The translations under genes were made by a program, and so were the position numbers. A stretch of DNA of 64,000 bases, from NCBI GenBank assembly GCA_000146045.2, contig BK006941.2:480001-544000 (forward strand), written 5' to 3'. Source of the DNA: TPA_inf: Saccharomyces (lineage: Eukaryota). Each line of letters begins with the position of its first letter. Position 1 is the first letter of the stretch. Of the stretch, positions 1 through 64,000 are shown piece after piece. Under the pieces are notes generated by a model. That model was not told the origin of the DNA and made no database searches. It saw only the letters and a list, made by a program, of their open reading frames with translations.

Positions 1-2666
1 TTACCGTTCATCAATCTGTCAAAGGCTTCAGAAGTGGACATTTCGTAGTAGAAACCACCCAAAACACAGAAGATACCGATAGACCAGATCCAGACACGGA
101 CGACAGTAACAATATCAGTCCAGTTTTCAGACCACCAACCGAATAAGGTAAACATGGTAGCGATGATGTCGACAGCGAAGACGGCACCAGCCAATTGCCA
201 GGATGGGATAGAAGACCAGAATGGACCAGCAGCTCTGGTAATGAAAATCAACCAGTTTTCAGTCAAGGAAATTTGCAAGAACATAATACCGTTCATAGCA
301 CCGAAGTTTTGGATAATACCACCCTTTGGTAAGAACATAGTAGTCAAGGTAATCCAAGAACCTATAGCTAAAACTATGCCCAAAATAATAGACATACCCC
401 ATAATCTTGGTAGGTTCCATTTAACGGGCTTTGGAGAGTAAGGAGCATTATCGTAAGCAATAGCCAAAGTAGCAACATCAGCGAAAATAGCGATGAAAAC
501 AATCAAATCAATGTCCAAAGAGTTATCCAAAATAGCAATCCATAGACCCAAGAAGATTTCCAAATGTAGAGACAAAGCAATACGGTAAACAACGTAAGAG
601 TACATTCTGTGAAAAATTTGTCTGGAGGTCTTCAAAGCATCAATAATAGCAGATAGACCAGGAGCCAAGAAAACAATATCAGCAGCAGATCTGGCAGCAT
701 CAGTAGCACCTTCGACAGCAATACCAGTATCAGCCTTCTTCAAAGATGGAGCATCGTTAACACCATCACCAGTCATAGCAACCAAGTAACCTCTGTTTTG
801 CAAGATTTCAACAACTCTGTATTTATGTTGTGGGAAAACTTCAGCGAAACCATCGGCATTTTCAACAAAATCAGCTAATTCAGAACCTGGCATGTCACCA
901 CCGCCACCTAGACCTAATCTTTCAGCGTTGTAAATGTTGGTACCCAAACCCAATTGTCTACAAGTTTCCTTAGCAATACCAACAGCATCACCAGTTAACA
1001 TCTTAACTCTTAGACCCAAGTGTCTAGCTTCGCTAACAGTTTGAGCAGTATCGTCTCTTGGTGGATCCATACATGGCATAACACCCAAGATTTCCCAGTG
1101 ACCTTCACCTCTCTTTCTAGCAACACCTAAAGCACGGAACCCTCTAGAAGCCAATTCAGCAACCTTGTTTTCGTAGTTTTCATGGACATCTTCTGGGATT
1201 GGGTGATCTTCTTCGACAGTCTTCAAGACGAATAATGGAGCACCCTTAACACAAACAATTCTTTCACCTTCTGGAGATTCGACAACGGCAGTAACCTTCT
1301 TGGAGACAGGGTCAAATGGATGGAATTCCAAAACCTTGTACTTGGTCAAAGCGTCCTTAGCCTTTGGATATTGCTTCAAAGACTTCAAGAAAGCCTTATC
1401 AATAGCATCCAAACCCTTCTTCTTTCTGGAAGCAGCCAAACAAGCAGTCAACATCAAGTCGTCTGGAGAAACACCTTCAACAGTGTATGGTTCGTGCAAG
1501 GACAACTTGTTCTTGGTCAAAGTACCGGTTTTGTCGGAACACAAGATTTCGACACCAGCCAAGGATTCAATAGCAGACAACTTTTGAACAATGGCTTGTT
1601 TCTTAGCCAAGTAAGCAGCACCGACGGCCATAGTGGTGGTAACGACAGCTGGCAAACCGACTGGGACACCAATAATAGTAATACCTAGAGTGTATCTCAA
1701 GATTCTAACAATACCGTTGGTTCTGTAGAAACAAGCAGTCCAGACCAACAACAAAGTGGCAATGACCAAAACCAATAAGATAATACCAATACCGTTCAAA
1801 ACTTCAGTGAAATGACCTTGACCACCAGCGGCTTTGTTAACCAAAGCAGCAGCTCTACCAACGAAAGTGTTGTCACCGGTAGCGGTAACAACCATGAAAC
1901 CTTCACCTCTCTTAACAGTGGAAGAAGAGAAAGTTTGGTCACCGTAATGTTTGTCGACAGCCAAAGATTCACCAGTAATAGCAGATTGATCGATTTGCAA
2001 GAAACAGTCTTCAGTGACAATACGACCATCAGTTGGGATAACAGTACCATCTTCCAATTGCAAAATATCACCTGGGACGACTTCGTTGGCTGGAATTTCA
2101 ACCAATTGACCGTCTCTGATAACAACAGCAGTGTTAGCCAAAGTCTTTTTCAATTCATCGACAATAGAACCAGCTTGGAATTCTTGAACGAAACCAACAC
2201 CAGCGTTTAACATTAACAAACCACAGATAACACCGAAATCGACCCAATCGGACAAACCGGCAGCCAAAATAGCAGCGGCTTCCATAACGAATTGAATTGG
2301 ACCGACGAAAAACATAACGAACTTAACGACTAAAGATTCTTTTTCGTCAGCCATTTGATTCAAACCGTACTTCTTTCTTCTTTTCAAAACTTCATCGGAA
2401 GTTAAACCGTAAGATGGGTCAGTTTGTAAATATTCTTCTGGAACTGGTCTAGCTTCACCGGCGGCAACTGGACCATCGTTATCACTGTCTTCGTCGTCGA
2501 CACCGTGATTAGATTGTAGTTCTTCGATTAAAGCATCGATATCGTCATCGTCAGAAGATTCAGATGCAGCGTCATCGTAAGTCTTAGCAGGCTTTTCTTG
2601 AGTTGGCTGATGAGCTGAAACAGAAGATGCTGAAGAGGATGATGAAGAGGATGATGTATCAGTCAT
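1..2666 (-). CDS. PMA1: Plasma membrane H+-ATPase (P-type), 3' end truncated by window edge; start codon at 2664-2666 (complement)
   Basis: Reverse-strand translation from 2666 gives [53 protein letters not shown]..., the PMA1 N-terminus. It contains the P-type motifs CSDKTGTLT and GDGVNDAP. The window ends near ...[10 protein letters not shown], a few codons before the stop. Confidence 0.95.
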
Positions 2667-3259
2667 ATTGATATTGTTTGATAATTAAATCTTTCTTATC
2701 TTCTTATTCTTTTCAATGATTTTCTTTAACTAGCTGGGGTATATTTTTTTTCTTTCTTTTGAATGTGTGTATAAAAGAGAGAAAAAATGGTTATTTTCCA
2801 ATTAATTAATTATTAACGATTGTTAAAGAAAAAATTTATCAACGAGGTTGATAGAAAAAAAAAGTTTTTGTAGATATAGAAGAAAAAAAGATTTTCACTA
2901 TTGGTGTTATAGGAAAGAAAGAGAAAAAATTTAAGAGAAATTAGATGTTAGACGATAATGATAGGACATTTGAAAATAATACAATATTTGGCCTTTTTAT
3001 ATAATCGAAACTAATGGAGGGGAGCATAAGCGGTACCCACCATCGACCACGTTTCGTCACCGGTCATAATTGGAATAAACAAAACAAACAAACGAACTAA
3101 AGAGTGTGAGAGTAACAATTTCCACAGAGGTAAAAAAAAAAAAAAGGAAAACAGAAACAAAAAAAGCTCATAGTTCTACTATAGCTTCTTCAGACTTTCT
3201 GTGAACGAGGGAAAAAGACAACAAAAAAGCAATGGATAAACGGTCTCGAGAGATTTTTC

Positions 3260-3637
3260 ATGATGGAAAAGGAAGGAAAAAAACCCGAAAGGCATATGGA
3301 TAACATTCTGAAAATGTCTATTCCTGTCAAAAGCATGTCAGAGGTCTCGAGGCCTGGAAGTGCCGCATTAGGAAATACAGATGCAATGCGCGCGAGTTTA
3401 CGAAATTCTCGCAGGAGTTTCTCCGGCCATGTGCGGCTGGTTCTACGTCTCGTGTATGGGTTTATTTCTGCGGTAATTATCGCCGGATCTCCGCTTCGAG
3501 ACCGGGTTTGTTTTCAAATTACCGGAAAAGGTCAGGCAAAACAGAGTGATGTATGGGTGATCCCAGCAATGCCTGTTTATGTTTCTCCGTTTCAGGAAGC
3601 TTGTTTTGTTTTTTCCCCGTCAGCGATGGTGACGTAA
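3260..3637 (+). other. Small ORF (125 aa) embedded in the PMA1 promoter, equivalent to dubious ORF YGL007W/BRP1; probably not a real protein gene
   Basis: 125-aa ORF on the opposite strand inside the long PMA1 upstream region. It has low-complexity, non-conserved-looking composition. Confidence 0.3.
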
Positions 3638-5380
3638 ACGACTTTTTGCACTTTAGCAAAGCTGAGTTAATCTCGGAAAATCTCTGTGTCCTTCCTTTTT
3701 CTTCTAGCTTCCGTTCCGAGTCTCATCTTCTTTCCCGTGCCGTCGGGTTTAGTAAAGAAATGTAAAGAAAAAATGTCGTATCGTACCCGAGAAATATTTC
3801 AATTCTCTTACGTATGCGATAGCAGTTGGAAAGATCTGATTCGTTACGATGACTTGATAAGCGCGGGCTTTTTCGCCCTATACGGCTTGGGCCTGACTAA
3901 AATGTGATTCTGTGTTTTACGTATATGCGCGTATATAGAGCAATTGATTGACTTATTACGCAGTTTATCAAGATAAATTCTTTGTTCTTGCTTACGGGAG
4001 TGTGGTAAGCATGTATACGCCCGTTTAAAAACCCGATGGAGGCTTTTTCCCCAATTCTCGTACTCCATTGGGCATATGATTTCTTTCTTTTTCCCTTTTT
4101 TTTTTTTTCTATTTCCCTAAACTAACAGAACAAGCTTCAAAACAAATGACGGAGAGAAAAACAGTTTTGATTTACCAAATGCGGCAAACTTATTGAGGCT
4201 AGACACAGCTCTACCGGATTCGTCCGAGCACTTTTTTGTTTTCTTTTCTATATTTACTACAAACATAACAAAGTTTTGTGCGTCTTCCCTAAAGCAGCTA
4301 GGATGAAAATCCTATGCTCTCATCTCGCTGGTTGCCATCTCATCGCATCCAATGCTGTCTGTAATCATTTTATTGGACTTTTCTTTGTTTGCTAATCCCC
4401 CTTTTCTTTTTCCCGTTCTTTTCTTGTCCTTGTTTTTCATTTTAACTATATTTCTGAAATTAAGGAAAAATAAGGCAAAAAGTGGGTGGATGCATCTGCG
4501 ACTTCTCTAGTTTTGCGCCTACTTGGGCGCGCTAATAATAAGGGTTTAGCTTCTTAAAATAAAAATGTCAGTAACAGTTGTACGATAAGGTCTTTACTTT
4601 TTTTCTCTCGAGAAATGTCTTTTTCTAATTAATCTCTCTTTTCTGTTGTTGGTTACTGCCTTCCATAGTCCAAGACCATTCGTTATATGGTGCAGTGTAG
4701 GATCGAGGAGAATCGGCTCACGGTGCTTATATTATTGCCCGGCTTCAAGTATATTTACATCAGTCTCCATAGTTGTTTTATCTTATTCTTGGCATTGATC
4801 TGCTTATTAAACTATTTATCGGTTCTCTCTTCTGGTACAGAACTTAACATGATCTTGTTTTCACTATTGTGCCATAAGCTGAAAAGGCTAAAATAAAATT
4901 AAGATAGTAAAGTTCACTCTTAAACTAATCAAGCATGAATAATACAAAATAAATATTTGAGCCAAAGGGGATGATTTAATTATCAAGTTTTTCTTTTCAT
5001 ACTTCGGTTTACAAGCATTGTTTACGGCTCTTCTTTTCTTAGTTCTTGGCAGTTTGTGTTTTCTTGATGAGAATAAGAAAAGTATCGATCTTACGGCAAA
5101 ACATAAATAAAACACAACTTTATCTTTTTTTGTCGCAGTAGTGTGGTCCTACAGCTCCAAGCCTGCCGCTTTTAAAATAGTGAGCTGTGCATACTGATAT
5201 ATGTTCTATTTTACCCATTTGAGGGGCCTAAATTGTCTATTAATTTTTTTACTTTAATACAGTTTGTATAGAAACATGTGGCACTAACAGCTTTATCCGC
5301 CCGCAGAAAAGATAAAAAAAAAGGGTTTTTACCCGGCAAAGAAGCTTCTCCATCATTTGTCAGGGGGAAAAGAAAATTAG

Positions 5381-5388
5381 GAGGCTCA
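5381..5388 (+). promoter_or_regulatory. Candidate calcineurin-dependent response element (Crz1 site GNGGCKCA) in PMC1 promoter
   Basis: GAGGCTCA is an exact match to the Crz1 consensus, about 530 bp upstream of the PMC1 ATG. PMC1 is a classic Crz1 target. Confidence 0.4.
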
Positions 5389-5920
5389 GGCCCTAGAAGC
5401 GCCCTCCACGCTTTTTAAACAAATGCTAATCTTCATAATTCATTATCATCGCCACTTGGCATTGCATTTAATGGGCGCCTTCCAAAAACATTCAAATAGT
5501 ATCAGCCCCCCCCCAAGGAAAGGCTTTATTTGAATTGCGTTAAATATTCGATTTCTTTCTAGCAATTATTACCAAAATAAATTGCAGGCTTAACGAAAAA
5601 TTAAATAATCTCTTCAGATTTTTTCACTTCCCCAAACTACATTTTAGTCAGGTTGGCACGATTCAATTGAGAAGGCTTAGGTTAAGAATAAACATTTTTT
5701 CATAAATTTGAGGAAGAAGGGGCTTTTCTGGTAATTTTCATTCAATAGAAAGGCTTAAGAAAACGTCAAAAAACTCATGCGCCTCCAGTAAAAACTAAGT
5801 GTATTAAGAGAATTGTATCACATATATACGACATTGAATTAAAGAAATAAAACTTGAACAAATAAAGTTTAGAAAAGTGGTTCTAAAAAAAAAAAAACTG
5901 TGTGCGTAACAAAAAAAATA

Positions 5921-8900
5921 ATGTCTAGACAAGACGAAAATTCTGCTTTACTAGCGAATAATGAAAATAACAAACCATCGTATACGGGAAATGAGAACGG
6001 AGTCTACGATAATTTCAAATTATCAAAAAGTCAACTTTCGGATCTTCATAACCCTAAATCAATAAGATCATTTGTCAGATTATTTGGATATGAGTCTAAC
6101 AGCCTCTTCAAATACTTGAAAACAGATAAAAATGCAGGCATTTCTCTTCCAGAAATATCAAATTATCGAAAGACAAACCGGTATAAAAATTATGGCGATA
6201 ATTCACTTCCTGAAAGAATACCAAAGTCTTTTTTACAATTAGTATGGGCTGCTTTTAATGACAAAACAATGCAATTACTGACAGTCGCCGCTGTTGTTTC
6301 CTTTGTTTTAGGTCTATACGAACTATGGATGCAACCTCCACAGTATGATCCTGAAGGAAATAAAATTAAGCAAGTTGACTGGATTGAAGGGGTTGCTATC
6401 ATGATTGCGGTCTTTGTGGTAGTTCTAGTGAGTGCCGCTAACGATTACCAGAAGGAGTTGCAATTTGCAAAGCTAAATAAAAAGAAGGAAAACCGTAAAA
6501 TTATAGTCATAAGAAATGATCAGGAAATATTAATTTCCATTCACCACGTTTTAGTCGGTGATGTCATTTCATTACAAACCGGTGATGTTGTCCCCGCTGA
6601 TTGTGTTATGATATCAGGGAAGTGTGAGGCAGATGAATCATCCATCACTGGTGAATCTAACACAATACAGAAATTTCCGGTGGATAACTCATTAAGAGAT
6701 TTCAAAAAATTTAATTCTATCGATAGTCATAACCATAGCAAACCATTAGATATAGGTGACGTTAACGAAGACGGTAACAAGATTGCTGATTGTATGTTGA
6801 TTTCAGGTTCCAGAATTCTCTCTGGCTTGGGCAGGGGTGTCATCACGTCCGTGGGTATAAACTCAGTTTACGGTCAAACCATGACTTCATTAAATGCCGA
6901 ACCTGAAAGTACTCCATTACAGTTACATTTGAGCCAATTGGCTGATAATATATCCGTTTACGGTTGCGTGTCTGCTATAATTCTTTTCTTGGTCCTTTTC
7001 ACTAGGTACTTATTTTACATAATACCTGAGGATGGCAGGTTCCATGATCTAGATCCCGCTCAAAAGGGTTCTAAATTTATGAACATTTTTATCACATCTA
7101 TCACGGTTATTGTGGTGGCTGTTCCGGAAGGTTTACCATTAGCTGTAACTTTGGCCTTAGCGTTTGCAACAACAAGAATGACAAAAGACGGTAATTTAGT
7201 ACGGGTTTTAAGAAGCTGTGAAACGATGGGATCTGCTACTGCAGTGTGCTCTGATAAGACTGGCACTTTGACAGAAAATGTCATGACTGTCGTTCGTGGC
7301 TTCCCGGGCAATTCTAAATTTGATGATAGTAAATCGTTGCCCGTTAGCGAACAAAGGAAGCTGAATTCTAAGAAAGTTTTTGAAGAAAATTGTTCGTCAT
7401 CCTTGAGAAATGATTTATTAGCCAATATTGTCCTGAATTCTACCGCCTTCGAAAACAGAGATTATAAGAAAAACGATAAAAATACAAATGGTAGTAAAAA
7501 TATGTCAAAAAATTTGAGTTTTTTAGATAAGTGTAAATCTAGATTATCGTTTTTTAAAAAAGGCAACAGGGAAGATGACGAGGATCAATTATTCAAAAAT
7601 GTCAACAAGGGTAGGCAAGAACCCTTTATTGGCTCTAAAACGGAAACAGCCTTACTCAGTTTGGCAAGATTATCATTAGGATTACAACCGGGAGAATTGC
7701 AATATTTGAGAGATCAACCGATGGAAAAGTTTAATATCGAAAAAGTTGTTCAAACAATTCCGTTTGAAAGTTCTCGTAAATGGGCCGGCTTAGTGGTAAA
7801 GTACAAAGAAGGCAAAAATAAAAAACCATTTTACAGGTTTTTCATTAAAGGTGCAGCAGAAATTGTTTCCAAGAATTGTTCGTACAAGAGGAATTCAGAT
7901 GATACTTTGGAAGAAATCAATGAGGACAATAAAAAAGAAACTGATGATGAAATCAAAAATCTTGCGTCCGATGCTCTCAGAGCCATAAGTGTTGCCCACA
8001 AAGATTTCTGCGAATGTGATAGCTGGCCCCCTGAACAGCTGCGTGATAAAGACTCACCAAATATAGCTGCTCTTGACTTGCTATTTAACAGTCAAAAGGG
8101 CTTAATTCTAGATGGTTTACTTGGGATTCAAGACCCTTTACGTGCAGGCGTTAGGGAGTCAGTACAACAGTGCCAACGTGCTGGTGTAACTGTGCGTATG
8201 GTTACTGGTGACAATATATTAACAGCAAAAGCAATCGCGAGGAATTGTGCGATTCTTTCTACTGATATTAGTTCAGAGGCTTATTCTGCAATGGAAGGCA
8301 CTGAATTCAGAAAGTTAACGAAAAACGAACGTATAAGAATCCTGCCAAATTTAAGGGTCTTAGCAAGGTCTTCGCCTGAGGATAAAAGGTTATTAGTAGA
8401 AACATTGAAGGGGATGGGAGATGTTGTTGCGGTCACTGGCGATGGTACGAACGATGCTCCAGCTTTAAAGCTAGCTGATGTTGGTTTCTCAATGGGTATT
8501 TCCGGTACGGAGGTTGCCAGAGAGGCTTCTGACATTATTTTGATGACTGATGATTTCTCAGCTATTGTCAACGCTATTAAGTGGGGAAGATGTGTTTCAG
8601 TCTCCATAAAAAAGTTCATACAGTTTCAATTAATTGTTAATATCACCGCAGTGATTTTAACGTTCGTTTCATCCGTTGCATCTAGTGATGAAACATCAGT
8701 ACTGACGGCGGTCCAACTGTTATGGATCAATCTAATCATGGATACTCTAGCAGCTTTAGCTTTAGCCACTGATAAACCCGATCCAAATATCATGGACAGA
8801 AAACCTAGGGGCCGCTCAACTTCTTTGATTTCTGTGTCAACTTGGAAAATGATTCTATCACAAGCTACATTGCAGTTGATAGTTACTTTCATTTTGCATT

Positions 8901-9442
8901 TTTACGGGCCAGAGTTATTCTTCAAGAAACATGAAGATGAAATAACAAGTCACCAACAGCAGCAACTGAATGCCATGACATTCAACACTTTTGTTTGGTT
9001 GCAATTTTTTACCATGTTAGTATCGAGAAAATTAGATGAAGGTGATGGTATATCAAACTGGAGAGGCAGGATTTCTGCCGCCAATTTGAATTTCTTCCAA
9101 GACTTGGGTAGAAACTATTATTTTCTCACGATCATGGCGATCATTGGCAGCTGTCAAGTTTTAATCATGTTTTTTGGTGGCGCACCATTTTCTATTGCCA
9201 GACAAACCAAATCAATGTGGATAACCGCGGTACTGTGTGGTATGTTGTCTCTAATCATGGGGGTGCTAGTGAGAATCTGCCCCGATGAAGTAGCAGTGAA
9301 GGTATTTCCGGCTGCTTTCGTTCAAAGATTCAAGTACGTATTTGGACTCGAGTTCCTCAGAAAAAACCATACTGGAAAACACGACGATGAAGAAGCGCTG
9401 TTGGAGGAATCTGATAGTCCAGAGTCCACCGCCTTTTATTAA
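5921..9442 (+). CDS. PMC1: Vacuolar Ca2+-transporting P-type ATPase (PMCA family), 1173 aa
   Basis: ORF 5900..9442. The protein matches PMC1 from MSRQDENSALLANNENNKPSY..., so the start is taken at the Met at 5921. Motifs [20 protein letters not shown] and PEGLP are present. Confidence 0.93.
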   Translation: MSRQDENSALLANNENNKPSYTGNENGVYDNFKLSKSQLSDLHNPKSIRSFVRLFGYESNSLFKYLKTDKNAGISLPEISNYRKTNRYKNYGDNSLPERIPKSFLQLVWAAFNDKTMQLLTVAAVVSFVLGLYELWMQPPQYDPEGNKIKQVDWIEGVAIMIAVFVVVLVSAANDYQKELQFAKLNKKKENRKIIVIRNDQEILISIHHVLVGDVISLQTGDVVPADCVMISGKCEADESSITGESNTIQKFPVDNSLRDFKKFNSIDSHNHSKPLDIGDVNEDGNKIADCMLISGSRILSGLGRGVITSVGINSVYGQTMTSLNAEPESTPLQLHLSQLADNISVYGCVSAIILFLVLFTRYLFYIIPEDGRFHDLDPAQKGSKFMNIFITSITVIVVAVPEGLPLAVTLALAFATTRMTKDGNLVRVLRSCETMGSATAVCSDKTGTLTENVMTVVRGFPGNSKFDDSKSLPVSEQRKLNSKKVFEENCSSSLRNDLLANIVLNSTAFENRDYKKNDKNTNGSKNMSKNLSFLDKCKSRLSFFKKGNREDDEDQLFKNVNKGRQEPFIGSKTETALLSLARLSLGLQPGELQYLRDQPMEKFNIEKVVQTIPFESSRKWAGLVVKYKEGKNKKPFYRFFIKGAAEIVSKNCSYKRNSDDTLEEINEDNKKETDDEIKNLASDALRAISVAHKDFCECDSWPPEQLRDKDSPNIAALDLLFNSQKGLILDGLLGIQDPLRAGVRESVQQCQRAGVTVRMVTGDNILTAKAIARNCAILSTDISSEAYSAMEGTEFRKLTKNERIRILPNLRVLARSSPEDKRLLVETLKGMGDVVAVTGDGTNDAPALKLADVGFSMGISGTEVAREASDIILMTDDFSAIVNAIKWGRCVSVSIKKFIQFQLIVNITAVILTFVSSVASSDETSVLTAVQLLWINLIMDTLAALALATDKPDPNIMDRKPRGRSTSLISVSTWKMILSQATLQLIVTFILHFYGPELFFKKHEDEITSHQQQQLNAMTFNTFVWLQFFTMLVSRKLDEGDGISNWRGRISAANLNFFQDLGRNYYFLTIMAIIGSCQVLIMFFGGAPFSIARQTKSMWITAVLCGMLSLIMGVLVRICPDEVAVKVFPAAFVQRFKYVFGLEFLRKNHTGKHDDEEALLEESDSPESTAFY

Positions 9443-9707
9443 TAGACGCGCTCTATATGTTTATACAAATGTAAGTGACCAAATGAAAAGATGTGTGTAA
9501 TAGTTATATTTTCAAAATTGTACACTATATTATATAATCAATAAAAAGAAACTATCTGAAATAGCATGTCCTCCTAAACAAATTCCTTTTTACCCTTTTA
9601 TGCATTACAAGTGGACCAAAAGGACTGGAAATGGTAAAAAGAAATAAGAATTTAAACATGCTATAAATTTCTTTTGTTAATTGCAAATTTTTTGTTTTTA
9701 TCACCGA

Positions 9708-10547
9708 TTATGATATCATACCATCGTCAATATTCTTGGTTGATAAATAACTTTGTGCTTTTGATTTTATGCTCTCCGAAAAGTTGCTATACTCAGCAAA
9801 GAACTTATCTAGGCCTTTAAACAGACATTTCAGTTCAGAAAGTGAATCAATTCTCCCAATCAAATCCTTGTTTGTTTCATCTTTAGCCTCGTTATCAATC
9901 GCAGAGCTTAAAGATTCATCGATTGTATCCTCTAATGCTTTCAATGATGTTCTAAAATCTGTTATCGAAAGATCTGTCCCCGTGCTGGTTGTATTATTTT
10001 CTCTAACTGTCGAAATATTCGTAACGGTCCTAACTTGTTCCAGGTAATATACCACTTTTTCAATTCTCTCCTTAATCAACATTAAACTTTGCAGTTGTTG
10101 CCTCACATTGGTATTGCGATTATTTTCGTTATCTAGATCGCTTAGTTTCTCAGTTACATTATGCATTCCTGTTTCTAATGCTCTTACAGCACTTGCCAAC
10201 GTATCTAAGTAATATTCAAGCTTCGATGATTTTAAGGATTCAGTAGAATACAATGAGGAATCGTTCTGTTCTGCTTCTTTGTGATACCTAGAAGATGCCC
10301 AAGTTCTTGGTAACGTTTGAGATAATTTATCCAAATTCCATATGGTGCTTTCCAACTCTTTTGTAAGGTTCTTTGTGTAAAAATCCAACCTGGTTAATAG
10401 CAATGAGGATACTGATTGCGTTTGAATCTGATCTTCGTTTAAGGCATTTGATAAGAGTATATCAACGAATGCATGGGGAACGAACTCCTCATCAAAAAAC
10501 ATACTCAATATATCATCATCATCACCCGTAATTGTCAACTCTACCAT
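9708..10547 (-). CDS. COG7: Conserved oligomeric Golgi complex subunit 7, 279 aa
   Basis: 279-aa ORF MVELTITGDDDDILSMFFDEEFVPHAFVDILL..., recognised as yeast Cog7. Its position between PMC1 and RPN14 matches chr VII order. Confidence 0.85.
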   Translation of the reverse strand: MVELTITGDDDDILSMFFDEEFVPHAFVDILLSNALNEDQIQTQSVSSLLLTRLDFYTKNLTKELESTIWNLDKLSQTLPRTWASSRYHKEAEQNDSSLYSTESLKSSKLEYYLDTLASAVRALETGMHNVTEKLSDLDNENNRNTNVRQQLQSLMLIKERIEKVVYYLEQVRTVTNISTVRENNTTSTGTDLSITDFRTSLKALEDTIDESLSSAIDNEAKDETNKDLIGRIDSLSELKCLFKGLDKFFAEYSNFSESIKSKAQSYLSTKNIDDGMIS

Positions 10548-10702
10548 ATTCTGCTTAGTTTGGCCTTCTTGTTCTTAGTGAATTGTTCTATTTTAGACAT
10601 ATTTCATATGGAAATAAAATGCATTATCACCCTCAAAGCGCATTACGCCAAGCTCATGCAGCGAAGTGAACTTTTTTGAAAAAGTTACTAGTACGAAAGA
10701 GG

Positions 10703-11956
10703 TTAAGGATTACTTAAGTTATACAAAGCGCAGAAGTTGTTTTTTCCAACTTCAAGCACCTCCCCATTTGATTCATCATCAGAAACGTAACAGAATTGGC
10801 TGACCTCATCGTCATTGGAAACTAAAAAGGTGGGCGTCTCAAATTCAATAGCGGGCCGTTCACTTTCTGGGTCTGAAATAATGTCAAGCTTAATACTGGT
10901 GTCGAATCCAGAAGATACAAATAAGGCTCCGGCTGCAAAGTAGACATTGTTTATTGGGGTGCCTTCATTAATTAAAAACTCACCAACTGGGCATTCCGGT
11001 GATCTTAGATCCCATTGAGCTAGCATTCCATTTTCATATCCGGCATAAATATAGTTTGCATTATTGCCATCGACTGTCAATGAATTACATGAACATGTGA
11101 ACTTGCTTGGGAGTTGAATAGTTTGCTCTTTGGAAAATACATTATGTACAGTAATAACACCAGAAACGTGACCAGCAATCACATATTTTCCATATGTTCC
11201 AAACTCTAGATTATTTTTCTTGGAAGTAGAAATTTCATGTAATTGTCTGTCTGTCCCTACGAACAGCGCTATGCTGTTAACACCATCATGCGGGTTTTCT
11301 TTTCTGTTAAACGTGTGAATTGTCGTTCCTGTGCCGCACTCCCAAAGGCGAATTGTACCATCCAAAGAGGCAGAGAGCACATTCCTTCCTCGGTCTATTA
11401 TGGCAATATCTGTGACTGTCGCCCTGTGTCCAATTAACGTGCGAGGATTTGAGCCGTCTTTTACTGACCAGATCTTTAATTGCATATCCTGTGAACTAGA
11501 TATCAAAGCTTCACCGCTTGGAAAAAACTTTAGTTTTGTTATTTCACTAACGTGAGCTTGGTCAATTTCTCTTTGAAGGTTGAAATTTGAATCCAATACT
11601 TTAATATCGCCTTCTGTAGTGCCTAATATGAACCGTCTCATCTGAAGTTTAGCTGTGTCTACGGCAGTATAATCCGCCCTCTTGAGCATCTTTGAACCAT
11701 CTCTTATGATAGTATTGAATAAAAAATCATGTCCATCCAACCGCGCCTTGTATAAGTGGGAGCCAACCTTTTCAAATGTATTTCCTTTGCCTGCATCTAC
11801 ACCCCTGCTATTTCCTAACACTACTATCTTATGCTCCTTGATTTCATTTAGGTTTTTGTCAACATTGATGTAAAATTCATCGTCATTTTCATCATTTTCT
11901 TCCAGAACAGCTTTAAAATCATACTGGATATGAGCAACTGTGATGGTCTTAGTCAT
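10703..11956 (-). CDS. RPN14: Proteasome regulatory particle assembly chaperone, WD40 protein, 417 aa
   Basis: 417-aa ORF with WD-repeat signatures (LWECGTG, IWSV), recognised as Rpn14 (YGL004C). Confidence 0.85.
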   Translation of the reverse strand: MTKTITVAHIQYDFKAVLEENDENDDEFYINVDKNLNEIKEHKIVVLGNSRGVDAGKGNTFEKVGSHLYKARLDGHDFLFNTIIRDGSKMLKRADYTAVDTAKLQMRRFILGTTEGDIKVLDSNFNLQREIDQAHVSEITKLKFFPSGEALISSSQDMQLKIWSVKDGSNPRTLIGHRATVTDIAIIDRGRNVLSASLDGTIRLWECGTGTTIHTFNRKENPHDGVNSIALFVGTDRQLHEISTSKKNNLEFGTYGKYVIAGHVSGVITVHNVFSKEQTIQLPSKFTCSCNSLTVDGNNANYIYAGYENGMLAQWDLRSPECPVGEFLINEGTPINNVYFAAGALFVSSGFDTSIKLDIISDPESERPAIEFETPTFLVSNDDEVSQFCYVSDDESNGEVLEVGKNNFCALYNLSNP

Positions 11957-12473
11957 TGTCGTTTCTATTGTACTTCGCTATTTCTTTTTACTTTCTGCTC
12001 TTAGGGTTGAAAACTTAATTTTTCGAAGCTTCTTTTGCCGATTTCTAGATTATTCGCCCATCCTGACGCCTGTAATATGTCATGTTAAAAACATCACAAA
12101 AGTTAATAAGGTTAACTGAGCCTTATTCCCAAATCCTGACAAGGACAAATGCCATTTTTAATGTGCAAGAAAAAGGTTCCATCCAGTTTTCTAATAACTG
12201 GATGACGAAATTTTAACGGAACTTATTAACCGTCTCTTTTTATATTGTTACGTATTTTGTATGCTTGGTAGGTACGTTACCTTAGTACATAAGTGTTATC
12301 GTTAAAATCTTCTCACTGAAACAATTGAACTAATCAACCGACCTTGTTAGATGAGTGAGGTGTAAGTAGAACTATATGAACTACTGGGCATTCGCAACAA
12401 CACCATCAGATATACTAGTACACTTTTTTTTACAGAATTTTTGAGATGATATTACTACTATGAAAACCCTTTA

Positions 12474-14174
12474 CTAACGTATTTGATTAAATGCGTCAAA
12501 TATTAACGAATTTGGCTGTACCTTCGCTTTTGGTTTATCAAAAAGTTTCCAATATCGCAATGTTTCATCTCCAGCCCCAGAAACCACCGTGGTTCCATCA
12601 TTGGATAACGTTAAATGCAGAACCCTGAAACTATGACCTTTCAGAATTGCAATTGGATCCATAGAGTTACAGTCCCACAAGGTTAAGTTATATTTTGAGT
12701 AACCATGTGATGTCACAAGCTCGTTAGTATTCTTTGACCATACCATATTACATATTTGAGAGCCGCTATCTATATCACTCATCTTTATTGACGTATTAAC
12801 GTTCCAGATTTTTAGTCTTCTATCTGCTGTACCACCACCGGTAGCTAGCACACCTCGTTTATGAGGAGACCAGGCCATTGCCTTAACAGCAGCCTTATGT
12901 TCGTCAAACGTCAAGATTGGAGATTTCGACGTTCCTTCGTAAACATGGACGACGTTATCGTTACCACCTGAGGCAAGTTTGTTGTCCGCTACATTCCACT
13001 TTAGGCCACAGACTTCCTGAGTGTGCGATTCTATAGTTTCAAAAAAGGGATCTGGCATCCTAACATCCCTATGCAGTATTCGATGATCTCTACTCCCAGA
13101 CGTCAAAACATGATTATTCCAAGATAAACACGCTACTCTGTCAATATGTCCCGACAACGTCCTAATACATTTTCTTTTCATTACGTCATAAATTTCTACA
13201 AGTCCATTTGCTTGACCTACTGCCAGATGAGAGCCTGCTCCAATCCAGCTTAAGCTTGTGTATTCGTTTTCCGTGTCGCATAAGTGAACAACGTCGCCAG
13301 TGTTATTATCGGTTAAAAAAATCGATTTTCCAAGAGCAACTGCCAAAACATCAGTACTTGACCAATCTATCAAGCTGTAGTAAAAATCGTCTGCTAATGA
13401 TGGGGCATCTAAAACTCTATAGGGAACTTTAGCTATTTGTCTAAATTGCTTCCCCGGTGATAATAGGAGCTGTTTGGAATCCGGCCTAACTGGCGACATG
13501 GAATCAAAAAATTGAGATTGTAACAAAGAGGCCGCAGATAGTCTTCTACCTTTACGTTGTTGATAAGTCAACAGGCTGGCGCCCCTAACTGAGTTGCTTG
13601 AGGGTCTCGTGATTTCATCTTGCTGTGATGTAAAAAGACGTCGAGGAGTGACTGGCGTGGAATGTGGCGAAAATTCCTCTAAACCAGCAGCTTCAGGAGG
13701 TGGAGTTGATACTCGTTCCAGTTCATAACCATGTCTAGTTGTATTTTCTGCGTGCACATTGCCTCTAGTAGATGGTCTCGTATTCTTAATGCGATCTATA
13801 CTGCTCTCTGAGCCTACCGTATCCTTGCTTAGCATCTCGCCAAAAAGCTCATTCTTCAGCAAAGTATTATAAGTTTCATGTGCCTGTCTTTCCTTTTGGT
13901 ATTCTACTTGATCTTCCGTACTCGATGGATTAAGGGCTGGAACGCTTGCCATACTACTGATGGAAACGATGGAATTGAAATCTATATCTGTTCGGGAAGG
14001 AATATACCTATCACCATATACTGTAGACGGCCTCGATCGCCTGGAGGGAGATGATAATAGTGAGGCGGACGAAGAACTAGATATTGGCCTTTTCGATACC
14101 CTCTTACTTTCAGAACCCTTGAGTGGGGAGGAGGAAGGCGTATTATTCATGAATGGGTTCAGGTTTGTGGACAT
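12474..14174 (-). CDS. CDH1: APC/C activator Cdh1/Hct1 (WD40), 566 aa
   Basis: Open frame 12474..14255. The annotated protein begins MSTNLNPFMNNTPSS..., the Met 27 codons into the ORF. It has a C-box (DRYIPSR), WD40 repeats and a C-terminal IR tail (...FNQIR). Confidence 0.9.
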   Translation of the reverse strand: MSTNLNPFMNNTPSSSPLKGSESKRVSKRPISSSSSASLLSSPSRRSRPSTVYGDRYIPSRTDIDFNSIVSISSMASVPALNPSSTEDQVEYQKERQAHETYNTLLKNELFGEMLSKDTVGSESSIDRIKNTRPSTRGNVHAENTTRHGYELERVSTPPPEAAGLEEFSPHSTPVTPRRLFTSQQDEITRPSSNSVRGASLLTYQQRKGRRLSAASLLQSQFFDSMSPVRPDSKQLLLSPGKQFRQIAKVPYRVLDAPSLADDFYYSLIDWSSTDVLAVALGKSIFLTDNNTGDVVHLCDTENEYTSLSWIGAGSHLAVGQANGLVEIYDVMKRKCIRTLSGHIDRVACLSWNNHVLTSGSRDHRILHRDVRMPDPFFETIESHTQEVCGLKWNVADNKLASGGNDNVVHVYEGTSKSPILTFDEHKAAVKAMAWSPHKRGVLATGGGTADRRLKIWNVNTSIKMSDIDSGSQICNMVWSKNTNELVTSHGYSKYNLTLWDCNSMDPIAILKGHSFRVLHLTLSNDGTTVVSGAGDETLRYWKLFDKPKAKVQPNSLIFDAFNQIR

Positions 14175-14516
14175 GCAACTAAATTTAGGATGAAGACTAG
14201 AAGGAAGGGTGACAAAAATCGGAGTTAGAGGATGAACCAAGTTTGAGATGGCCAAGTCTAAGGTATTGTAAATCCATGAGGTTCTTCTTCATCGCAATAT
14301 TAATGCTAGAAGCGGTGCAAAAAACCATTTTGTGTGGGATAAAAAAACGTCGTGGAATTAGAAACTCGTTCTTCGGGTAAGAAACCAATATCGACACAAC
14401 AAGATATGGGGTGTATAGTTAAAATCTCTACTGATAGACTTTATTGGTGAGGTTGTGAACAGATTGTTGGCGCTTTCTTCCTTATCGCCTCAATCTGAAA
14501 GGATCTAGATTTGCCA

Positions 14517-15167
14517 ATGTTATCACACTACATCTTCCTGGCATTCGTTTTATTGCCATTCAGAGTTTCCGCGTTTTACTTCTATGGTTATGGTGGAGAC
14601 AGAAAATGCTTCCTGAAGGAACTATCCAAAGACACCCTTTTAAAAGGTTCTTACAATTTGGAAGTTTACGATGATAAGTTGGCAGATTATGCGCTTCCCA
14701 GTTATAATGACTATGGCATTGTCATAGATGTGGAAGAAGTCTTTGATAATAATCATAGGGTAGTCCACCAACAGGGCTCTCCTTCCGGTGACTTCAGCTT
14801 TCTAGCTTTGGAATCTGGAGAATATAAGATCTGTTTACAGTCTAGGGTAAATAACTGGGTAGGGAAAACCAAAACAAAGTTAGAAATCGAATTTGAAGTC
14901 GGTTTTGAAGCAATGTTGGACATGCAAAGAAAAGAAACCTTGGAAAGTTTGCACGGAAAAGTCAGTATATTGAATTCTAAGATCGTGGATATCAGGAGAG
15001 AGCAACAACTGATGAGAGAACGTGAAGAATCCTTTAGAGACATATCAGAGTCTGTGAATTCTCGCGCAATGTGGTGGACGGTAACTCAAGTTACTCTTCT
15101 CATTATAATTTGTGTATGGCAAATGAAAAGTTTACGCTCGTTTTTTGTTAAGCAGAAAGTATTATGA
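14517..15167 (+). CDS. ERP6: p24-family cargo receptor (emp24/GOLD domain), 216 aa
   Basis: Signal peptide, GOLD-domain core, C-terminal TM segment and a short cytosolic tail (…[16 protein letters not shown]). It matches Erp6 (YGL002W). The start is taken at the third codon's Met. Confidence 0.8.
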
Positions 15168-15452
15168 CCGTACATATCAAAAAATTGAATCCTTAGCAGG
15201 CATACATGAGAATTTCGTTGTTTCAATGATTTATTTCTATTTATTTACATGCATTACCCCGACGCTTCATAGTGTAGTCATTAAATGAGTGTATACATAT
15301 ATATACTAACCTAGTCATCAAGATGTTTTAGGTGTTTCAATTCTTATTATTCATCTATAAAGACAGAATAAATATATACGGTGCGTATCAGATATGCTAT
15401 TTCAACATACTATCTTTCGATAATCGGATCAAAAAGCTCCTAACGATTGCCA

Positions 15453-16502
15453 TTACAAACCTTCGTCCATCCAGGCCAACGTTTTGTTAATTCCTTCTTC
15501 AATACCAACTCTTGGTGTGTAGCCTAGCAACTTTTTGGCCTTAGCAATGTTGTGATAACGGTATGCACACACAATCTTGACTCTGAATGGAGTCAAACCT
15601 GGCTCTTTACCCAGCATCTTGGATACCCATTCTGAAAGATAACCTGCACAAATTGCAACTGGCCTTTTCAAAACAATAACATGTTTATCAATATGACCAT
15701 CTGCCTTCCACACAGTACGGGCCAAGGCCCAAAAATAGGTGGGGGTATCATTGGTAATGAAAAAAGTTTCACCCGAGACAGCAGTTCTTGTTTTTGGATC
15801 GAGAAGTTTCTGTGCAGCTAACACATGCGCGTCAGCAACATTTCCAGCATAAGTCCAATCAAATAGATTGTTATTATCACCAATTTGGAACTTCGACTGC
15901 CCCAATTTCGCAACCTGTCTTAGACCAGGTACTAATTGCCTATCACCTGGGCCAAAAATACCAGCTGGACGAAGAGCAACAGTATAGAAATCACTGCTTG
16001 GATCATTCGCCTTCAAGACCATATCTTCGGCGATAGCTTTAGTCTCATTGTACGCATCCATAGGAACTTCTGGGATTGGCCAGGTTTCGTCTGCATTGTG
16101 CACATCTTGCCCATTAAAAATAACACCAGCAGAGGAAGTATATACAAGTATATTAACGCCACATTTCTTGCACATATCTATCACGTTACGGGTTCCCTTA
16201 ACATTCACTATGTCATAAATATCTGGATTTTGACCATGCATTGGAGAAGCACAATGAACAACAACATTTGCTTTACTTTCGTTAATTGCGTTTTCCATAT
16301 CATCAGGTGATGTTAAATCACCCTTATGAAATTTTATGTCGTCTACATTAAAAGTAAACTGTTTTGAAAGTTTTTCAGGGAGATCTCTAACATCAAAAAT
16401 GTGGATGTCTGGCTTAGGATTAATATCAAAAAATTGCTGAATTAAGTGCAATCCAAGAAAACCAGAACCACCGATAATTAAAACTGAATCTATCTTTGAC
16501 AT
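15453..16502 (-). CDS. ERG26: C-3 sterol dehydrogenase / C-4 decarboxylase (3-beta-HSD family), 349 aa
   Basis: Rossmann motif IIGGSGFLG directly after the Met at 16502, and 3-beta-hydroxysteroid dehydrogenase family similarity throughout. The ORF track's 12-codon upstream extension is probably not used. Confidence 0.88.
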   Translation of the reverse strand: MSKIDSVLIIGGSGFLGLHLIQQFFDINPKPDIHIFDVRDLPEKLSKQFTFNVDDIKFHKGDLTSPDDMENAINESKANVVVHCASPMHGQNPDIYDIVNVKGTRNVIDMCKKCGVNILVYTSSAGVIFNGQDVHNADETWPIPEVPMDAYNETKAIAEDMVLKANDPSSDFYTVALRPAGIFGPGDRQLVPGLRQVAKLGQSKFQIGDNNNLFDWTYAGNVADAHVLAAQKLLDPKTRTAVSGETFFITNDTPTYFWALARTVWKADGHIDKHVIVLKRPVAICAGYLSEWVSKMLGKEPGLTPFRVKIVCAYRYHNIAKAKKLLGYTPRVGIEEGINKTLAWMDEGL

Positions 16503-16920
16503 ATTTATTTTTGTTTGCCCTTCCAGGTAGAGTTGCAAATAAAATTGGACAAAATTGACAATCTATATTGTTGTCTATTCTATTTTATAGCTGCAGCATA
16601 ATCTTTTCCTTGCAGGCTTATATGAGATTTTTAAACGATACCATTTCTCGAGAGAACAATAAACGATCTATAGGGACTATCGGACCGAGAAATATAAAAT
16701 CCACAAACACCGACAATAAAATAGCCTCTAAAAAAAAAAAAAGGTCCTGGAGAAAGCAATATTCATACCGCATTAACTTTCATTGAACCGAAGATCTACA
16801 AATATCCTTTCCTTGCATTATAATTATCCAATACTTTGTCGTCAATATTCTTTCAAAGAAAGAAAAAATATGAAATCAAAATTAAACATTTTTCTGTAAT
16901 TTCCGTAATACAAAAAACTA

Positions 16921-17038
16921 TTTTCTTTTCGGAAGGCAAAAACAAAAATTATAATAAAAATAAAAATATGTATAATATAATTTTTATCTTCTAACTTTTT
17001 ATTTATTGAATTTTTATATAGTAAATATAACACGTGAT
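16921..17038 (-). other. CEN7: Point centromere CEN7: CDEI (17031-17038, ATCACGTG on minus strand), CDEII (about 85 bp, >90% A+T, 16946-17030), CDEIII (16921-16945, TGTTTTTGCCTTCCGAAAAGAAAA on minus strand)
   Basis: Exact CDEI consensus RTCACRTG. The CDEIII core TTCCGAA has the invariant CCG. The spacing is about 85 bp and almost pure A/T, as required for budding-yeast centromeres. It lies between ERG26 (YGL001C) and YGR001C as expected. Confidence 0.9.
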
Positions 17039-17132
17039 ATATTTGAAATGTGATTATATTATATATATTGATGTTTACATATTTTTTATGTAGTACAATT
17101 AATTTTCAAATTTATCGAAGCTCTTAAAAAGC

Positions 17133-18034
17133 TCAAGAAGCAAATTTCCATGAACTACATTCAAAATTTGCGTAGCACCTAAATTCGTTACTCAAACCAT
17201 TAGAATGTTCAGGAAGAAAAGTTGTTATTCTTGTGTCAGAATAAACTTTGGATATGACTTCAGACATTCTTTCACCAGTACAACTTATGAGGCGGTGCTT
17301 AAAAACTCCTTTCTTAGTTTTAGAGTTGTCATTTGGCGCTAATAAACACTTTGCAGTGATAGAGGCTATTTTATATCAATGAATAACAGTTAGTAAGATG
17401 AAAAGATACTGGAAAAAAGATTAAAAAATGAGTAGGGATATGTTTATGATATACATACACTTTGTTTGACAATCTTCATTTAAAAAAGGTGGGTCAATTA
17501 ACAATCTATCAACTTTTCCTTTAATTTCATCACTGAAGTCCAGTGGTTTATTGTAATCATAAAAAAAGAAATGATCTCTTCCAGCTAACAACTCGAATCT
17601 CTTATCAAATTCGAACAAGTAGATATGTTCGGTTGGAATTTCATTAGTAGGTTTCTTTTGAATGGCAGCATAGACGGATGGCGCACTAACTATTGCAATT
17701 ACAGTGTTTTCGTCCGCACCTTCCAATATGGCATCTGCTAAAATTGCGGCTGTGTCATCGCTGTACCAAAACTGGGAAAGCTGCCAATCTTCCTTGAAAA
17801 GCTTCATCCCTTCTTCTTTTTTTTTCTTTTGGAAGTCTTCATCCGTTTCGTCGTAAAGCTTTTGAAAGGCTTCTTGATGTTGTTGTTCCTCTCTTTTGAA
17901 TTCTTCAAGGGCAGCGAGGGCATTAGCAGAAAGTGTCCTATTAAGTTTCGTGTTAGTTAGTAATTCTACGTTACTGTGTTGAAAATATCCTGTACTTACA
18001 ATTCATAATCGGAGTCGGAGTCGGAGTCGGACAT
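17133..18034 (-). CDS. EFM5: Lysine methyltransferase EFM5/YGR001C, 248 aa, three exons: 18000-18034, 17459-17937, 17133-17365 (introns 17938-17999 and 17366-17458)
   Basis: Intron 1 has GTAAGT at 17999-17994, TACTAAC, and 3' AG at 17939-17938. Intron 2 has GTATGT at 17458-17453, TACTAAC (plus-strand gttagta at 17389-17395), and 3' AG at 17367-17366. The spliced frame is continuous: MSDSDSDSDYEL|TLSANALAALEEF...QKKKKEEGMKLFKEDWQ...DCQTK|SITAKCLLAPNDNSKTKKG...SSWKFAS. The total of 747 nt gives 248 aa. Confidence 0.8.
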
Positions 18035-18475
18035 TTTATCAGTGATTCTTTCGGTTTCATTAAGATGTAAAGTGACTGATTAGTATATTAGTCAAGATTA
18101 ATATTTTTTTTTTTAGTTCCTCCAGTTCAAAAAAATTTTGTTAGATTTAACCGGCATAAGGTTCAGCGATACAGACGAAAAAAGAAGCCTCTAAATGAAT
18201 GGGAAATTATATATACATGTATATTATGCAGTTGATATTCTATGAGATGACAATACTAAACTATATACCTATATACATTGCCCATCTTGGATTTTGCTGC
18301 CTTACAGATGACAATATAAGTTATTTAGAGATTGAGGGTTACTAGTGCATAATATTTGCGTGATTTCCGAAAGTACCTCTGAAGGTCCCATGTTGTACAC
18401 CAAATATTATAAAACAGTCTATTTTACGCAAAAATTTTAATCACATACGTGCTAGCAAAAAGCATTTTCTGATGT

Positions 18476-19906
18476 TCACTTGGTGATTGACATACCAGCT
18501 TCGTATTTGTCAACGTGTTTTTTTAAATCGATAAGCGTATTGATTTTTTTCAAAAGCTCCTCTTGTCTTTCCATTACATCAAATGAGGGCATCACAGGGC
18601 GAGAAGGTAACGATAATTCTTGAAGAATGGCGAGAATTTTGTTCTGCAGCGCAGGTTTGAAGGTCGATAATTTTGTAGATCTTAAGTATACACCCGGCGA
18701 TAGCTTCTCACCATGCGTAATCACACCTAAAGCCTTCCTTTCATCTGAATTGAAATCTTTCAGCAATTGTTCTGCATATGCGCTTTCTGACTTTCTTTTG
18801 AGCGCCGTTTGCATTTCCTGTCTTTGTCTTTTGGTTTTCTTGGGGGAGAGATTTTCCTTGACTTCTGACTTTTTTACATTCAGTTGTTGAAGTTGCCTAT
18901 GTTGGGCAAACTGCTGTTGCTGCTTCATCCAAGGATTTTCAGGGATGTTCAAATCGTGCTTCCGCTTTCTAGTTTTATCTGCTAGAAGCGCGTTATATAA
19001 CTGAGACATTCCCTGAGAGGTAAGGTATTGTGTAATTGTCTGATCTGAATGTGGCGAGTCCAACAGTCGGAGTAATGATTCTCTTTCTGCAAGTGTTCTC
19101 TTGGCAGCCATTTCAAATTTTTTGGACTCTACTACGAGTGCCTCTTCTTCAGCAATTTCTGCTGCAGAACGAGAAAGAAGACGCTGTAAATACTTTTTTC
19201 TCTCTATCTCCTTTTCAGCTGAAAAATTCAAAGAAGATAAAAGCGGATTGCTAGGATCACTTGCTTTAAAATAATTCCTACAGGTGTAATAAAATTTTTC
19301 TTTGAGATCTTCAAGTGTTCTTGAATTATTATAACTGTATCTGTCAAAGATCAGGAACCAACGTAAATCGTATTTTTTGCAGAGATTGAACAGGTATTCT
19401 ATTTCTTCAAAAGACCAGCTATTTTTACTTTCATCCTTCTTTTCATTAGTAAAGTTTTCGTTATGGTTTTTTTCACTTTCTACGCTTTTTTGAGTTCCTT
19501 CGTTTTCATTCATAAAAGCCTCGTACTCCTCCTTGGTGAATGATGGAATAGATAAATGCTGATTGAACTTAGAATATGGCGATTCTTTTGGTGTGTCTCC
19601 TATTAATTCTTTGGAACCCTTGACCCAATGACGCAGAGTCACAGAGTTATTAGCTTTGAACTCTACAAATGACCAAGGAGATGGCTTGGACGTCGAAAGC
19701 ATTTTTTCTTTAAAGTTATTTCCAGACTTAATAACAACGGGGGGTTGGTTCTCTCCTAGCAGGTTAAATAGTTCTCTTTGCATGCCCGTCACTTGAGGCT
19801 TGGGCCGGTTGGCTGCCGAGGACGAAGGCACTGATACCTGGCCATTAGTTGGACTTCTGGATTTTTGCTTAATGTTTAGTACATCAAAGATGTCTGATGA
19901 TGACAT
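18476..19906 (-). CDS. SWC4: SWR1/NuA4 complex subunit (SANT/Myb-like), 476 aa
   Basis: 476-aa ORF recognised as Swc4/Eaf2 (YGR002C), with a SANT-like region (WSFEEIEYLFNLCKKYDLRWFLIFDRY). Confidence 0.85.
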   Translation of the reverse strand: MSSSDIFDVLNIKQKSRSPTNGQVSVPSSSAANRPKPQVTGMQRELFNLLGENQPPVVIKSGNNFKEKMLSTSKPSPWSFVEFKANNSVTLRHWVKGSKELIGDTPKESPYSKFNQHLSIPSFTKEEYEAFMNENEGTQKSVESEKNHNENFTNEKKDESKNSWSFEEIEYLFNLCKKYDLRWFLIFDRYSYNNSRTLEDLKEKFYYTCRNYFKASDPSNPLLSSLNFSAEKEIERKKYLQRLLSRSAAEIAEEEALVVESKKFEMAAKRTLAERESLLRLLDSPHSDQTITQYLTSQGMSQLYNALLADKTRKRKHDLNIPENPWMKQQQQFAQHRQLQQLNVKKSEVKENLSPKKTKRQRQEMQTALKRKSESAYAEQLLKDFNSDERKALGVITHGEKLSPGVYLRSTKLSTFKPALQNKILAILQELSLPSRPVMPSFDVMERQEELLKKINTLIDLKKHVDKYEAGMSITK

Positions 19907-20131
19907 ATTACCTGTGGTTTTTTTACTAAATTTTCGTATTATCGGAGAAATATGTTATGAATGCTTGTTGCTATTAAAATACAAAGTGGATTCTTGATTT
20001 ATCACTAAATAGCTACCCGGAGTTGGCGCATCGCAACTTCATTAAATAAGTTCGAGTGTGCGTATTCTAATCTGATTCATATAAAGTATACTCTAAACGG
20101 GCTAACTCAAATCTGAAATTAGGGCTACTAT

Positions 20132-22366
20132 ATGATAACTAATAAGAAAATAAAGATAAGTGTCCCAGAAAAACTCGGTTTGTCAGAAGAATCTTTTGAG
20201 GAATCCTGGGAAACAGTTAAATATGCCATTGATCATATATACAGCGATGACATGGCCGACCTTTCCTTCGAACAAGTGTACAAGACCATTTATACTATCG
20301 TTTTAAATAAAAAGGGGCCAATACTTTATAACAGATTGAAAGATTATTTAATCCAAAAATTAGCGCTTTTGAGGGAAACGATAGTCAAGGACAATACTCA
20401 TGATTATGAGTTTCTTGGAACTATGGCACGGTTATGGGAGGTGCAATGCCATTGTTTTAAAATAACGGGAGACTTAATGATGTATATGGACAAAGTTTAT
20501 TGCAAACCAAATAGATGCATGGAGGTATACGACATGTGCCTCGATCTTTTCCGAATCGAAATATTGCAAAAATGCTCATCTTCTCTCATCTCAGCACTGA
20601 TATCTGATATAGAAAGGATTCGTAATTTAGGATCTGTCGACTCCGAACATACTAGTTTGTGGAAAGTACTAATAGGAATGATGGAGACATTACATGACAA
20701 TAGAGATAGTTTTTTCTTAACCGATTTTGAGCCGGTTTTGATTAGCGCGACAGAAGAATACTACAATAAAGCTATTGATATTGAATTATTAACGCCAATT
20801 GAGAGCCTGGAAAAGATTAGGAAGTTAAGGCAGTTTGAAAGTATGCTAGACTCCTCTTTTCTAAATGTGGATTCTCATAATAAGTTGAAGACTGTATTAG
20901 AAAATGTCCTTATATGGGGAAAGTTGAGTGATATTATTGAAGATCTAACGCACGAAGCAATGGTAATTTCAAATGGAAAGCTACTCCAAGAAATTTATGA
21001 CTTGTCAAGCGAGGAAAAATATCGCGTTACTGTCATTGAATCTATTAAATCTTACATCAATAAAAATGCCATAAATATTCCTTTTAATGAAGGTAACCGC
21101 AAAAAAGGGCAGAATGCGATTACTTGGTCTTCGGAAATTGTAGAGCTATATCGCAGTCAACACTCGTTTTTGGAAAGTATTGATTTTGGTTCTGTTCGTC
21201 TTAATAATTTGACCGGGGATGTATCTAATGCAATACTTGGCGATGTTTTCTCAATGTATTTCTCTAAAGAAGGAGCATTACCATCTGAGTATCTTTCTAC
21301 CTACGTGGACCATTGTATGAAACGAACCAAGGAAAAAGATGCTGAAATAGTGAAGATCAAGCAAGATTTGCTTGATAGTACCAAATTAATCGGACTCCTA
21401 ACTGAGAAGGATATATTTGAAAAGATTTACAAAAAACAACTCTCCAGAAGATTACTGCAGCAGAGGTCTTTAGTGGAAATTGAAAAATGGATGGTGCAAA
21501 TGATAAAGAAGGTTCTAGGAACTTTTTTTACCTCAAAATTGGAGATAATGCTGCGAGATATATCTTTATCCTCTGAAATGTATCAAGCATTCCAACACTC
21601 AACAATCAACAGCATAGAATATTTGAGTTTTGCACCACAAGTTTTGACGAGAACGAGCTGGCCCTTTCAGAGTACTAATCCAATTGATGAAGGTATTTCA
21701 CTACCTCCTAGAATGTCACAAATTTTAGCTGGCTTTGAGGGCTATTACAGCTTAAAATACAAAGAAAGAGTGCTAAAGTGGGCTCATCATCTAAGTGTAA
21801 TTGAAATTGGCTGCCAATTTAATAGCGGTTACTACGAAATAAGTTTTTCTGTTTACGCTGGAGTGATTTTCCTTCTATTTGAAGATTATGAAGAATTAAC
21901 GTTGGGGGAAATATATGAACTAACTCATATTCCCATAGATGACGTTAAGTCTCTTGTAATGTCAATGTCGACAATACCCAGATGTAAGATTTTGAAAAAA
22001 TCATCCAGTTCAGGAAATATGAAATTTTCAGTTAATTATTTCTTTTCTTCTCCAAACAGGAAAGTGAAAGTGCCGGTTATTGCATGCCCTCTACCATCTC
22101 AGAAATCAGATAATTTGGCAACCGCAAGTTCCGTGGACACTTATGATAATGAAATTGTTATGGAGCTTAGTGCTATTATTGTTCGTATCATGAAAACAGA
22201 AGGTAAGCTAAGCCATCAGCAATTACTTGAAAGAACTACGAAACGGACACAGTCTCGGCTCAGTCTTACACCGAGCATTTTGAAACGAAGCATTCAGCTT
22301 TTAATAGAGAAAGAATACATCCAGAGAAACGCAGATGACCCCTCTTATTACCATTACCTTTCCTAA
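20132..22366 (+). CDS. CUL3: Cullin 3, 744 aa
   Basis: Cullin-homology domain and a C-terminal neddylation-region winged helix (…IVRIMKTEGKLSHQQLLE…). It matches YGR003W. Confidence 0.88.
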   Translation: MITNKKIKISVPEKLGLSEESFEESWETVKYAIDHIYSDDMADLSFEQVYKTIYTIVLNKKGPILYNRLKDYLIQKLALLRETIVKDNTHDYEFLGTMARLWEVQCHCFKITGDLMMYMDKVYCKPNRCMEVYDMCLDLFRIEILQKCSSSLISALISDIERIRNLGSVDSEHTSLWKVLIGMMETLHDNRDSFFLTDFEPVLISATEEYYNKAIDIELLTPIESLEKIRKLRQFESMLDSSFLNVDSHNKLKTVLENVLIWGKLSDIIEDLTHEAMVISNGKLLQEIYDLSSEEKYRVTVIESIKSYINKNAINIPFNEGNRKKGQNAITWSSEIVELYRSQHSFLESIDFGSVRLNNLTGDVSNAILGDVFSMYFSKEGALPSEYLSTYVDHCMKRTKEKDAEIVKIKQDLLDSTKLIGLLTEKDIFEKIYKKQLSRRLLQQRSLVEIEKWMVQMIKKVLGTFFTSKLEIMLRDISLSSEMYQAFQHSTINSIEYLSFAPQVLTRTSWPFQSTNPIDEGISLPPRMSQILAGFEGYYSLKYKERVLKWAHHLSVIEIGCQFNSGYYEISFSVYAGVIFLLFEDYEELTLGEIYELTHIPIDDVKSLVMSMSTIPRCKILKKSSSSGNMKFSVNYFFSSPNRKVKVPVIACPLPSQKSDNLATASSVDTYDNEIVMELSAIIVRIMKTEGKLSHQQLLERTTKRTQSRLSLTPSILKRSIQLLIEKEYIQRNADDPSYYHYLS

Positions 22367-22937
22367 TTGCTTATAATGAAAATCACAGGTATAAGGTTTG
22401 CAGAATGCCAACAGTATATATAGATGGCAGTTCCTATCCGGCTGCCAGAGCGAACAATATTAAGAGGATATGCGTCGATACTAATTGAATGTTCATCCTG
22501 CATTCCTTAGTGAAACTTTCAAAATATATAATAACATAGTTATGGTAGACTATATATCCCAGTCAAACTTGAATGTAATGTGGAGTGGGTAATCGATATC
22601 TCTTGAAGTTTATTATGCCTCATTATATTTTTATAAAAAACTTCTAGGAATTTGTTGAGTCAAATAATTTCTTTCTTAATCATTAAGTAAGTTAAAGTTA
22701 CGAGCCTTTCAGACCTGCGTAGCACTGCTTCAAAGGAACTATTATCAATAGCAGCGCCTTGCTCTTTTTTTTTTTTCAGATGCTTAGCGGCCGTATTTCA
22801 CTTTTCCTGGTAGAAAAATATATGTTGAAATTTACGGTATAAGAGAAGCTCACCAAAATTATTATCAATAAAGCGGCACTTTTAAATTTGGTATTCTTCC
22901 CTGGTTGTCAAGCCTTGGTTTCCCTTTATTTGATAGT

Positions 22938-24326
22938 ATGAGCGAAATAAATAATGAAAATCTAGAGCCAACCTCAAGTACAGTAGCTGAGTCTACAGAA
23001 AGCAAGAATAAACACATTCGTAGCGCTTTAAGAAAACGAAGAGGTAAATTAAGCGCCCAAACTTATGAGGAAGATCAAGAGGCTATTTTATCATCTCCTT
23101 TATTGACTTCAACACCTAAAACAGTCTCCAGGTCATTAGTGAGGTTATACCCATATTTAATTGTTGTGGATAACTTTCTAAGTATCATCACTTGGTCCAA
23201 TGACAATGTCTCTGCAAACTTGCTTGGAATATTCTTATTTACGGTTTGTGTTCTATATTTTGGATTTATTACAAGGTATTTTGGACATTTAATGATCGTT
23301 GGTATAATATGGGTATATCTTTTAATTGACAAGCACGTTCAAGAAACAATGGCATCTTGCCCTTCATTGGATGATATAATACACGTTATGGATAGGGTTT
23401 CTATGAAATCTAGCGCTGTGTTATCTCCTATTACGATTTTGAGCGCTCAGGATGTTAGAAGACTGTTATTTACCATTGCCTTCCTATCCCCAGTTTATAT
23501 TTTTCTAACAGTGTTTGTGCTATCTCCAAACTATTTAATGTTAATAGGGGGTCTGTATGTGCTTACGTACCATTCTAAACTAATCCGAAGAATGAGAAGA
23601 TACTTGTGGAAATTTCGCGTTGTTAGATTACTTGTATTTTTCATAACAGGATTAGACCTTGGTGGACCAGATAATAATAGGCGCTTGTTTGCTTCTGTCA
23701 ATAAGAAAATAAGGTCCTTTGTTTGGAATGAGGTAGGGAACACATCTAACACTAAAAAGACTGTACTTTTCAAGGTTGCTCTGTTTGAAAACCAGCGCCG
23801 CTGGCTTGGCATCGGATGGACATCAACTATGTTGAGTTATGAGCGCGCATCTTGGACAGATGAATTCCTAAATACTTCTCCAAGCCCAGAAGTGTTTACT
23901 TTACCAGAGGAGCAGTCGGGAATGGCTTGGGAATGGCACGATAAAGATTGGATGCTTGACCTAACAAATGATGGGATCATTCAACTTCCTGCTTCTGCTG
24001 CTAAGACAAAAGTTAAGCCAGGTGCAGATGAAGGTTTCATATATTATGATAACACCTGGAATAATCCCTCTGCAACGGACACATATAAAAAGTACACAAG
24101 AAGAAGGAGGTGGATCAGGACTGCAACAGTAACAACAACGTATGACGATGAGCCCACTGTAGAAAAAGCTACACCGAATTCTCATGCTCTGAAGAGTGAA
24201 GAAAATAATAGAGTTAGAAAAAGAAAAGTGTCATTTAGTACAGCAAATGAAGTGCATATCATACCTTCCTCGGACAGTAGCAAATTAATACAAATATCTG
24301 ATGTTTCAATGTCTCCTTCTCTATAA
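22938..24326 (+). CDS. PEX31: Peroxisomal membrane protein (Pex30/31/32 dysferlin-domain family), 462 aa
   Basis: Matches Pex31 from MSEINNENLEP.... The ORF-track start at 22905 adds 11 codons, so the Met at 22938 is preferred. It has a reticulon-like TM region. Confidence 0.8.
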   Translation: MSEINNENLEPTSSTVAESTESKNKHIRSALRKRRGKLSAQTYEEDQEAILSSPLLTSTPKTVSRSLVRLYPYLIVVDNFLSIITWSNDNVSANLLGIFLFTVCVLYFGFITRYFGHLMIVGIIWVYLLIDKHVQETMASCPSLDDIIHVMDRVSMKSSAVLSPITILSAQDVRRLLFTIAFLSPVYIFLTVFVLSPNYLMLIGGLYVLTYHSKLIRRMRRYLWKFRVVRLLVFFITGLDLGGPDNNRRLFASVNKKIRSFVWNEVGNTSNTKKTVLFKVALFENQRRWLGIGWTSTMLSYERASWTDEFLNTSPSPEVFTLPEEQSGMAWEWHDKDWMLDLTNDGIIQLPASAAKTKVKPGADEGFIYYDNTWNNPSATDTYKKYTRRRRWIRTATVTTTYDDEPTVEKATPNSHALKSEENNRVRKRKVSFSTANEVHIIPSSDSSKLIQISDVSMSPSL

Positions 24327-24656
24327 TGAGTGCATGCCCCATATGGACAACAACGTTCACACTGGTCGGTGCAAGGGCACACAGCAATCTCAGAGTTTCT
24401 TTCATTGGCTGCATGGAGCACAAATTCAATCTTGTGCTTTAAAGTATCTGCGCGGTTATGGCAAGTTCTCCATCAGTCTCTTATTCCAGCAAGCATTCTT
24501 TTACGGAACTTCAATGCATCTAAATACATATGTACAGATAGCCAAAACTAATAGAGACATAATAAATTAAACAAAACTGTAAATTTTAAAAAGAGTATAT
24601 ATAGGGCTCAAGAAACTGCGTAAATATAAAATTAATGAAGAAAATCTGATTGTCAA

Positions 24657-25859
24657 CTAAACGACATCTTCCATTTCTATTTCATCTTCCAAGTCAGCCT
24701 CCGCGTCTCCTTGCGCATTGTCTCCAGCGGAACCTGTTTGCTCATCAGCTAGTTCACCTAAGGTTGCCTTTCTCTCCTCCTCTTTCAACTTTTTATACTC
24801 TGGCCTTAAAGTGTATTTGAATGCATATGGGCCCTTCTTCACTAGAGTGGCAACTTTATCCAAACACTCCTTTAAATGTGCTTCAGGTTGCCTAGTACGT
24901 TCCTTCAACCCCTTCAAGGACCAGTAGTCATACTCATCAAATAACTTGAACAAGTAATCCAAGATTTCCTTCTTTGGCATACGAATAGATTTAATATTGC
25001 TCTTGGCCTTCTCACGCCCCACTTTCAAGAAATTCGAGTTGTCTGACCTCATGGACATACCTGTGTGGCTCATCGTAACACCAACGGTTTCATCCAAAGT
25101 TGTGATCCTTTCCTTATTATTAAGCTTGACAATATTTCTTCTCTGTTCAACAATCTTGTGATAATTAGGATCATTCATTGATGGCATAACCTGACATTCG
25201 TGGCAAACTGTACCCACAATGGCGGTTTTTTTGGGAATCGTCTTCACATATGGTATATATCTATCTCTACCATCCCTATCTGTCATAACTCTGTGATTAA
25301 ACTTTTTTCTATTATTTCTACGTTTTTGCTGCTGCTGCTTCTTCTTAAGTTCCTCTTCACGTTCTTGCTTCTTCAGGTAAGCTTGCCTTTGCTTTTCAGG
25401 ATCTGCTTCCAACTCCTTTTTACGTTGTTGATATTTCTTTAAATTTTGTTCTGTGAAAACATATTCATTTTCTACTACTTTCTTTGTAAGTTCTAAATCA
25501 TATTCGTGCGGTATAGAATCGTTATCATTTTCATTCAATAGAAGTGTGATTTTACTCCCATCCTTGTTTATCCTAATTTTACCCAGTTCTTGGCCATGCA
25601 AGTTGTTTCTGTCCCTCCATTTCTCTGCTAGAAACATGGGCAATCTAACTAACCAGACTTGTCTATTACTACGTTCCAAGTCCAAATCTAAGGATTCTTC
25701 ATAAACTTTGGTTTCATTATTCTCAATATCATTACCGTCAAAAACTTCCTCCTCTTGCGAAAGATACTCATCACCGGAAATGTTACCTGATTTCTCCTTC
25801 GCGACAGAGTTCGTGGAATTATTAGAAAGTGCTGGTGCCCCTGCTGAACCACTGCTCAT
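24657..25859 (-). CDS. TFG2: TFIIF middle subunit (Tfg2), 400 aa
   Basis: 400-aa ORF with a charged KK/EE-rich linker and a C-terminal winged-helix, recognised as YGR005C. Confidence 0.85.
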   Translation of the reverse strand: MSSGSAGAPALSNNSTNSVAKEKSGNISGDEYLSQEEEVFDGNDIENNETKVYEESLDLDLERSNRQVWLVRLPMFLAEKWRDRNNLHGQELGKIRINKDGSKITLLLNENDNDSIPHEYDLELTKKVVENEYVFTEQNLKKYQQRKKELEADPEKQRQAYLKKQEREEELKKKQQQQKRRNNRKKFNHRVMTDRDGRDRYIPYVKTIPKKTAIVGTVCHECQVMPSMNDPNYHKIVEQRRNIVKLNNKERITTLDETVGVTMSHTGMSMRSDNSNFLKVGREKAKSNIKSIRMPKKEILDYLFKLFDEYDYWSLKGLKERTRQPEAHLKECLDKVATLVKKGPYAFKYTLRPEYKKLKEEERKATLGELADEQTGSAGDNAQGDAEADLEDEIEMEDVV

Positions 25860-26069
25860 GGTGTTAAGTTGGTCTTCTATTTTACTCTTAATATTGCGTT
25901 ATGCGTTGAAGCCAACAGCATATGTCTTATTCTTCTAATTTCAAGCCTGATAATTTATTCATTTCGCGCAAGGGAAGATGAAAAAGTTAAGAAGAGAATC
26001 GACCTTTGGAAAGGGCCCCAATGGAAAGAACTTCAATGTTTTTTCCTCTACAAGTAATAAGAGCATAAA

Positions 26070-26825
26070 ATGGACCTAGATCTAGCCAGTATCTTAAAAG
26101 GTGAAATTTCTAAGAAGAAGAAAGAGCTGGCCAACTCTAAAGGTGTTCAGCCACCATGCACTGAGAAATTCCAGCCACATGAATCCGCAAACATAGACGA
26201 AACACCGCGACAGGTAGAACAAGAAAGTACAGATGAAGAAAACCTGTCAGACAATCAGAGTGACGATATTAGGACCACCATTAGCAAATTAGAAAATCGG
26301 CCAGAAAGGATACAAGAAGCGATAGCTCAAGACAAAACCATCTCTGTAATCATTGATCCATCACAAATTGGTTCTACTGAAGGAAAACCTCTTTTGTCAA
26401 TGAAATGTAATTTATATATTCACGAAATATTATCTCGTTGGAAGGCGTCTTTGGAAGCTTATCATCCGGAGCTGTTCTTAGACACTAAAAAAGCACTCTT
26501 TCCACTCCTACTGCAACTACGAAGGAACCAGCTTGCCCCGGATTTACTTATTTCCCTTGCGACCGTTCTCTATCATTTACAACAACCTAAAGAAATAAAT
26601 TTAGCCGTTCAGTCCTATATGAAACTCAGTATCGGCAATGTGGCCTGGCCTATTGGTGTTACTAGCGTAGGCATTCATGCTCGTAGTGCACATTCGAAAA
26701 TTCAAGGAGGCCGGAATGCTGCTAACATAATGATTGATGAAAGAACGCGATTATGGATTACCAGTATTAAAAGATTAATAACTTTTGAAGAATGGTATAC
26801 CAGCAACCACGATAGCTTAGCCTAA
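26070..26825 (+). CDS. PRP18: Second-step splicing factor Prp18, 251 aa
   Basis: 251-aa ORF recognised as Prp18 (YGR006W). Confidence 0.85.
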   Translation: MDLDLASILKGEISKKKKELANSKGVQPPCTEKFQPHESANIDETPRQVEQESTDEENLSDNQSDDIRTTISKLENRPERIQEAIAQDKTISVIIDPSQIGSTEGKPLLSMKCNLYIHEILSRWKASLEAYHPELFLDTKKALFPLLLQLRRNQLAPDLLISLATVLYHLQQPKEINLAVQSYMKLSIGNVAWPIGVTSVGIHARSAHSKIQGGRNAANIMIDERTRLWITSIKRLITFEEWYTSNHDSLA

Positions 26826-26968
26826 TTGTTGAACTATTGTTTTCGTTATCGCGTGGCACGATATCATGCGGCCAAAATAAGAAGCAAGAATGCAGATGTT
26901 GATAGCCTTTGTTCAATTTTCCAGAGACAAATGCTTTACAGGATCGGGACTTGAAATATACTGACTGG

Positions 26969-27940
26969 ATGACGGTAAACTTAGATCCGGATAAAGTTTG
27001 GATAGACGGCTGCTTTGATTTCACACATCATGGGCATGCGGGAGCCATTTTGCAGGCTCGTCGAACAGTTTCAAAAGAAAATGGTAAACTATTCTGTGGT
27101 GTGCATACCGATGAAGATATTCAGCATAACAAAGGAACACCAGTAATGAACTCTTCAGAAAGATATGAGCATACTAGATCAAATAGGTGGTGTTCGGAAG
27201 TGGTTGAAGCGGCGCCATATGTTACAGATCCCAATTGGATGGATAAATATCAGTGCCAATATGTTGTTCATGGTGATGATATCACCATAGATGCTAATGG
27301 AGAAGACTGCTATAAGTTGGTGAAAGAGATGGGGCGCTTCAAGGTAGTTAAAAGAACATATGGCGTAAGTACTACCGAGATTATACATAGAATATTGACG
27401 AAAAAATCTTTGCCACCGACTCATCCTGATTATTATCCCACCACCCAGGAATTGAGTTTCTATTCTGTCGCCCAAGATGCCGTTTCAAAACATTGTTATG
27501 TCTTTCAGAGGGATTTGGACAATGTCTTGGTCAATGGTGGATACAAATTCGATGCAGAAGATTGTGTTTATGTTGACGGGGATTTTGACTTATTCCATAT
27601 GGGGGATATTGATCAGTTAAGAAAGCTGAAAATGGATCTTCACCCCGATAAGAAATTGATTGTTGGTATTACCACAAGCGATTACTCGAGTACCATTATG
27701 ACGATGAAGGAACGCGTCTTGAGCGTTTTAAGTTGTAAATATGTTGATGCCGTTATTATCGATGCTGACGCCACCTCAATGTCTCAGTATAACTGCGAGA
27801 AGTATCATATTGGCACGGCTGTCCTCACTGCTGCCGGAAAATTCAGTGAATACTTGACTAAAGAGCTTATTGTGAAGAGGGTGGAATCGCAAAGGGAGGT
27901 TTACATTGCGAGGAACCAAAAAAAGGGAATGTCCATATAA
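26969..27940 (+). CDS. ECT1: Ethanolamine-phosphate cytidylyltransferase, 323 aa
   Basis: Two cytidylyltransferase HxGH motifs (CFDFTHHGHAG and DGDFDLFHMGD). The protein matches from MTVNLDPDKVW..., and the ORF-track start at 26909 adds a 20-codon extension. Confidence 0.85.
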   Translation: MTVNLDPDKVWIDGCFDFTHHGHAGAILQARRTVSKENGKLFCGVHTDEDIQHNKGTPVMNSSERYEHTRSNRWCSEVVEAAPYVTDPNWMDKYQCQYVVHGDDITIDANGEDCYKLVKEMGRFKVVKRTYGVSTTEIIHRILTKKSLPPTHPDYYPTTQELSFYSVAQDAVSKHCYVFQRDLDNVLVNGGYKFDAEDCVYVDGDFDLFHMGDIDQLRKLKMDLHPDKKLIVGITTSDYSSTIMTMKERVLSVLSCKYVDAVIIDADATSMSQYNCEKYHIGTAVLTAAGKFSEYLTKELIVKRVESQREVYIARNQKKGMSI

Positions 27941-28109
27941 ACAAATGTTGAAAACTTCTTCGAACGTAAATTAAATGGATGTAAGAAAACTGTATTACAT
28001 AAGTCATGAAGTAGGCATGCAAGTATATACCTATAGATGCATATAAATCAGTGGAGAAGGCCACTATCCTTCAGAGATCAAAAAACCTTTTTTTATCTTG
28101 AAAACGCCC

Positions 28110-28364
28110 TCATTCCTTTTGGACGTTTTCAAACTTTTGTTCATGCGATTGCAAATTTGAGCCTCTTCTATCTTTCTTGAACACTGGGGGTATTTCACCA
28201 TTATCAATTAAGTCATCAATCTCATCGCCTGGCTTACCCCAATTACCCTTGCCGGAACCTTGCTTCTTGATGTGATTTGGAGATTCACCGTAGTTACCAG
28301 TGTGCGAAAAGTACTTTGGATCAGCCTTTCCTTCACGTTCGGTCCACTTGTTTGTTCTCGTCAT
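28110..28364 (-). CDS. STF2: ATPase-stabilizing factor / stress protein Stf2, 84 aa
   Basis: MTRTNKWTEREGKADPKYFSHTGNYGESPNH...KFENVQKE matches the Stf2/Tma10 family. The start is at the eighth codon of the ORF-track frame. Confidence 0.8.
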   Translation of the reverse strand: MTRTNKWTEREGKADPKYFSHTGNYGESPNHIKKQGSGKGNWGKPGDEIDDLIDNGEIPPVFKKDRRGSNLQSHEQKFENVQKE

Positions 28365-28639
28365 TTTTTCTGATTGGTTGTACACTTGAGCGGTTTGTTA
28401 CTGTTGATTGTTCGTTTATTTGTATAATTGAGTTTACACAACAATTGTTACAATAGTATGGGTAATTAGGGCCAAGAGAGTGACAAAAAGCAAACTTATA
28501 AATAGTCCTTTTATACAAATGACAAGTGTTCGCTTCTGCGCTCGCAGCCCCCTGTTTTCGAAGGAGTTTCTTAGCCTAAGCTAGGCAGGCGCGCCCCCAT
28601 TATCTATCCCTTCATTGCTTACTGAGAGGTTTTCCTCCC

Positions 28640-28644
28640 CCCCT
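28640..28644 (+). promoter_or_regulatory. STRE (CCCCT) in a poly-C tract upstream of STF2
   Basis: CCCCCCCT lies about 280 bp upstream of the STF2 ATG (minus-strand gene). STF2 is stress-inducible, and Msn2/4 bind AGGGG/CCCCT. Confidence 0.35.
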
Positions 28645-28788
28645 CCGCGTATATTTCCTCCGCTGGAGAAAATTAGTTGTGGGACGGATAGCATCACTTA
28701 ATTCTGTACCTTTTTGAAACTGGCTTGGTACTTTCTGTTGGATAGCAACATTTCCCGCTGGGATACTTCAACATGGGCTATGAATTTT

Positions 28789-28820
28789 CTTTTGTCTTTT
28801 ATCTTTTATCTTTTATCTTT
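28789..28820 (+). repeat. (TTTTATC)4 heptanucleotide tandem repeat downstream of SEC9
   Basis: ttttgtcttttatcttttatcttttatcttt is visible directly. Confidence 0.8.
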
Positions 28821-29046
28821 TATCTTTAAATTATTTGAGCTCGGTTAAGTTCATAACTATTGCGTGCCCGAATGGTATTCTTTCAATTCACAACCAAACA
28901 TTAAAATGAAGAAAGCATACTCTTATATTATATCAATGTCTTTTTCTTTACTTATTTGTCTTTGCTCATAAATTTCTACATAATGGTAGTAATGGTGATG
29001 AAATGTTGTTACTTGTGATATATTACATAGTTTTTACAGGCATATT

Positions 29047-31002
29047 CTATCTGATACCTGCCAACCTGTTGGTATTCATATGGAGATTGATATCTAGATC
29101 ATCAGTGCTTTCCTCAATGTTGTTGAGACGTTTTTGCTGAGAGTCTAATTCTTTACCAGTGGTCAAGGCCATTTTCTTCAATCTGTTGCTAACCTGCTGA
29201 ATCTGGTCCAAATTCCTATCAATTTCCAATTCCATTTCGTCATCTTCTTCATCATTCTCAAACTGATATCTCTTTGCCTTTTCTAGAACATTCTTCCTCT
29301 GATATCTTTCCCGCACCTCACTTATGTTATTATTTGCGTTCATAGCACCCTCTATTCTTTGAGTGGACTGAGACAATTGTTGACTTGTTTGCTCTCTCAT
29401 TAATTTTTCTTCAATTTTCCTATTCTTCAGCTGCTCTTCCCTCTCCCTTCTCCTTCTCTTGGAATTAAACGGATTAGAAACATGGACAGCCAATATACTA
29501 CGGTTCAATTTTTTTAGTTCTGCAACTTTTTCATCTGCAACTTTATTTTGCACCTTCATTAAATCTAAGTTTCCTTCTACGTTATTCAATTGTTCACTTT
29601 GATGACCCAGCATACCCAATGTGTTCATACCTGCTCTTTCGGCGTCTTGAGCCATTTTTAGTGTATTTCTAGTAGAGGCTACGGAACTCTGTTTCGTAAA
29701 TTTGATCTCCTGCTTGATTTCATCTACTGCTTCATCTTCTTCCTGCTGCTGGCGAGCCTCCTCTTCTTTTTGTATTTCTTCAAATGTTTTGTAACCCCTT
29801 TGATCTCCATATTGGTTATTTGTTGCGTTAAAGTGTTGCTGTTGCTGTTGCTGCTCATCCATGAACCACTGTTGCTGCTGCTGCTGTCTTGAACTATGAT
29901 CAACTTCGGACGCATTTAAATCTATTGAATCTTCATTCGTCATTACTGCATTCAAATCAGGCTCATCTAATGCCGCTCTATTTTCTGCAGACTTGTCAGC
30001 ATAAACTTCTTCAAAATCAAATTCACCTGTTCTAGGTTCTTCATTTAAATCAACTTCACTATTGCGTGCTGCTTCATCAGAAGCAATAAAAGAGGGCGTA
30101 TAAGTCATTGGAGCTTGTTGCGATTGCGGTTGACGCACACTTCTACTAGAATATGGATTTGCAGACCTGTTCAAATTTCCATTACTATATGAGTCGTTCG
30201 CCATAGAGGCGTATGGATTTGCATTCTTGGAGCTTCCTTGTCGAGTACCGCTAGATCTATTAGTATTGGAGTCATACGCCCCGCCATAACTATTCATATC
30301 AGCGTAAGGATTTCTCTTTTCTTGCATCGGGTTTGCTAAGGGACTTCTTTGGTCAAGCGATAAGCTGTTGGTCGACGTTGAAACCGGCGGTTGCCTTGTT
30401 TGCCTCGAAGGCCCTACGTTTAAAGTGCTGTTTGAATGATTTAAACTATTACGGCCATTCGCATTCACCCAGCTGTTTGAAGTATTTTGGTTACTATACG
30501 GGCCATCGTTATTATATGAATTCAGAGATGTGCCATTGTACCCCCCTCCATAATCACCATAAGGCGCAGCATTGACGCTACCTCTCCCATTACTTTTATT
30601 AGCTTGAAACCTTGCATAAGGATCGTCATCATATCGGTAATCATCATTTTCGATAGCGTACGGATCTTGCATAGAATTGGATTCTGCTCCATTTCCGAGA
30701 TCTTGCGTGCCACTTGAACCTCTATTAGAACCAGCAGTTGCCTCGTTAGCATTGGCATCTAAGGGAGAAGCATTCAAATCCTCAAGTTCATCCTGTGGCC
30801 TAGCATACTGCTCATAACCTGGTGGCGCGTATACCTTATCTTCAGCTTTATCATTTGCAAATTTACCGTAGGCGGCAAATTTCTCTTTTCTTTTCTTGCT
30901 AGGGTTTTTGACACTAATACCCAGTTCCATCAAAGTATCCTTGTTCTGTTCTGGTGTCGCTTCCTCTGGAGGCTTAATCTTAAAAAATTTCTTTAATCCC
31001 AT
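29047..31002 (-). CDS. SEC9: Plasma-membrane t-SNARE (SNAP-25 homologue), 651 aa
   Basis: Long N/S/Q-rich N-terminal domain followed by two C-terminal SNARE helices, recognised as Sec9 (YGR009C). Confidence 0.88.
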   Translation of the reverse strand: MGLKKFFKIKPPEEATPEQNKDTLMELGISVKNPSKKRKEKFAAYGKFANDKAEDKVYAPPGYEQYARPQDELEDLNASPLDANANEATAGSNRGSSGTQDLGNGAESNSMQDPYAIENDDYRYDDDPYARFQANKSNGRGSVNAAPYGDYGGGYNGTSLNSYNNDGPYSNQNTSNSWVNANGRNSLNHSNSTLNVGPSRQTRQPPVSTSTNSLSLDQRSPLANPMQEKRNPYADMNSYGGAYDSNTNRSSGTRQGSSKNANPYASMANDSYSNGNLNRSANPYSSRSVRQPQSQQAPMTYTPSFIASDEAARNSEVDLNEEPRTGEFDFEEVYADKSAENRAALDEPDLNAVMTNEDSIDLNASEVDHSSRQQQQQQWFMDEQQQQQQHFNATNNQYGDQRGYKTFEEIQKEEEARQQQEEDEAVDEIKQEIKFTKQSSVASTRNTLKMAQDAERAGMNTLGMLGHQSEQLNNVEGNLDLMKVQNKVADEKVAELKKLNRSILAVHVSNPFNSKRRRREREEQLKNRKIEEKLMREQTSQQLSQSTQRIEGAMNANNNISEVRERYQRKNVLEKAKRYQFENDEEDDEMELEIDRNLDQIQQVSNRLKKMALTTGKELDSQQKRLNNIEESTDDLDINLHMNTNRLAGIR

Positions 31003-31486
31003 TCTTTTGGTGTCAATGGTGTATTATTCCGAGTTACTCCAGGCTAGGTTCAGGAGTACCAAGAATGTACTTTATTTATTTATACACCGGAGCAAGTCAT
31101 ATAATTACGCAAACGATTCGAAATTGTTAAAAGCAGGATCAACGTATCTCATTTCTTTTTGAAAGACGGGTAATAGAAAGTCTCTGAGTCGCACCCCACA
31201 TGGATATCGTACTATTCGTATATGGAATGTAAAATACTCGCAATACGATTTTATTTAGCTTCACAATCTCTCAAACTTATCGTCTTGATCAATCTTTACG
31301 TTTTACCAAATAATCGCCTGTTTCTGGCCATTTTTTGCTTATACCATCTACCATACTCGCTGTCCATATGTGACGGTGTCGTCTCCAAGAAAAATAACAA
31401 TGTAAATTGACCCAGCGTGACGACAGTAGACTGTAAGTTATAGTACAATCATACTCTACCTTAGTCACTGTTCCTCCACTGTTAAG

Positions 31487-31504
31487 TAGAGAGAGAGAGA
31501 GAGT
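31487..31504 (+). repeat. (GA)9 dinucleotide microsatellite in the SEC9/NMA2 divergent promoter
   Basis: gagagagagagagagagt is visible directly. Confidence 0.8.
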
Positions 31505-31544
31505 TTAAAGTGGAGAAGGCAAGAAAAAGTGCACTTATTACGTA

Positions 31545-32732
31545 ATGGATCCCACCAAAGCACCCGATTTTAAACCGCCACAGCCAAATGAAGAACTACA
31601 ACCACCGCCAGATCCAACACATACGATACCAAAATCTGGACCCATAGTTCCATATGTTTTAGCTGATTATAATTCTTCGATCGATGCTCCTTTCAATCTC
31701 GACATTTACAAAACCCTGTCGTCAAGGAAAAAAAACGCCAACTCAAGCAACCGAATGGACCATATTCCATTAAATACTAGTGACTTCCAGCCACTATCTC
31801 GGGATGTATCATCGGAGGAGGAAAGTGAAGGGCAATCGAATGGAATTGACGCTACTCTACAGGATGTTACGATGACTGGGAATTTGGGGGTACTGAAGAG
31901 CCAAATTGCTGATTTGGAAGAAGTTCCTCACACAATTGTAAGACAAGCCAGAACTATTGAAGATTACGAATTTCCTGTACACAGATTGACGAAAAAGTTA
32001 CAAGATCCTGAAAAACTGCCTCTGATCATCGTTGCTTGTGGATCATTTTCTCCCATAACATACCTACATTTGAGAATGTTTGAAATGGCTTTAGATGATA
32101 TCAATGAGCAAACGCGTTTTGAAGTGGTTGGTGGTTATTTTTCTCCAGTAAGTGATAACTATCAAAAGCGAGGGTTAGCCCCAGCTTATCATCGTGTCCG
32201 CATGTGCGAATTAGCATGCGAGCGGACATCATCTTGGTTAATGGTTGATGCCTGGGAATCTTTACAATCAAGTTATACAAGGACAGCAAAAGTCTTGGAC
32301 CATTTCAATCATGAAATAAATATCAAGAGAGGTGGAATCATGACTGTAGATGGTGAAAAAATGGGCGTAAAAATCATGTTATTGGCAGGCGGTGATCTTA
32401 TCGAATCCATGGGCGAGCCTCATGTGTGGGCTGATTCAGACCTGCACCATATTTTGGGTAATTATGGATGTTTGATCGTGGAAAGGACTGGTTCTGATGT
32501 TAGGTCCTTCTTGCTTTCCCATGATATCATGTATGAACACAGAAGAAATATCCTTATTATCAAACAACTTATTTACAATGATATTTCCTCTACGAAAGTG
32601 CGGCTTTTCATCAGACGTGGAATGTCAGTTCAATATCTTCTTCCAAACTCTGTCATCCGTTACATCCAAGAGTATAATCTATACATTAATCAAAGTGAAC
32701 CGGTCAAGCAGGTCTTGGATAGCAAAGAGTGA
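31545..32732 (+). CDS. NMA2: Nicotinamide/nicotinic acid mononucleotide adenylyltransferase, 395 aa
   Basis: NMNAT fold motifs (GSFSPITYLHLRMFE ... ISSTKVR). The N-terminal extension and length fit Nma2 (YGR010W) rather than Nma1 given the neighbours. Confidence 0.85.
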   Translation: MDPTKAPDFKPPQPNEELQPPPDPTHTIPKSGPIVPYVLADYNSSIDAPFNLDIYKTLSSRKKNANSSNRMDHIPLNTSDFQPLSRDVSSEEESEGQSNGIDATLQDVTMTGNLGVLKSQIADLEEVPHTIVRQARTIEDYEFPVHRLTKKLQDPEKLPLIIVACGSFSPITYLHLRMFEMALDDINEQTRFEVVGGYFSPVSDNYQKRGLAPAYHRVRMCELACERTSSWLMVDAWESLQSSYTRTAKVLDHFNHEINIKRGGIMTVDGEKMGVKIMLLAGGDLIESMGEPHVWADSDLHHILGNYGCLIVERTGSDVRSFLLSHDIMYEHRRNILIIKQLIYNDISSTKVRLFIRRGMSVQYLLPNSVIRYIQEYNLYINQSEPVKQVLDSKE

Positions 32733-33158
32733 GTTTATTACAACTCTGATACTGCAGCAGTTCAAATTTACCACTTTCCTCTTCAAGGTGCATAGAAAAA
32801 AAGTTCCTGGATGCACGATTTAAAATGTTTACAGCAGAGCAACAATCATGTGAACAATGTCAAACATTTATTTTAACACTTAATAATTATAATATAACCA
32901 CACCAGCGGTAAGTTTCATAAGGAAAACCTTTCAGACAAACATTCCAGTGAATCGTATACGTAAATCAGCAAAATTAGCTTATAAAATACAGAATCCGAA
33001 GATACTTGATCTACTCGCGTTACTATTAATGCGGGTAATGATCTATATTGAATTTTGCACGTCTATAGTAACTTAAAAGTCTTGTAATATTTGAAGTAAC
33101 AATGCCGTATAATACTGCATAATAGCCCTATCAATCGGAATATACCAAAACATCCTTT

Positions 33159-34340
33159 ATGTCCTGTTCTCAAAATAAGACTTCTGTCAGTCTGGCCTGG
33201 CGTGAATGCATATCCATCGCTTCCGTCCTAATTGGCGCGTATGCATCATACAAATACTATAAGCTGTTCAAAACACGCGATATTCCACGTCCAAAAGAAG
33301 GCGTTGAAGAACTCATAGGAAACACTCCTCTGGTTAAGATCAGATCTCTTACCAAGGCTACTGGAGTTAACATTTACGCTAAGTTGGAGTTATGCAACCC
33401 AGCAGGAAGTGCTAAGGATAGAGTGGCTTTAAACATCATAAAGACGGCTGAGGAATTAGGCGAGCTCGTCAGAGGTGAACCTGGCTGGGTATTTGAAGGA
33501 ACAAGTGGGTCGACTGGTATCTCTATAGCAGTGGTCTGTAATGCGTTGGGTTATAGGGCACACATTTCTTTGCCCGATGACACATCGCTAGAAAAATTGG
33601 CATTACTAGAAAGCCTCGGTGCTACTGTTAATAAGGTTAAGCCCGCTAGTATTGTCGATCCAAACCAATACGTAAATGCCGCCAAAAAGGCATGTAATGA
33701 ACTAAAGAAGAGTGGTAATGGAATAAGAGCAGTTTTTGCCGATCAGTTCGAAAACGAAGCCAACTGGAAAGTACATTACCAGACCACAGGCCCAGAAATT
33801 GCCCATCAAACTAAGGGAAATATTGACGCATTCATTGCTGGCTGCGGTACTGGTGGCACCATAACTGGTGTGGCAAAATTCTTAAAGGAAAGAGCAAAGA
33901 TACCTTGCCATGTCGTTCTAGCGGATCCACAAGGATCTGGCTTTTATAATAGAGTCAACTATGGCGTGATGTATGACTATGTAGAGAAGGAAGGTACTAG
34001 AAGAAGGCATCAAGTTGACACTATCGTAGAAGGGATTGGGTTAAACAGAATCACTCATAATTTTCATATGGGCGAAAAGTTTATTGATGAATCAATACGA
34101 GTCAACGATAATCAAGCCATTAGAATGGCAAAATACCTATCGGTAAACGACGGGCTATTCGTGGGGAGTAGTACAGCTATTAATGCGGTAGCCGCTATTC
34201 AGGTTGCAAAAACGCTTCCTCACGGCTCAAACATTGTGATTATTGCATGCGACAGCGGTTCAAGACACCTAAGTAAATTCTGGAAAGAAGCTAAAGAAAT
34301 CGATCACGACGTGTCATTAGAAGAAGTAATAAATATCTAA
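33159..34340 (+). CDS. MCY1: Cysteine synthase-like PLP enzyme (CysK/CBS family) with N-terminal TM anchor, 393 aa
   Basis: PLP-lysine motif NPAGSAKDR, a glycine-rich loop GCGTGGTITG, and an N-terminal hydrophobic segment. It matches YGR012W. Confidence 0.8.
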   Translation: MSCSQNKTSVSLAWRECISIASVLIGAYASYKYYKLFKTRDIPRPKEGVEELIGNTPLVKIRSLTKATGVNIYAKLELCNPAGSAKDRVALNIIKTAEELGELVRGEPGWVFEGTSGSTGISIAVVCNALGYRAHISLPDDTSLEKLALLESLGATVNKVKPASIVDPNQYVNAAKKACNELKKSGNGIRAVFADQFENEANWKVHYQTTGPEIAHQTKGNIDAFIAGCGTGGTITGVAKFLKERAKIPCHVVLADPQGSGFYNRVNYGVMYDYVEKEGTRRRHQVDTIVEGIGLNRITHNFHMGEKFIDESIRVNDNQAIRMAKYLSVNDGLFVGSSTAINAVAAIQVAKTLPHGSNIVIIACDSGSRHLSKFWKEAKEIDHDVSLEEVINI

Positions 34341-34553
34341 CATAGATGTATAAATCAGTACTGAGTTATCTTCTATTAAATTGTAGGAACAAATATAAAA
34401 AAGCAGTTTTCGCTGCTACATTTTTTGCTACTTTCCGTGGTAATGATGCCCGCTAAAAAGTGCAAAAGTAATTAGATAGATCAAGAACAAAAACAGACCA
34501 GGACCAAAATCAAGCTCATAAAAGTTCCTTAAGAGTACGTCGATTTACAGAAC

Positions 34554-36416
34554 ATGAGGGATATTGTATTTGTATCACCGCAGCTGTATTTGTCATCACA
34601 GGAGGGTTGGAAAAGTGATTCTGCCAAAAGTGGGTTCATCCCTATCCTCAAAAATGATCTACAACGTTTTCAGGACTCATTAAAACATATAGTTGACGCC
34701 AGAAACAGCTTATCAGAGACACTGCTAAATAGCAACGATGATGGGAGTATACACAATTCTGACCAGAATACTGGTTTGAATAAAGACAAAGAGGCTTCAA
34801 TAGCAGATAACAATAGTGCTAACAAGTGCGCCACAAGCTCTTCCCGTTACCAAGAGCTCAAACAATTTCTTCCCATTTCCTTAGACCAACAGATTCATAC
34901 AGTATCTTTACAAGGTGTCTCTTCATCATTTTCTCGCGGACAGATAGAATCATTGCTAGACCACTGTTTGAATTTAGCGTTGACTGAAACTCAAAGCAAT
35001 TCCGCATTGAAAGTAGAAGCTTGGTCTTCTTTTTCTTCGTTTTTAGATACCCAGGACATTTTTATAAGATTCAGTAAGGTTGATGAAGATGAGGCATTTG
35101 TTAATACGCTGAACTACTGCAAAGCCTTATTCGCGTTTATTAGAAAGCTACATGAGGATTTCAAGATTGAGTTACACTTGGATTTGAACACAAAAGAATA
35201 TGTCGAAGACCGAACAGGAACTATACCGAGTGTTAAGCCAGAAAAGGCTAGCGAATTTTATTCTGTTTTCAAAAACATTGAAGATCAAACAGACGAAAGA
35301 AATTCAAAGAAAGAACAGTTGGATGACTCTTCCACACAATACAAAGTGGATACAAACACTTTAAGTGATTTGCCATCGGATGCTTTGGACCAATTGTGCA
35401 AGGATATAATAGAATTTAGGACAAAAGTTGTCAGTATAGAGAAAGAAAAAAAAATGAAAAGTACGTACGAGGAAAGTAGGCGTCAAAGACACCAAATGCA
35501 AAAAGTTTTTGATCAAATAAGGAAAAACCACTCAGGAGCCAAAGGGAGCGCCAATACAGAGGAGGAGGATACTAATATGGAAGATGAAGATGAGGAGGAT
35601 GACACTGAAGACGACCTTGCCTTAGAGAAGAGAAAAGAAGAAAGAGACCTGGAAGAATCAAATCGTAGATATGAGGATATGTTACACCAATTACATTCCA
35701 ATACAGAGCCTAAGATAAAATCCATTAGGGCTGATATCATGAGTGCTGAAAACTATGAGGAACATTTGGAGAAAAATCGCTCATTATATTTGAAGGAGCT
35801 ATTACACCTTGCCAACGACGTTCATTACGACCACCATAGATCTTTCAAGGAGCAAGAGGAAAGAAGGGACGAAGAGGATAGAGCTAAAAATGGAAATGCA
35901 AAGGAACTGGCGCCTATACAACTATCGGATGGTAAGGCCATATCTGCAGGGAAGGCTGCCGCCATCACCCTTCCTGAAGGCACTGTGAAGAGCGAGAACT
36001 ATAACGCGGACAAGAATGTGTCTGAGAGCTCAGAACACGTCAAGATCAAATTCGACTTTAAGAAGGCTATTGATCACTCAGTTGAAAGCTCTAGCGAAGA
36101 CGAGGGATACAGAGAGAGCGAGCTACCTCCAACAAAACCCTCCGAGAGAAGCGCGGCAGAGGACCGTTTGCCATTTACAGCAGATGAACTGAACATAAGA
36201 CTAACTAATCTGAAGGAATCGCGCTACGTGGACGAACTGGTGCGTGAATTCCTCGGCGTCTACGAGGACGAGCTGGTGGAATACATTCTTGAGAACATCC
36301 GCGTGAACCAGAGCAAACAGGCCCTTTTAAATGAGCTAAGGGAGACTTTCGACGAGGACGGGGAAACGATAGCTGATAGACTGTGGAGTCGTAAAGAATT
36401 TCGCTTGGGGACCTGA
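34554..36416 (+). CDS. SNU71: U1 snRNP-specific protein Snu71, 620 aa
   Basis: 620-aa ORF with acidic/RE-rich tracts, recognised as YGR013W. Confidence 0.8.
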   Translation: MRDIVFVSPQLYLSSQEGWKSDSAKSGFIPILKNDLQRFQDSLKHIVDARNSLSETLLNSNDDGSIHNSDQNTGLNKDKEASIADNNSANKCATSSSRYQELKQFLPISLDQQIHTVSLQGVSSSFSRGQIESLLDHCLNLALTETQSNSALKVEAWSSFSSFLDTQDIFIRFSKVDEDEAFVNTLNYCKALFAFIRKLHEDFKIELHLDLNTKEYVEDRTGTIPSVKPEKASEFYSVFKNIEDQTDERNSKKEQLDDSSTQYKVDTNTLSDLPSDALDQLCKDIIEFRTKVVSIEKEKKMKSTYEESRRQRHQMQKVFDQIRKNHSGAKGSANTEEEDTNMEDEDEEDDTEDDLALEKRKEERDLEESNRRYEDMLHQLHSNTEPKIKSIRADIMSAENYEEHLEKNRSLYLKELLHLANDVHYDHHRSFKEQEERRDEEDRAKNGNAKELAPIQLSDGKAISAGKAAAITLPEGTVKSENYNADKNVSESSEHVKIKFDFKKAIDHSVESSSEDEGYRESELPPTKPSERSAAEDRLPFTADELNIRLTNLKESRYVDELVREFLGVYEDELVEYILENIRVNQSKQALLNELRETFDEDGETIADRLWSRKEFRLGT

Positions 36417-36942
36417 AACAGAAGGGCCTTGGCGCGCGTCCCAAAAGGGAAAGGCTCGCTCTGAAACAGGCGAAGACACGAAAACAAATTACCGTTTCGG
36501 GGCGTTTTGCAGCAAGTGGCTAGACACGTCGGGCGTTGCCAGATCAAAATAGCACCAGTGGGTGTTTTTTTACTATCTCATCTTCGTGCTGATATATATA
36601 ACTTTTATACATTTCCATAGTACCAAGTTCTTTATTTCCTGCATTTTTACATTTATAATAGATTACCAAAACTATTCGACCTCACCAAGGGACCCCATAA
36701 TATTGCTAAAATAATCTTACCTGTTTTTTACCATTTTTTTCTTTTTTTCCAGAAGTAATAAGCTCTCTCTTAGAAGAACTAAAAGCATCTGACTTCGGCT
36801 CGTTCCAACCGACCAAAATATTTGTGAAAATATTATTCATTCCTTTAACGACTTATTGTGTATTCTGTTCATCTCTAGCTGGCTTCCACCTCGTTTCCTA
36901 TTTTTATTGACTTTTCATTAGGCTTCCTAATTATACCCATCT

Positions 36943-39900
36943 ATGCAGTTTCCATTCGCTTGTCTCCTATCGACCCTTGTAATTAGTGGGTCATTGGCCC
37001 GGGCCAGCCCCTTCGACTTTATATTCGGCAATGGAACGCAACAAGCTCAGAGCCAAAGCGAGAGTCAAGGTCAAGTTTCTTTCACCAATGAAGCTTCTCA
37101 GGATAGTTCCACCACCTCTTTGGTAACAGCCTATTCTCAAGGTGTTCATTCGCACCAGTCTGCAACAATAGTGAGTGCCACAATCTCTTCCCTCCCATCT
37201 ACTTGGTATGATGCGAGCTCCACTTCCCAGACTTCTGTGTCATATGCCAGTCAAGAATCCGACTATGCCGTTAATCAAAACTCTTGGAGCGCGTCTACTA
37301 ATCAACTGCCATCTACCAGTACGACAAGCTACTATGCGCCAACCTTCAGTACATCGGCCGATTTTGCTGCTTCTAGTGTAAATGCAGCTTCTGATGTCTC
37401 CACTGCCAGTGTTCCCATTGATACGAGTGCTAATTCTATCCCTTTCACAACTACAAGTAACATAGAGACTACAACGAGTGCACCTCTCACTTCGGACACT
37501 CCACTTATTTCCACTAGTACGATGTCCGCAGCTGATAACGTATTTTCGTCAGCAAACCCTATTTCTGCCTCCCTAACAACCACCGATAGTTCAGAAAGTT
37601 TTGACCAAACTTCGACTGCTGGTGCCATTCCGGTGCAAAGTTCAGCAGATTTTAGTAGTTCTAGTGAAATTTTAGTACAAAGTTCGGCGGATTTCAGTAG
37701 CCCTAGTTCTCCAACTACTACCGATATATCGCTATCAGCTGCCCCACTGCAAACAAGTGAATCAAGCAGTTTTACCACTGCATCAGCAGCTCTACCAGTA
37801 AGTTCAACAGACGTTGATGGCTCAAGCGCCTCACCTGTAGTGAGCATGAGCGCCGCAGGACAAATAGCTAGCTCAAGCAGCACAGATAATCCAACTATGT
37901 CAGAAACCTTTTCGTTAACATCTACAGAAGTTGATGGTTCCGATGTTTCATCAACAGTGAGCGCATTATTATCGGCTCCTTTTTTACAAACAAGTACTTC
38001 CAACAGTTTCAGCATTGTTAGCCCATCGGTATCTTTTGTTCCATCACAGAGTTCCTCAGACGTTGCTAGCTCCAGTACTGCAAATGTAGTTAGTTCATCC
38101 TTTTCTGATATTCCACCGCAAACTAGTACCTCAGGGAGCGTAGTTTCGGTAGCGCAATCCGCATCTGCCCTCGCATTTCAAAGTTCAACAGAGGTATATG
38201 GTGCCAGTGCCTCGAGCACAATGAGTTCATTATTATCAACTACTTCGCTACAGTCTACTACTTTGGATAGCTCAAGTTTAGCTAGCTCCTCTGCGTCGAG
38301 TTCAGACCTTACAGATTATGGCGTCTCCAGTACAGCAAGCATACCGCTGTTGTCAGCCTCAGAACAAGCAAGTACTTCCAGCAGTTTTAGCGTTGTTAGC
38401 CCTTCGGTATCTTTTGTTCCATCACAAAGTTCCTCAGATGTTGCTAGCACCAGTGCTCCAAGTGTAGTTAGTTCATCCTTTTCTTATACTTCACTGCAAG
38501 CAGGTGGCTCTAGCATGACCAATCCCTCTTCATCAACTATAGTATATTCAAGTAGTACTGGCAGTTCTGAGGAATCCGCTGCATCTACAGCTTCTGCAAC
38601 ACTGTCGGGCTCCTCGTCTACTTATATGGCAGGAAATTTGCAATCACAGCCTCCATCCACTTCAAGTTTGCTTTCGGAGTCTCAAGCTACAAGCACTTCA
38701 GCTGTGCTAGCTAGCAGTTCTGTTTCTACAACTTCACCCTATACCACTGCAGGTGGTGCATCTACAGAGGCCTCATCCCTCATATCATCTACATCTGCGG
38801 AAACTTCCCAGGTAAGTTATTCACAAAGCACAACTGCATTGCAAACTTCCTCATTCGCATCGTCTTCAACAACAGAAGGAAGTGAAACATCTAGTCAAGG
38901 TTTTTCTACCAGCTCTGTTTTAGTTCAAATGCCTTCTTCGATTTCCAGCGAATTCTCACCCTCTCAGACGACAACTCAAATGAATTCTGCAAGCTCATCA
39001 TCTCAGTACACTATATCATCCACTGGTATACTTTCTCAGGTTTCAGACACATCGGTGTCTTATACAACTTCAAGTTCGTCTGTTTCTCAAGTTTCAGACA
39101 CACCAGTTTCTTATACAACTTCAAGTTCGTCTGTTTCTCAAGTTTCAGACACACCGGTTTCTTATACAACTTCAAGTTCGTCTGTTTCTCAAGTTTCAGA
39201 CACACCAGTTTCTTATACAACTTCAAGTTCATCTGTTTCTCAAGTTTCAGACACACCGGTTTCTTATACAACTTCAAGTTCGTCCGTTTCTCAAGTTTCA
39301 GACACGTCAGTACCTTCTACAAGTTCCAGATCGTCCGTTTCTCAAGTCTCAGACACTCCGGTGCCTTCTACAAGTTCAAGGTCGTCCGTTTCTCAAACAT
39401 CTAGCTCACTACAGCCCACCACTACATCCTCCCAACGTTTCACCATTTCCACTCATGGAGCGCTTTCTGAAAGTAGTTCTGTTAGCCAACAAGCTTCTGA
39501 GATTACTAGCTCAATCAATGCAACAGCTTCCGAATACCATAGCATCCAGACAACCGCGGCTACTCAATCCACAACTCTATCTTTTACCGACGCAAACAGC
39601 AGTTCTGCTTCCGCTCCATTGGAAGTGGCAACGTCTACGCCAACCCCATCTTCAAAGGCATCCTCTCTGTTGCTTACACCATCAACATCCTCTTTAAGTC
39701 AGGTTGCTACAAATACTAATGTACAGACGAGTTTAACAACGGAATCGACGACCGTTTTAGAACCATCAACGACTAACAGTTCCAGTACGTTTAGTCTGGT
39801 CACTTCAAGTGACAACAATTGGTGGATTCCAACTGAGTTAATCACGCAGGCACCAGAAGCTGCATCCACTGCATCTTCTACCGTTGGAGGAACACAAACT

Positions 39901-40863
39901 ATGACTTTGCCCCATGCAATTGCAGCCGCGACACAAGTTCCCGAGCCTGAGGGCTACACCCTAATCACAATAGGGTTCAAAAAAGCTTTGAACTACGAAT
40001 TTGTTGTATCAGAACCAAAATCATCGGCTCAAATCTTCGGATACTTGCCTGAAGCTCTGAACACACCTTTTAAGAACGTATTCACAAACATTACGGTACT
40101 ACAAATAGTGCCATTACAGGATGACTCACTCAACTACTTAGTAAGTGTTGCTGAAGTATACTTTCCAACTGCAGAAATAGAGGAGCTGTCAAATCTAATT
40201 ACCAACTCTTCAAGCGCTTTTTACACGGATGGAATGGGTACAGCAAAATCTATGGCTGCAATGGTTGATTCCTCAATACCGCTAACGGGCCTCTTACACG
40301 ATAGTAACAGCAACTCTGGCGGATCTTCGGACGGATCCTCCTCCAGTAATTCGAACTCAGGATCTTCAGGTTCAGGATCTAATTCGAACTCCGGTGTGTC
40401 TTCATCTTCCGGAAATTCCTATCAAGATGCCGGTACTTTGGAATATTCATCCAAATCTAACTCCAACGTATCCACTTCTAGCAAATCAAAGAAAAAAATC
40501 ATTGGTTTAGTTATCGGCGTTGTTGTTGGTGGATGCTTATATATTTTATTCATGATTTTTGCTTTCAAGTATATCATAAGAAGGCGGATTCAAAGTCAAG
40601 AAATTATCAAGAACCCAGAAATTTCCAGTATCAGTTCAAGTGAATTTGGTGGAGAGAAAAATTACAATAATGAAAAGAGAATGAGCGTTCAAGAATCCAT
40701 AACACAATCTATGCGAATTCAAAATTGGATGGATGATAGTTACTATGGTCACGGGTTGACAAATAATGACTCAACTCCAACCAGGCACAATACATCGAGT
40801 TCCATACCAAAAATTTCAAGACCAATTGCTAGCCAAAACTCCCTGGGTTGGAACGAAGTTTGA
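36943..40863 (+). CDS. MSB2: Signalling mucin / osmosensor (HOG and filamentous-growth pathways), 1306 aa
   Basis: Signal peptide, huge Ser/Thr-rich extracellular domain with tandem repeats, a single TM segment (IIGLVIGVVVGGCLYILFMIFAF) and a short cytoplasmic tail. It matches YGR014W. Confidence 0.9.
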   Translation: MQFPFACLLSTLVISGSLARASPFDFIFGNGTQQAQSQSESQGQVSFTNEASQDSSTTSLVTAYSQGVHSHQSATIVSATISSLPSTWYDASSTSQTSVSYASQESDYAVNQNSWSASTNQLPSTSTTSYYAPTFSTSADFAASSVNAASDVSTASVPIDTSANSIPFTTTSNIETTTSAPLTSDTPLISTSTMSAADNVFSSANPISASLTTTDSSESFDQTSTAGAIPVQSSADFSSSSEILVQSSADFSSPSSPTTTDISLSAAPLQTSESSSFTTASAALPVSSTDVDGSSASPVVSMSAAGQIASSSSTDNPTMSETFSLTSTEVDGSDVSSTVSALLSAPFLQTSTSNSFSIVSPSVSFVPSQSSSDVASSSTANVVSSSFSDIPPQTSTSGSVVSVAQSASALAFQSSTEVYGASASSTMSSLLSTTSLQSTTLDSSSLASSSASSSDLTDYGVSSTASIPLLSASEQASTSSSFSVVSPSVSFVPSQSSSDVASTSAPSVVSSSFSYTSLQAGGSSMTNPSSSTIVYSSSTGSSEESAASTASATLSGSSSTYMAGNLQSQPPSTSSLLSESQATSTSAVLASSSVSTTSPYTTAGGASTEASSLISSTSAETSQVSYSQSTTALQTSSFASSSTTEGSETSSQGFSTSSVLVQMPSSISSEFSPSQTTTQMNSASSSSQYTISSTGILSQVSDTSVSYTTSSSSVSQVSDTPVSYTTSSSSVSQVSDTPVSYTTSSSSVSQVSDTPVSYTTSSSSVSQVSDTPVSYTTSSSSVSQVSDTSVPSTSSRSSVSQVSDTPVPSTSSRSSVSQTSSSLQPTTTSSQRFTISTHGALSESSSVSQQASEITSSINATASEYHSIQTTAATQSTTLSFTDANSSSASAPLEVATSTPTPSSKASSLLLTPSTSSLSQVATNTNVQTSLTTESTTVLEPSTTNSSSTFSLVTSSDNNWWIPTELITQAPEAASTASSTVGGTQTMTLPHAIAAATQVPEPEGYTLITIGFKKALNYEFVVSEPKSSAQIFGYLPEALNTPFKNVFTNITVLQIVPLQDDSLNYLVSVAEVYFPTAEIEELSNLITNSSSAFYTDGMGTAKSMAAMVDSSIPLTGLLHDSNSNSGGSSDGSSSSNSNSGSSGSGSNSNSGVSSSSGNSYQDAGTLEYSSKSNSNVSTSSKSKKKIIGLVIGVVVGGCLYILFMIFAFKYIIRRRIQSQEIIKNPEISSISSSEFGGEKNYNNEKRMSVQESITQSMRIQNWMDDSYYGHGLTNNDSTPTRHNTSSSIPKISRPIASQNSLGWNEV
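39031..39402 (+). repeat. Tandem 51-bp (17-aa) coding repeats inside MSB2 (about 7 units, SQVSDTPVSYTTSSSSV)
   Basis: Near-identical 51-nt units are directly visible, and the last two units are diverged (…SVPSTSSRSSV…). Confidence 0.85.
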
Positions 40864-41089
40864 TAGCAATGTCTGCAGAGACTTTCTCCGCTTGCATAAC
40901 CTTATAAACTTATAACGATACCTACTTATTTCATATCTTATGTATAGTTCTCCTTCAAGGAGACGTTGTTTTAATACTTTTATCTATTCCATTTATCATT
41001 ATCTACTTTGTAATCAAAGATCGAAGCACTGCTGTGTGCGTTGATTTGGGCCTGACACGAGAAGAAAGTGCGTTACGTACATCAAGATT

Positions 41090-42076
41090 TTATTCAAAAT
41101 CCAGCGTCTCCTCCGCAAAAAAGTTCAGAATACATTTGAATGAGTCCTCTGGATTCTCCAACAGTAAATTATGCCCAGTATTAAATTCTCGGACATCAGC
41201 ACAGGGAAAGTTATACCTCAGGAGGGAATAATCATTGTTAATAAAGTTAGACTGCAGGCCTTTCATGAATAAAACTTTACGACTGGCTGTGCCTTTTTGG
41301 AAGAAGTCCCTTTGGTTCGATAGATCCGGCCATTTTTTCACTTCATCCAACAGGTTCGGCATGCTGGAGAGAGGCATTGAGTAATTTATATAAGGATCAT
41401 GCTGTTGTTGTTCATAGTGTAACTGTGCTTGGTGTACATTATTGGATTTTACAGAAAGAAAACCGTTGGCAAAGTAGAGTGCCACAGCTCCACCACATTT
41501 CCTCTTATTACATTCCAAACTTTTGAAAAGCTCAAGAACTTTTTTCTGCCAGCTGGGGGAACCTCTTAAAATCTTGACATCTCTGCGGATAATCCGCATT
41601 ATTAAGTCATAGTTTTGTAATATCATGGGATCTAATTCTGGGGTTTCATAAGGCGGTAAATCAATTGATATACACTTTCGTATATTAATATTCTTGTACA
41701 ATGTGGTTAATAATGCAATTTTACCACCCATAGAGAATCCCAGTAAATAAATAGGTCTCTCCAAGCCAATATGAGTTTCAATAAAATAAATCAAATCATT
41801 GGTCAGTGTAGTGTAGTCATAAGGTATTGCTTTTGGTGAAATGCCATGATTTCTTACATCAACAGAAAAAATATCCGCGTCAAGCTTCCTTGAAAGAAGC
41901 TTATTGAGAGAATGAAACATCACGTGTGAGCCCAAAAGGCCATGGATGTTAATAATTGCAGGTCTTTGCTCGAATTTTATTAGCGATGAAACATCTGAGG
42001 GTAAACGCGTTCTATGGAATGATAAATCGACAATTATTTTATAAGGTAGCGCTTTATTATGCGCTAGTCTCGACAT
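41090..42076 (-). CDS. Alpha/beta-hydrolase fold protein (YGR015C; likely Eat1-family mitochondrial acyltransferase/hydrolase), 328 aa
   Basis: GXSXG nucleophile elbow (GFSMGG) and an HG oxyanion motif (NIHGLLGS), typical of the abhydrolase family. Confidence 0.75.
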   Translation of the reverse strand: MSRLAHNKALPYKIIVDLSFHRTRLPSDVSSLIKFEQRPAIINIHGLLGSHVMFHSLNKLLSRKLDADIFSVDVRNHGISPKAIPYDYTTLTNDLIYFIETHIGLERPIYLLGFSMGGKIALLTTLYKNINIRKCISIDLPPYETPELDPMILQNYDLIMRIIRRDVKILRGSPSWQKKVLELFKSLECNKRKCGGAVALYFANGFLSVKSNNVHQAQLHYEQQQHDPYINYSMPLSSMPNLLDEVKKWPDLSNQRDFFQKGTASRKVLFMKGLQSNFINNDYSLLRYNFPCADVREFNTGHNLLLENPEDSFKCILNFFAEETLDFE

Positions 42077-42260
42077 TTGTAAGCCCTCTTCCCACGGTTC
42101 CTTTTATTTTGCAGTTTGTATACGTCTCGACCTTGGCATGAGACAAAAACAGTTTCCCCAAAAGACGCGCTGTGGTATTCAGTAAAGGCTGGTTTCTATG
42201 ATAGGTTGAGTTTAGAATAATTTTTAAACAGGATACTAAGATAAAGCAAATATTTCAATC

Positions 42261-42833
42261 ATGTCCAGATTAAGAAGATTCAATAGAAAGATCTTAAGCT
42301 TGAGTTCTGACTACACTCATGACGGTGAATCTGATCAAGAAGATGTATCCATATTACCATTAGATACAGAAGAGCAGGAAGAACTCATACAAAAATTTGA
42401 GACTAATGCTCACATCACAAATAAGCTGTACATAAACCTGTTAAGCATATTGTATTTGCTATATGGCGGACTGCTAATGATACTCGTAAGAAAATCGCGA
42501 GGGTATATTAAGTTAGCACTTCTTGCTGGCGCTAATTCTTTGATCTGTTCGTGCATCACACTTAGATATGATATTGTAAACGACTATCTTTTGTTCAAAA
42601 AGTTTAAGTTAAGAGTGAGCAATTTTTCTATTAACATAATAAACATTATTTTACTAGTACTTATGGCTTGGATAAGTTTCAATCATGTGGTCGAAGATAA
42701 AAAAACGGTGCTCTGTTTGCAAGTTCCAATGTTTTTATTCTGGGTCGCTGTGCTTGTGAAAAGATGGGCTCGAAATATCGAAGATGAAATCGCAGATCTA
42801 AGATGCTTGAAATACAAATACAAAAATGCTTAG
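42261..42833 (+). CDS. Small multi-pass membrane protein of unknown function (YGR016W), 190 aa
   Basis: 190-aa ORF with several hydrophobic helices, in the expected position between YGR015C and YGR017W. Confidence 0.65.
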   Translation: MSRLRRFNRKILSLSSDYTHDGESDQEDVSILPLDTEEQEELIQKFETNAHITNKLYINLLSILYLLYGGLLMILVRKSRGYIKLALLAGANSLICSCITLRYDIVNDYLLFKKFKLRVSNFSINIINIILLVLMAWISFNHVVEDKKTVLCLQVPMFLFWVAVLVKRWARNIEDEIADLRCLKYKYKNA

Positions 42834-43777
42834 TTCTATATCGCGACGTATTGTAATATTCATTGGTTAGTATATTCCGGAATATTTATTACTAATATTA
42901 CAAATTGATTGGTTGGCAGCTCCTTATTTGTGAACAAGGCCAAAAAGTACTGCTACGAGCTTATTCAAGCATACATATATATAGCTTTAATTCCAAAATC
43001 ATCGTCACAGGAATCTGCTTTAAAATCCAGTAAAAGACTAACCTAGTCAAAGGGGACATAGAATAGCTTACAAGAGGATTCAGTTTGGAGCTAACACTTT
43101 CTTCGGAACTTTCCAGCTTCGTACAAAAGTGCAGATACGTTAAAAGATCAGTTTATCCGTATGTTTTGAAAAGGCTATCTAGTGCAGAAGTCTCTAATTT
43201 CAATATAATAGCTTGCTAAATAGTCTTCGAGGCGTTGCATATCTATCAAGAAAACAACATGACCAATGTACCTAGAATTATAATTAAGTAGATGATGCCA
43301 ATGAGGTGAGCGAGCAAAACCATGTCAATTGGATAGTATGAATAAACCGCCATTAATCATTGGTGACACGCCTGTTATGTCTTTCTAAGGTACATAAAAT
43401 ACAGCAGTGATAATGTCGATTACGTCCAAGAGGAATGTTTAGCAATATTGCCGTCACATTAACAATACTAATCTTCTCGTTGCGGTCCATTCATTTCCGC
43501 GGAGTTTACTGTCGAAAGGTTTTTTTTTTTTCCGCAGCATTTGGAAAACAATTGATGTGAGTAATTTAGAACAAAATATACGGCAGTAATCTCCCAAATT
43601 TGCGATACTACCACAATTCAAGATCGTGCGCGAGAGTAAGTCGAGCACGGTGCTGTATATTTTCATACATTATACATTCGAGGACCTTTCACCAAACAAG
43701 AGGAACTTAGCTGATACTAAACGAAGATTAGAAAAAGAGCAAAAAAAAACAAAAAAAGAACCACCGAAACATTAAAA

Positions 43778-54998: not shown

Positions 54999-55210
54999 AC
55001 ACAAATGCACGGATGCATATATAAAATATAGAATTTTGCTTTATATTATTTTGAGCGGGCTAGAATCCACTCAGTGTACAAAGTACTATTCATTATATTG
55101 AACTGAAGAGGCAAGAACTATTTAGCTCAATCAACCACCTTAATAAAGTATTTGGAGTGATATATCGGCTTGTTTTAGTTTAATTCTTGTGGATATTTAG
55201 ATATCAAGGT

Positions 55211-55530
55211 TGTTGGAATAAAAATCCACTATCGTCTATCAACTAATAGTTATATTATCAATATATTATCATATACGGTGTTAAGATGATGACATAAGTT
55301 ATGAGAAGCTGTCATCGAAGTTAGAGGAAGCTGAAGTGCAAGGATTGATAATGTAATAGGATAATGAAACATATAAAACGGAATGAGGAATAATCGTAAT
55401 ATTAGTATGTAGAAATATAGATTCCATTTTGAGGATTCCTATATCCTTGAGGAGAACTTCTAGTATATTCTGTATACCTAATATTATAGCCTTTATCAAC
55501 AATGGAATCCCAACAATTATCTCAACATTC
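55211..55530 (+). repeat. Solo Ty1 LTR (delta) fragment, forward orientation, 3'-truncated (lacks the last ~17 bp) with a small internal deletion
   Basis: Begins TGTTGGAATAAAAATCC and is about 97% identical to the LTRs of the downstream Ty1, ending at ...CTCAACATTC. Confidence 0.8.
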
Positions 55531-55752
55531 CCCCATTTTTCAAAGGTAATTTTTGGAATTCCTTGCAAAGCTGTAATTAGGTATACAAAATACACTAGAT
55601 ACTCTACTCGACGATATAGTAATCCTCATAAGGGAATCGGTATTTCTAATATTACGTTATTTTTATTTTCTTTTACTGTTTTCTATGTTGTAGTTCATAA
55701 TTCCATAACATTATTAATCCTAGTGCTTCAGCTTCCATTGAATCTGATGACT
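55531..55752 (-). repeat. Diverged Ty1/Ty2-type LTR (delta) fragment in inverted orientation, truncated at both ends
   Basis: The reverse complement aligns to LTR positions ~100-325 (…GGAAGCTGAAGCAC…GGAATGAGGATT…AGGATTACTATATCGTCGAGTAGAG…) with about 20% divergence. Confidence 0.6.
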
Positions 55753-55759
55753 TTTTCTC

Positions 55760-56097
55760 TGTTGGAATAAAAATCCACTATCGTCTATCAACTAATAGTT
55801 ATATTATCAATATATTATCATATACGGTGTTAAGATGATGACATAAGTTATGAGAAGCTGTCATCGAAGTTAGAGGAAGCTGAAACGCAAGGATTGATAA
55901 TGTAATAGGATCAATGAATATAAACATATAAAACGGAATGAGGAATAATCGTAATATTAGTATGTAGAAATATAGATTCCATTTTGAGGATTCCTATATC
56001 CTCGAGGAGAACTTCTAGTATATTCTGTATACCTAATATTATAGCCTTTATCAACAATGGAATCCCAACAATTATCTCAACATTCACATATTTCTCA
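55760..56097 (+). repeat. Ty1 5' LTR (delta), 338 bp
   Basis: TGTTGGAATAAAAATCC…CATATTTCTCA. The TYA start codon lies inside it, as in Ty1. Confidence 0.9.
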
Positions 56098-57379
56098 TGG
56101 TAGCGCCTGTGCTTCGGTTACTTCTAAGGAAGTCCACACAAATCAAGATCCGTTAGACGTTTCAGCTTCCAAAACAGAAGAATGTGAGAAGGCTTCCACT
56201 AAGGCTAACTCTCAACAGACAACAACACCTGCTTCATCAGCTGTTCCAGAGAACCCCCATCATGCCTCTCCTCAAACTGCTCAGTCACATTCACCACAGA
56301 ATGGGCCGTACCCACAGCAGTGCATGATGACCCAAAACCAAGCCAATCCATCTGGTTGGTCATTTTACGGACACCCATCTATGATTCCGTATACACCTTA
56401 TCAAATGTCGCCTATGTACTTTCCACCTGGGCCACAATCACAGTTTCCGCAGTATCCATCATCAGTTGGAACGCCTCTGAGCACTCCATCACCTGAGTCA
56501 GGTAATACATTTACTGATTCATCCTCAGCGGACTCTGATATGACATCCACTAAAAAATATGTCAGACCACCACCAATGTTAACCTCACCTAATGACTTTC
56601 CAAATTGGGTTAAAACATACATCAAATTTTTACAAAACTCGAATCTCGGTGGTATTATTCCGACAGTAAACGGAAAACCCGTACGTCAGATCACTGATGA
56701 TGAACTCACCTTCTTGTATAACACTTTTCAAATATTTGCTCCCTCTCAATTCCTACCTACCTGGGTCAAAGACATCCTATCCGTTGATTATACGGATATC
56801 ATGAAAATTCTTTCCAAAAGTATTGAAAAAATGCAATCTGATACCCAAGAGGCAAACGACATTGTGACCCTGGCAAATTTGCAATATAATGGCAGTACAC
56901 CTGCAGATGCATTTGAAACAAAAGTCACAAACATTATCGACAGACTGAACAATAATGGCATTCATATCAATAACAAGGTCGCATGCCAATTAATTATGAG
57001 AGGTCTATCTGGCGAATATAAATTTTTACGCTACACACGTCATCGACATCTAAATATGACAGTCGCTGAACTGTTCTTAGATATCCATGCTATTTATGAA
57101 GAACAACAGGGATCGAGAAACAGCAAACCTAATTACAGGAGAAATCTGAGTGATGAGAAGAATGATTCTCGCAGCTATACGAATACAACCAAACCCAAAG
57201 TTATAGCTCGGAATCCTCAAAAAACAAATAATTCGAAATCGAAAACAGCCAGGGCTCACAATGTATCCACATCTAATAACTCTCCCAGCACGGACAACGA
57301 TTCCATCAGTAAATCAACTACTGAACCGATTCAATTGAACAATAAGCACGACCTTCACCTTAGGCCAGGAACTTACTGA
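56057..57379 (+). CDS. TYA: Ty1 Gag (TYA), 440 aa
   Basis: [34 protein letters not shown]… is the canonical Ty1 Gag. It ends at TGA 57377-57379. Confidence 0.93.
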
Positions 57380-60300
57380 ATCTACGGTAAATCACACTAA
57401 TCATTCTGATGATGAACTCCCTGGACACCTCCTTCTCGATTCAGGAGCATCACGAACCCTTATAAGATCTGCTCATCACATACACTCAGCATCATCTAAT
57501 CCTGACATAAACGTAGTTGATGCTCAAAAAAGAAATATACCAATTAACGCTATTGGTGACCTACAATTTCACTTCCAGGACAACACCAAAACATCAATAA
57601 AGGTATTGCACACTCCTAACATAGCCTATGACTTACTCAGTTTGAATGAATTGGCTGCAGTAGATATCACAGCATGCTTTACCAAAAACGTCTTAGAACG
57701 ATCTGACGGCACTGTACTTGCACCTATCGTACAATATGGAGACTTTTACTGGGTATCTAAAAGGTACTTGCTTCCATCAAATATCTCCGTACCCACCATC
57801 AATAATGTCCATACAAGTGAAAGTACACGCAAATATCCTTATCCTTTCATTCATCGAATGCTTGCGCATGCCAATGCACAGACAATTCGATACTCACTTA
57901 AAAATAACACCATCACGTATTTTAACGAATCAGATGTCGACTGGTCTAGTGCTATTGACTATCAATGTCCTGATTGTTTAATCGGCAAAAGCACCAAACA
58001 CAGACATATCAAAGGTTCACGACTAAAATACCAAAATTCATACGAACCCTTTCAATACCTACATACTGACATATTTGGTCCAGTTCACAACCTACCAAAA
58101 AGTGCACCATCCTATTTCATCTCATTTACTGATGAGACAACAAAATTCCGTTGGGTTTATCCATTGCACGACCGTCGCGAGGACTCTATCCTCGATGTAT
58201 TTACCACGATACTAGCTTTCATTAAAAACCAATTTCAGGCCAGTGTCTTGGTTATACAAATGGACCGTGGTTCTGAGTATACTAACAGAACTCTCCATAA
58301 ATTCCTTGAAAAAAATGGTATAACTCCATGCTATACAACCACAGCGGATTCCCGAGCACATGGAGTCGCTGAACGGCTAAACCGTACCTTATTAGATGAC
58401 TGCCGTACTCAACTGCAATGTAGTGGTTTACCGAACCATTTATGGTTCTCTGCAATCGAATTTTCTACTATTGTGAGAAATTCACTAGCTTCACCTAAAA
58501 GCAAAAAATCTGCAAGACAACATGCTGGCTTGGCAGGACTTGATATCAGTACTTTGTTACCTTTCGGTCAACCTGTTATCGTCAATGATCACAACCCTAA
58601 CTCCAAAATACATCCTCGTGGCATCCCAGGCTACGCTCTACATCCGTCTCGAAACTCTTATGGATATATCATCTATCTTCCATCCTTAAAGAAGACAGTA
58701 GATACAACTAACTATGTTATTCTTCAGGGCAAGGAATCCAGATTAGATCAATTCAATTACGACGCACTCACTTTCGATGAAGACTTAAACCGTTTAACTG
58801 CTTCATATCATTCGTTCATTGCGTCAAATGAGATCCAAGAATCCAATGATCTTAACATAGAATCTGACCATGACTTCCAATCCGACATTGAACTACATCC
58901 TGAGCAACCGAGAAATGTCCTTTCAAAAGCTGTGAGTCCAACCGATTCCACACCTCCGTCAACTCATACTGAAGATTCGAAACGTGTTTCTAAAACCAAT
59001 ATTCGCGCACCCAGAGAAGTTGACCCCAACATATCTGAATCTAATATTCTTCCATCAAAGAAGAGATCTAGCACCCCCCAAATTTCCAATATCGAGAGTA
59101 CCGGTTCGGGTGGTATGCATAAATTAAATGTTCCTTTACTTGCTCCCATGTCCCAATCTAACACACATGAGTCGTCGCACGCCAGTAAATCTAAAGATTT
59201 CAGACACTCAGACTCGTACAGTGAAAATGAGACTAATCATACAAACGTACCAATATCCAGTACGGGTGGTACCAACAACAAAACTGTTCCGCAGATAAGT
59301 GACCAAGAGACTGAGAAAAGGATTATACACCGTTCACCTTCAATCGATGCTTCTCCACCGGAAAATAATTCATCGCACAATATTGTTCCTATCAAAACGC
59401 CAACTACTGTTTCTGAACAGAATACCGAGGAATCTATCATCGCTGATCTCCCACTCCCTGATCTACCTCCAGAATCTCCTACCGAATTCCCTGACCCATT
59501 TAAAGAACTCCCACCGATCAATTCTCGTCAAACTAATTCCAGTTTGGGTGGTATTGGTGACTCTAATGCCTATACTACTATCAACAGTAAGAAAAGATCA
59601 TTAGAAGATAATGAAACTGAAATTAAGGTATCACGAGACACATGGAATACTAAGAATATGCGTAGTTTAGAACCTCCGAGATCGAAGAAACGAATTCACC
59701 TGATTGCAGCTGTAAAAGCAGTAAAATCAATCAAACCAATACGGACAACCTTACGATACGATGAGGCAATCACCTATAATAAAGATATTAAAGAAAAAGA
59801 AAAATATATCGAGGCATACCACAAAGAAGTCAATCAACTGTTGAAGATGAAAACTTGGGACACTGACGAATATTATGACAGAAAAGAAATAGACCCTAAA
59901 AGAGTAATAAACTCAATGTTTATCTTCAACAAGAAACGTGACGGTACTCATAAAGCTAGATTTGTTGCAAGAGGTGATATTCAGCATCCTGACACTTACG
60001 ACTCAGGCATGCAATCCAATACCGTACATCACTATGCATTAATGACATCCCTGTCACTTGCATTAGACAATAACTACTATATTACACAATTAGACATATC
60101 TTCGGCATATTTGTATGCAGACATCAAAGAAGAATTATACATAAGACCTCCACCACATTTAGGAATGAATGATAAGTTGATACGTTTGAAGAAATCACTT
60201 TATGGATTGAAACAAAGTGGAGCGAACTGGTACGAAACTATCAAATCATACCTGATACAACAATGTGGTATGGAAGAAGTTCGTGGATGGTCATGCGTAT

Positions 60301-61325
60301 TTAAAAACAGTCAAGTGACAATTTGTTTATTCGTAGATGATATGGTATTGTTTAGCAAAAATCTAAATTCAAACAAAAGAATTATAGACAAGCTTAAGAT
60401 GCAATACGACACCAAGATTATAAATCTAGGCGAAAGTGATGAGGAAATTCAATATGACATTCTTGGCTTGGAAATCAAATACCAAAGAGGTAAATACATG
60501 AAATTGGGTATGGAAAACTCATTAACTGAAAAAATACCCAAACTAAACGTACCTTTGAACCCAAAAGGAAGGAAACTTAGCGCTCCAGGTCAACCAGGTC
60601 TATATATAGACCAGCAAGAACTAGAGCTAGAAGAAGATGATTACAAAATGAAGGTACATGAAATGCAAAAGCTGATAGGTCTAGCATCATATGTTGGATA
60701 TAAATTTAGATTTGACCTATTATACTACATCAACACACTTGCACAACATATACTATTTCCGTCCAAGCAAGTGTTAGATATGACATATGAATTGATACAG
60801 TTCATATGGAATACGAGAGATAAGCAATTAATATGGCACAAAAGCAAACCTGTTAAGCCAACAAATAAATTAGTTGTTATAAGCGATGCCTCGTATGGCA
60901 ACCAACCGTATTATAAATCACAAATTGGCAACATATATTTACTTAATGGAAAGGTAATTGGAGGAAAGTCCACCAAGGCTTCATTAACATGTACTTCAAC
61001 TACGGAAGCAGAAATACACGCGATAAGTGAATCTGTCCCATTATTAAATAATCTAAGTTACCTGATACAAGAACTTGACAAGAAACCAATTACCAAAGGA
61101 TTACTAACCGACAGTAAATCTACAATCAGTATAATTATATCCAATAATGAAGAGAAATTTAGGAACAGATTTTTTGGTACTAAAGCAATGAGATTGAGAG
61201 ATGAAGTATCAGGAAATCATCTGCACGTATGCTATATCGAAACCAAAAAGAATATTGCAGACGTAATGACCAAACCTCTTCCGATAAAAACATTCAAACT
61301 ATTAACAAACAAATGGATTCATTAG
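56057..61325 (+). CDS. TYB: Ty1 Gag-Pol (TYA-TYB) polyprotein, 1755 aa, made by +1 ribosomal frameshift at CTT-AGG-C (57359-57365); Pol frame 57363..61325 encodes protease, integrase, RT and RNase H
   Basis: The frameshift heptamer CUUAGGC lies 4 codons before the TYA stop. The +1 frame continues [33 protein letters not shown] (protease DSGAS) through integrase HHCC/DDE and the RT YVDDM motif (LFVDDMV) to 61325. Confidence 0.9.
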
Positions 61326-61347
61326 ATCTATTACATTATGGGTGGTA

Positions 61348-61685
61348 TGTTGGAATAAAAATCCACTATCGTCTATCAACTAATAGTTATATTATCAATA
61401 TATTATCATATACGGTGTTAAGATGATGACATAAGTTATGAGAAGCTGTCATCGAAGTTAGAGGAAGCTGAAACGCAAGGATTGATAATGTAATAGGATC
61501 AATGAATATAAACATATAAAACGGAATGAGGAATAATCGTAATATTAGTATGTAGAAATATAGATTCCATTTTGAGGATTCCTATATCCTCGAGGAGAAC
61601 TTCTAGTATATTCTGTATACCTAATATTATAGCCTTTATCAACAATGGAATCCCAACAATTATCTCAACATTCACATATTTCTCA
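61348..61685 (+). repeat. Ty1 3' LTR (delta), 338 bp, identical to 5' LTR by eye
   Basis: Same 338-bp sequence as 55760-56097, immediately preceded by the PPT. Confidence 0.9.
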
Positions 61686-61849
61686 TTCTCAATCTTCATG
61701 GTATCTTTTTTACACCGTATATGATAAAATACAAGTAATATAAATACCAGCCACTGGATGACATTGAAATTTTATTCTAATAAATGCATCAGCTCTTTAA
61801 AAACATTGCTATTTAGCTATTTGAAGCCAGAAATTTTCACAGATTACCA

Positions 61850-61921
61850 TCCGATATAGTGTAACGGCTATCACATCACGCTTTCACCGTGGAGACCGGG
61901 GTTCGACTCCCCGTATCGGAG
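61850..61921 (+). tRNA. tE(UUC): tRNA-Glu (anticodon UUC)
   Basis: TCCGATATAGTGTAACGGCTATCACATCACGCTTTCACCGTGGAGACCGGGGTTCGACTCCCCGTATCGGAG has A-box TAGTGTAACGG and B-box GGTTCGACTCC, with anticodon TTC. A T-run follows. Confidence 0.93.
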
Positions 61922-62109
61922 TGTTCTTTTTCTTACCTCTTGAAAAAGAGGTAGTAAAGTCAATATAAATTCTTGGCTGAAGTATTTCAATACAATTGGT
62001 CAAGGAAGTTATTATTTTTTTAATGACTTATATCTGTCCAACACAACAGGTTACACCATATAATCTCTATTTACTGGACAGGCGGAAATCGATAGTTTAG
62101 CTTTCCTAA

Positions 62110-63291
<1,182 letters not shown>

Positions 63292-63552
63292 GGAAGGAAA
63301 ATTAGAAAAAAAAGAAGAAAGCTTTTTATTCACGCATCATATCATATCAGATAAGCTAGTTTTCACATAATATGTGTATATGCAGTATACTCCTGTACAT
63401 AACTTCCTTTATTTCTGCTTTATAATTATATACTAGTTATTTTTCTTGGGCCGCTTTTATTACGGCAACTATTCTATCAGGTTTAGTCATAATCTAAATC
63501 TAAAGATGGGGAAAAGCCAAAAACACTCAACTTTCAATGAATACAAAGCTTC

Positions 63553-64000
63553 ATGAAAGCAATAGATAAAATGACGGATAATCCACCACAAGAAGGCTTA
63601 AGTGGGAGGAAAATAATATATGACGAAGATGGCAAACCGTATGTTGGATTACGCAAAGCAATTCAGGATCTACTGATCCAATCAAGCTTGTGATTTTTTA
63701 TTAACAAATTCTCTATAATAGTTGCCGATCATGTAACACCCTACTTGACTTTCAGTACGTGACCGGGAAGATATCTAATGGCCTGAAGAACCTCTCATCT
63801 AACGGTAAACTAGCAGGTACGGGGGCTCTCACTGGCGAAGCTTCAGAGTTGATGCCTGGCTCAAGAACATACAGGAAGGTTGACCCTCCTGACGTAGAGC
63901 AACTAGGTAGATCTTCATGGACGCTGTTACACTCTGTAGCTGCCAGCTATCCTGCTCAACCTACAGACCAACAGAAGGGTGAAATGAAACAGTTCTTGAA
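63553..64000 (+). CDS. ERV1: Mitochondrial IMS sulfhydryl oxidase Erv1 (FAD-linked), exon 1 63553-63638, intron 63639-63721, exon 2 63722->64000 (3' end beyond window)
   Basis: Exon 1 reads MKAIDKMTDNPPQEGLSGRKIIYDEDGKP| and is followed by GTATGT. Exon 2 after the 3' AG reads CRSCNTLLDFQYVTGKISNGLKN…, including the CxxC shuttle motif CRSC. The branchpoint is non-consensus TATTAAC at 63699-63705. Confidence 0.85.

Follow-up and report, generated by a model that had tools for sequence, protein, structure and literature searches.

How did a full-length Ty1 and two delta sequences of opposite orientation come to lie side by side upstream of a single tRNA-Glu gene? The stretch of DNA analysed here (the window, 64,000 nucleotides, to which all coordinates refer) belongs to Saccharomyces cerevisiae S288C chromosome VII, and its full-length element is YGRWTy1-1 (Ty1-GR1; ORFs YGR027W-A/YGR027W-B), which has MSP1, RPS25A and THG1 as neighbouring genes and a Gag that exactly matches the Transposon Ty1-GR1 Gag of S288C (Q12085/NP_058159.1). 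A sequence-only reading had proposed at least three independent integrations at one Pol III-proximal window, a view that our analysis supports. The arrangement almost certainly reflects successive Ty integrations nested upstream of one tRNA-Glu gene, beginning with an old inverted delta, continuing with an element now reduced to a solo delta and ending with the Ty1.

The full-length Ty1 and the adjacent tRNA-Glu gene

The tRNA-Glu(UUC) gene occupies 61850-61921 on the plus strand (ARAGORN; Rfam RF00005, 61.9 bits) and lies 164 bp downstream of the YGRWTy1-1 3' LTR (159 bp from the end of the TSD), in keeping with the earlier estimate of about 165 bp. Two tRNAs were the only matches in an Rfam gathering scan of the 64-kb window, and blastn at word size 7, with the young LTR and the reconstructed old delta as queries, found no delta copies in the window besides those at the tRNA-Glu locus, and none around the tRNA-Asp gene at 51609-51682.

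YGRWTy1-1 extends from 55760 to 61685 (5926 bp), exactly where the sequence-only reading had placed it, and the LTR identity and TSD given there were also correct. The 5' LTR (55760-56097, plus strand) and 3' LTR (61348-61685, plus strand), each of 338 bp, agree at 338/338 positions and carry TG...CA termini (TGTTGG...TTCTCA); the internal region of ~5.2 kb is that of a Ty1, and the 5-bp TSD TTCTC is present on the left at 55755-55759 and on the right at 61686-61690. The absence of any difference between the LTRs (0/338) argues for a recent insertion. The primer-binding site TGGTAGCGCC (56098-56107, plus strand) directly adjoins the 5' LTR, and the polypurine tract GGGTGGTA (61340-61347, plus strand) adjoins the 3' LTR. 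In Ty1 the primer-binding site pairs with the 3' end of the initiator tRNA-Met.

The coding region is intact, as had been expected of Gag, Pol, the frameshift site and both of these cis elements. TYA (Gag, 440 aa) forms an open frame at 56057-57379 on the plus strand with its start codon within the 5' LTR, the +1 frameshift heptamer CTTAGGC (57359-57365, plus strand) lies in the TYA/TYB overlap, and the TYB (Pol) frame (57363-61325, plus strand) contains protease, integrase and RT/RNase H as judged by Pfam domains. Joining 56057-57361 to 57363-61325 gives a Gag-Pol of 1755 aa with no internal stop, in which Pfam identifies TYA (17-400), Pol_BBD (459-533), rve (663-763), SH3_retrovirus (829-890) and RVT_2 (1281-1488). 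The domains follow the Gag-PR-IN-RT/RH order of Ty1/copia-type elements (Pseudoviridae), and the DSG, HHCC and FVDD motifs are all found in Pol. The bipartite NLS of the integrase, KKR-29aa-KKR, containing KNMRSL, is also intact in Gag-Pol; the AC40-binding segment is taken here as the bNLS with K617, S621 and L622, as defined in PMC7459421. Together, the intact ORFs, cis elements and catalytic motifs are consistent with an element that may be competent for transposition. Carr, Bensasson & Bergman 2012 (PMC3511429) assign YGRWTy1-1 to the 'Active' clade on the basis of LTR phylogeny, and the element is a documented substrate of non-allelic recombination on Chr7R (bioRxiv 10.1101/2025.05.08.650247).

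A complete solo delta and an older delta in three pieces

The forward delta had been read as a 3'-truncated copy at 55211-55530. Its start stands, and its end does not: 55211-55542 on the plus strand is a complete forward solo delta of 332 bp (TG...CA) that covers LTR positions 1-338, with 325 matches, 7 mismatches and 6 gap columns in an end-to-end alignment with the young LTR (97.9% at aligned bases). On either side of the copy stands AAGGT (55206-55210 and 55543-55547), a perfect 5-bp duplication, and the copy thus has the full LTR, the 5-bp TSD and the lack of internal sequence that define a solo LTR. Being full length and having its own AAGGT TSD, the forward delta is therefore not 3'-truncated. 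It was left behind when a Ty1 that had entered the old delta underwent LTR-LTR recombination, and its coordinates match chrVII_st100+_TY1 (Carr 2012 File S2/S3) with an offset of +4.

The inverted sequence, earlier described as a single fragment at 55531-55752 with roughly 20% divergence, proved to be larger and more diverged: one full-length old inverted delta, ~76% identical to the young LTR (a divergence of about 24-28%), has been cut into three minus-strand pieces by two insertions. The first piece, overlooked before, is the 3' terminal 23 bp (55188-55210) and ends in AAGGT, later the TSD of the solo delta. By itself this piece is too short and too diverged for significance, and its assignment needs the TSD and empty-site evidence; it is contiguous with 55548 onward in eight strains, and S. 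paradoxus homology breaks at its left edge, 55187/55188. The second piece (55543-55759, LTR positions about 93-318, placed by blastn and by the Carr 2012 annotation) gives a blastn match over 55759..55544 at 72% identity (E=2.7e-25) and is the chrVII_s187-_TY1 fragment 535548-535763 of the published annotation. The third, also overlooked (61686-61782, the 5' part, LTR positions 1-97, from the same two sources), matches LTR positions 3-97 over 61780..61686 (E=8e-7) and is the published chrVII_s187-_TY1 fragment 541690-541786.

The second and third pieces overlap by exactly the 5-bp TSD TTCTC, and when each insertion is removed together with one copy of its TSD, the pieces join into a single inverted delta of 327 bp, whose alignment to LTR positions 1-338 has 245 matches, 77 mismatches and 21 gap columns. 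Because the old delta continues both outside the solo delta and between the Ty1 and the tRNA gene, both younger elements landed inside it; the Ty1, formerly placed next to the remnants, thus interrupts one of them, with the remainder at 61686-61782. Chance origin of this pattern is excluded by the individual 5-bp TSD matches (p ~0.001 each), by the blastn E-values of the old delta and by exact empty sites in eight strains. No TSD of the old delta itself was found, as the sequences that border it, ATTCT and AATGC, differ, and its mode of arrival is therefore deduced only from LTR homology and the S. paradoxus synteny break.

The boundary between the two deltas, previously set at 55530/55531, lies at 55542/55543. 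Both insertion into an existing delta and LTR-LTR recombination between opposed deltas had been offered as its origin; the first holds and the second is not needed. In the recombinational account, a truncated forward delta was joined at 55530/55531 to the inverted fragment and the young Ty1 landed beside them. Its appeal comes from a cluster of mismatches, four of the solo delta's seven falling in the last 12 bases (CCCCATTTTTCA against CACATATTTCTCA), so that by eye homology seems to end near 55530. However, global alignment carries the forward delta to its terminal CA at 55542, a perfect AAGGT duplication flanks it, and the old delta extends outward on both sides (55188-55210 and 61686-61782), all of which make this account extremely improbable; the alleles of eight strains, which have an uninterrupted old delta and clean empty sites, already refute it.

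Empty sites and the order of insertion

In eight other S. cerevisiae assemblies (L002-L004, L006-L010) the old delta is uninterrupted, AAGGT and TTCTC are each single-copy, and the alleles differ from the reconstructed delta by 3-7 mismatches. These assemblies bear out two expectations of the sequence-only reading, that the locus would be polymorphic for Ty1 and that TTCTC would be single-copy where the element is absent. A further assembly, L005, has both the solo delta and the Ty1. In L001 the old delta carries an extra 337 bp, where a Ty2 solo LTR with TSD CTTTT occupies a third site, 19 bp from the TTCTC site; this LTR is identical to TY2-LTR (Carr 2012 File S1) at 324/332 positions without gaps, compared with 84% identity to the young Ty1 LTR. 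Interpretation of these 337 bp as the S288C solo delta or as a solo LTR at the Ty1 site was ruled out (209 and 53 mismatches, respectively).

The empty alleles could be explained differently if both elements were ancestral and had been deleted in these strains, or if repeats had been collapsed during assembly. Draft assemblies do often collapse repeats, a bias remarked on by Carr 2012 (PMC3511429), but the empty alleles come from chromosome-scale contigs of >1 Mb. Precise excision does not occur in LTR retrotransposons, and loss through LTR-LTR recombination leaves a solo LTR with both TSDs, whereas the eight alleles show one TSD and zero LTR per site. The identity of the YGRWTy1-1 LTRs, which points to recent insertion, and the lack of a Ty1 or solo delta at these sites in S. 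paradoxus further count against ancestral elements, an explanation to which we give hardly any probability. Successive nested integration is the reading that we retain.

The old delta is likewise absent from S. paradoxus, where a separate LTR remnant lies 154-252 bp upstream of the orthologous tRNA-Glu; this remnant and the Ty2 LTR of L001 both speak for an insertion hotspot. Either the old delta belongs to the S. cerevisiae lineage alone, or S. paradoxus has lost or replaced it. Flanking DNA of the two species is 74-77% identical, and the old delta's 24% divergence is as large as this interspecies divergence, which suggests that the old delta did not decay in place but descends from another, older LTR lineage. 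According to Carr 2012 File S2 (PMC3511429), 22/22 strains carry the old delta, 3/18 the solo delta and 2/19 the Ty1. A single strain there has the solo delta but no Ty1; the placing of the solo delta before the Ty1 depends on the column for that strain, and 44% of the data in the table are missing.

In the sequence of events that we propose, an ancient Ty1/Ty2-type element would have entered in minus orientation, with its promoter-proximal LTR end 67 bp upstream of the tRNA, and would have collapsed to the solo delta now seen in every S. cerevisiae strain examined. A plus-strand Ty1 would then have entered this old delta at AAGGT, which in the reconstructed pre-insertion sequence lies 371 bp upstream of the tRNA, and LTR-LTR recombination would have shrunk it to the solo delta at 55211-55542. 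YGRWTy1-1 would be the latest arrival, entering the old delta at TTCTC so that its 3' LTR came to lie 164 bp from the tRNA; its LTRs are still identical, and its coding and cis elements are intact.

Targeting and comparison with known systems

The insertion sites 67, 164 and 371 bp upstream of tRNA-Glu all lie inside the ~1-kb Pol III window. A C-terminal AC40-binding segment tethers Ty1 integrase to RNA polymerase III, and Ty1 inserts into nucleosomal DNA up to ~1 kb upstream of Pol III genes, producing 5-bp duplications. This upstream window is a safe haven for Ty1, so insertions accumulate and nest there. From this established knowledge we infer that Pol III tethering would be the cause of the YGRWTy1-1 placement.

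Three independent Ty1/Ty2 insertions from different lineages (at AAGGT, TTCTC and CTTTT) fall within the 327 bp of the old delta, with 19 bp separating two of them, and this delta may conceivably be a preferred landing pad beyond its proximity to Pol III, for example through a well-positioned nucleosome; we consider this unlikely. If true, the natural alleles would form a ready series for tests of nucleosome-phased integration. The pattern agrees equally well with the periodic hot spots that are known to lie upstream of tDNAs in general.

The locus as such, its Ty1 polymorphism and the nesting of the Ty1 in a delta are already known from Carr, Bensasson & Bergman 2012 (PMC3511429), where the three elements appear as chrVII_i8+_TY1, chrVII_st100+_TY1 and chrVII_s187-_TY1 (for every feature, adding 480004 to the window coordinate gives the published sacCer2 coordinate), and the locus is also annotated by SGD. 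The Carr 2012 GFF gives the Ty1 as '1-nested' in the minus-strand delta, full-length, of the active clade and polymorphic (2/19 strains); the old delta is classed as inactive and fixed (22/22), and the accompanying table labels the solo delta 'Fixed' though it is scored present in 3/18 strains. That annotation starts the old delta at the equivalent of 55544 and leaves out the 23-bp piece at 55188-55210, so the nesting of the solo delta in the old delta is unrecorded there. Our sole addition is accordingly that the solo delta beside the Ty1 is complete and, as the 23-bp piece shows, itself sits inside the old delta, a slight correction to the existing fragment annotations.

The placement agrees with what is known of Ty1 targeting. 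The KKR-29aa-KKR segment binds AC40 and directs integration to ≤1 kb upstream of tDNAs (Asif-Laidin 2020; PMC7459421), and the sites here, 67-371 bp upstream, fit the 1-kb, three-nucleosome window of the integrase-AC40 system (Bridier-Nahmias 2015; PMC7459421; Nguyen 2023, PMC10050235). YGRWTy1-1 encodes the same bNLS/AC40-binding segment and is a natural example of that system, known here from its sequence. The locus is an ordinary, well-understood outcome of repeated Ty1 integration beside RNA polymerase III genes, a textbook case of targeting to tRNA genes and nested LTR build-up with little significance beyond annotation. Nested LTR clusters at tRNA genes were reportedly described in the survey of the yeast genome by Kim et al. 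in 1998. Those clusters likewise consist of an old, degenerate solo LTR split by younger elements of mixed orientation near a tDNA, and the YGRWTy1-1 locus differs from them in no substantive respect.

The young Ty1 and its locus

At 56057-57379 the Gag ORF encodes a protein identical at every residue to the S288C Transposon Ty1-GR1 Gag polyprotein (Q12085 / NP_058159.1). The neighbouring ORFs match Msp1p (62203-63291), Rps25ap (minus strand, 54132-54458) and Thg1p (minus strand, 51883-52596) equally exactly, and together these matches identify the element as YGRWTy1-1 on S288C chromosome VII. YGRWTy1-1 occupies 55760-61685 (5926 bp), with two 338-bp LTRs that are the same at every position and a TTCTC target-site duplication (TSD) at 55755-55759 and 61686-61690. 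A primer-binding site (TGGTAGCGCC) adjoins the 5' LTR, a polypurine tract (GGGTGGTA) adjoins the 3' LTR, and the frameshift site CTTAGGC lies at 57359. Gag is 440 aa and the +1-shifted Gag-Pol 1755 aa without an internal stop, containing protease DSG, integrase HHCC and RT FVDD motifs; Pfam places TYA, Pol_BBD, rve, SH3_retrovirus and RVT_2 in copia order, and the bipartite NLS KKR-29 aa-KKR with KNMRSL is retained at the integrase C-terminus. The 3' LTR ends 164 bp from tRNA-Glu(UUC) (61850-61921). The sequence-only reading of this element, covering its span, identical LTRs, TSD, ORFs and tRNA-Glu position, was borne out throughout.

Elsewhere in the window, a 551-aa serine-rich ORF at 49264-50919 (plus strand), which we take to be MTL1, shows a weak Mid2-family match in gene calls of other strains. 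Called lengths of this ORF in other strains include 564, 567, 574 and 580 aa, suggesting length polymorphism in poly-Ser tracts.

Structure of the older deltas

The inverted delta beside YGRWTy1-1 had been described as a single fragment, with the Ty1 landing next to delta remnants. Removal of the forward solo delta with one AAGGT and of the Ty1 with one TTCTC joins 55188-55210, 55548-55759 and 61691-61782 into a pre-insertion reconstruction that, when reverse-complemented, aligns across positions 1-338 of the young LTR. In this alignment 245 columns match, 77 mismatch and 21 contain gaps (about 76% identity), a divergence that cannot be taken simply as age because the intergenic DNA around the LTR cluster (54459-55187, 61783-62202) shows about the same identity between S. 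cerevisiae and S. paradoxus (74-77%). Independently of the reconstruction, blastn matched LTR positions 93-318 to 55759..55544 (E=2.7e-25) and positions 3-97 to 61780..61686 (E=7.9e-7), and the two matches overlap by exactly the 5-bp TSD. The supposed fragment is therefore one complete minus-strand old delta, split into three pieces by two insertions, and YGRWTy1-1 lies within it rather than beside it. The end of the old delta that faces the tRNA gene is 67 bp away from it; a search for a TSD of this delta found none, the flanks being ATTCT and AATGC.

The forward delta, previously considered 3'-truncated at 55530, aligns globally to the young LTR from 55211 to a terminal CA at 55542; 325 columns match, 7 mismatch and 6 contain gaps, and the aligned bases are 97.9% identical. 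The end at 55530 had been called because four of the seven mismatches are packed into the final 12 bases. The element, a complete solo LTR, has a TSD of its own: AAGGT lies on both sides (55206-55210 and 55543-55547). The feature noted earlier is thus real and rightly placed and its interpretation largely right, with two structural details amended.

The locus in other genomes

Contigs encoding an identical Msp1p provided ten chromosome-scale S. cerevisiae loci for comparison. In eight (L002-L004, L006-L010) the distance from left flank to tRNA is 391-393 bp, against 394 bp predicted by the reconstruction, from which each differs by 3-7 mismatches. These alleles read ...ATATCAAGGTAATTTTT... and ...GACTTTTTCTCAATCTTC..., with AAGGT and TTCTC each single and the old delta uninterrupted; the comparison suggested earlier thus shows TTCTC to be single-copy in strains lacking the element.

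Both insertions are present in one further assembly (L005, 2988-9645; GCA_002571405.2, CP046087.1), whose Ty1 matches that of the window except for four single-base indels, each within a homopolymer run; these most likely reflect assembly errors, not true mutations. These indels, at window positions 56826, 57023, 59074 and 59800, split the called Ty ORFs into 269, 422 and 521 aa. The remaining locus (L001; GCA_947370195.1, CANBVP010000008.1) carries neither S288C insertion and has its own 332-bp solo LTR at 9171-9502, with 324/332 (97.6%) identity to the Ty2 reference LTR and a CTTTT TSD. This Ty2 LTR sits within the same old delta, 140 bp upstream of tRNA-Glu and shifted 19 bp from the TTCTC site towards the tRNA.

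At the orthologous S. paradoxus locus (L011, CP020248.1), synteny with S. cerevisiae ends exactly at 55187/55188 and restarts just upstream of the tRNA, and the old inverted delta is missing. In this interval lies the 3' fragment of an unrelated forward LTR (L011:3296-3394), 154-252 bp upstream of the S. paradoxus tRNA-Glu. The same contig holds a full solo LTR (L011:7164-7495, 80% identity to the Ty1 LTR) 191 bp upstream of the tRNA-Asp adjoining THG1; no LTR is found near tRNA-Asp (51609-51682) in the S. cerevisiae window.

Insertion history and published annotation

These comparisons show four independent S. cerevisiae-lineage insertions at most 371 bp upstream of the tRNA-Glu gene, three of the four inside one 327-bp delta, and one more insertion in S. 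paradoxus. The old delta, found in all S. cerevisiae assemblies examined and 22/22 SGRP strains, came first. A forward Ty1, since reduced to the solo delta (3/18 strains), probably followed, and YGRWTy1-1 (2/19 strains, zero LTR differences) would be the last arrival; a solo delta without the Ty1 is scored in one SGRP strain (Carr et al. 2012 File S2, PMC3511429). Through its bipartite NLS segment, integrase binds AC40, a subunit of Pol III, and this segment steers integration to within 1 kb upstream of tDNAs (Asif-Laidin et al. 2020, PMC7459421). AC40 would tether integrase to Pol III, with the three nucleosomes upstream of tDNAs as likely targets (PMC7459421, PMC10050235), and established work points to LTR-LTR recombination as the probable source of the solo LTRs.

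The locus is already annotated and represents an ordinary outcome of a well-understood mechanism, and its interest is accordingly low; published studies make routine use of YGRWTy1-1, among other things as a substrate of recombination on Chr7R and as a chromatin example. The sacCer2 coordinates of Carr, Bensasson & Bergman 2012 (PMC3511429) equal window position plus 480004 for all features discussed. Their File S3 lists 535764-541689 as 'REannotate_1-nested' in the minus-strand chrVII_s187-_TY1, whose fragments 535548-535763 and 541690-541786 correspond to the second and third pieces of the old delta (55543-55759 and 61686-61782), and the solo delta chrVII_st100+_TY1 (535215-535546) has exactly our boundaries. 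File S2 labels this solo delta 'Fixed' though it is present in 3/18 strains (0.17); its polymorphism is confirmed by the eight empty-site assemblies. The SGD names given in File S2, YGLWdelta11 and YGLWdelta12, denote left-arm Watson features; the features lie on the right arm, one of them on Crick. Given these matching entries, it was already published that the Ty1 is nested, that the solo delta is full-length and that the locus is polymorphic, whereas the 23-bp piece at 55188-55210, and hence the nesting of the solo delta in the same old delta, is an addition to that annotation.
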